From the NCBI GenBank assembly GCA_964016885.1, contig OZ024745.1, positions 127,534,001 to 127,598,000 of the forward strand: DNA of 64,000 bases, in the 5' to 3' direction. Position 1 is the stretch's first letter, and each line of letters opens with the position of its first letter. Both the position numbers and the translations under genes were made by a program. This DNA is from Eledone cirrhosa. Its lineage: Eukaryota. Below the pieces are notes generated by a model. That model had not been told where the DNA came from. It did no database searches and saw only the letters and a program-made list of their open reading frames with translations. Below, piece after piece: positions 1 through 64,000 of the stretch.

Positions 1-177
1 AGTATTAAGTGTGTTGACGCCACAAACGTAAACGTATCCTTCTCATAAAACATATAACAAAACACAAATAAAAACAATATTTAATAAAAAGATCAAAAAG
101 CACATAAAATGGAGGTGGGTAGTGAGGAGCAAAACAATTAGATTCTCCAACTCTTAAATTATTATTCTTTATGTTGA

Positions 178-352
178 GTGGATTGGCAGTATCGGTAGAG
201 GGTCGGACGCTATGCTTTCTAGCATGGAGTTACGGCCCTTGCCATTCTGAGTTCGAATCCCGCCAAGGTTAACTTTTCCTTTCATCCATACGATAAAATA
301 AAGTACCAGTAATGCACTGGTGGTGCCTTGTGCCAAAGAGTAGAAACAATTA
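178..352 (+). mobile_element. tRNA-derived SINE family A, full copy
   Basis: Pol III A-box-like TGGCAGTATCGG and B-box-like GAGTTCGAATCC, body CTTTCATCC..GATAAAATAAAGTACCAG, tail CCTTGTGCCAAAAGAGTAGAAACAATTATT; flanked by near-direct repeats attattctttatgttg / attattgtttatgttg. Confidence 0.85.
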
Positions 353-494
353 TTGTTTATGTTGGAGAAAAAAAAACTTTGTTAACAGATCGTATTTTTT
401 TTTAATTCTTCTTTTTTCAGCCAATTTTTTCTTCTATCTCTGACATTTTTTCTCTCTCATTCTTCTTCTCTGCGTCTCTTCCTTCCTACACATT

Positions 495-515
495 GCCTTT
501 CTTTCTTTCTTTTGT

Positions 516-571
<56 letters not shown>

Positions 572-630
572 TTTCTTTTTCATTCTTTTTCTTTCTTTCT
601 TTTTCTTTCTTTTTCTTTCTTTCGTTCTAC

Positions 631-673
<43 letters not shown>

Positions 674-766
674 TTGTCCTTCATTTTCTGCTTTTTTTGT
701 TTTTCGCCTCTAGTTATTTGTCACTGACAGGTCTATCTCTCCCCCTCTCTCTCCCCCTCTCTCTCA

Positions 767-820
<54 letters not shown>

Positions 821-840
821 GTCTGTCTGTCTCTCTATCT
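495..840. repeat. Compound microsatellite (TTTC)n/(CT)n/(ATCT)n
   Basis: Direct reading. Confidence 0.95.
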
Positions 841-889
841 AATTTTATTATATATAGTTTATTGTTATTTATTAATGTTAAAGTTATAT

Positions 890-965
890 GATTTTTATGT
901 AAAACCCCCGCCGTCACGTCTTGTAATGTCCCATTTTTGTACGCCCCTGTGGCAAATAAAGAAAG
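890..965 (+). mobile_element. 3' terminus of Tx1/L1-like LINE
   Basis: tgtaatgtcccatttttgtacgcccctgtggcaaataaagaaa resembles the LINE tail at 55885-55935 (minus strand). Confidence 0.45.
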
Positions 966-1699
966 ATATCTATCTGTCTATCTACCCCCCCTCTATCTAT
1001 CTATCTATGTCATTTTCTTTTGCCACTCCCCTTCCTTTTCCCCCGCTTCACTCCTTCTCTCTCTCTTCTTCTTTATCATTCTCGACCTACATCTTACTCC
1101 ATGCATTTCTCCTTCCTTTCTCGTTTATCCCTCCCCCTATCTCTCTGTTCTCCTTTACATTTCCTATCTACTTATATACGTTATTTCTCCTCCCACAACA
1201 GACTCCACCAACCAACCAACCAACCAACCATCCATCCAACCAGTCAGCCAGCCAACCAAACCATTCCCCCACCGTCTGCTGTTTGGAGCTGAGGTTATTC
1301 AGTGCAGTTAGTCAAGCGAAACTTCTTAAGAATATAGAATAACATTAGAGCCGTATGTAGCGTTTTTTTTTCCTTCTTGTTTTTGACACTCTGGTTATTG
1401 TTGTTGTTGATGTTGTTGTGGTTGTTGTTTTGAGTTTTGTTTTTGTTGCAGAGTTTTAGTAGTTGCCTTTGTTGTTGTAAACATCGTTAATTTTTGTTGT
1501 TTTAATTATTGTTGTTATTGTTTGTGATGATTATTCTCTTAGTTGTTATTGTTGTTGTTGTCCTTGTTGTTGTTGTTGTAAGCGAGGTCATTGTTGTTAT
1601 CGGTTTTCGTGTTGGCACAGATATTGTTGATGTTGTTCTTGTTTGCGATAAAGTTCTTCTTGTTTTGTTTTTCTTCTTTTTATGATTAGCATGGTTTTA

Positions 1700-1905
1700 T
1701 TTAGCCCTGGGCCATGGCCGATCAGTGACCACATAGACCTATATTCAAAGGTATTTAAGCTGTGACAATCCAGCCATTTTTATATATTTAGAACTACAAT
1801 GCCTAATGTCTCGCTTCGTTTTTCTTTGTGTCGATATGGTTTACTTTGGTGATTATTTGACTGCTAGTTCAACCGAGCCTAGAAGCCAATCACAGACTAG
1901 AGGCG
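1700..1905 (+). repeat. Unclassified interspersed repeat (GCTATTTCTAGCAGG..GACCACGTAGAG family); related copies about 2480-2640, 2700-2890, 9780-9910(-), 44640-44740, 45640-45870, 61530-61700(-)
   Basis: Recurrent motif ttggctgctatttctag..gaccac(a/g)tagag with an upstream agacctatgatcaaaggcattccagc-like segment. Confidence 0.6.
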
Positions 1906-1934
1906 CATCTCTCTAAATCTAAAGTCTGACTCAA

Positions 1935-2195
1935 CCAGGGAGGCTCATCGGGCCGGCGTTTATACCGGTTTCGTGGCGTAAAGCGACTGAGAGCACACGA
2001 TTCTTCCCTGGACAGGACATCAGTCAATCACAGGGTTAAACCCCCAGCTATTGCTGGTACGCATTTTCAGCTGAGTATTCTGGAACAACGTGAAATGAAG
2101 TGTTTTGCTCAAGAACACACACAGACACACACATCCCAGCTCAGGAATCGAACCCACGACATTATGATCGTAAGTCCAACACCCTTAGCACTAGG
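1935..2195 (-). mobile_element. tRNA-derived SINE family D
   Basis: Reverse complement matches the copy at 8139-8390; B-box-like GGTTCGATTCC; segment AACCCTGTGATTGACTGATGTCCTGTCCAGGG. Confidence 0.75.
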
Positions 2196-2914
2196 CTTGT
2201 TTCGCTGCCCGGACATGATAGCGCGTTAGGTTTCTGAGTCAGGAATTTCATTTTACGTAGCCCCTGCCCACTTAGCTGACTAAATGAATACCACTAACAG
2301 CTTGGGTTAAGTTTGCGACGGTTTAATGTTTCCTCAGGAGATAGGGATAGGTGGTTAGGAAGTGTTGTACTCTCAGTCACTCAACACTTCATGGAATCAA
2401 TATAAGTTCCAAAATTATGAGCTTCTTGGCTCGAAAAACATGTTTTTAAAGGCTCCTTTGCTGGTTCGCTATTCGAACCTTCATTAAGGAAACCAATGTT
2501 CACGAATATTCTAGTTACAACCACCCCATCTTTCATTTTTCAAACATACTACGTACATAGCGCAACATTATATGAAAAGTAATATGAAAGAGATTTGACA
2601 GCTATTTCTAGCAGGGTGAGCCACCACGTAGAGATGGCTTTGGTGACTGTTGTTAAAGTTATCTTAGGTATTTATATTGCTGCTGTTGTTATTGTCCAAC
2701 CTTAAGTAAACCATAATTGAGTAAAGCTATGATCTTCCTATTTTCTTGTTTTTTTTTATCAGATAAGTATATCTATTACTACATTATTTGATATGTTCTT
2801 CCTTTCCTTAAGACCATAGTTTAGGATATGTGAGCAATTTGGCTGCTATTTCTAGAACGTCGTGAGACCACACAGAGATTCATTTGCTGGATAAGTTTCA
2901 AGTTATTAAGGATG

Positions 2915-3300
2915 ACATTCAAAGCTAAGCTCGGCGGGGTTTGAACTCAGAGCGTAAAGTTCAAATCCCGCCGAGGTTAGCTTTGCATGTCATCCTTACA
3001 GGGTCGATAAAATAAAGTAGCAGTAACGTACTGGGATCGATTTAATCGACTTTCCCCTCCCCCAAAATTGTTGGCATTGTGCATAAATCAGAAACTATTA
3101 TTTTAGAGCGTCGGACAACATGCTTCGCGGCATAGAGTTCAGCCCTTTACGTTCTGAGTTCAAACTACACCGAGGTTAACTTTGTCTTTCATCATTTTGG
3201 GGTCGATAACATAAAGTACCAATTTTACACTGGGGTCGATTTAATCGACTCTCCCTTTCCCTAAGAATTGCTGGCCTTGTGCCTAAATCAGAAACCAATC
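2915..3300 (+). mobile_element. Cluster of SINE A copies (short inverted fragment plus two tandem copies)
   Basis: Repeated TTCAAATCCCGCCGAGGTTA, GGGGTCGATAA and GATTTAATCGAC motifs. Confidence 0.8.
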
Positions 3301-3439
3301 CACCGCCCTCCATTATTATTATTAGTGGTAAAGATAAAGATAACCATACTATTAGACCATCTTTTTACAGCAGCATAGCTGGAGTGCCACCTTCAAGAGT
3401 TTAATGGATTATACCGACTCCAGTAGTTAATATCAATCA

Positions 3440-3830
3440 CTATGTATTGTTCTCTAAATATAGTTTTTGCAAATACATATACAAAATTACAAAAAAATAC
3501 AGTAACCTAAGTAAACATAAAAGAACAGCCAAAATCCCACTGTCATCGCCTCCATCTCTCTCGCCCTCCCAATCTCTCCGTATGGTGAGCAAATGGGGTT
3601 CCACGTGCTGGCCTCCCCACAGCCCCGGCAGACAGAATGGGGAAGGCGTTTCCCCGGAGGATGATAAGGGAGATATGCTGGAAGAACCATTCCAACTCGC
3701 GAGGCTCACACATGCGGCTGGCCAGCTCAGCGCCTATGGTGGTGAGTAGGGCGGTAGCCCTAGGGCCAAGGACACCAGACGTCTCCACTGCCAACAGCAC
3801 GACCCGAACTCTTATTGTCTAACCCAGCTA
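3440..3830 (-). mobile_element. 3' fragment of CRE-like RLE non-LTR retrotransposon
   Basis: Translation LAVETSGVLGPRATALLTTIGAELASRMCEPRELEWFFQHISLIILRGNAFPIL fits the CRE-type C-terminal pattern AVET.G..GP.A...QR.S..I.RGNA..IL. Confidence 0.75.
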
Positions 3831-4209
3831 TGGACAACTTTTTCGAGCAGCGGACCGCATATGATGTGACTCTTCATAAGGAGGGGCGCTCTACTAAAAA
3901 ATTGAAGGCAATTTTGAAATTAGGCGTGTTATTCAGAAAGCCAAACAAGCCGCAGTTTACCCATGACCAAGCAACCTCGAGCAACAAACGCCTTTAGACT
4001 GTAAACAGAAACACACGGAATGCTTCTTACGTATGTTGTCTGTAGTTTTGTTCTTTGCAACAACAAAACAATACAATAATTTTATTGCTGCTTATTAAGA
4101 GATGTGTGTACGAGTATTTCTTATCTTCTTCTGGTATAGTGAACGGTGAAATATGACTTGGTTCATTTAACGAGTTATGGAAACTGATAAGGAAAGTCTC
4201 ACACCCACA

Positions 4210-4269
4210 CGTGTATACACACACACACATAGTTACATACACACACACACACACACCCACACACCCACA

Positions 4270-4360
<91 letters not shown>
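4210..4360. repeat. (CA)n microsatellite
   Basis: Direct reading. Confidence 0.95.
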
Positions 4361-4364
<4 letters not shown>

Positions 4365-4459
4365 TGGCAAAGAACAAAACAAAAACAAGCAGTGCAGTTA
4401 CGAACAGTGTTGGTATTAGGTTCACGCTTTTGCAGCTATATATTTATATATATATATAA

Positions 4460-4575
4460 CAGCGTGGCTGAATGGTAAGAGAATTGGATTCACAATCATG
4501 AGGTTGTCAGTTCGATTCTTGGACCGGGCGATGTGTTATGTCCTTGAGCAAGACACTTTATTTCACGTTGCTCCT
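4460..4575 (+). mobile_element. SINE D-related 5' fragment (tRNA head plus CORE-like segment)
   Basis: GTGGCTGAATGGTAAG A-box-like, GTTCGATTC B-box-like, GTCCTTGAGCAAGACACTTTATTTCACGTTGCTCC. Confidence 0.7.
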
Positions 4576-4674
4576 TCTACATCGACTTGCAGCCAATAGA
4601 TAGTATTAGCAATTGGAAAGACCAACGTAAACATTGTTTCCCCGGTCCGATTTGACGAAAGTCGATCAACTATA

Positions 4675-4742
<68 letters not shown>

Positions 4743-4764
4743 ACATATAATTGCAGCTATATAT

Positions 4765-4895
4765 CTCTCTATATAAAATTATTTGTCTGTCTGTCTGTTC
4801 CAATGCATTCTCAAACGGCTGGACCAAATCAAATCAGATTTTACAAGGTAATAGTATTAGACCCCAGGAGTGTCAACATGTAATTTTTATTTTCA
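4765..4895 (+). mobile_element. Helitron-like non-autonomous 5' end
   Basis: TCTATATAAAA start, (TGTC)n, then CTCAAACGGCTGGACC, a pattern typical of non-autonomous Helitron 5' regions. Confidence 0.4.
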
Positions 4896-5463
4896 TTTGG
4901 ATTAAAACAATATAACATTTTACCTAAATTGAAGTGAAAGCAACTGGTGCGTGTGTTTCTTATTGGCAACATGACCCTCCCAAAGCATAACAATATTTTA
5001 CCTAAAATAATATTTCTATAGTCAACTATAGTAACCACGACGACAACGTCACATTTTGTATATGAGTGTGTATGTGTCTGTGAGTGTGTGTGTCTGTGTG
5101 TGTTTGCGAGTTCGTTACGTACATTAGGCCTTAGAGAATTAAACACACACACACACACACATCTACACATACATATGTAGTGACAGACAAGTAATAGGTG
5201 TGCGAGAATGTATGTCTGTGTGTCTGTCATAGAATATGTATGTGAGAGTGTATGTGTGTGTGAGTGTATGTGTGATAATCAACGTTATTCCCCATACGAA
5301 TCATCGTTACACAATAAGCGTCATGGCTGGAATTTTGAATAACATATAAAATTCATCCGACAGGCTTCCGTACAGTTTCCGTTTCCCCAATATCCCTCAA
5401 AAAGTTCGGGTTGACCTCATATTTGTGGAGGGAACTTTTTAATCACTCAGCCATGCTCACGCT

Positions 5464-5645
5464 CAGGGCCGGATTAAGTTCTTTTGAGGTCCTAAGCACT
5501 TAAAAGGTTATGGTGTCCCTAGATATAAAGTCTGCAAAAAAGATTTTTGGAATAACGATATATTTAATTTGAATTAAATATTACCCCCTGTCTCTTGATG
5601 CCCTAAAAAATATGATTATTTTGCCTAATATTTAATCCGGCCATA
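5464..5645. mobile_element. hAT-like MITE
   Basis: TIRs CAGGGCCGGATTA / TAATCCGGCCATA; no clear TSD. Confidence 0.6.
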
Positions 5646-5740
5646 CAAACATGGATACATATCCATACACACTCAAACACACACACACACACATCCATAC
5701 ATAGCTCCTTATTTTATTGAGTTATTTGTCGAACATTTTA

Positions 5741-5960
5741 ATTATTACAGTATCACTGATAAGGTTGTAGACTTAATCTGCCACCTGGTTAGCGAAGTTC
5801 TCAGATCTTTTGGTACTTTCAGATGAGTTCAACCTGCTGCAAACAATTTAAATTATAACAGTACCATTCATAAGGTAGTAGACTTAATCTGCCACCCGGT
5901 TAGCTCAGTTCTCAAATCTTTGGATGCGTTCAGTATCACTTAACCTGCTGCAAACCTTAT
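5741..5960. repeat. Tandem duplication of an approximately 110-bp unit
   Basis: gtagacttaatctgccacc.ggttagc...aacctgctgcaaac occurs twice. Confidence 0.85.
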
Positions 5961-7075
5961 GACCAGGTCTGATATCTAAGGATAAATTCCTCCCTTCCTC
6001 TCATCAGTTTTCGTGAAGGATTAATGGGCGCTGCTCCTCTTCCTTTGACTAATCTAAGAAGGAAAAAAATGTCATTTAGACATGTTCTGATATTGCAATG
6101 TTTTTAGGGGCCGAATGGTTTAGAGGTTAGCTTCATTATCACGATAACCACGATTGTGTCCTATTGCGTGATATACAAGGCAATTGTCTTTTACAATAAT
6201 GTATGCAGCAAGTAACAGTGTTGAGACGGTGTATGGTAGCATACAAACACATATATTTAGTATTGGTGCTCTTAAGTAGCTATGTATATATGAATGTATG
6301 TATAGTATATTTGATAATATACATTCATATATACATCGCTACTTCAGAGCAACGATACTAATACCTAATTTTTCCTGGACCGGCAACCCCTCTGTTTAAT
6401 CAGTTCTTAAACATTACTGGAATTCTATAAGAATCCAGCTTCTATAATTCTCGGCAGAAGCGAAGAGGTAAGTAGTCTTGATAACAGCTAACGAGCGAGA
6501 AACAGGACTGTCGATTACTCCCCTTTGTTTTTGCCGAGAATAAATAAGTGATTAAAATTCATACCGAATGGTCTTCAAAATGTTTTTAATTAAACATACA
6601 GAATATTATCAAATAAACTATACATACATGTATATTTGTTGTAGGCTATCTTTCGGAGACGATGTTACCTCTAAACGTGCTCCTCCTTGGCTACCATATT
6701 CATGGACAGGCACTGTGTTACTGTGCAAGAAGAAAATATGGAAGTTTATCGAATGAATTTCAACTTCTTTTAAAAGGTATCTCCATACTCACAGTTTTAA
6801 AATTGCGAATCATTTCTATTTGCCTCCTTCAGAAACAATAAGATTTGGTTTTTATTAATCAGTGTACATTAATTATATAATATACAGTTTTATCTAGTTA
6901 TGGTATAATGTGTTTTACTAATTATTGTCGTATAATTCTACACACTTCGACAACCATTCTTCAAACCAGTGACGAAGTCCATAATGAATGTCAGCATTCA
7001 GAATGGATGGCTGATAACGAGAAAGCTTTGTTTTTTTCGTCGGTATTGTTAAATTGTTTCATCCTGTTTCCAACA

Positions 7076-7173
<98 letters not shown>

Positions 7174-7862
7174 GAAAAACTCAGATTACATTTATTGTAT
7201 TCAGCCATGTAGAGCGAAATTTTGTTTATATATATATATATATATATAATAAAATATAGAGAAAAATACTGCAGGTAGCACATGGATAACATGTAATAAA
7301 ATGAGTCCCTCATCAGTGATTTGCCGACGATCATAGATATTTCATTGCATTAAAAATCATATACCTCACGTCGGTGCAATAATAACCAAAATAAGTTATT
7401 AGGACAATTGAAACGCGTAAAGCGAGTGAGACAGGAGAACAACAAAGAGTATAGCTAACCGTAGGGGAAAGAAACAAGCTTCAAAAATTATTCTGTTTAG
7501 CATAAGCTAGGTGAATATATGAGCGCTTTTAGAACAGACCCGACACGAGCGAGGGCTATGTGAGAAGAGAGAAAAATAGCCTTCGTGGTGTACAGGATGA
7601 AATGAAGAGAAGAGAAACAGTGAGTGAGTGAAAGTGTGAGGAAGAGTTAACTGACATGACAGAGGGGGAGAAGCAGAGAGAATGGGGGAACAGTAAGAGA
7701 GAGAGAGAGAGAAAAAACACAGAATCGCAGTGGTGAATATATGTAATAAAATATAGAGAAAAATACTGCAGGTAGCACATGGATAACATGTAATAAAATG
7801 AGTCCCTCATCAGTGATTTGCCGACGATCATAGATATTTCATTGCATTAAATATATATATAT

Positions 7863-7897
<35 letters not shown>

Positions 7898-7898
<1 letters not shown>

Positions 7899-8105
7899 AC
7901 AAAGGAAGTGTGGTAAGGAACCAGATGGACCATAACGCACCAGAGTACTCAATACTTAGGGTAGTAGATTGGCAAATAGGAAAAAGTATGACCCCGACGG
8001 CAGAGCTCAAGCCGTTTCGACGGCTATTTCTGGACTAAATTCTAATTTAGTCCAGAAATAGCCGTCGAAACGGCTTGAGCTCTGCCGTCGGGGTCATACC
8101 TTTTC

Positions 8106-8108
<3 letters not shown>
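7898..8108 (-). mobile_element. Asymmetric fold-back element family F in (TA)n
   Basis: About 63-bp inverted arms (ccccgacggcagagctcaagccgtttcgacggctatttctggac) plus about 80-bp one-sided extension; five copies in the window. Confidence 0.85.
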
Positions 8109-8137
<29 letters not shown>

Positions 8138-8138
8138 G

Positions 8139-8390
8139 TGGAAGCACGTGGCCTAGTAGTAAGGATGTTGGACTGGGTTGTGTGTTGTGTTCTTGAGCAA
8201 AACATTTCATTTCACGTTGCTCCAGTATACTGAGCTGAAAATGAGTACCAGCAGTAACTGGGTGTTTAACCCTGCGATGGACTGGCGTCCTGTCCAGGGG
8301 GAAGTCTTGTAATCTCAGTCGCTTGACGCCATGAAACCGGGATAAGCACCGGCCAAATGAGCCTTCTGGCTTAAGACAGATTTTAGACTT
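8139..8390 (+). mobile_element. tRNA-derived SINE family D (central segment resembles the MetaSINE domain, from memory)
   Basis: GTGGCCTAGTAG head, TTCTTGAGCAAAACA, AACCCTGCGATGGACTGGCGTCCTGTCCAGGGG, GAAACCGGGATAAGC. Confidence 0.75.
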
Positions 8391-9009
8391 ATTCTTGCAT
8401 GACTACATACACACACACGCACACACAAATACACACACACATACATACACACAAATACACTATGCTCTCAGCTTTTCTTGTCAACATTCAAAAGGAATGA
8501 GAAAACACATTGCAAGAGAAAAGTGTCAATTGTCTCAACTAGATAAAAAGGGATGAGGTGTGATTTAATAGAAATGGCGCAACCGGGAATTAAAACTGAA
8601 TTGCAACCCGGTTTTTCTGGAACTCACTGTCACCACATCTAAAACACAAGTACGCACTCATAAATAAATACATTAACAGAAAAAAAAAGAAAAAAAAAGG
8701 GTTAATGAGCAGAGATCAGTTTGTTGTATGAAGCTTTTTCAATCCAGTTCAGAACCGTAACCAGCTAATTATTCATGACGTAGAATAGTCAATTAAGCAG
8801 TTCACACGGAACAGTTCACCACAAACCATTTAACATGGAAGACCGGGTTCGTGGTATGAAAGCTGCTTACTCTCTCCAGTTGAACCGATGTTGCGTAGCT
8901 ATTATGTGTGCCTAACTGAGAACAAATAGCAGGATATTAACGATTTCCTACTTTAAGAAATTGCCAAGAATCAATGGATTGTAACTATTAAGCGTGAACC
9001 ATAGTAAGT

Positions 9010-9222
9010 TATGGCACATGTAGCAATATTGGAAGTAACCTGTCCTGTTAGTGTTTACTAACCATGGTGGGGCATCACATGTGGCATTATTTGAAGTAAC
9101 CTGCCCAGTTAGTGTTAACTAACTATGGTAAAGCATCACACATGTAGCATTATTGGCAGTAATCTGTCCTGTTAGTGTTAACTAAGGTGTCACATGTGAC
9201 ATTATTGGAAATAACCTGTCCA
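9010..9222. repeat. About 60-bp minisatellite, about 3.5 units
   Basis: cacatgt.gcattatt.gaagtaacctg.cctgttagtgttaactaa repeated. Confidence 0.85.
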
Positions 9223-9262
9223 TAACAATGACAACACCAACTACTCTGTTAACAAGACAATA

Positions 9263-9440
9263 ATGGTTTATAATTTAGGTACAAGGAGGCCAACAGTATT
9301 AGGGGAGGGGAAAGTTGATTAAATCGACTCCAGTGCATTACTGGTACTTTATTTTATAAAGCCCGTAAGGTTAAAAGGTAAAGTTAACCTCGGTGAGATT
9401 TGAACTCAGAACGTAAAGGGACATAACTCTATGCAGCAAT
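9263..9440 (-). mobile_element. SINE A (long variant), 5'-truncated
   Basis: ctggtacttt..aagttaacctcgg..gatttgaactcag. Confidence 0.75.
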
Positions 9441-9582
9441 AATCATTTAAGCTCTTAAGACTTTACAAGAACTTAATCTCATCCTGGGCCTTGGTCCTAA
9501 GATGGCAGATGAAGAATAGTATAATGTGAAAGAATAATCATTTCTTTATTGGCCACAAGGGCCGATAATGTGGAAGAATAAT

Positions 9583-9735
9583 TGTTTCTACTTTTGGCAC
9601 AAGGCCAACAATTACCCCAGTGCATTACTGGTACTTTATTTTATCGACCCCGTAAGGATGAAAGGCAAAATGAACCTCGGCGGGATTTGAACTCAGAACG
9701 TAAAAGGCCATAACTCTATGCTGCAAAGCAATCCA
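9583..9735 (-). mobile_element. SINE A
   Basis: tgtttctacttttggcacaaggcc...gatttgaactcagaacgtaaa. Confidence 0.8.
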
Positions 9736-9989
9736 ACAATAATAACATCAATATCACGACCAATAAGAAGAACGTGAGGTTCGTTCTACGTGGTCTTTCG
9801 ACCTGCTAGAAATAACAGTAAAATCTCCCTCAGATCATATTTCCATTATCTTTAAAAGGGAAAAGAAGAGGTGTTCATGACTGGAATGCTTTTGATTATA
9901 AGGGCTGTTTGATAGGGGCGGGCTTTAGGATAAACAATAAGAACCAATATCATGACAAACGTCGCTTCCACTGCAACAACAATAGTAAC

Positions 9990-10580
9990 GGTAGCAAGAA
10001 CGCCGTCAACCACCACCAGCAACATCCCCCCACCCCACCAATACCAGCACTATCCCTACCACCACTACCATCAGCAACACCCCACCACCACCACCAACAC
10101 CAGCAACACCCCACCACCACCACCAACACCAGCAACACCCCACCACCACCTCCACCAGCAACACCCCACCACCACCAACACCAGCAACACCCTACCACCA
10201 CCACCACCACCACCACTGCCACCACCACCACCACCAGCAACACCACCACCACCACTGCCACCACCACCACCACCACCAGCAACACCCCACCACCACCACC
10301 AATTCCAGCAGCAGCACCACGACCAGCACTATCCCTACCACCACCACCACCACCACCACCACCCCACCACCACCACCACCACCACCAATTCTAGCAGCAG
10401 CACCACGACCAGCACTATCCCTACCACCACCACCACCAACAACACCCCACCACCACCATCACCACCACCACCAATTCCAGCAGCAGCACCACGAACACCA
10501 CTATCCCTACCACCACCAACACCACCACCAACACCAATACCACCACCACCACCACCACCACCACCACCACCACCACCACT
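9990..10580. repeat. (CCA)n-based higher-order repeat
   Basis: Unit accaattccagcagcagcaccacgaccagcactatccctacc recurs about 4 times within CCA runs. Confidence 0.85.
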
Positions 10581-11029
10581 AACGACGACAATAACAACAA
10601 CAACAGCAACAATAATAAAAAAAAATTATAATAAAGCAGCAGCGAGGAACCTTACACCATCCATGTTACGGGCAGCTGCAGATATGAAACAACAACAAAA
10701 AGACCCACCAAAAAAGACAAGTATAAACAAAAGAATAATAACAATAATAATAATAATAACAATAATAATAACAACGTAATAATAACAACAACAACAACAA
10801 TAATGATCATAATTATTATTACAATAAGAATAATAATAAAAACTATTGCAAAAAATAGTAAATAGTGTTGATAAAGTGCACTGGATGACTCCTGTAAATG
10901 TGAAATTACTGACCATAATGGCGGCGGCTGCGCGGGAGGAATATGGTTCCACATGAAAAGATTTGGATATCAGTAAAATCATGATGAGACGGTTAAAAGA
11001 GAAATATGCAGGAACTATGAACATGATTA

Positions 11030-11938
<909 letters not shown>

Positions 11939-12164
11939 CCAGGGCAATAGTAGGAAGAGATGGAGAAAGAGAAGAAGGATGAGAAGAAGCAGGAGAAGGA
12001 TGAGGAGGAGGAGAAGGAGGAGAAGAAGGAGAAGAAGGAAGAGAAGTAGGAGAAGGAGGAGAATGTTGTTAAATATAAAAGGATTCCATATTGAAAAAGC
12101 AGAAGGCGTTGTTTTATCTTCGAACCTTATGAGAAAGAAGAAAACAAAAAGCAAAAACTGCAAC

Positions 12165-12197
<33 letters not shown>

Positions 12198-12359
12198 GAC
12201 AACAACAACAACAAGAACAAGAACAAGAACAAGAACAAGAACAACAACAACAACAAAGATGAAAAGGCAAAACTAAAAAAAACCCCATAATATAAAATAA
12301 AATAAAATAATATAGAAACACCAAAAAGTCAAATAAAACCTTCAACAAATGTAACATTA

Positions 12360-12397
<38 letters not shown>

Positions 12398-12520
12398 ATA
12401 TATATGTATATACATACATATATATATATATGTATACATATATATATATATATATATATACATACATATATATATATTCATTATATATATATACATATAT
12501 ATGCATATATATATATATAC

Positions 12521-12586
<66 letters not shown>

Positions 12587-12626
12587 CACGTATATATCTA
12601 TATATATATACACGTATATATTACAC

Positions 12627-12663
<37 letters not shown>

Positions 12664-12706
12664 TACACATATACACGTATATATCTCTCTCTATATATAT
12701 ACACGT

Positions 12707-12742
<36 letters not shown>

Positions 12743-12932
12743 CCCCCGAAAAGCAAGAAGAATAAAAGCTAATAATATTAAATGGTGTGCCACCCATTAA
12801 AATGGTATTAGCAGAAACAACAAAGGCTACCAGAGGGATTCTGTGGTTCGAAAATGGCGGAGGTGAGGAAGAATGATGAATGTTATGACAAAAAATGGAA
12901 AGTTTCTCTTATCTATAGGGACCATAGCTTGT

Positions 12933-12971
<39 letters not shown>

Positions 12972-13016
12972 CATATACATAATACATAATATATATATAT
13001 ACATATAATATACATA

Positions 13017-13051
<35 letters not shown>

Positions 13052-13055
<4 letters not shown>

Positions 13056-13239
13056 AACAAGTAAGACCCCGACGGCTGAGCTCAAGCCGTTTCGACGGCT
13101 AATTCCCAGATTTACCCGTCGAAACGGCTTGAGCTCAGCCGTCGGGGTCTTACTTGTTCCTATTACCCACTCTACTACCCTAAGTATTGAGTACTTTGGT
13201 GCGTTATGGTCCACCTGGTTCCTTACCACTTTTCCTTCG

Positions 13240-13241
<2 letters not shown>
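13052..13241 (+). mobile_element. Fold-back element family F (subfamily 2)
   Basis: ataggaacaagtaagaccccgacggctgagctc ... gagctcagccgtcggggtcttacttgttcctat, flanked by (TA)n. Confidence 0.85.
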
Positions 13242-13308
<67 letters not shown>

Positions 13309-13334
13309 TATATATATATAATTATATATATATA

Positions 13335-13391
<57 letters not shown>

Positions 13392-13599
13392 TATACATAA
13401 TACATATACATATTCATACGTATTCATATCCATATACATACATATATGCATACATATATGTACACACACACACACATAAATATATATATATACGTACGTA
13501 CATGCATGCATGTTCATATGTATGTATGCATGTATATATTTGTGTATGTATGTATGCATGTTCATATGTATCTATGTATATATGTATGTATTTGTGTAT

Positions 13600-14865
13600 G
13601 GTTATTATCTCTTTCTCTTAATTTTGAGTATATTTTTGACCGGCCACCTACCTGGTGGCAAAGTTGTAAAAGAATAGAAATTGTCATCCCTTGAATCGCA
13701 ACAATGTTTTGCAAATTTTGAAGGTGCCAGCTATCGCAGCCATTTGTAGACTATGAATTAGGGAGCTGCGCTCTTTGTCCGCAAATCCAAGTTCAGTTAT
13801 ACATTGGTCCAAGCGGGTTGGTATATAACCCGTAGCTCCAATAATTGTTCCTACTTTTGGCACAAGGCCAGCAATTACCCAGTGCATTACTGGTACTTTA
13901 TTTTATCGACCCCGTAAGGATGAAAGACAAAGTTAACCTCGGCGGGATTTGAACTCAGAATGGCAAGGGCCGTAATTATGCGTCAAAGCATGGCGTCCGA
14001 CCCTCTACGAATACTGCCAATCTACCACCTAGCTACAATAATGATGGGTATGAAGCTAAAGGTGTATCTTGGATACTGGATTTGTAAATTCCTCATCAAT
14101 GGTCTGTAGATGTCCTCCTTCTCCTGTATTTTTCTGACAACGTTTACATCAAGTGGGCAGCTGATCTCCACAACAGAACACGTTTTCAATGTGTGGTCCC
14201 AAACAACAATATCAGGCCGGTTGTGCTTTAATTTGGTGGCAATTTTTATTTTCAGGTTCCACCAGTATTCCTTAGTGCCATCTGTCTCAATATATTGTTC
14301 CTCGTTTGTTGTTAATTTTGTTTTCCGAAGTGCGTTCCAGATGGTTCTAGCTATCCCATCGTGTCTCATGGGGAGGTAGTAGCGAGATGATATTCTTTCG
14401 TAGCTGGCAACAATGTGGCTTACATCCTCGATCTTTGTTTTACATAGCCTACATTTATTGTCAGCTGATGGCCCTCCTCTTTTGTGCAGCAGATATTTGG
14501 TATGGAGTTCTTGTTCCTGTATTGCGTAGAGGTATCCCTCAAGGTGTGATGTCATAAACTTGTCGGAACTCCATACCAGGCTTTTTGAGTGGTTTATCCC
14601 CTCTATGGTCTGTATTTTACGTCTCAAGTATCCATGCACAATTTTTTCTGTAAATTGGTCAATTTTTTCATCTTGTTTGAACATTGAATAGGATCTTCCG
14701 ATTTCTCTGGGTGAGAGACTTATATCAGGCTTTATTCCATATCTCTCCTCCAGATCAGTGGCTATTCTAATAATATTTTTTTCTTCATGCTCATAAACCT
14801 GGGAAAGATGGTTGCCAACCTTTTTCCTCTGTTGAAGATGTTGCTTCAGTGAGAAGTATAACCTC
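13600..14865 (-). mobile_element. 5'-truncated R4/Dong-like RLE non-LTR retrotransposon, interrupted by SINE A
   Basis: EGYLYAIQEQEL, CRLC..EDVSHI (zinc knuckle), RHD, HNRPDIVVWD..VVEISCP..EK, PIII; resumes after the SINE as IIGATGY..LQMAAIAGTFKICKTLLRFKG*. Confidence 0.9.
13846..14029 (-). mobile_element. SINE A inserted in the RLE coding region
   Basis: 13-bp TSD tagctccaataat (13833-13845) / tagctacaataat (14030-14042). Confidence 0.9.
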
Positions 14866-14945
14866 TGTATGTATGCATGTTCATATGAGAAGTATAACCT
14901 CTGTATGTATGCATGTTCATATGTATGTATCTATATATGAATGTA

Positions 14946-15330
14946 TGACAAAGGGCGGAAGAAGAGTCAACGGCCATCCAAAAGTGTGTAAATATGTATA
15001 TACACATGTACCACGCGGTTAAACCACTGGGAGTGAAGGACCCTAGCCTTTGTCAGGGTATTCTTCTAGGAGAAGGCAACTCAGGAAACTGGGATAACTC
15101 CGATATAAAACCTGCGGCTCAGTAGTTACCGATGATGTTGATCTTTTCTTCTTTTCGGGCCATAGCTACTGTCGCTCAGAGAGTGGGATTGGCTCAGTGC
15201 ACAGTCTTTCCTCACTTTAAAAAAATATCTTCACGCAATGGCATTGCATGATAGAATTAGTTAATAATGATTAATAATGGTATATCGTGCAATGGCCATA
15301 CTCGATAACGAGGGGGCAGCCATCATCATC
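14946..15330 (+). mobile_element. SINE-like element with RTE-type 3' tail (5' head not evident)
   Basis: ctaggagaaggcaactc..aaacctgcgg body; tail ggccatactcgataacgagggggcagccatcatcatc matches the adjacent RTE tail. Confidence 0.55.
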
Positions 15331-15360
15331 TATGTATGTATGTATGTATGCATGTATATA

Positions 15361-15566
15361 TCTGGAGATCTCTCTGCACTTGTCATCACATGGTACCATG
15401 GGCCCAGGACTATGTGTCAATAATTGTCACAAGTGTAGTGTTTGTACCAGAGTTTTCAAGTCGCTGGCTGGACTAAAAAGTCACACTCGTTCAGCGCATC
15501 GGTAGGGGTTCTCCTACATGGATATAAAGTAGTGGCCGTACTCGAAAACGTTTTGGCAGCCACCAT
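15361..15566 (+). mobile_element. 3' end of RTE-clade LINE (C-terminal C2H2 finger plus 3' UTR)
   Basis: [25 protein letters not shown] then gtggccgtactcgaaaacg..ggcagccaccat; other copies at 17837-18010(-) and 43391-43520(-). Confidence 0.75.
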
Positions 15567-16320
15567 ATATTTGTGTATGTATGTATATGTATGCATGTTC
15601 ATATGTATGTATGCGAGTTTTCTTCGAGAATTATTAAAATTCTTTGCAGAATTGAGGCCGATCTCACAGGTAATTTACCCCCACCCCCTACCACGTGCCG
15701 ACACATTCATACATATACACACACAACACACACAGACCTATTAATGTTTAAAGGATATATTAATAAATACACACGCTCTATATTTTGTTGTTGTATCGAC
15801 TGTTGTCATCCATAGAGCTGTTTTGTTGTTGAAGTGTTTGGTTATATAGTAACTCTGACCGAGCAGGCCTATGATCAAAGCACTTGAACATTTTTTTACA
15901 AATACATTTTTCAATGTACTTGTATGTACTTGAATGAAATGTAACTGTGCTTGAATGAAATGTAACTGTGCTCCACCAAACCTTCCGTTAAGGTAAATCT
16001 CAAATCAATTCGTATTGAAACCATTTTACTAGTTCAACTTAGCTTCTTTTAGGAGAATCAAAACAGAAAGTGCTTTGCAAGATCTGTATTTTCTTTGTTT
16101 AAAGAAAAAATAAACATAAAGAAGATATAAGGAGAAATATCTTCGGCGCGTTTTATCTAACGGCTATGGATATATGGTTTCTAAGAAAGAGACACAAAAC
16201 CACAATTACATAGTGGCTACAGGAAGAGGAAAGGGAACAGTATATGTAGATAAATTCAGTATTTGACTGGAGGATTTGAACTCACTATGTCAATGGACGT
16301 AATCTTATACCTCGAATAAT

Positions 16321-16500
16321 TGTTTCTACTTTAGGAACAAGGCCAGCAATTACTCAGTGCATTACTGGTACTTTATTTTATCGACCCCGTAAGGATGAAA
16401 GGCAAAGTCAACCTCGGGATTTGAACTCAGGTCGTACAGGGACGTAACTATGCTGGAAAGCATGGCATCCGACCCTCTACCGATACTGCCAATCCACTGC
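16321..16500 (-). mobile_element. SINE A with TSD, nested in an older SINE
   Basis: TSD cttatacctcgaataat (16304-16320) / cttatacctcaaataat (16502-16518). Confidence 0.9.
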
Positions 16501-17494
16501 CCTTATACCTCAAATAATGCTTTGTCTTTCGCTCTAAAAGTTTTGCCATTAAGTTCACACGCTCCGCATATTATAAAAGGAAAAAGAAAATTCCATATTT
16601 TCTGAAATAGTAGCCTTAGGCAACCACTTGCAAACTTTCAAGATATTTGCTTGTATCTATACTACAAAGACGACAGGAAACACGCTGATAGCAGATATAT
16701 AAAGCAACGGTAGTTATTGTTGTACGTGTTCTTATATATTTCAAATATAAACATCCAACGACCTTTTTGGTCTAACTGTGTCTCTCATCCACTTAATTTC
16801 CCTCAAACCAGATTGAAACATTGGTTTTTTTAGGAACGTTTACTAGCCAAAGTATTATTCTTTTCAAAATCATACATCTGCTTGAAGACAGCTTAACTGT
16901 CTGGAATCATGAATAACGAAACAGTCAACTGAGAATAAAATTCGGTTGATAACCGTTGAGGAGATGTATAATCAATGAAGGTTTCATTAACTGGCAGTTA
17001 CAGAGTTAAGCTCAAACACTTTTCTTTGTCAAGAATAAGCAATGGCGAACTACAACTCTTCTTGTCATTTTGGCTAAGATCAATGCATACTTAGTATTTG
17101 TACTTATAACTTTAATATCTGATCTGTTTCTGATATGGAAACACTGAGAAACTCTGAAAAACTTTGATGTTAAACTGAAGCTTGAACATCGGCGAAGATG
17201 CTGTGGTATGGCATATGGGCTGATCTTCTTTTTTTGTACATCAAAGACTTGGACAATTTTAAATATAGCCGTATTCAAACATGGTCGGAACTTACAATAG
17301 TGGCAACCAGCTAGAAAAGAAAAGATGTTAATATTTCTTCGGGGTTATTCTTCTGTTGATAGTTGATAGTAAACTTCGATTAGAAAGAAAAAAGGAATAT
17401 ATTAGATATAGTTATGTGATATAAATAATATAGAAACAAACGTCTACCAAGTAAGTAGCATACTTTGTATATAGAATTGGATAGACCTGTACCG

Positions 17495-17573
<79 letters not shown>

Positions 17574-17602
17574 AGTAGCTATATACTGTGTTGTTTACTT
17601 TC

Positions 17603-17643
<41 letters not shown>

Positions 17644-17665
17644 CAACATGACCCTCCAAAAGTAT

Positions 17666-17706
<41 letters not shown>

Positions 17707-17836
17707 AATATATACATATATATATATATATATGTGTATATATATATATGTTACATATATGGTACATACATATATACATATATACATACATACATATATA
17801 TGATACATACATACATGCATACATATACATACATAC

Positions 17837-18010
17837 ATGGTGGCTGCCAACTTGTTTTCGAGTACGGCCACTACTTTATATCCATGTAGGAGAACCCCTA
17901 CCGATGCGCTGAACGAGTGTGACTCTTTAGTCCAGCCAGAGACTTGAAAACTCTGGTACAAACACTACACTTGTGACAATTATTGACACATAGTGCTGGG
18001 CCCATGGTAC
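17837..18010 (-). mobile_element. RTE LINE 3' end copy in (ATAC)n
   Basis: Near identical to 15395-15566. Confidence 0.8.
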
Positions 18011-18047
18011 ATACATACATACATACATACATACATACATACATACA

Positions 18048-18079
<32 letters not shown>

Positions 18080-18399
18080 GACACACATATATTCATATAT
18101 CTACACATACATGCATGAACTTATTGGTATTTAGAGTAAGTATTACTATGAGATTTTATATGTGAATATATATTGTTGGTTATTATCCTACATAAGAAAG
18201 AAAACAACATTGAATTATCAGTTTGAGATTCTTCCTTGAACCAAATACCCATTAACGGATGGTGATATGATAAATTCAATTGAAGTTTGATAATAGGTGT
18301 TATGATGTTCATACGTATACGAAAGTAAGTTCAAATAGAAGACTAAATACACGGTCCACCAGCAAGTTGTTATTTTCTATGGCACTCACACTATGCTAT

Positions 18400-18486
18400 A
18401 TAATGGCGTAGACATTGTAATATAACGGGAGGAAACATAATAGTACCACTAATGATGTCACAGATGTGTGATGAAAGAACTTCGAT

Positions 18487-18492
<6 letters not shown>
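18400..18492 (+). mobile_element. Penelope-like pLTR fragment with degenerate hammerhead motif (family H2)
   Basis: acca CTAATGA t gtcaca gatg tgtgat GAAA gaacttcgatag; homologous to 36255-36345. Confidence 0.6.
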
Positions 18493-18559
<67 letters not shown>

Positions 18560-19292
18560 ATCTTATGGTAGCTAAGATGCTTCCATAGGCGGTATGTCGG
18601 TTGAGCACTCTAAATATCTTTAATATCATAAACATTTTTATCTATCCCAGTTTTTCCATATATTTTTTTATTGCTTTAATTTTTTACTTCTTTATTTATC
18701 ACATTCATATAAATTAATATAATTCTATCCCTGTAAGTATACCTATCAATTAATTTAATTTCCTGTTATGTATCCAGATTCCTTGTAGTTTAAATAAGAT
18801 TGGTATTTCTCACTAATACCCTTATCACCCAAATTTTTTATTCCTTCGTTTTTAACAACATTCTTTAATAACATCAAATTTTCATGTACATTTCACTATC
18901 TTCTTGATTTGACCTCTGTCTCCTCCCCATATTATTATTTTCATTCAAAGCATAAATATGCACTCTTCCACTCCTAGATTTAATTTCTACTACTGTTATT
19001 CTATCAACTTGACCTCTAACTTATTTCTATTGGTCAATTCAAAACCTGTTCCCAAACAGACTCTTTATATTAATTCTTGTTTTTTTTTCAATAAACACAT
19101 CTCATCATTCCTGAGGACGGCATGTATAAGTGAGGGTGTGTATATTTCCTCTGATAATTTGTAATACTTTTACATAGATCTTAAACATGATATACATACC
19201 AACACACATATACATCCCAGAAACGATCGTAAAATGATGAATTTTTTAATATAAGGAACTTGTTCTTTGTTTTTATTTCATTGTTTTTATTA

Positions 19293-19384
<92 letters not shown>

Positions 19385-19535
19385 TTTTAACCATTGGTTA
19401 TGATAAACATTGGTTATGATAAACATTGATTGCCAGATGGATTAACTATGGAGATATAAAAGATACAGAAGCGAAAACCAATCCAAACCAAACAGTGAGT
19501 GTGTTTTATTATTATTTCTGGCAATATTATAACAG
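19385..19535 (+). mobile_element. Penelope-like pLTR distal segment
   Basis: Homologous to 36415-36550 (aacattgattgcca..gatataaaagata.agaagcgaaaaccaa). Confidence 0.65.
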
Positions 19536-19984
19536 CTAGCAGAAAAACCACCCTTCGGGTGGTTTTTTGCTACCATGTGTAGTGTTCATATTGATATTAT
19601 ACGCAAATATATATGCATGTTAATGTGTACATCTATATTTGTTTGTATATATCTTATTTTCTGGTAGATCTTCGTACATCATTCTATTACTTTATACATT
19701 TTTCTTTATTTACAAACCAAAAACGTCCATTTCCCATTTTTAGAAGATTATAGAGATTCCCGTAGGTAGTAATCTTTCGAAATAAGCATCTCTTCCCTAT
19801 TATATCGAGTTATTCTGAATCTAAGGAACAATCAACTAAATTGCCAACCAATAACAAGAAAAACGAAATCGCACGAGAAACAAAAATAACAACATATCAA
19901 ATGGTTTATAACACTTCAATCAATCCAATCGACAGTTTCCTGATCTTGAAATTCTAATTTCATAAGGTGTGACATTATCGTCGG

Positions 19985-20138
19985 TAAATTGGCAGTATCG
20001 GTAGAGGATTGGACGCCATGCTTTCTAGCATAGTTACAGTCTGAGTTCAAATCCCGTCGACGTTAACTTTGCCTTTCATCCTTACAGGGTCGATAAAATA
20101 AAGTACCAGTAATATACTGGGTAATTGCTGGCCTTGTT
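19985..20138 (+). mobile_element. SINE A
   Basis: ttggcagtatcggtagag..gagttcaaatccc..gtcgataaaataaagtaccag. Confidence 0.8.
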
Positions 20139-20139
20139 T

Positions 20140-20510
20140 GGTTAGTTTTCGCTTCTGTATGTTTTATATCAGTTAATTTATTCGGTCCTCAATGTTAACA
20201 TTGACTGACCAACGGTAAAAAATACAGATATAATATAGACACAAACACATATATATAGTCTAACAAAGTTCTTTCGTTGCACATCTGCAACATCGTCAGT
20301 GGTGCTATTATGTTTCCCCCTGTTGTATTGTATGTCTACGCCATCTTTATTTAATCTGTTTATTTATTTATTTATTTTGTCTTCTTCTCTGCGCATGCGT
20401 TTGCGTGTGTGTATAGTGTTTGATGTGTGTTCGTGTTTGGGTGACTGTGTTTTGGTTATTGTATTCTATCTTAGTTTACAAGTGTGTGTTTATACGTGCT
20501 TGGTATGTAT

Positions 20511-20541
<31 letters not shown>

Positions 20542-20665
20542 TATTTCTCTTAGGTCAGTATTGTTTGTTTGGGTGTTGTTATTCCATTCATTTTTTTCTG
20601 TTTATCTTTGGCCTTCTAAGTTCTATTTCACTGGCCTCTCTGATTTGCCTATCTGCTGGGTCATA
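20140..20665 (-). mobile_element. Penelope-like element 3' end (GIY-YIG C-terminus plus pLTR with hammerhead H2)
   Basis: Minus-strand DPADRQIREASEIELRRPKINRK; collinear with 35990-36510; CTGACGA t GTTGCA gatg TGCAAC GAAA at about 20272-20299. Confidence 0.75.
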
Positions 20666-21149
20666 TATATGAATGAAAATAGACCGAGAAACGGGACTTC
20701 CATCATCAGTGGTCTGCTGATTATCATTGGTATTTCTTCGCATTAAAGACCAGATGAGTCAAAATCAGTGCGAGCGATAACTAAAATAAAATATAACTAA
20801 ATAAAATATATATATACATACACATTCACATATATACACAAACACATATTAATATATAAATATATGATAATATTATTGCTACACATAACCTTTTTCAATT
20901 ATGTGTTTGCCTTGTGAATGTATATATGTACATGTCTGTATACTTTCTTGAGCCTATTGTATATATGTTAGCTTATACAGCTAGGTGCGTAGACCTACTT
21001 ATGTGCTTGCATGTGTTTATGACTTTATGTACTTTTATTGTTTTATTCAATTATACTTTTATTTATAGTAATATTAGTTGTTGTTGTTGTTGTCGAACGA
21101 GCCAAGGAAAAAAGGCCATTACTTGTTGGTTTTATTGTTAGAAATCCCC

Positions 21150-21520
21150 TTCTTCTTCTTCTTCTTCTTCTTCTTCTTCTTCTTCTTCTTCTTCTTCTTC
21201 TTCTTCTTCTTCTTCTTCTTCTTCTTCTTCTTCTTCTTCTTCTTCTTCTTCTTCTTCTTCTTCTTCTTCTTCTTCTTCTTCTTCTTCTTCTTCTTCTTCT
21301 TCTTCTTCTTCTTCTTCTTCTTCTTCTTGTGAGTGAAGTGGGCACATAGTCCTCAACAACGCATTCCAGCAGGTCCCATTAGAAGCAAATATCTCCAATT
21401 GATTTAAATGTATCTCTAAGCGAGACCATCTTGCTCGCAGTCTACCGCTGGATCTCTTGCCGGTTGGTTTTGCTCGTAATATCTGTCCAGTGATTCTTTC
21501 TGTAGACATTCTAGGGCTTT
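21150..21520 (-). mobile_element. RTE-like LINE 3' end with long (GAA)n tail
   Basis: RMSTERITGQILRAKPTGKRSSGRLRARW followed by (GAA)n. Confidence 0.7.
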
Positions 21521-22076
21521 TGGAGTACAGTTACCCGATACGCGAGGGGCACGGAGATCAGTAAATCACTCAAGATAGAACCGCTACTACTCCGATACTA
21601 CACCATGTTATTTGACGTATTTTCTTTGGAAATTCTAACAAAATACCGTTAATATGACCAGGTAGTTTGTATATACAAAAGACTAGACTGTAATGTTCTG
21701 GCGTTAATGGGAAGTTTTTCTATTTAATAATCTATTTTTGTCGTTGATCTTTTCAAAATGACGTAGTTTTGGCGCCAAAATGGAGGAAGGGGAAAAGAGT
21801 TGTCACAAATCTTCTTTCTCTTTGTTTTTCAATAGTAACACTGGCAGCTGCTGTTGCCACTGTCATGATCACCAATGTAACAACAACAATATCTAACGCT
21901 ATGCTACCACTACTAACTACAGCAACAACATTAGCAACAGAAACGAAAGTTAAACCATAATAGCTAGATAATCCTGTTAAAGATCAGTCGGAACGGTATC
22001 ACCATTGGAAACAACAAAAATATAAACGTCAAAAAAAACAGCACTGATGTTCACGCCACGAACAACAACAGCATCG

Positions 22077-22258
22077 TGGATTGGCAGCATCGGTAGAGGG
22101 TCGGACGCCATGCTTTGCACCATAGAGTTACGGCCCTTTATGATCTGAGTTCAAATCCCGCCGAGGTTAACTTTGCCTTTCATCCTTACGGGGTCGATAA
22201 AATAAAGTACTACCAGTCACGCACTGGGGTCGATTTAATCGACTTCCCTTCCCCCAAA
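22077..22258 (+). mobile_element. SINE A (long variant)
   Basis: Head, B box, core and GATTTAATCGAC segment. Confidence 0.85.
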
Positions 22259-22459
22259 GTTCGGTTTTTGGTGGACCAGTATGGGTGCAATCTGCCCAAT
22301 TTAAAGCAGCATCACGTTACATAACAGTTTGGCGGAAGCGATGGAGGGAACGGATCGGGGACGATAGTGAACAGTAGTTCCCACCCCGGCGGTCTGCCCC
22401 GTCTCTCAACTGAAAAAGAAGTGTTACGAAAAGCCAATAGTAGTAGCTGAAATGTGGAT

Positions 22460-22995
22460 GGCTCTAATTGGTTGTACGAGGCACAAGTCACTCAGTTTTG
22501 ATGGTCTACTCTACGAGCTTTATGCAGTCATGCCAAACTTTTTTTGTCAATGTTCTAACAGCAGTCTACTACAGCTGGCAGCAGAACATGAGAATTTTCA
22601 GTACTATTAACCAGGGAGTGGTGACACTGGTGTGGAATGACTCGAACTAGCGGAAAATATTTGCTATTTGTGACCCATAACTCTGCTAAACACAGAACGT
22701 AAGAGTTTTGCGAAGATGTTCTCAAGGGTGATGGTAATTATTGTAGACGTACATAATTCTGACCGGCCCTATCCACGTCAAACTCCATTCCATGCGAGAC
22801 ATAGAGGATGTAGGGGGTAAACTTGGCCTCGGTGAGGCTGTGAGCAATTTGGATCAATCGAAAGCTTTCGACCATCAATCGAAAGCTATCGACCATCGAT
22901 ACATGGAAGCTTTAATCAGACCGAGTCGGTTTTAGTTCCGTCTTCAGAAATGGATCGCTACTGCAATGAATGGCCGCATCTGCTCGGTGGCCCAA
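22460..22995 (+). pseudogene. Decayed L1/Tx1-clade reverse transcriptase fragment
   Basis: KSLSFDGLLYELY, YYSWQQN..I..QGVVTLV, PITLLNTE.K.FAK, NLDQSKAFD motifs with frameshifts. Confidence 0.85.
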
Positions 22996-23249
22996 GTCTA
23001 CACAGGATGTGGAATCTGTACTCGGCACACAACGAAATGGAACAGAAACCGCCAATCATCTCGTCTGACGTTCTAACAATCCAGCCTATCCACCACCTTC
23101 AGACAGGAACTATATTTATCGATTCCCAAAAAAGGATGAAGGGCAAAGCTGACCTCAGTGGGATTTGAACTCAGAGCACAAAGCGCGGGAATAAATCCTG
23201 CAAAGTATTTAATCCAACGCTCTTAAAACTTTACTAATTTACAGCTTTC

Positions 23250-23485
<236 letters not shown>

Positions 23486-23712
23486 ACTTAGATATTCTTT
23501 TTTTTGTCTAGAAATTTGGTATATAATTTGATCTCATAGCTTTACAGTGCAACAGAGAAAAATATTGTAAGATGCCATGAAAATTGACTGGAAGAGAAAA
23601 AAAAAGCATTTATAAAATACACGAAGATAGAATTAAACATTATTAAAAAAAGAAAAAAAACCCTGCAAAACAAAAACATACGAAGATATGAAGAATCTTT
23701 TCTTGCAGTAAC

Positions 23713-23768
<56 letters not shown>

Positions 23769-23852
23769 CATATATATATAAATATATATATATATTTATT
23801 CATTTATGTACATATATATGTACACACAGACATATATATAGATACATACATG

Positions 23853-23918
<66 letters not shown>

Positions 23919-24374
23919 TGTATTTCCTTATAAAAAATAGCCATATAGTAAATTGTAAAATGAAAATATAAAAATCGAAAGAATGTAAACAATTATTATG
24001 CGGAAGTGTCACTTTAGTCATTTCAGAATATATAAAAATATTGTATTCACCGTTGATTAATTTTTTAATAATACTGTCTTTTATGAAGTAAGGCGGCAAA
24101 TTGGCAGACATTTTGGAACGTTGGAGATATACTTCATCGTCTTAATTCCGTCTCTCAGCGCTCTGTGTTCAAATTCCGCTTAGTTCAACATTGCATTTCC
24201 TCATTTTGAGGTCGATAAATAAAGTACCAGTACTGGGATCAATTATTTTTCTAGATCTCTTTCTCATTTCCTCTTTCTCAGGCATTATCCTTCCCAGGAT
24301 AAAAATCGGCTGTGTTGTTCAGACCTGCAGAATCCAAACATCAGAATATACTTTCTCTTAGAAATTCTCCCTCA

Positions 24375-24717
24375 GATGGTGGATGGGTGCTACACGAGAA
24401 TGCTGAGGATGGCTCTGAACATTAATCAGTATACACTGAGGATGAAGAACTCAGAGCCTCCCAAACGTCAGCTCGAAAGTAACACAGAGGAGACTGAGCC
24501 TAGCTGAAGATGCTCACCGATATTCAGAGTTGACACTGCTCCCAGTGCTCCTGTGGGAGCCCCTGCATCGATACACTAGAAGGGGGAGACCTAGGTTGAC
24601 ATATGTTGATGCCCTATGGACAGACACATGTCTCTTGGAGACGTAGGGCATGGCAGCGATGATGAGGGACAGAGACCGCTGGAGAGAACTCTTCCTTGGA
24701 TCTCGGGAATTTTACCC

Positions 24718-24720
<3 letters not shown>
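24375..24720 (+). mobile_element. RTE/RTE-X-like LINE ORF2 C-terminal fragment
   Basis: VDGCYTRMLRMALNI..SKVTQRRLSLA..LLWEPLH..RRGRPRLTYVD..MRDRDRWRE. Confidence 0.8.
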
Positions 24721-24763
<43 letters not shown>

Positions 24764-24767
<4 letters not shown>

Positions 24768-24915
24768 AACAAGTAAGACGCCGACGGCTGAGCTCGAAAC
24801 GGCTTGAGCTCAGCCGTCGGGGTCTTACTTGTTCCTATTACCCACTCTACTACCGTAAGTATTGAGTACTTTGGTGCGTTATGGTCCACCTGGTTCCTTA
24901 CCACTTTTCCTTCGT

Positions 24916-24916
<1 letters not shown>
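24764..24916 (+). mobile_element. Fold-back element family F, centre deleted
   Basis: Same arms as the 13052 copy. Confidence 0.85.
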
Positions 24917-24976
<60 letters not shown>

Positions 24977-24984
24977 TTTAAAAA

Positions 24985-25275
24985 TTGGCACTCCGTTGGT
25001 TACGATGATGAGTGTTCCAGTTGATAAGATCAACGGGATATTCTGCTAGTAAAATTAACATGTTAGTGACTGAGCATTCCACCGACACGTGTACCCTTAA
25101 CTTAATTCTCAGGGAGATTCAGCGTGACAGAATGTGTCATAGATGGCCCTTCGAATTACATAGTTACATGCAGAATTCATTTTTGTCGTAAAGTGGGTTC
25201 ATCAAGGATATAATGCGTTGCCGAGAATCGAACTAACGACCTTGTGACCGTGAGCCAAATTCTGTAACCACTAAG
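24985..25275 (-). mobile_element. SINE family C; second copy about 61270-61445(-)
   Basis: ggcact.cgt.ggttacga.gatgagt..gatcaac..aattaac..gtg.ctgagcatt shared by both copies; B-box-like GTTCGATTC on the minus strand near 25230. Confidence 0.65.
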
Positions 25276-25677
25276 ACACTCATCTTCATTCTCTATGTTT
25301 AATATATACAGAATTTGTAGACCCTCAGATAAGATACCATAGGAGTATTTACATTCTGAGTTCATATTCTGCAGATGTCAACTATGCTTTTCATCCCTCC
25401 TGGGTCCATACAATAAAGTGCTGATCAAGTACTGAGGTTGATTTAATCAACTTTCTCCTTTCTGCAAATTTGTAGGACTTGTCAGATAAGGAGAAATCAA
25501 TATTGTCTATTAGAGATTGTTTCCATGTTTCGTTATTAATGTTTAAGCTTTGTTTAAAAGAATGTACGAAAATCGATGTTATTAACATTCCATTCAAAGG
25601 TTGAGGCCTTGACGATTTCCAAATGTTACTGGTACAATCTAAAAATAGAGGACTAATGTATATAACTGTTTCGACAG

Positions 25678-25713
<36 letters not shown>

Positions 25714-25780
25714 ACGCTATAGTTACTTATATATTATGGAATACTGTTGGCTTCTTGCTACAATAATTTCTATACTTTTC

Positions 25781-25854
<74 letters not shown>

Positions 25855-26321
25855 CACTATATAACCGCTTGTCTTCATGTTGTATTTTAACCTGTATTTT
25901 TGATTTTTGATTGTACCTCTTAATATAAAGTAATCTCGAAGTGTGTACTGCCACTCTAAATTCTGTAATGAATGTTGACCCACAATGTTTGAATATGTAT
26001 CAATGTTTGAATATGTATCGGTATGTCTCTCGGCTGAAAAGGAGGTCATATAACTGTCCATGCATTAATAAATTGCTCCGAAGAATCCAAACCTCGGTTT
26101 CGAGGAAACAGCTGTAAGCACAATAATGTTTTGAACAGTCCTTTGATTCTTATATTTCATATAACTGCTCTGTAAATCATCTGATGTTTTTACATTGAGC
26201 TACTTAACTTACTGGTAATAAGGTAGTAATACATTACTGCCTACCACTATTTAGGGTGTGTGTAAAATACTTAGAACTGCTTAAGGTTTTGTATTTACAT
26301 AACCATAAATGGTATAACTAA

Positions 26322-26982
<661 letters not shown>

Positions 26983-27161
26983 GCATGAGCGCATCTGTGT
27001 TTGAATGCATGACATATTGAGTAAGTAAGCTTTTAAATGAGGCAATGTGTGTGCAAATGAGAACATACACTCACCCTGACAGTCACACTCACATACATAT
27101 ACTCTCACATTCATTGTTATACATATTCACACGCACACACACTCTCTATCTCACTTACATT

Positions 27162-27293
<132 letters not shown>

Positions 27294-28583
27294 CTCTCTT
27301 ACACTCACTTACACATACTCTCACATACGCTGTCATACATACACACACACACTCTCTCTCTTACACTCACACACATATACTCTCCCATACACTTTCATAC
27401 ATACACACACACAGACAAATACACACCCTCTCTCTCTCTCTTATACTCACACACATCTGTGTGTTTGAATGTATGAAATATTGAGTAAGTAAGCCTTTAA
27501 GTGAGTGAATATGTGTGTAAAAGAGCAAATGGCACATCATTGGAAGAGATTGTTAAATGAATAAAAATAGGTTTAAGAAATACTTTAGTGGAAAAGAGAA
27601 TTGTTTGAAAAACAAACAATGAATGATACAAGCAAAAACAAAGACCTCAAAGACGATAATTCTATGTCAAGATAAAAACAAATTAATTGATTGGAACTGA
27701 ACTAATGAATAGAAAACTTTATTGAAAGGATCAGAGAAAAAATTAATTGAATTAAAAACATGACACGTGATGAGAGAGGAAAAAATAAAATAATAGCAAC
27801 AACACGAGCACACGACACATTCACGTACACAGGCACTCATGCACAAACACACATGCATCACTTGCATGCACATTTTTCAAACATAGTATCATGTGCATAA
27901 ACATAAACACATACATGCATAAACACAAACACATACATGCATAAACACACACACATACATGCATGGACACACATATACATGCATAAACACACACACATAC
28001 ATGAATGGACACACAGAAACATGCATAAACACGCACATACATGTATGGACACACAGATACATGCATACATGCATACGTCTACACATACATGCATACGTCT
28101 ACACATACAGGCATATACATACATGTACAGGTAAACATGCATGCTATTTATAAACATGACATTATCGATAAATAAAAAGACACACATTTCTTACCAGAGG
28201 ATGACAGACATATGGATATGTCTGCTGAGACACATGATATATATAAAGACATGCCTAGATGGAAACTAAACTCATATGTATCAATATTCTTCTTCAAGGT
28301 CATATAAAGACATAGCCTCATATATGGTTACTCAAAAGTGTTGCAGTATAATTCAGTATGCACACGTGCACATATAAAGACAAATGCACACGTTTGCACA
28401 TACATACAGAGGTACGCTCACATACGCACACACACACACACACACAATCGCGCACACACACAAACACCCATATACTATCTGCCACACACTAATACACATA
28501 TACATGTACTAACACACACAGAACCATGTTAATCCATATACATTGACTATTAGATGTAGGCGCCATTATTATAATATGATACA

Positions 28584-28770
28584 GTGGATTGGCAGTATCA
28601 GTAGAGGGTCAGATGCCATGCTTTGACGCATAGAGTTACGGCCCTTGCCCTTCTGAATTCAAATCCCGCCAAGGTTAACTTTGCCTTTCATCCTTACGGA
28701 GTCGATAAAATAAAGTACCAGTAATACACTGGGGTAATTGCTGGCCTTGTGCCAAAAGTAGAAACAATTA
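28584..28770 (+). mobile_element. SINE A with 19-bp TSD
   Basis: attattataatatgataca at 28565-28583 and 28767-28785. Confidence 0.9.
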
Positions 28771-28799
28771 TTATAATATGATACAAAAACTTTACTAGT

Positions 28800-29030
28800 A
28801 TGATGTTTGATATTTTGTTATAGCTTTCGTTAGAGTTGTTGTTATAGAAATATTTGGACAACACGGGAAGAAAAGCGAATAGGAGTTGGAGAGAATACAT
28901 TAATATGGTGTAGGGGATTAACAGAAACGATGGCGACGAAGACATCAACAAGGATATTGAATTTAGTGAAGAGGTATATGCTGATGATAATGGATGGATT
29001 GGATCGGTGTTAGTGGTAAGAATGATTAGA
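28800..29030 (+). pseudogene. Highly decayed L1/Tx1-like RT segment
   Basis: L.LSLELLL.K followed downstream by EVYADD (gag gta tat gct gat gat). Confidence 0.4.
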
Positions 29031-29065
29031 TTACGACTACCATAAAGATAATAACGATGTAAAGC

Positions 29066-29154
<89 letters not shown>

Positions 29155-30449
29155 TTAAAGAAAGAAAAGGAACTAACTGTTTGAAAAATTATAAGTTGAA
29201 GGATTCTTGTAATATAAGTATAAAATAGAAGCAAAGACAAGTACGAAATTAAAAGAAAATTAATGTAGGTGAACAGATAAATATTGATTAGAAAACCTAA
29301 AAATAAATACGGAAAATGTAGGATATCATACGGAAGGAAGCCATTTTGTCTTACGAAGAGGAATTTCATTTATCGCTCAGCTTGAAGCATAACAAAATAT
29401 TAGGGTTGTTTTGAAAATGTAGAGTTTATAACAAAATGATGCAAGCGAAGGCATGTTACAGAGAAACAAACAAACAGAAAAAAATCGGATTTCCTATGAA
29501 AGAACTGTTTGTATGCGTTTGTGAGTAACTAGGTGTTGTTTGTGTCAAAGATGTTGTTTGTGTGCTAGGATGTGATTTATAGTGTTGTTGGTGTCAGTGA
29601 TGGTAGTATTCGTGATATTAATCTTTATATTGATAGGATTCGTGGTGGTGTTAGCAGTAATGGCGATTGCATTTGTGATGCTTGTGGCTCAGGCATTTGT
29701 AATGGTAAAGTGGTGATGGTGGTGAGGGCAGATGTAGTGCGGTGAACTTTGACAGTAGTGGCTGTTTTATATGCAGTTATTGCTCTTAATATTGCTCCGA
29801 TTATTGTCGGTGAAGGCGACGGCAACGAATCCACTAAATATTATGGTTTTATTGTTGGCGGTTGTGTTTTGGGAGGAAGAGGGTCTCTTGACATCAACAA
29901 AGACTTTGTGTTTAGTGGTAGTTTTGGTAATAGAGGTAGAGGCGACGATAAACAATGATGGAACTGTTTGTTTGGAAATACGTTGAAGGATAAAGTGAAT
30001 TTTTGTTGGCGAGAAAAAGAGTTTTGTTGACATAGATGAGGTATTCAGAAAGTATAACAGGTAAGAGTGAAAAATTGGGTGGAGTTGGTGGTAGATGGGG
30101 TAAAATATATTGAAAGTGCATGAATGAATGTGGTTGGGTAAGGGACTTTGGTTTCTATGAAAGAATGAAATAGGGATTTAGAAAAATTGAGTATTGTTGA
30201 GAAGTAATTTGCGAATATATGAGTGTTGAGGATGGTGTGAAGATGGCATGGTAAATAGTTGTGCTGTAAGCGGAAAGAGAATGAATGCTTTTATACAAAT
30301 TGTGGCATAGAAAAACAGAAAAGAAGGAACGAGGAAGGTGGAAAAAAGAGTGGGAGAAATGAAACGAAATTTGTAAAGAAAATTAAAAACAATATTCATT
30401 CAATACAAATATATAAATAGATGCACTCACACATTTACAAATAGACAGA

Positions 30450-30604
30450 AACACACACACACGAACACACAGACACATACACACACACACACTCTCTCTC
30501 TCTCTCACACACACGCACGTACACACATACACACACGCGCGCACGCACACACACACACACTCACACTCTTTCTCTCTCTTTCTCTCTCTCACACACACAC
30601 ACAA

Positions 30605-30639
<35 letters not shown>

Positions 30640-30732
30640 CACACGCGCACACATAAACACACACACACTCACGCACACACACACATACACACACTCTTTC
30701 TCTCTCTTTCTCTCTCTCACGCACACACACAA

Positions 30733-30763
<31 letters not shown>

Positions 30764-31042
30764 ATCTCTCTCTCACACACACACGCACACGCACAGACAC
30801 ACGCACACACACACACACACACTCACGCATACACACATACACACACTCTTTCTCTCTCACGCACACACACAATCTCTCTCTCTCACACACACACACAATC
30901 TCTCTCACACACACACGCGCGCACACACACACAGACACACACTCTCTCTCATCTCTCACACACACACGCACTCCCCCCCCCACTCACACTCACACTCACA
31001 CTCACACTCACACCCTCTCTCTTTCTCTCTCTCACACACACA
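30450..31042. repeat. Higher-order (CA)n/(CT)n compound repeat
   Basis: Recurring acacactctttctctct..cacacacaatctctctctc units. Confidence 0.85.
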
Positions 31043-31814
31043 TAAGTACAAAGAAAGGTGCTCGAGGTTCTGTCTTCAGTTTTTCAAAGCACTGATTAAA
31101 ATGTGTTAAATTAAAAACCATTTATACATATATGCACCACAAACGCACATATACACACGTATACATATATATGTATATATGTATACATACAAATATACAG
31201 GTATATTTCTTTTTATGCGTATGAGTGTTTCATTTTGTGTGAAAATATTTATTTATCAAACAAACCTATAAAACACACAGACACCCTCCCCACCCCACAT
31301 ATATGTACATATATGTACATATATGTACATATATGTACATATATGTACATATATACATACATGTATGTGTGTGTGTATGTCCAGGTTGAGATATTAAAAT
31401 TATAAAGAAATATGAGGAAAATATAAAAATAGTGCCAAGTTATGCTTTCTATTAGCTGTTTAAATAATTCTTTTTCGATAACAATGTCACAAAAATTCTA
31501 ATTTCGAAATTCTACACATTAACTGTTGAATAAAAATTAGGTTCTGAATAGTAACTGGCACTTTCCAAATAGAGTGAATGATATGTTTTTATGGGGAGTG
31601 TTTAAGGTGCCATTAATCAAGGTTAGTGAAGTTATATGTATACGCTATACATTATCTACAATTCTAAGGGAAATGATATCAGTTTAAAATGAAAATAACG
31701 ATTTGAAAGTGAGGACATGTCATATCAATGTGAGAATACCGATTTCAAAATGAGCACATTCCATTTTAAATTCATATATACTTCAAAGTGTGAAGTGCGA
31801 TTTTATAATGGCCT

Positions 31815-32109
31815 CAGGACTGTATTTTGACCTTGTGGGGCCCGGTGCAGTTCTGGTTTGGGGTCACCTCATACACAAAATATAGAATACACAGCAACCA
31901 CCCAATTTTACATAACAACATTAGCTTGGCGCAAGAAATTTGAATTGAAAGGTTATACTTACAGGTATTAAATTCAAAACTTCTAATCATTCTAAAACTA
32001 AAAAGCCTAGCTGAGAGCACAAATAAATTGCTATGGCCGTAGCTGGTGGGGTCCCCACTGTAGGGGCCCGGGCAATTGCCCTCTTTGCCCCTCATTAAAC
32101 CCGGCCCTG
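31815..32109. mobile_element. hAT-like MITE with 8-bp TSD
   Basis: TSD aatggcct at 31807-31814 and 32110-32117; ends CAGGACTG.. / ..CCGGCCCTG. Confidence 0.85.
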
Positions 32110-33835
32110 AATGGCCTCATAATTTTTTTTATCAAAACCTAAACTTAGTTGATTTAGTTAGCCAAGAATACATAATGTCTTTTCTCAAAGAAAATGTTGC
32201 ATTGAAAACTGAGAATACGATATTTAAAAGGTAAAGAAAACGAAAAGCCTGCTGTGTTTTCAATCGCAATCGTAATGGCTTGTTTTCTTTCTGACGGAGT
32301 GTGCAGCTTCTGAAAACGGATTTTATAAGTACAGTGAAGCATCTAATCGTTTAAGAGCTAAGGCGACTATTTTTTTAAATTCCTTCTTTAGGCCGCCTCT
32401 AAAAAAGTCTAGTCTTAGTGGGGGTTTGCTAAAGTACTAGATTGGTGACTGACGCAAATAAGACCACTGAAACATAACCTGCAATATGATGAGGAAACCA
32501 AAGACGAACCATACCGCATCGTCCTTAGCGTGGGTTAACAAGGTACACGTCCAGGTCTTAGGTAGAGGGGCCTGTTCGAAAAATATATTGCAGTCTCCAT
32601 TTCATGCTGCAAAAACTAGCGATAGGGCTGCGATCTGTCCTGGGAGGCGTAGGAGGGAGGCACAAATTCTGCGTATCCCGAAGGCCTCAAAGAGGGTCCA
32701 GAAGGTTGCAAACTTTAACAGTTGGAACCTTCTTTAGAATACCTCGGCTAACAGCGTCAAATGGCCGCGGAACAAGGAAAAGACCGGTGTCTAAAGTTAC
32801 TAGTAATCAGTTCATAGATTATGATCGTGGATCAGTGACATAGCTGTATTTACACTTAGAAAAAAAATCGGGATATTACAACCAGATGATTTTTTTATGG
32901 GGGTTCTTTACTTGGCTGATAAAATCGTATAATTAACCAGACGATTTCAGAGTGCTGACATTGTAAATGATCTTACGATATTATTTTATGCTCTTTGTCC
33001 CCCTTTGAAAATATGCCTATCAAATCTTTTTGTGTTAATCTCATTTTGAAATCGCTATTATTACTTATTTTCGCAAAGGCTTATTTTGAAATCCTTAATC
33101 TCACCTTGAATTCGGAAAGCCTCATCTTGAGGTTATGATTGCAAATATCGTAGTATGTTAATTTTCAATCTAAGTTTGTCTAATGTTTTATTTACGTTTT
33201 TTTGCATAAGTAGCCTGATAGTACTGCGATATGCGTACTTAATTATGTATTCATGATGCTTTAAATATTTTTTTAGTAGTTTACTGGTTACAGACATTTG
33301 GTCGTGACCATGCTACTGCATTTATTTTCTACACGAGTTTAACGTTTCACATATCTATTACTTTAAACATACCATTATTTATACTAATCTCTATTAACGG
33401 CACCCGAAATACTTTTACAAAAACGTTAAATCTGTATAAAAAAAAAAAAATAGTACTAAATAGTCTTAAACCATAATTACAACTTTAAATTACTTTAATT
33501 CCTTTTACAATATAAGTAATTCAATCATATCTCCAGTCTTGTAACATAACATTCTAAAGAGGCTTATGTAAGGCATATACTTTTTCATATATTTCAACAC
33601 AATTTCAGGCTGAAATGTTATATAAAGAGATTAATTACAAGGGAGTTAACTCTCTTACACAACACCCAATGTAGACATTACATAAAAATAAATATATAGA
33701 ATCATAGATGTTTTAGTTAGATATTTATAATGTAACTAAGTTATACAAACGGTTTAATACAATTCTCTAAGCAAGCATTACTTCGTATATTTTTTATATT
33801 TACGCACTATTCATTAATTTCTTTATAATAGTGTA

Positions 33836-33908
<73 letters not shown>

Positions 33909-33954
33909 TGTATTTTAAGTAGAAATTCTAAGTAGAAATTTATAATAATAAAAC

Positions 33955-34001
<47 letters not shown>

Positions 34002-34303
34002 GATGAATTCCGGTTACAATTATACACTCTGTTCTAGCATCGAGTGCTGACTTTGGTACCCTCACCAGATTTCTACGGGTTTACTGAACCGTCTGCCCCT
34101 ATATATATTATATATATATATATATATAAATAGTAAAAGAGTAAGAAATAAGGCGGTCGGCTGTACAATAGGGTTTATTTAAAGTATTAACAATTGTTTC
34201 ATTAGTCCGGCGTGTCTAAAAATCGCTGATCGTTAAAGGTTACGTCACTCGATTTTAATTACAGTAGATACCCGACCAATATCTTCTTATATTATATATA
34301 TTT

Positions 34304-34377
<74 letters not shown>

Positions 34378-34458
34378 TTATATATATATATATATGTATA
34401 TATATGTGTATATATATGTATATATATGTGTGTATATATATATATATATGTATATATA

Positions 34459-34572
<114 letters not shown>

Positions 34573-34751
34573 GGAGGTGAGTTTTATTGTAGTACAATAA
34601 AGCAATGCAGATATCGGATAAGAAGCACTCTACAGTTTGTGGAACTGGAGTATGTATAATATAAGATCAAAAGATGGTTAAAGGAGTTACATATATTTTA
34701 TTATAATAAAATAATAAAATATATGGAACTCCTTTAACCATCTTTTGATCT

Positions 34752-34813
<62 letters not shown>

Positions 34814-35076
34814 AAATGTTACAGTATCGTAAAAGAGGCTAGAAAGAAGAGGTATAAAGAGGTGCGATACAGAGTATTATATGCCAAAAGTGGGCGCGTA
34901 AGTGGTTGATGCTTGGGTTATCAGGGTTAAATATTAGAGATAATTAATATTTAGTGTACAGGATTAAGCAGAGCGGTGATAGGCAAAATAATTAATGAAA
35001 GAGTTACAAGCCGTTAAATCATATCTTTATAAATATATGATGTAACGGCTTGTAAATCTTTCATTAATTATTTTGC

Positions 35077-35137
<61 letters not shown>

Positions 35138-35284
35138 ATATGTGTGTGTGTAGAAGTTGTATTTAATTTGTTGGAATTCCGACAAACGTAAATGTTTGTA
35201 ACTTATTTAGAGCACTCAACAGTTTACTGGAGTAAATATTCCATGATATTAAATACATGGAAACTATATTTATAAAACCATATT

Positions 35285-35349
35285 TATTTTATTATATATA
35301 TTTCAAGGACAACCAAGCCAACCTTGGTGCGCTTTCATCAGATAAAATA
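35285..35349 (-). ncRNA. Putative minimal type I hammerhead ribozyme (H1)
   Basis: tattttat CTGATGA aagcgcaccaag-loop-cttggttgtcctt GAAA tatata TA ataaaata; stem I is a perfect 8 bp. Confidence 0.75.
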
Positions 35350-35483
35350 CAAAATTTGTTTTACAAATAAAGACGTACCCATGAAGATTCAACCTTATCG
35401 GTCAGAAATTGACTATCCAGTGAATTTCCAACCGATAAGGTATGTTTTTCATGGGTATGTCTCTATTTATAAAACAAACTTTG

Positions 35484-35547
35484 TATTTTATCTGATGAAA
35501 GCGTACCAATGTTGTCTTGGTACCCTTGAAATATATATAATGAAATA
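35484..35547 (+). ncRNA. Putative minimal type I hammerhead ribozyme (H1)
   Basis: tattttat CTGATGA aagcgtaccaa tgttgtc ttggtaccctt GAAA tatata TA atgaaata. Confidence 0.75.
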
Positions 35548-35639
35548 AATATGGTTTTATAAATATACTTTCTATTTATTAATATATTGTATATATATAT
35601 ATACAATATATTAATATATGTAGTGAGAAATCTGAAGTT

Positions 35640-36114
35640 ATCAGTATGTTTTGCTGATCAGGGCAAATCATACTTCTTTAAGAAAACCCACTGTACAAAT
35701 AAGAAATATGTTATATGTAAAATGAAGCCCCAGATAAATTGTAAAACTAGAAATTTAGTCTATAGCATAAGATATACAGAGGATACTTGCAGAAACATGA
35801 CAACGACATACAAAGGTGAGACAGCTCGAAGCATAAGATAAAGAATAGACCAACACTGGCGGGAGGGGGGGGGGGGGGCACTAAAAGGACAAAAAATCGG
35901 TTCAGTACTATATGAACACGCCAGACAAAGATATGATGGTAATATAGACAACATAGAAATTAAAATAATATCTAAGCATAGAAATGACTCTATCGGTAGG
36001 CAAATCAGAGAAGCAACTGAAATAGAACTAAGAAGACCAAAGTTAAACGGAAAAAAAGAATGGAAAAACAACAACCATACCCAAACAAGCAATACTGACT
36101 TAAGGGAAATATAA
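35640..36114 (+). pseudogene. GIY-YIG endonuclease domain of a Penelope-like retroelement (one in-frame stop)
   Basis: INCKTRNLVYSI..C..TYKGETARSIR*RIDQH..SVLYEH..IKII..D..RQIREATEIELRRPKLNGKKEW, all in one frame. Confidence 0.85.
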
Positions 36115-36294
36115 ATAAATAAATAAATATATATATATACACAAGTACAATAACAACAAACATATAAACACACACTAAACAGTATATACACACACAAACG
36201 CATGCGCAGAGACAGAGACAAGAAGAAATAAATAAATAAATAAATAAAATAAAAATGACGTAGACATTACAATACAATAGGAGGAAACATAATA

Positions 36295-36342
36295 GTACCA
36301 CTGATGATGTTGCAGATGTGCATCGAAAGAACTTTGATAGAC
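36295..36342 (+). ncRNA. Putative hammerhead-like motif (H2) in Penelope pLTR
   Basis: gtacca CTGATGA t gttgca gatg tgcatc GAAA gaacttt gatag; stems I and III are weak. Confidence 0.55.
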
Positions 36343-36344
36343 TA

Positions 36345-36411
<67 letters not shown>

Positions 36412-36614
36412 CTGTATTTTTAACCGTTGGTCAATCAATGATAAACATTGATTGCCAAATGAATTAACTCTGGAGATATAAAAGATATAGAAGCGAAAAC
36501 CAACCAAACAGTGAGTTTGTTCTGTTATTATTTCTGGCAATACTATAACAATATGACCCTCCCCAAGTATAACAATGTTTGTTTCGACACAATTTCATAT
36601 CAAAAACCTTGCCA

Positions 36615-36700
<86 letters not shown>

Positions 36701-37624
36701 CACATATATATATACACATATATATATACATCATATATATAAGATTTTTATATGCTATAATCTGATCTGTGTGACTCAATTATTTAATAAATACTTTTGC
36801 TTCGTCGTCGGAAACTATAAATGACATTATAAGAACCAATGGCGTTATAATGATACATGGTTATAAAAATCCGTCTCATACGAGGCGTGTTGAACAATAC
36901 ACCACTATTAATATACCGTTAATAAACACGTAACTTAATTGATTACAACACTTAATATCAACACTGAGAGAAAATGAAAAAAGGAAATTCAAAAGTTAGT
37001 ATCGTACCTTGTATCTCAATTTTTCAAAATATAGCAAAACATAAAAAAAATATACTTTGATGTAACATTAGAAATTATATTAAAGTTTACGAGCCTAATA
37101 TATGAATATAAACATAGATAATGCTAAAAAAATATAACTTTATTATATGAAGAACAAATATCCGGGATATTACAAGCTCTATTTATAATTATGGGAATAT
37201 CCGAGAAAATGATGTTAAAAATATCATTGCTAACAAAATTATTATTATACATTAATATATTTACAGTAAAGAAAAATAAACTTTATGTTAATCCAAGCTG
37301 TATTGTAATTTCTTATGCCAAAACAAGTGTACATATGTGATGTAAGAAAGTGAAAAACTGGTAGTAGATTATTAAGTATAATTAATGTATAGATAGTTTG
37401 ATATGTTAATGTATAGATAGTTTGATATGTTAATTAAATCATAGAGAATATTACAAACTGTATTGAAAATTATGGGTGAATCAGAAATAAATGTAATTAA
37501 TTATTTAAAATCAAATTTCAACTCGACAAGACCGATACGTTTTGCTCTAATAATTCCCCATACCCTGAGCAAGGGATTTAAGTCCCCAAATATTAGGACG
37601 AAAACGAAAAGATAATAATAATAA

Positions 37625-37730
37625 TTGTTTCTACGTTAGGCACAAGGCCAGCAATTACCCAGTGTATTACTGGTACTTTATTTTATCGACCCCGTAAGGA
37701 TGAAAGGCAAAGTTAACCCCGGCGGGATTA
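37625..37730 (-). mobile_element. SINE A 3' half
   Basis: tgtttctacgttaggcacaaggcc..aaagttaaccccggcggg. Confidence 0.8.
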
Positions 37731-38409
37731 ATAATAAACACCAGGTAAGAAACTGTTTCGTTGCCTTCATTTTACCATGTATTTCGCATTGTCTTAGTCT
37801 CTTTATCATTTGCTATTTAAAAAAAAATCATTATTATGCATTAATATATTTAATATGAATAATTTAAATTGAAGGGATTAATTTTATGGTTGATAACTAT
37901 TTTATACCTTTTTTTTCTCATGCAAGACCGAGTATGGGCAATGCAAGAGAGTAATGCTGGTGGTAGAATTATTATCAGTTATAAGTGGAGTTAAGGCAAG
38001 AAAGATTAACTTTATTACGTTAAACAAACATTACTAGATAACGAAAATTCGATTAAATGTTACAAGAATATTAGCGATTAACATAATAAAATGTTCATAA
38101 ATAATTGTTGAAAAATATCAATAAACATTTCTATAGTTAATATGAAAACAAAAACATTAACGTAATTATGTTAATCTAAATTATAAAATTCTGTTAACAT
38201 ATATTTTATAATCATTATTCATGTAAGAAGCAGTGTATAATAAATGTGTAAAAATGGTTTTATGCAACATTTATTTCCCGAGAATAAAAGAATTGAGGTT
38301 TAAAATGTGTTTAGATATAAAGGAATTATATGGAGGAATTAAGTAATTATGAGGATTCATTAAAATGAGAAAATTCTTCTACACATGTAGAATCAAACCA
38401 TTTTAAAAA

Positions 38410-38572
38410 GCTACCGGCGCCGAACACGCTTCGTCCTCGAGGACCCACCCTAATTTTGACAACCAAAAATTTGAAAAAAAATAATAAACAACCCTCAGCC
38501 TCCAGGACGCAGGGTAGATTTTTGAGGCTTATTTTAGGGAAAAAAAAGTAGCGTCTTCGATGCGGGGAAAAG
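38410..38572. mobile_element. Decayed Tc/pogo-like MITE fragment
   Basis: ttttgaggcttattttagggaaaaaa..gcgtctt..gcggggaaaa resembles subterminal motifs of such MITEs. Confidence 0.3.
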
Positions 38573-38599
38573 TGAAATCATGTGTAGGTAGCAAATAAT

Positions 38600-39075
38600 A
38601 ATTTCTTGTCGACGATTTACAAAAGGCATATCAGACATCGATAGAACAAACATTGTACACAGAACCATTTCATTTATTAGGACTGAATGCCTCAATAATC
38701 AATTATCGTAAATTATAATCCATTAACCTACACTCAACCCAACTCAATAGATACATAGCACACAAGATATAAGGGAAAACCAGTCACGCCATTAAAAACC
38801 ATGTCTAAATACTCCCAGCATAACAACAAACAACTGAATATAGGACTGATACGGAGGCGATGGCCGTCATCAGTCTTTAGCCGTCATATTTCGTGGTTTC
38901 TGTATTACTCTGCAGCGACCACTAACCCCATTACTTAACTGACATTGGTTTTACACAGAATCAGAATTATCACTAGAAATAATCTCTCATCATATACTCG
39001 CAACGGATACGAACCGATATAGAGACACTCACCGAATTAAACCACATACTCAACAGCAAAACAACAAAGGACGTA
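38600..39075 (+). pseudogene. Possible decayed APE endonuclease region of a non-LTR element
   Basis: A/C-rich coding-like strand; SDH*P (agc gac cac taa ccc) resembles the terminal SDHxP motif. Confidence 0.3.
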
Positions 39076-39745
39076 ACGCTATTGTTATGGTTATGCCACA
39101 ATGTAATCACATAATTATACAATTTTATTATTTTTTAAGCTAACAGATTTTCTGTTTGCTAGAAAGAAATTCGTGTTACCTTTTGTTATAGAATAATGTA
39201 ACATTTTTTATCGATTAATTTGCAATTTAATGAAAGAAAAAACTATATATTGTAAACACATCGTTCATGAATTTGCACGATTTAATTTTTGATGCTCATC
39301 AAAATGCGCAGGTGCAAGTCTATAAAGGTGATTTCATGACTCAGCAGTTCAAATAAAGACGAAGAATCTTACCCGATAAATTACATGCTTAGTTATTTCT
39401 TTTTATTATACCTTTATTAGTTTTTATCGTTATTTTTCATATTTGCTGCTTGGCCGTAAACATGGATGAGTTTTAAAGCTTTACGTTGCTCTCAGTTCAA
39501 TATTTATGGCTTGTGTATTTAGTATCGTGTATTATTTTTTCGCTTTAGTAAAATAACCTTTGTGGATCGGTTCATTTGTTGTGCACTGGAAGTTAAAGTG
39601 AAAGTGATTGCGGTAGTAAATTCTGTTGTTACGTTAGTGTACCTTGCACTGCTACTGTTGTTACTGTTGCTGTCACTACAACTGTTTCTGTTAGAGTAGC
39701 TATTAGTGTTGTTGTATCTTCTACTGTTTCTGCTGCTGCTGTTGT

Positions 39746-39794
<49 letters not shown>

Positions 39795-39810
39795 GCTGCT
39801 TCTGCTGCTG

Positions 39811-39874
<64 letters not shown>

Positions 39875-40357
39875 GAGGTCGATAAAAAGTACCAATCATG
39901 TACTGGGGTCGGTTTTCTCTCTATATCTCTTTCTCACTTCCATTCTCTCACGCTCTGTAACCTTCTGAGGAAGAAATCTGCTGTATTCCCACCTGTAGAG
40001 GGATGGGCATTAAGAGGTTTTAAAAAATGCTCTAGAAACGCTGTGTATCAAAACAACACCATTACGACCCCCCCCCCCTGGAGTTACGGGACCATGCATA
40101 CTATGCATACAAGTACAGGGAGGCGATAATGATTCACTTTTCCTAAATTACAGACCTTGTGCATAAATACCTTTTTTTATTGCCCCGAATCCATTCCAGG
40201 ATTAAGACATAGCTTACCAAGATTTACTTGACAATATCAGCATCTTGTCAACTTTGTTTCAACTTCGTCTTTCTAGCACTTATCCACTTTTTCCCTTTCT
40301 CAAACGACGAAGCAGAAATTTGAAAATAACTCTTTCCATTTTTGTTTTCAAAAATAA

Positions 40358-40537
40358 TTGTTTCTACTTTTGGCACAAGGCCAGCAATTACCCCAGTGCA
40401 TTACTGGTACTTTATGTTATCGACCCCGTAAGGATGAAAGGCAAAGTTAACCTCGGCGGGATTTGAACTCAGATTGGAAAGGGCCGTAACTCTATGCATC
40501 AAAGCATGGCGTCCGACCCTCTACCGGTACTGCCAAT
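40358..40537 (-). mobile_element. SINE A
   Basis: Near-consensus copy. Confidence 0.85.
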
Positions 40538-40824
40538 ACATAATAAAAGATAACTTCATCTTTTTCCCTCTCCTTCAGAAACACGTATTTTTTTTCTACT
40601 ATCATTGCCACCATTGCAACGATCAACGACAACAACAGCAACAACAACGATACCACCAACTAAACCACCACCGCTGCTCCTCCTACTCCATCGCCACAGC
40701 CGGTTGCAGAAATGACAACAACAAAAACAAAAGCGAAAGCTTGAGGAAAGAAAAGGAGAGCAAGGGCAGCAGGGTTATAGGCAGCAACAACTTATTTAAT
40801 AGCATATATAATGATATGATAACC

Positions 40825-41015
40825 AACACCACTACCACCACTACCACCACAACCACCACCACCACTACCATCACCACCACCACCACCACCACTACCATCA
40901 CCACCACCAACACCACTACCACCACCACCACCACCACCACCACCACCACCACCACCACCACCACCACCACCACCACCACCACCACTACCACTACCAGCAC
41001 CACCACCACCAACAC
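40825..41015. repeat. (ACC)n microsatellite
   Basis: Direct reading. Confidence 0.95.
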
Positions 41016-41199
41016 TTCCATGTATTGAATGTATTGCTTCCTAGTTTCTGTGTTTTCTTTTGGTGAAAGTAACCTGTTCCTCTGGTCAGACGGTCCGGTC
41101 CATTTGCAATTAAAACCTCTATGCAGATAACTTGGCATACCGCGTCTGATGATGCGTGGATATGCACCGAGGCCACGGCATATATTGGCGTTCTTAGTC

Positions 41200-41660
41200 G
41201 ACCAGCAGTTGTTGTCTTATCGGAGATCGAAAACCAGGATGGGGAGATTGGCTTCGTGTAATGTTGTCTGGCACTCACAACCGGCTACTGTGCAGGTAAT
41301 ATGGTCGTTAGAATTTCGACCTTAACATTCTATAAAGATTAGTGGTGGAGAAGAACGATGATATTCTAAGAGAAACTCTTGGCATCCAGGCTGATCTGTG
41401 GCGGATTACTTTCTGGCCGGGAACTGTGGATATTTTCTAGAAATCTCTGTCTTTGTAGTTCGGGACAAACTCTTTAGGCACGGAAGCTTTGTCAGGATGT
41501 GCGCAGATGTGTGCTTCGTAGGTGTGTGCAGAGCGTCAAAACCGCTCTAAACGCACTTTCTCACTGTCCAAGCATGGCTGGTATGTGATAATTTGTTGAA
41601 CAGCTGCTGGCGCGTGTAGGACAGATCCGATTATCAGCAGAGTCCATCGTTGTCCCTGAG
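41200..41660 (+). pseudogene. Decayed Tx1/L1 ORF2 C-terminal region (zinc knuckle)
   Basis: VRDKLFRHG..C..QSVKTALNAL.HCP..FVEQLLARVGQIRLSAESI. Confidence 0.7.
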
Positions 41661-42434
41661 ATGTTTATGTAATGGCCCATGTCCTAATACTCACACTTTA
41701 AGTTATATGAAGTACAGATTGATATGTGCTCAAAGCAAAGCTCTATAAATGAACTACATATTGGTATGTACTAATACCAAAGCTCTATAAATCGGATAAT
41801 TATGCTTGCATAAATTGCCTAAAGCCATAGCTCTTTATTTTAATTGCTGCAGTTCTACATATTATTAGGAAAACTGCTAAAAATTAGTTTCCGAATTCAT
41901 TGAGCTATTAAACCGTTTAGAACCCCAACTACTTTCGATGATGGTACCCATATTTTTCATGAAAGTATAGCTCATCTTGAAATGTTACCTGTTGAAAAGT
42001 TTGAATCATTTGAGTTCTGTGAGTAAGTTTTACTAGGGAAGGTTTGCAAGTTCTTTAAATTAGGATTTCTGGCTTCCTTAACTGAAGGTGGGGAGGGCTA
42101 AAGTTTGAGCATAATTTTTTTTTTTTCTAAATCATTACCCTCAGCATTTAGTTTTAGTGATACTCTGCTCATCCAAATGTTATTTGGTCTGAAAAGATAT
42201 CCGAAAAGTGCCGTTGGATAAGGTTCTTTAAAACAGTAGCAGAGGGTGAAGTTTTGGTTTTTATACAAACACACACATATGTTCATATGATCGTGTTTTA
42301 TTATCGCTGTGGTAGTGGTTTAGCGTTGTTAGTTTTATAATTTGAGCAATAGTAGTTACACTCGTGTGGGCGTCAGTGTTGTTACTAGTGATATCCATGG
42401 GATGGTTCTGGTGTAATGGCTAGTTAAGAGTTGT

Positions 42435-42537
42435 TAGTAGTAGTAGTAGTAGTAGTAGTGGTAGTAGTAGGTGTAGTAGCAGTAGTAGTAGTAGTAGCAG
42501 CAGCAGCACTAGTAGTAGTAGTAGTAGTAGTAGTAGT

Positions 42538-42571
<34 letters not shown>

Positions 42572-42605
42572 TAGTAGTAGTAGTAGTAGTAGCAGCAACA
42601 GCAGC

Positions 42606-42640
<35 letters not shown>

Positions 42641-42674
42641 CAGCAGCAGCAGTAGTAGTAGTAGTAGTAGTAGT

Positions 42675-42706
<32 letters not shown>

Positions 42707-42749
42707 TAGTAGTAACAGCAGCAGCAGCAGTAGTAGTAGTAGTAGTAAC

Positions 42750-42787
<38 letters not shown>

Positions 42788-42840
42788 CAGTAGTAGTAGT
42801 AGTAGTAGTGGTAGTAGTAACAGCAGCAACAGCAGCAGTA
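42435..42840. repeat. (TAG)n/(CAG)n compound trinucleotide repeat
   Basis: Direct reading. Confidence 0.95.
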
Positions 42841-43348
42841 ATATTACTATTGGTGAATGTAATTTGTTATAATTTTGTTATTTTGTTATTGTTATCTATA
42901 TTGTTTACACGTTGTTATATGTACCCCCACCACTGTCCCCTTACGGGGTCGATAAAATCAAGTACCAGTAATGCACTGAGATAAATGATGGCCTTGTGCC
43001 AAACGTAGAAACAATTATTACGAGTATAAGTAATAACAGTAGTAGTAGCAGCAGTATTAGTAATAGTAGTAGTTGTGGTGGTGGTGGGTTTTAAGTTACG
43101 TGGTTGTGGTGGCGTATTTCATCGTATGACGGAGTGTACCACGTGTGTCTGCCAGCGTCTGCCAGTGTATGAGAGGAAATAATATTTTAGTAGCGCCATC
43201 TTGTTCATTTTCTTTTATCTATTTTACTCTTTTATTGTTGATTTAGACCAAAAACGTATAGATAGAATAGCACAAACACCCCCTTACATACATACATACA
43301 TACACACACACGAGCACATAACTACACACGTGCGTACTGCGTGTGTTA

Positions 43349-43390
<42 letters not shown>

Positions 43391-43394
<4 letters not shown>

Positions 43395-43520
43395 TGGCTG
43401 CCAACTCGTTTTCGAGTACGGCCACTACTTTATATCCATGTAGGAGAACCCCTACCGATGCGCTGAACAAGTGTGACTTTTTAGTCCAGCCAGCGACTTG
43501 AAAACTCTGGTACAAACACT
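43391..43520 (-). mobile_element. RTE LINE 3' end copy in (TA)n
   Basis: [22 protein letters not shown] plus conserved tail. Confidence 0.8.
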
Positions 43521-43598
43521 TGGTAAATATATATACATACATATATACATACATATATATATATATCTATATCTATATCTATATATAAATATATACAG

Positions 43599-43766
<168 letters not shown>

Positions 43767-44229
43767 TGAATGTAGACATATATGCACGTATGTATTTAGG
43801 TTTGTATGTATGTAGACGTGGATGTATATATTATATAAATAGGTAGATATAGGTATGCGTGTAGATGTTAGTTTAACCAGGATTGTTAGTGTGTGTGCTT
43901 GCGTGGGCACACTCACACATGCACACACACATACATACACACACACACACACATACGCACATACACACACACAATACCTGCATGCAATCACTAGCTAATG
44001 TGTTTGAATATATTAGTCAACAATCCAAATTCTAACATCCACATCGTTATAATTTACCCACGTACTCGTAATACAAAATGTCAGAGCTTTCAACAGAACA
44101 ACCGCTCAAATTACCTTTATCATCTTGCATGGCCCATCAAGAAATTCAAGTCAACCGTTATTAGTGTAGATTTACTCTCAAGTGTTCATTCAGATAAACC
44201 TCATAGCTAATATTCCAGCGTAACACAAT

Positions 44230-44570
44230 TAACCCTATCAGTCTGTCGAAGGCTTCTAATGAACATTTCCAAGCCTATCACATTACATCTATCCATTATA
44301 TGTTATTAGTTCTTCCGTATAACCAACCCACTTCACATAAAATTTGTTAAAAGCATTCAAGTTATACATTGAAGTATATGTGACATAATCAGGCTTGTGT
44401 CTTCTTGCTGCGCCGTAAAACTGCTTGTAGAAACGAAGATTCAGAAATGAAGTGAATTCTTGTATTGAAAACATCTTGAAGACCCTCTGATATAACATAG
44501 CAGCTACGTTTGAAATATTATAGTTTCTCGCCATCTTGCACTCACTTGTCACGAGATATTTAACTATGAA
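44230..44570 (-). pseudogene. Possible ancient R4/Dong-like RLE remnant
   Basis: IVKYLVTSECKMARNY..NVAAML..ARRHKPD..VIG aligns loosely with HIVSEC..LA..Y..RHD.VA / RPD / VIGALG. Confidence 0.35.
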
Positions 44571-45144
44571 TATTCAATGAAATAATGAAATACACATCGT
44601 ACAAGTGGATGTCATTATAATCCAATGATGTATTGTATGTGACTACTATAAAAAGACTCCTTTCGTAGTGTGTAAATTGAGGATAATTTAGCTACTATTT
44701 CGAACAGGTTGTGTAAGCCACGTAGAGGGCTTTCCCGTTTTCCTATATTACAATTTTGACTGGGTGCTATCATAGCACAGCTTTGAAATTAAGGATATAG
44801 ATATGACAAAAATAAAAAAATAATGAAAAAATAAGCAGTAAAATAAAATAAAATCTCTCCAAAATGAAATCTGAACTAATTTGTGATTTAGTTTTTTTGT
44901 TATGTTTATATTTTATTGCATTTATTTATTTGTTTATTTACTTATGTTGCCTTATTAAAATAAGATATGAAAAAAAATGAAGAAAATACAAGCTAAGGTA
45001 AACAAATACACGACGCTGGGTTTGAAGATTGTATGGGTGTATAAGTGTGTATGTATGTGTGTATGTGAGTGTTTATATATGTGTAAATACACACACACAC
45101 ATATATATATATAATGTGCCTGTATTTACAAATATATATATATA

Positions 45145-45183
<39 letters not shown>

Positions 45184-46269
45184 GTAAATATATAAATATA
45201 GATATGAATAATTATATTTGTATATATATATATGTACACAAATATATATATATATGTACAAATGTATATATATAAGCATACAAATATATGGAGACAGGCA
45301 GTCTACACATCTTGCAGTTTTAATATCTTGAAAGGTTTGTTTATAGCAGCTGGTGGCGGGGTTACTGTTGTTGTTGGTAGGTGTGGTGTCATTGGTGGTG
45401 GTAAGGGTGGTGACGCTGGTTGTGGGGGGATAGTGTATAGGGTTGGTGCATGTTGTGATGGTGACGTTTGACGCGGTTATAGTGATAGTGGTAGTAATGG
45501 TAATGTGTTATTGTTGCTGTTTTTGTTGTGGGGGTGTGGAGGTGGTATTGTTTGATCGTCTGCCTTGGATACGGAAAGAATGTTTGAGTTGGTGGCCCTG
45601 GTTGAGGTCACGTTGAAGTCGTTGTTGTTCTTGATTAACCCAATGTCAACCCTAATCAAGTAAACCTACAATGAAAGGCATTCAAGCCATGACTATCCCG
45701 TCAGTTTTGTTTTTTCTTGTCTTTTTATTTTTTTTGATTTCCAGGCATAGTACATCTAGGACTACATCATCCAGTTTTTCTTTTCCTTTCTTCTATGTTG
45801 TTAGATTGTAATAAATATCTATTTGGCTGTCATTTCTAACAGGTGGAATGAAACGAAGAAGTTTCTTTGTTAGCTCAATGCTGATGCTGTTGCTGTTGTT
45901 GCTGTCGTTATTGTTGTTGCTTTTGCTGTTGTTGTTGTTGTTAGGGTTAGCTACAACCCACAGACCCCGTTATAAAAGATATACCGTGATTCGTATTATA
46001 TTAGGACCACATTATCCATTATGGCATGCAGTGGCTTATCAGATGCAGTGTTGAGAGGCAGTTCAAACATGTTTTTTCTTTGTACTTGGTCAGTGTGTTC
46101 TCATATGTAAGTTGTTGTTTATACGCATATAAGTCTTGATAAAGAAGATTTACATTGAAAGATGCTCTTTCTGTAACCTTCCAGTATTTTCTTCATCATT
46201 GTGTACTACTGACTACAGTATTCAATATGTCCTTACTTTCGTTGGTAGAATTCTTATTAAGGGATTTCT

Positions 46270-46570
46270 AACAAAATCACAGCTCCGATACTATAGACAT
46301 GTGGTTAGAATGTCTCAAGAAAGAATCACTGGACAGGTTTTATGGGCAGAACCAGTCGCCAGGATAGTCAAGGGTAGATCCTGAGCAGGGTGGTTGGATA
46401 ACATCCATGAGCTTGGCTGGTTTCGCTAGGGGATCCATCCGGATCAGATGGAGACAATTGCTTCTGACAGGACCCACTGGAAGGAGTGTTTGAGGACTCT
46501 GCCTCCAAGACCCTCTCAAGAAGAAGAAGAAGAAGAAGAAGAAGAAGAAGAAGAAGAAGAAGAAGAAGAA
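46270..46570 (+). mobile_element. RTE-like LINE 3' end with (GAA)n tail
   Basis: SQLRYYRHVVRMSQERITGQVLWAEP..GR..WLDNI..DRTHWKECLRTLPPRPSQ. Confidence 0.75.
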
Positions 46571-47269
46571 TGAAATCCACACGTAGTGGCCTTTTTTTTC
46601 TTTCTTATTTCCTCATTCGAATGTCAATATTTTCTTGTTGTAGACAAGTCTCTGACGATAGCATAACTCCGGAATCAGCTGGATTACAAGAGTTATCGTT
46701 CTTCTATACTTTTCATCTGGTGGTATGCACCGCAGTACATTGTTTAGGATGAATAAGTGTATTGATGCTTGAACTATTTGAATTATTAACCAGCTTTATT
46801 TACGACCACACCCGACATTCTTAAAAGAGATGGACTTACTAGAAAAGGGACGTCACGGCTATTATTGTTTCAGCTGTTGCGGTTGGTAATATTTTATAAT
46901 GGCTGATTTTATTTGTGTTGCTACTTTTTATTGACACTGTACTGTTTATGATGGTGACAGCGATTTTGATTTTCATTCGTTTTCTTTTGTCATTTTTATA
47001 GCCTTGTTTACGTAAGCTTTTCAATATAGGTGTGCTCTTTGTCGTCACTGTTGCTGTTCTCGATATTTTAGATACTGTTGTTCTTTTTTGATACATTTCA
47101 ACATTTAAATTGTTACTGCTACCTTTGTTGTTCTCATTGTTTTTGTTGTTGTAGTTTGACTGATGAAAAAAAAAACTAAAAAAAAAAAACGTTTTTCTGT
47201 TGGTATCGTTGTTTTCTATTTGTGTTACACTTATTTTAAAATAGTATTCTTACTCGTCGTCGGCACCAC

Positions 47270-47690
47270 TCGGACACGAGTTTCGTTCATCTGGCGCCTC
47301 CATGATGCTTTGAACCTGACACGGCTCAGAAGGCCAAGTCGGGAGTGGAACAATCTCGCTCATTGATCACATGTCAGGTCGGTGCGTGGTGGTCCTGGCT
47401 GGAATTGCCGGGCCTTGCGTTGCTTTCTTTTTTTCCTCTTATTCAATCCCCCTTTTCTCGAAAGTGGAACAACCAGATTGAATTGCTCTTCTCCAGTAAG
47501 GACGATCGGCGGCTTCTGTTTCCCAGTTTCTAGGGCTGATTCCGGCTTAAAAGAGGGAAGACTTCAGTTGATCTTTGAATCTGCATTTTGGGGCTCTACG
47601 ATGTAGTTTGCCGTTGATGAAGTTGCTGTAGAGGATCGTCTGTGGGAGTCCTGAAGAGGCCATTCGGGTGACATATTGTCACTAATAGTA
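47270..47690 (-). mobile_element. RTE (BovB-like) LINE 3' end
   Basis: RFKDQLKSSL..WETEAADRPYWRRAI..FE..TCDQ*ARLFHSRLGLLS. Confidence 0.8.
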
Positions 47691-47859
47691 TGAAAATTGC
47701 CAGGATCGAGAGATCGCTGGCCAAAATGCTTTCCATATGTTCTAAGTTATAATCTTAGCGCGGTCAATTTGGTCTTTCGTCTATCCGAAAGCACTGGAAT
47801 GGATATTTTCAACCGTACCTTTCCTAAAATGTGTTATCTTGTGTAAATGTAAGAAATTA

Positions 47860-48385
47860 AATTAGCAGAAATGTTAGAGTGCCGGATAAAATACTTTGCA
47901 GTATTTGCTCCGGATCTTTACGTTCTGAGTTCAAATCCCACCGAGGTCAACTTTGCCTTTCATCCTTGTTGGCCAATAAAGTCGATTACCATTTCAATAC
48001 TGGGGTCAATGAAACCAGCTTCCTCTTTTCTAACATAACAGGCATTTTACCTAAAGTAGAAATCATAATTTATATTATTGCTATAAGGTAAAATGCTTGG
48101 CAAAACTGTAGTAACTTCGAAGTAAATCACTGCAATAATTATTCCGGCTTTTTACGATTCGAATTCGAATGTTGCTGAAGTCAAATTAGCTTTATATCTT
48201 TCTGGGGTCGATAAAATAAAGTACCTGTAAAATACTGGAGTCAAATTGTAGGTCTTTTGCCCAAATTGGAAACTATTTGTAGGACTGCAGACTCGGTAAA
48301 GTGACAAAGAAATTCACAACAAATATCCATTGCATTCCGAGTTCAAATCCCATCGTTGTCGACGTTGGCTCTCATCATCGGTTGA
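47860..48385 (+). mobile_element. Cluster of old SINE A-related copies
   Basis: Repeated gagttcaaatccc..gtcaactttgcc..ggggtcgataaaataaagtacc. Confidence 0.65.
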
Positions 48386-48798
48386 TATAATTGATTGTAA
48401 CTGTCACCGCAATTATGTGACATATTATTTATAGCAATATCTACTGTTACGTCAATTGTACGTAGGCATGTGATGATATTTCTTTCTATAAAATCAGAAA
48501 TATAATGTTGCCTATAGTTGAGATTCTTTCTGTGTAAGAAAGGTGGGGCACATTTTAATTATGAAGAAGATATTCTGTCCATTTCCTAGGCTGAATAAAC
48601 AAACTTTACTCATACATATTAGGTGACTTAGTCAAGCAGAGCCAGGTAGGGGGTCCCATGATTAGGATGGGTTGATGGTTATAGGCGAAGTCAGACATGA
48701 CATGATATTTTTAAGAGGACACACTCACAAACACATATATCTATTTACCTCTCTATCTAACTTTCTCTCTCTCTCAGCTCTCGTTCTCTCTCCACACA

Positions 48799-48866
<68 letters not shown>

Positions 48867-48870
<4 letters not shown>

Positions 48871-49058
48871 AAAACGTATGACCCCGACGGCAGAGCTCAA
48901 GCCATTTCGACGGCTATTTCTGGACAGAAATAGCCGTCGAAATGGCTTGAGCTCTGCCGTCGGGGTTATACTTTTTCCTATTTCCCACTCTACTACCCCA
49001 GTATTGAGTACTCTGGTGCGTTATGGTCCATCTGGCTCCTTACCACAATTCCTTTGTT
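48867..49058 (+). mobile_element. Fold-back element family F
   Basis: Arms gagctcaagccatttcgacggc / gccgtcgaaatggcttgagctc. Confidence 0.85.
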
Positions 49059-49203
49059 ATATATATATATATATGTAAAGTTCTATTTAGATTGTTGGGA
49101 TACAACAAGCAAATATTTTTATAACTGATATAAAGCACTCAACAAATATTTGGAGTAAAAATACGATATTAATAAATGGAAACTATATTTATAAAACCAT
49201 ATT

Positions 49204-49268
49204 TATTTCATTATACATATTTCAAGGACACCAAGTTAAATTATGGTGTGCTTTCATCAGATAAAATA
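49204..49268 (-). ncRNA. Putative hammerhead ribozyme (H1) in element 49076-49385
   Basis: tattttat CTGATGA aagcacacca-loop-tggtgtcctt GAAA tatgta TA atgaaata. Confidence 0.75.
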
Positions 49269-49380
49269 TAATATAGAACAGTTTTATAAATAAATATTGA
49301 CATACCCTTAAAGAATGCAACCATTACTGTTGAATTATGTATAATGAAATAAATATGGTTTTATAAATATAGTTTCCATT

Positions 49381-49483
<103 letters not shown>

Positions 49484-49538
49484 AGTTTATCCCGGGCTCA
49501 ATCGGGGATAACCACAGTAAGTAAGGTACTCAATACAA

Positions 49539-50100
<562 letters not shown>

Positions 50101-50702
50101 ACTGCAGGCTGCCATATTTGAGAGTGTGTGATAAAATAATCTTTAATTTAAATTAGAATACCAAAGAAAGAATTAAGATGAGTCAATGAAAATTATTCCC
50201 AGAGTAAGTAAGGGAGAAAACTCCCAAAATTTCAGTCAAAAACTATAACGTGGGGACAGTAAATATGATATTTCGGTCTATATACATAAATATGTATTAC
50301 AGTGTGTTTGGGTATATATAATTTGAGTATCAAATTTTTGAGCTGGTAACCTCATTCACTTACGGTTTTCTATTTGTGATGTTAATGGTTAGGTTTGGAG
50401 GTTGTTTAATGAGTTGTCTGGGGACATGTTTTGATGTCATTTAACTTATTAGAGTTTATCTGTTCATTATGTGAGATGTTGGATAATTGCAGGGTTTCCG
50501 TGTGGCCAGTTCTCCTTTTATTGTTTAGCTTGTGATTTATTTCAATGGCTATCCCTTTGTCGGTGCATATTCGTGAAAGGCATACGGCTAGAGATAAATT
50601 CTGTTGATTGTTTTGATTCTGTGTGGGTGCAATATGTATTACGAAAGGAGGTATTGGTCGCTGTAGAATAATATAGACCCCCCCCCCACACACACACATA
50701 TA

Positions 50703-51108
50703 TACGAGGGCAATCCCAAAAGTAAGGTCTCCTTCCGATATTGCAACTTCCGATATTGCAACTTTTCAGTTAAAATCCTATGGATGGTGCTTCGGGAAAC
50801 CTCAGGAACCAAAATGCAGAGAGCATCCAGAGTGATCCGCCGATCTTTACGCATGTTTTCCTCGGAAGGAGACCTTACTTTGGGGATTGCCCTCTATATA
50901 ATAACTGCGCGAAATTCGCACTTGGCGGTAGCGTTCAACGGGAGCTCCATTCTCAACGGCTGCCAAGCCAGGATTGAGCATCCCAGGCGAAGCGCGCGCA
51001 TGCTTGTTTGGGAGTGAAGGAAGCACCAATCACAACAGTGTTGCCAACAGCCGTACGAACAGTTTCTCTGCGTCCCCATCGCTTTGGAGACCTTACTTTT
51101 GGGATTAC

Positions 51109-51113
<5 letters not shown>
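50703..51113 (-). mobile_element. Rearranged mariner remnant with three TIRs
   Basis: TIR cgagggcaatcccaaaagtaaggtctcc (50705-50732), inverse copies at 50868-50895 and 51086-51112; transposase pieces MELPLNATAKCEFRAVI and RKDRRITL..VSRSTIHRILTEKLQYRK. Confidence 0.85.
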
Positions 51114-51162
<49 letters not shown>

Positions 51163-51412
51163 CAGTGTGTGTGTGTGTGAACGTCGGAAAGAATCTCGTG
51201 TATTCAGACTTGGAGAGGAGATGAGCTTCACCAGGCGTTAAAATGCGCTAGAAACGTCGTTTGTCAACGTTGCGCCTCTCCGACTACCCCAGGAGTTACG
51301 TGATTAAAGAAATAAAGACACTACAAGTGATATACTTCACATATAAAGCCAAAACCAGAGTTTCAAAACAAGGGACATAACTCCTTACTCCAGCTATGTG
51401 ACAAACAATAAT

Positions 51413-51829
51413 TATTTCTATTTTTGGCACAAGGCCAGCAATTATCCCAGTACATTACTGGTACTTTAATTTATCGACCCCGTGAGGATGAAAGGCAAAG
51501 TTAACCTCGGCGGGATTTGAACTCAGACCATAAAGGGCCGTAACTCTTTGCTGCAAAGCATGGCGTCCGACCATCTACCGATACTGCCAATCCGCCGCCC
51601 TTATGTGACAAACAATAATGATTTCTAGTATAGGCACAAGACCAGTAATTTGGGGGAGGGGAAAGTCGATTAAATCGAGTCCTTACTGGTGCTTTATTTT
51701 ACCGACCCCGTAAGGATGAAAGGGAAAGTTAACCTAGGCGGGATTTGAACTTAGATCATAAAGGGCCGTAACTCTATGCTGCAAAGCATGGCGTCTGACC
51801 CTCTACCGATACTGCTAACCCACCGCCCT
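51413..51829 (-). mobile_element. Two tandem SINE A copies with a triplicated target site
   Basis: tatgtgacaaacaataat at 51395, 51602 and 51830. Confidence 0.9.
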
Positions 51830-52628
51830 TATGTGACAAACAATAATACTGTATGATATAAATATCAAAATGATATACAAATTATATAAATACACCTAGT
51901 ATGCCATATTTCTTTAGTTCCAGGTTTACGTTTATCATATTGTAAGATGTTATATACTGATTATATTTAAGGCTTCTGTACAACGGTAATAAATTCTTTA
52001 TATTATTGTCATGAATGGAGTACTGAGTTACCAAACATATAATCAAAATGTTCCAGAGGTGAGGGCTCTAAAATTATCTGAGAATTTTAGCTCCGACACT
52101 ATCCATTGTTAAAATATAAGTAGTGTGAAGAATCCTTTTGCAGCAGCTACTAATTACTATGATGACTAATGTTTTAGATTCACTATTTTTGTACAGAAAT
52201 AGTTTCGTTAATAATGTCTCATTATAGAGTACCAGAAATTTTAAATGAAATAAACATCATTAATAATCAATCGAATATTTATTATTTCATAGAAGATAAT
52301 ATAAATTAATTATCTGAGAATTTTTATAATTAGTTTTATTTTCAGATTAATTTAGCCTCGATTGCTATTTAATACAGATTTTTTAAAATTTATGCGATAA
52401 AATTTAACAGAATTAATATTGATTTTTACATTAGCACAAAACTACATGTTTATGGAGTTGGAATCTTAACTGAGAATATAGAGGGATGACAAAAGATGTA
52501 AGGCAATTGGAATAGAGAATTACAATTTCTGTCACTTCACATATGTAATAATAACAATTATTTGTGTCTTACATAGACACAACGTGACACATTTTTAGTG
52601 GATGGACCATATTAATAATAATAATAAT

Positions 52629-53272
52629 TGTTTCTACATTTGGCACAAGGCCAGCAATTACCCAGTACATTACTGGTACTTTATTTTATCGACCCCGTAA
52701 GAATGAAAGGCAAAGTTAACATCGGAGGGTTTGAACTCAGAACGTAAAGGGCCATAACTCCTTGCTGTAAAGCATGGTGTCTAATGCTAATGATAATAAT
52801 GGTTTCTTATATAAGCACAAGGCCAGCACTTTTGGGGGAGGGGAAAGTCGATTAAATCGAACCTAGTGCTATATTTTATACCTGGTACTAAGCACTTGCA
52901 CGCTAGTGCTAGGTTGACAAAGAGACACTTATTTCAAGTGCAATTTAAGTATAATATAAGTTAATTGAAATGTATTTAACTGAATATTCAAAAGTTTGTT
53001 ACAATCTCGTCTCAGTGGGGAACATATATCTATCTCTACTGCACGTATGAGCAGTACAGTAATTAATGGTTTCTTATATAGGCACAAGGCCAGCAATTTT
53101 GGGAGAAGGGGAAGTAGATTAAATGACCCCAGTACGTGACTGGTACTTTATTTTATCGACCCCGTAAGGATGAAAGGCAAAGTTAACCTCGGCGGGATTT
53201 GAACTCAGACCGTAAAGGACCGTAACCCTATGCTGCAAAGCATGGCGTCCGACCGTCCACTGATACTGCCAA
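52629..53272 (-). mobile_element. Three SINE A copies/fragments (about 52629-52790, 52800-52870, 53068-53272)
   Basis: Family A tail, core and head motifs. Confidence 0.8.
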
Positions 53273-53308
53273 TGATAATAATAATAATGATAATATATTT
53301 CTTTAATG

Positions 53309-53375
<67 letters not shown>

Positions 53376-53553
53376 TATGTATACTTACATACATATATGT
53401 ATACAGACGTACATATATACATATATATATATACATATATACACATATACATATATACATATATACATATATACATATATACATATATACATATATACGT
53501 ATACAGATGTACATACATTCATATATATATACATACATATATGTATACCGACG

Positions 53554-53601
<48 letters not shown>

Positions 53602-53832
53602 TCAGAGCAAACAGCACGGACACTCTATCTCAAAATTATTTTTGAAAAGCATTTAGAAATGCGCAACCGGTAAAAACTTAAAAACTTAAAACCACAACTG
53701 AATACTAACCCATACAATCACTAATACTCTTTTATTCCTAATTAAACCATTATTCAACTGTGAACAATTTGTCAGCATTTTCTATTCCGTTTACCAATAT
53801 ATAATAACTTGTGTGTTACACCGCTATTCTTT

Positions 53833-53863
<31 letters not shown>

Positions 53864-53867
<4 letters not shown>

Positions 53868-54123
53868 CATTAAAGAAATATATTTCACCATCAATCTTTC
53901 GGTAAACCACAGTAGCCAAATCCCGGATTTTCAACGCCTTTAAGATGAAGTTGGTACAATGTGTGTATTTTTGAAAAGGGCAACACGTGCTACTAGCCAT
54001 TCGCAGATTTGAATTTGCTGTGTAAACACAGATAGTTAATTCTTCTCCCTTGTTGAAAATTCGGAATTTGGCTACTGTGGTTTACCGAAAGATTAATGGT
54101 GAAATATATTTCTTTAATGAAAT
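53864..54123. mobile_element. Fold-back element with about 70-bp inverted arms next to (TA)n
   Basis: atttcattaaagaaatatatttcaccat.aatctttcggtaaaccacagtagccaaat and its inverse. Confidence 0.85.
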
Positions 54124-54270
54124 ATATATAAGGTATCTATTTTTAAAGTTCTAGTTAAACTTTAATTAGTTACCTACATAGCTATGTGGGCTTACACACT
54201 TTTACAAATTATTCCCTGTGATTGTTTCATATGTTTATTTTATATATATATATGTTAACCAATTTCTAGT

Positions 54271-54312
<42 letters not shown>

Positions 54313-54327
54313 ACTAGAAATTCTCAC

Positions 54328-54364
<37 letters not shown>

Positions 54365-54396
54365 TGAGAAAAACCACAGACCCTCCATCTCAACTC

Positions 54397-54436
54397 TACT
54401 TTTGAAAAGCAGAAGAACTGCGAAACCGGTAAAGGA
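54397..54436 (+). ncRNA. Putative U3-A8 variant minimal hammerhead (H4)
   Basis: ctt TTGAAAA gcag aagaa ctgc GAAAC cg GT A aag; related copy at 53638-53676. Confidence 0.5.
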
Positions 54437-54566
54437 ACCAAATAAATATATATATTTAAAAAAAAAATAAGACTCCAGTTGCATTTTCGATTTCATCTCT
54501 TTTTCTTTATACTTTCACTCGTGTAGGACACCTCGGTTATTTCTCAATTTGTAAAAAAAACCTCAC

Positions 54567-54661
<95 letters not shown>

Positions 54662-55344
54662 GTATATATATGTATATGTTAGTAGGTGACTGTGTGAAAG
54701 TAGTTGTAGGAGACGGGTGCATATAACTTGCAAACATGCTTAGGTAGTTTTAATTATATGAGAGATATCATCTGAATTTCCCAAATGTAACAAAAGTACA
54801 GATTTGGATAAATCGCAACTAGTCATCTATTTTTCGCTTAGAGTTTTCATTACGTTAACCAACAGGGATAGAGTAAACCGTCTATAGCATTATTAAACTT
54901 AGAAAAAAGAACATTATTTTGTTGCTGATGTTTACTTCTGGTAACTCTGATCGAGTAGACCTATAATCAAAACTAATCGAGTCTCGATTATCTCGACTCT
55001 TGACAGAAGTGTTTAAGATTACTACCGCAAACCTCACAAACATTACTATTAGCTTCACAAGCATCAAAGCACGGTTATAATCATTTCCAGCATCAGCAGC
55101 AATAGCAGCAGCAGTAGTAGCAGCAGCAGCATAGCCATAGCATACAAAAACAAATGTAACAAAATCAAAGAAGAAAATTTGGTCTAAATGTCTTCAAAAT
55201 GAATATATAAGATGTATTTAATATAGTTAAGATATCTATTTATCATAAGAAGTTTAGAAATGTACCTAAGCACGACTGAAATTGGAAAAGAAATGTAAAT
55301 AATAGGAATGGAACTGAGATGTTGGGGGTGGTGGAGGGAGGGAT

Positions 55345-55680
55345 TTATCATCATCACCATCATCGTCATCATCATCATCATCATAATCATCGTCATCATC
55401 ATAATCATCGTCATCATCATCATCATCACCATCATCGCCACCATAATCATCATCAACATCATCATCTTCGTCGTCATCATCATCACCATCATCATCACCA
55501 TCACCATCATCATCATCACCACCATCATATTCATTGTCCCCTTCGGTGTTGTCATGATTTTCACTATTGTTTTTAGATGTAGACGTCATCGTCGTCATGG
55601 TGATGGTGATGAAGGTGATGATGATGATGATCATTATCATCATCATCATCATTCTCATCATTATAATCACCACCGTCTCC
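55345..55680. repeat. (CAT)n/(GAT)n trinucleotide repeats
   Basis: Direct reading. Confidence 0.95.
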
Positions 55681-55884
55681 ACCTCCACAACCAGACGCCG
55701 TGGTTAATAAATATATTAGAATAAAAATTGGAATGAACAATAAAATAAAAATGTTATTGCAGGTGTTTCACGTTTAAAGCAATCTAGCAAAGATAACAAC
55801 AACAGCAACAACAACAACAACAACAACAACAATAATAACAATAATAACAATAATATTAATAATAATAATAAAGATAATAATAAT

Positions 55885-56233
55885 AATGATTTCTTTATTA
55901 ACCACAAGGGTTTACATAAAGTAGACATTAAGGACAGTGCAGGACAATGCAGGACGGTACAAATGGGCATTTCTGCGTGTAAAAAACAAAAACAGAGGAT
56001 ATAACAAAAAATAACAATGAAAAATTCCCCAATAGGGGGGGGGGGGGGAGACTTCGGAGGGACATTTGTGGAGAAAGCCCATTAAAAGGCCACAGTGATC
56101 CTGACCACCAGGGCAAGTACCCTCTCCCAGTTTTCCACCTTTAATTTACAGACACATACTCAGAGTAGCCCATTCACTCGGGCCATTCTTGCTTCTCTCA
56201 TCCATCTTTCAACAAAATGCTGGGAAGAGAGAA
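55885..56233 (-). mobile_element. Tx1/L1-like LINE 3' end inserted in (AAT)n
   Basis: IRVEREVLSSQHFVERWMREARMARVNG C-terminus; 3' UTR ending cccttgtggttaataaagaaatc(att)n. Confidence 0.75.
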
Positions 56234-56320
56234 CTTCCCTCTCTACCCTGATTGAATATAATGATAATAATATTAATAATAATAATGATAATAAGAATTA
56301 TTTCTTTATTTTATTTTATT

Positions 56321-56355
<35 letters not shown>

Positions 56356-56430
56356 TGATAATACTAATAGTGATAATAATAATAATAATAAAAATAACAT
56401 CAATGATTGAGACTCAAAGAACAATAATAA

Positions 56431-56461
<31 letters not shown>

Positions 56462-56466
56462 AATAA

Positions 56467-57456
56467 TAGAGGACTGTGTTCAGATGGAGAAAAACAACCT
56501 ACACAAATACGTGACTGATAGTAGGGAGCCAATGCTCAGAATTGTACTGAAGGAGAGGACAATAGACCAGGGGATGTCCAAGGAGGAAATAACAACAAGG
56601 AGAAAGAGAAACCTTCATGAAAAATCCCTTCATAGTACCTTCTTTGAGAAAACTGAATTCAGAGATCCACAGACATGGAACTGGTTGAAAAGAGGAGACC
56701 TTAAAACGGCTACAGAAGGAATGCTAATGGCTGCGCAAGAGCAGTCCCTCAAAACGAAGTGGCTGAAACACCATATTTACAAGGAGTAGGCTAGCCCACT
56801 GTGTAGGATCTGTGGAGAGAGAGAGAGGAGACTGTGGCTCACATTGTATCCGAGTGTAAACACCTAGCCCAGACCCACTATAAAGGCTGGAGACATGATG
56901 TGATGGGCAGGGCGATCCACTGGCACCTATGCAAAGTAAACAATTTACCACATTCTGAGAAGTGGTATGAGCATAAGCCAGAGTCGGTGATAGAAAACGA
57001 TCAGGTGAAGGTGCTATGGGATTTTAGGATACAGACGGACAAGAAACTGGGACACAATAGGCCTGACCTGGTGGTTTTGGACAAGGAAAAAAACGTGCCT
57101 GATTGTGGATGTGGCCTGCCCATTCGACACGAGAGTGCAAGAGAAGGAGAGGGAGAAAATTAACCGATACCAGGACCTAAAGTGGGAGGTGAAAAGGATT
57201 TGGAACTGCCATGAAGTCAAAGTGATCCCGACTGTCATAGGCGCACTAGGTACTGTCTCAAAAAGTTTCCAGGGATGGTTAAAGAAAATTGGCCCCGCCA
57301 CGCTTTTTGGAACGCTTCAAAAGGCATGCTTGCTGGGAACAGCAAGAACCCTCCGATACGTCATGAATATCTGAGGCTGCAGGTAGTGGCTTGATATTCA
57401 TTTCAACAAACTTTCCAGTTAACTAACATCAATGACTGAGACTCAAAGAACAACAA
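56467..57456 (+). mobile_element. 5'-truncated R4/Dong-like RLE non-LTR retrotransposon in (TAA)n
   Basis: TEGMLMAAQEQSL, CRICG..ETVAHIVSEC, RHD, HNRPDLVVLD, DVACP..EK..Y, VIGALG, LQKACLLGTARTLR; one stop and two frameshifts; (TAA)n on both sides. Confidence 0.92.
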
Positions 57457-57457
57457 C

Positions 57458-57509
<52 letters not shown>

Positions 57510-58029
57510 CAGGATCTGTGGATAATGAGAATAAGAATAATAAGAATAATAGAAATAATAAAAACAAATTCTTGTTGTTGTTGTTGTTATTATATTTATT
57601 ATTAGCGTTACTATTATGCTGAGATTTATAACACAAACAGTGACAATAGTAACAACTATATAACTATTATAACTTCTCTTAGAGAATGCGAAAAAAATAT
57701 TCAAGTTCAAACATGCGCATGCGCATATGTACAGACGTAGACACTGACACAGAGATATAAATACATACAGACACTGTTATATATTCCCATATATATATAT
57801 ATACACTCATATACATATACTATATACACATATACATACACTTGTACATATATACTATATACACATATATATATACTTATATATATATATATTATATACA
57901 CACATACACATTATATACATATATATATATATACATACATACATACACACACATATTCAAACATACATACAAACACTCACATACACACACACATACATAC
58001 AAACACTCTTATGTATACATACACACATT

Positions 58030-58120
<91 letters not shown>

Positions 58121-58208
58121 GATATATTAACAAATGGAAACTTCCAACAGAAATGGTCGCATTCTTTAAGGGTATGTCAATATTTATTTATAAAACTGCT
58201 CTATATTA

Positions 58209-58273
58209 TATTTTATCTGATGAAAGCACACCATAATTTAACTTGGTGTCCTTGAAATATGTATAATGAAATA
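58209..58273 (+). ncRNA. Putative hammerhead ribozyme (H1) in element 58120-58365
   Basis: Motif identical to the 49204-49268 copy. Confidence 0.75.
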
Positions 58274-58495
58274 AATATGGTTTTATAAATATAGTTTCCA
58301 TTTGTGTATATATCGTATTTTTACTCCAATAATTTGTTGAGTGCTTTATATCAGTTATAAAAGTATATATTATTATTATTGCGTGTGTGTGTGTGTCTAT
58401 GTGTGTGTGTCTAAATGTGTGTATGTGTGTGTGTCTATATGTGTGTATGTTGTGGTGGTGATGGGGGCTGTTCACAGTTAGCGAAATGATGCTGA

Positions 58496-58563
<68 letters not shown>

Positions 58564-59134
58564 ATAATAATAATAATAATAATTTTAGACTAACGTATAG
58601 TTCAAAGTTAGATCAAAGTAAATTGAAACTCAGTTAAAATTGAAAGTTGTTTATTTACAGACAAGAGTGTATATTTCCCACTTCTAAGTTTGCTACTCTG
58701 CAGGAAGGAGTCTGTTTATTTCGTTGTTGTTGTTGCTACTGTTGTTGTTACTGTTGTTGTTACTGTTGTTGTTGTTTTGATCATATATATAACACAACCA
58801 ATTATATTGACTGCAACAATTACACCAACTAAAATAGTCATAAACAAATATTTCTTAGAGATTTTTAGTCGGTAATGGAAGTGTTTTGTAATTGGTAAAC
58901 TGAACTTGATCACTTAATCAGTTTTGTGGTGAACGGCTATGAGAGTTAGTTTCAGATTTACGTTCGGATTTGTATGTTTTGCACGTGCTGGAGGAAACCT
59001 GGAGCTTATCCCAATTTGGTAGGCGTTAACCCTATTACAAAACTCCTCCCTGGACAGGAGATCACTCAGTCGCAGTTCTAACCCGCTAGCTGCCACTAAT
59101 ATCTGATATTCATTTTCAACTGAGTGAGCTAGCC

Positions 59135-59640
59135 TCCTCCATGAGCTTGGCTGGTCTTGCTTGGGGATCCAGCTATATCAGTTGGAGACGGTTGCTTCTG
59201 CTGACAGGACCCGCCCGAAGGGAGTGTTTGAAGACTCTCCCCCACCCTCTTACCCACTCAGGAATAAGTGGTTGGACAGATCTTAGAGGAACAAGCAGGG
59301 GACCCAGGGGTAGACTCTAAGCAAGATTGTTGGATAACATCCATGAACTCGACTAGTTTCGCTTGAGTGTCCGGCCGGATCAGTTGGAGACGGTTGCTGG
59401 AAGGGGTGTTTGAGGACTCTTCCCCACCGCCCTCTCGGGAATAAGAGGGCGAAGAAGAAGCAGAAGAAGAAGCAGAAGAAGAAGAAGAAGAAGAAGAAGA
59501 AGAAGAAGAAGAAGAAGAAGAAGAAGAAGAAGAAGAAGAAGAAGAAGAAGAAGAAGAAGAAGAAGAAGGGAAGAAGAAAAAGAAAGATAGAAGAAGAAGA
59601 AGAAGAAGAAGAAGAAGAAGAAGAAGAAGAAGAAGAAGAG
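59135..59640 (+). mobile_element. Two tandem RTE-like 3' ends plus (GAA)n tail
   Basis: ccatga.ct.g.ct.gt..atcagttggagacggttgct..gtgtttga.gactct repeated; homologous to 46400-46520. Confidence 0.7.
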
Positions 59641-59649
59641 ATTTGATTC

Positions 59650-60290
59650 TACAGTTACATTTGACGGAGTTGTTCAGAACGGTTCTATTATACTGGATAT
59701 TGCTATATAATAAGATAAATAATTCTCCATATAAATATAGACAAATGTCTGAATATATTTCCCCTAAATTAACGTTCAAGTGGTCTTCCTTTTCCTTCTT
59801 CTTTAACAATGTTTGTTTGATAATTTATTTAGCTTCGTTAAATTAACAATATTCTGAAAACATTCTCAATGTTGAACATTTTTGAATCCACAAATTATTC
59901 TAATCTCACAACTTGGAAATAAAATTTCAACATCTTTCGTAACTCATATTTGTTTATATAAACAATCAATGCATACACAACTTATTAATATATAGAGATA
60001 TTTATATACATATAATCTATCCTAATGTAATAAGATAAAAATACTTACAACCATAATTCTTCATATAATTTTATAACTCATAATATAGGTAACAAAAATC
60101 TTGTGCCCCAAATTAACGTTATTCTTTTCTCTTTCTCTTCCTTCCTTATCATAAATATTTAAATTGTCCATAGCGTCTAAAATAACGTTTTTTCAGCCCT
60201 TTAATATACATATCATTTGCATACTCATATTAATAATTTTAAATATCTAACTTTTCTTCTCTCTTCCCTTCACTTTCCAGGGATAACTTG
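59650..60290 (-). pseudogene. Possible highly decayed L1/Tx1-like RT region
   Basis: Minus-strand YEYAND (degenerate YADD) near 60213-60230; purine-rich coding-like strand. Confidence 0.3.
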
Positions 60291-60343
60291 AACCGTTAAA
60301 GTATATTATCCTTGGTCATGTCAAATATTTATAAAACATTTTG

Positions 60344-60405
60344 TATTTTATCTGATGATAGCGTACCAACATTTTTAGTACCCTTGAAATATATATAATA
60401 GAATA
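60344..60405 (+). ncRNA. Putative hammerhead ribozyme (H1), diverged copy
   Basis: tattttat CTGATGA tagcgtacca-loop-agtaccctt GAAA tatata TA atagaata. Confidence 0.65.
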
Positions 60406-60444
60406 AATATGGTTTTATAAACATAGTTTCCATTTATTTAATAT

Positions 60445-60530
<86 letters not shown>

Positions 60531-60663
60531 TTATTAAAATAACAGATTAAAGTTTAAGCAAAGAATCATTGCTTTCACCCTTAACGGGATCTTCTGAAAC
60601 TAACAAAGTCAATCTGTAAACGCAGAACTGGATATTTCAAAAAACGTTGCAACCGGATTACTA

Positions 60664-60721
<58 letters not shown>

Positions 60722-60727
60722 AATATA

Positions 60728-61128
60728 CAGTTGTCGCTCGGTATTCGTGGAGGCTACGTTCCTAGAACATAAGCAAAGAGTGAAAAACCGCGAATATTGG
60801 ACGTGATCCATAAAAATGCCTATAAACGTCAAAATATAACGTAAAATGTAATAAAAAAAGAGAGAGCGTCATATGCTAAGGGGCGTCCAATAGGCCGGCA
60901 AATACCGGATATTGTTATTAATAATTTAGCGTTAAAAATGCATATATATAGGCACGAAAAAGCCATAAAAATATCGTGGAAGATATTTACGATTCCGCGA
61001 GTATGCGGTGGTTTCCACAAACAATTATTAATTAGGTTCAAAGGAAAATTCTGCGAATAACTGCGAGTGGCGGGACCGCGAGTGGCTGGACCGCGAATGT
61101 CGGGACCGCGTATGCCAGTAGTACACTC
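60728..61128. mobile_element. Tigger/pogo-like MITE
   Basis: TA-CAGTTGTCGCTCGGTATTCGTGG start; repeated ACCGCGA subterminal motifs; decayed right end. Confidence 0.55.
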
Positions 61129-61784
61129 TATATATATTTATATATATATATTTTGTTCTCTTTCTTAGCTAACGTTCTTCTCTCATACAACACAACTTCA
61201 ATAAATTCTTCCATCGATTCAACCACTTAACACAGTCAGTTTCATTCCACAATGAAGTCGTAGGAGTCGCAGTGGCACCCAGTCGGTTACGACGATGAGT
61301 AATCCTGTTGATACGATCAACAGAAAAACCTGCCCGTGAAATTAACTTGTAAGTGGCTGAGCATTACACAAACAGGCGAACCTTTAATACACTTCGTAGG
61401 GAGATTCTGCGAGACACCTAATGTAACAAGGCTAGCTCTTTGAATTAAAATAAAGTACTAGTAACGTACTGGGGTAGATTTAATCGATTTTCCCTTTCTC
61501 CAAAATTGTTGTCCTTGTGCCTAAATCAGAAACAAATAACTGCTAGAAATAGCAGCTAAATCTTCTTTGAACAACATCCTACCATATATATGAAAACAAC
61601 ATATTGAAGAATTTAATTTATGAACAAAATGTAAAAAAGAAACCAGGATGATTATGGCGAGATCGCTGGTTGAAGGCTCTGTCATGCTGAGAAGAAAATA
61701 TAATTCCACTGAATTTTGCTATGAGTTTATTTAAATATATTGAGTTGAAACATATGCTGAGATTAACTGGTATGGTGCGCATTG

Positions 61785-62220
<436 letters not shown>

Positions 62221-62641
62221 AATATCTGCGTGTGTTATTTTACTTGCACTGGAAATAGTGTCTGCACGTGTGTGTATGTGTACGTGTGTGTATGTGTACG
62301 TGTGTCCATGTGCACGTGTGTGCGTGAGTGTGACTCTGTTGTCAGTACTGCATATGGTAGTGGCTGTGTATTTGGTTCACACACACAGAAACAAGATGGC
62401 GTAGGACAGATCAAAGGAGAGGCACAAAAACAAAGAAAAGAATCCCCAGTCACTGAAGAGGTCACAGAATGTGTGACGAAAGAACTTTGACAATATATAA
62501 ACAACCATCTGGTTGTGGAACCAACCAACCAACCGGAAATTTATAAATTCCTAAATTTATAAATTTATTATAATAAATTGAAGTTAAAGCAACTGGTGCG
62601 TGTGTTTCGTATTGGCAACATGACCCTCCCAAAGTATAACA

Positions 62642-62705
<64 letters not shown>

Positions 62706-63334
62706 GTATTAATCTTCAGACTCTAGTTATTAACCAGTTAATTTTTTTGATTCTTTTAGTTAATTCTATTGACTGATTAATAGCTTATGTTTATTTTAAA
62801 AATGATTCTGTCGAGAGCTTAATTCGTTTTGTGATATTTTGCAATTTTGTAATAACCTCACATACTGAATTCATCCGCCGAAACTATGGGTTCTCTCCCT
62901 TTTGAGTCCGCCCGTGCGTTCATATCACGACGAGACCCATAGTTTGGCACAGAACAAAATACCTGTTGAAAAAGCGACATCCTTGTTCGATCATCATACC
63001 TAAGTTTAGCATTATTTGTTTAAGCAGACAGTACTTGATTTAGGAGTTGCCGAAACCCTATACCGGATTTTACCACTATTTCCGCGGGTCCGGGTAAATT
63101 TTACCATCATATATTATTATTTGTTTGACCCGAATAGCTTGCTCGCTTTTTTGGCTTTGCGGCTAATGGTCTAACCATCGTCTCAGTGTGTTTGGTCTTT
63201 TTAACGTATGTTTATTGCTCTAGTACACTCGTATCTATCGAGCGCTTGCCACAAAATTCGGAAGTTGTTTTTCGCTAATTTCCACTAGCCGAAATGCGAT
63301 TCTCGCTAATCTATATTTGTATATATATATATAT

Positions 63335-63516
63335 GTTTAACCCCGACGGCAGAGCTCAAGCCGTTTTCACGGCTATTTCTGGACTCCAGAAATAACCGTC
63401 GAAACGGCTTGAGCTCTGGCCGTTAAACATTTTCCTATTACTCATTCTACTACCCTAAGTATTTAGTACTCTGGTGCGTTATGGTCCATCTGGTTCCTTA
63501 CCACACCTCCTTCGTT
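63335..63516 (+). mobile_element. Fold-back element family F
   Basis: ccccgacggcagagctcaagccgttt..gtcgaaacggcttgagctct plus extension. Confidence 0.85.
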
Positions 63517-63621
63517 ATATATATATATAATATTTAATATAGAAATGGGTTCTTCAGGACTAGAACTGTTTCATTCGAAGGAAATCATCAGGGCTTCCCT
63601 GCTAATTTTCCTCGAATGAAA

Positions 63622-63718
63622 CAGGGTGTCCCAAAATATGTATACACACTTTAACAGCATTCTAAGAAATATTGCTGTACAGTTAATCAGTGTGTATACA
63701 TTTTTGGGAAACACCCTA
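63622..63718. mobile_element. Tc1/mariner-like MITE
   Basis: TIRs cagggtgtcccaaaa.atgtatacacact / agtgtgtatacatttttgggaaacaccct. Confidence 0.75.
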
Positions 63719-63727
63719 TATATATAT

Positions 63728-63818
<91 letters not shown>

Positions 63819-64000
63819 TAAGGTAGATTAAATGAGTTGAGTTGATCACACAACTGTATAAGACAGTCAGATATTTAAAGCTCTCATGTGATTTTATCCC
63901 CATCAAGATTGGCAAAAGAAAGTTCAGAGTTAAATCCAATTCATAAATTTCTAGTCAAAGTAGCATTACAAAATTACAAAGCATATACAAATGAATGAAT

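Follow-up and report, generated by a model that had tools for sequence, protein, structure and literature searches.

Inverted, 5'-truncated copies, a one-sided tail of 30-40 bp and a bias towards (TA)n targets have been described for Penelope-like elements (PLEs), and members of the Hydra clade are known to carry DKT, RWK and CxCX5C motifs as well as a C-terminal GIY-YIG, to be devoid of CCHH and to be generally shorter than 3 kb (PMC8557442). The same paper already describes Hydra-1_Obim of Octopus bimaculoides, which has a different hammerhead from the one treated here, and lists the formation of PLE tandem and inverted structures as open (Craig et al. 2021). For the anole Poseidon element PAc, it has been reported that reverse transcription starts at two adjacent sites, that both strands are cut, that the protein is predicted to dimerise and that the ribozyme is assisted by protein (PMC11167929). 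PLE hammerheads have a palindromic helix III for dimer cleavage and may form dual motifs on opposite strands 100-700 bp apart; most motifs are solitary, which was attributed to truncated PLEs (PMC4209133). Besides, a repeat annotation of O. vulgaris counts Penelope-like families and nowhere uses the word 'ribozyme' (PMC13282606); the repeat library behind it may hold the family described below.

Here, we analysed a 64,000-nt stretch of Eledone cirrhosa DNA (contig OZ024745.1, positions 127,534,001 to 127,598,000; hereafter, the window) and searched the genome it belongs to (3.0 Gb in 1796 contigs). With a probability of roughly 0.8, the hammerhead motifs of the window are those of the pseudo-LTR or 5' leader of a Hydra-type PLE, and the (TA)n-embedded pieces that carry them are truncated insertions, likely primed at two sites.

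Hammerhead motifs and their conservation

Type I hammerhead motifs lie at 35285-35349 (-), 35484-35547 (+), 49204-49268 (-), 58209-58273 (+) and 60344-60405 (+) and share the order stem I, CTGATGA, stem II, GAAA, palindromic stem III and UA. They have the CUGANGA / GAAA / UH core and three stems and are open at stem I; stem III is AUAUAUAU or AUAUGUAU and forms only a weak self-duplex (-3.2 or -2.2 kcal/mol). A relaxed hammerhead pattern gave 14 overlapping matches at eight distinct sites in the window, with 1.12 expected, and none of 100 shuffled windows reached 14. This search confirmed the positions and the order of parts given in a preliminary description of the window, and its predicted cut of the plus-strand copy agrees with ours (H17 = 35539). 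The motifs at 49204 and 58209 are identical, so the five are not independent. On the other hand, the hammerhead was the minimum-energy monomer fold in none of the five (z -2.2 to -0.2), the one at 60344 having a damaged stem II (-5.8 kcal/mol, z -0.22), and in an Rfam scan of the window no hammerhead family appeared among the best 150 of 239 matches, which held only microsatellite-driven miRNA matches, all below the gathering score.

The covarying stems noted in the preliminary description are found again when 23 natural variants, picked by hand from related families, are aligned. Here, the core is invariant, 12 of 17 stem pairs show two-sided change and a change of stem III from TATATA to TGCGCA preserves the palindrome; 96.4% of cells are paired, and the outcome of 0 in 500 shuffles is not a probability, as the aligned sequences are related. 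A core better conserved than its flanks, likewise to be expected, was seen for one class of change and not for the other. Among 147 of 163 arms, gathered without using the core (the remaining 16 were left out, their upstream part being non-homologous), private mutations affect the core at 0.91% and the flanks at about 0.83% (p = 0.67), while shared subfamily variants occupy 1 of 12 core columns versus 43 of 70 flank columns (p = 0.0009). Private changes being equal and subfamily variants sparing the core, selection acts on the propagating element: inserted copies decay neutrally, the core is conserved between subfamilies, and the ribozyme matters to the lineage of the element, not to its inserted copies.

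Linkage to a Penelope-like reading frame

Upstream extension of copies reached an ORF with RT and GIY-YIG, and the order that emerged is 3' UTR, ACTATCC, hammerhead, S1 (+105), S2 (+193), ATG (+243), RT/GIY-YIG ORF. The unit measures about 3.9 kb (ORF about 2.25 kb, 3' UTR 1.4-2.0 kb, leader 0.24 kb). The hammerhead lies 1.4-2.0 kb past the ORF stop and, in partial tandems, also about 240 nt 5' of the ATG; its distance to the open frame is 237 nt in L124 and 233 nt in L126. A motif of ~45 nt (TATAT..CTCC..TTGAG(T/C)GCTTTA) follows both S1 and S2 in long copies. In 27 of 30 loci bearing the post-S2 motif, the ATG comes directly after it, and 21 of the 30 have a recognisable hammerhead upstream. 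In the subfamily of the window copy at 35150, the ORF start lies 25-26 nt further on in 9 of 12 loci, with hammerhead and start together in 6 of 12. The window itself contains a longer 5'-truncated arm (59706-60452, +), in which ~640 nt of 3' UTR and the 60344-60405 hammerhead run to S1; it is 94-95% identical to L103 and matches the DNA upstream of the hammerhead in the ORF-bearing L130 at 71% over 869 columns. The preliminary description was thus right in proposing PLE-linked, (TA)n-embedded type I hammerheads with a palindromic stem III. Its further proposal of a distinct non-coding family is not supported, given that the leader, including that of the 35150 subfamily, runs straight into a PLE ORF start and that the inversion junctions described below vary between copies.

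A protein search of the genome gave 131 matches at 79-100% identity, and 130 candidates were scored. Among eight long copies read, the longest open frames have 743, 658 and 628 aa, and none is clearly a fully intact ORF. The motifs comprise RW(R/H), DKT, RDD, CxCX5C and CxxC/CxH, and CCHH is absent. The position aligned with RWK reads RWR, RWH or KWQ; DKT is present in five copies (L124, L125, L126, L128, L129), with DKA in L063; the CxCX5C linker with flanking CxxC/CxH and no CCHH is intact in L125, L126, L129 and L131, the linker being damaged in L124 and L128. Database homologues of the ORF number 31, at 31-42% identity, and hardly any of them is named. Foldseek with a model of the ORF (pLDDT 61) returned RT structures (best E 2.5e-6; TERT, E 3.6e-5), a PDB sequence search using the ORF alignment returned 0 matches, tblastn of the ORF against the window gave no match, and neither the ORF nor the neighbouring endonuclease fragment had a significant match in Pfam. 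A single ORF with RT and C-terminal GIY-YIG, on which Pfam is silent, together with partial tandem (pLTR) or inverted forms, a one-sided tail and a hammerhead, corresponds to an EN+ PLE, and the motifs, rather than a tree, suggest its placement in the Hydra clade. As a separate observation, a near-full-length copy in L063 has lost its RT core and is enclosed by a 2.1-kb inverted duplication that takes in host flank (611-2724 vs 6925-8956).

The endonuclease fragment at 35617-36108 was considered as a coding partner of the window copies and rejected, as it shares 48-51% identity with another PLE, in L062, matches the Hydra-type ORF at E 0.086 only and lies in a flank absent from other 450-bp copies. 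It is part of a decayed endonuclease and 3' end at 35617-36620 (48-51% to the ORF in L062) that we take, from its motifs, to be Neptune-like. This remnant has a hammerhead-like motif of its own (36301-36344), with relatives near 20300 (-) and 18450 (+) in which stem II covaries. Another hammerhead-like family (CTGATGATTTC...) is present at 49534-49595 and 63545-63610, the 49534 copy being itself folded back. A further family embedded in (TA)n, its arms asymmetric around a central palindrome (7976-8109, 13051-13163, 24763-24838, 48866-48981, 63346-63423) probably represents PLE ends as well. Besides, the window holds decayed non-LTR retrotransposon ORF fragments (14022-14930, -; 56295-57374, +), presumably of the restriction-like endonuclease type judging by motif, and an abundant SINE-like repeat of ~190 bp at 177-357 and about 15 other sites.

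Arms, ends and the origin of the inverted copies

The stretch 35150-35600 is one lopsided inverted insertion and not a pair of separate elements. Its long arm (35150-35410, -) consists of leader, hammerhead (35285-35349, found by pattern match) and a tail of ~88 nt ending at S2 (+193), beside which lies a (TA)n target array (35078-35141); 259 of 271 positions are identical to the long arm of L035. The short arm (35411-35589, +) comprises leader and hammerhead (35484-35547, predicted to be cut after 35539) up to S1 (+105), followed by TA, and is identical to L045 at 187 of 199 and to L035 at 175 of 198 positions. At the inversion junction (35405-35418), the short arm starts at the ACTATCC 5'-end hotspot, and the copy switches there from an L035-type long arm to an L045-type short arm. 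While 39 of 40 inverted pairs have arms with a likeness of 94% or more (median 98%), this pair (35341/35492) is the outlier, with arms 88.8% alike and each 97.9% identical to a different locus; copying from two templates and later conversion both fit. The two-subfamily copy is known from the assembly alone, contigs of three runs from one sample being shorter than the junction span. The 49204-49268 hammerhead sits in an S2 arm of the other subfamily (49075-49332, -; 94-98% to L113/L125), joined by a short inverted S1 arm (49330-49403, +; +36 to +107) without the first half of the core. The 58209-58273 hammerhead belongs to an arm (58141-58366, +; 96% to L113/L125) whose tail ends short of S2, next to a 22-nt inverted stub of an S1 end (58120-58141, -).

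Genome-wide, a 23-mer from the start of the ribozyme occurs 17,169 times without mismatch (reversed control, 0), and the count for a sister family with TGCGCA as stem III is 21,712; the post-S2 motif has 483 against the 17,169 for the leader, a rough ratio since the two counts use different patterns. For a census of ends, the first 100 listed matches on contig 1 (88 loci) were chosen by core match only, and searches biased by query shape were kept out of these statistics. Half of the loci (44/88) contain an adjacent inverted pair: 42 pairs are S1/S2, one is S1/S1, none is S2/S2 and five are unclassed. Hence, 42 of 43 classifiable pairs combine one end of each kind (two of these loci duplicate each other), and the sole S1/S1 pair sits in a three-piece locus. 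Unpaired arms in the 88 loci number 24 S1, 24 S2 and 10 other. In the sister family (23 loci plus the window), nine pairs are S1/S2 and one is S2/S2; exceptions to the one-end-of-each rule are L241 and L106. The window pair of this family (34571-34764), one S2 and one S1 end, has both inverted arms stopping at about +48, close to its predicted ribozyme cut. A TA run follows 63 of 68 S1 ends and 55 of 64 S2 ends, that is, 118 of the 132 mapped ends. At the other side, the 5' ends of 43 of 98 arms fall within -6 to +12 of ACTATCC, 28 reach further upstream and 27 stop earlier. The inversion junction varies from copy to copy. Of 41 S2 arms, 18 go no further than S1, and the remaining 23 overlap with the arm opposite. 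A start near the ribozyme cut site is seen in 1 of 41 S2 arms.

These ends are consistent with the following route. The endonuclease would nick both strands of a (TA)n stretch, one nick priming reverse transcription at S1 and the other at S2, with the ~45-nt motif after each start site positioning the protein. The two cDNAs would run towards the RNA 5' end, often stopping at ACTATCC, a likely transcript start, and then be joined head to head. The template RNA would mostly be uncut; the ribozyme would need to dimerise or be helped by protein in order to cut, probably serving to process tandem read-through RNA. Because 28 of 98 arms and most ORF-bearing copies continue past ACTATCC, some templates start elsewhere, and the reading of ACTATCC as a transcript start is limited to that extent. 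Besides, the 5' ends of the sister family pile up about 18 nt upstream of the motif equivalent to ACTATCC, at a palindromic hexamer, and microhomology could thus explain the hotspot.

Three other origins of the short copies were weighed. The same element might have gained its inverted arms by fold-back of one cDNA, or by hairpin repair or conversion after insertion on a single template, the mixed arms of the 35150 copy being due to later gene conversion. The near-identity of arms in almost all pairs agrees with this, and hairpin centres are break-prone. Fold-back alone, however, does not account for a second arm that ends at the other of the two fixed sites regardless of which arm is longer, or for the S2 arms with little or no overlap (the 18 of 41 above), and the subfamily switch coincides with the junction; we regard this route as unlikely.

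A self-standing non-autonomous element, resembling a retrozyme or SINE, would have its short leader copies transcribed and re-inserted by PLE protein. This would suit the roughly 35-fold excess of short copies over ORF starts, a recurring form of ~450 bp (at least 40 copies near 90% identity, in a search biased towards the query shape) and ATTTGCATA, a presumably octamer-like motif 33-56 nt upstream of the 5'-end hotspot in seven long copies (L145, L132, L148, L103, L162, L118, L189). ATTTGCATA also occurs at window position 60216 and is conserved across subfamilies, making it a candidate promoter element. Yet copies beginning at ACTATCC do not include this upstream motif, those ending at S2 have no second copy of the ~45-nt motif beyond it, leaders are ORF-linked in the subfamilies checked, and junctions vary. 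Nor did a retrozyme, which the preliminary description named among the bearers of such hammerheads, find support: tandem hammerhead arrays were absent from 87 loci, of which only three have a second ribozyme on the same strand at most 600 nt away, never more than two in a row. A non-autonomous element is therefore quite improbable. Finally, a DNA element of the MITE kind, with long inverted repeats at its termini and bearing a hammerhead by chance, could be read from the 365-nt near-palindrome and the recurring size of 450 bp. It is contradicted by variable junctions and S1/S2 ends: in place of symmetric ends and a constant interior there are asymmetric arms with a fixed 88-nt overhang and a variable centre, half of the loci have a single arm nearby, and the sequence is linked to an RT ORF, which makes this origin extremely improbable.

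Within the preferred reading, two-site priming of truncated PLE copies, we tentatively propose a two-headed ribonucleoprotein, in which a tandem RNA element sets one start per nicked strand and the arms may be copied from different RNAs, the 35150 copy being a frozen example; we hold this to be possible, at somewhat less than even odds. If true, a single mechanism would account for the presence and length of the tail as well as for the inverted pLTR, and the dimer-requiring hammerhead would gain a partner.

Comparison with described systems

The element resembles Hydra-clade PLEs in its C-terminal GIY-YIG, DKT and CxCX5C motifs, absence of CCHH, type I hammerhead and (TA)n targets, and departs from them in reading RW(R/H/Q) instead of RWK, in a unit of about 3.9 kb, including a long 3' UTR, instead of less than 3 kb, and in a tail of about 88 nt instead of the 30-40 bp given for PLEs; its hammerhead differs from that of Hydra-1_Obim, whose protein is homologous and, by eye only, clearly distinct (PMC8557442). 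With minimal/type I PLE hammerheads it shares the palindromic helix III and the occurrence as solitary or opposite-strand dual motifs, whereas stem I (8 bp) and stem II (8-11 bp with a mismatch) are longer and the cut triplet is AUA (PMC4209133). Like metazoan non-LTR retrozymes, the copies are short, low-GC, non-coding PLE-derived repeats with a type I hammerhead, but they are dispersed as single or inverted arms and not arranged in head-to-tail tandem arrays (PMC7229834; bioRxiv 10.64898/2026.07.22.740005). In the accessible literature, a scope outside which Repbase, Dfam and subscription journals fall, we found no description of this hammerhead, of a one-site-per-strand rule or of a repeated motif after the start sites.

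Another parallel is Anolis Poseidon, in which two internal start sites likewise define the tail, targets are AT-rich and the RNA template is uncut (PMC11167929). Its start sites lie inside the ORF, however, and those of the present family in the 5' leader; it shows no strand preference between sites in vitro, whereas the genomic pairs here have one site per strand; and the repeat of one motif after each start site sets the present family apart. Inverted arms, one-sided tails, (TA)n targeting and hammerheads have thus all been published for PLEs, and what is added here is the ~88-nt tail, the RNA motif repeated after each start site and the two-subfamily window copy. The family is a very abundant one of Hydra type, its short hairpin copies being easy to mistake for MITEs, SINEs or retrozymes. 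Its mapped start sites, the repeated motif as a candidate protein-binding site, the one-site-per-strand rule and the two-subfamily copy provide handles on how the tandem and inverted structures of PLEs are formed.
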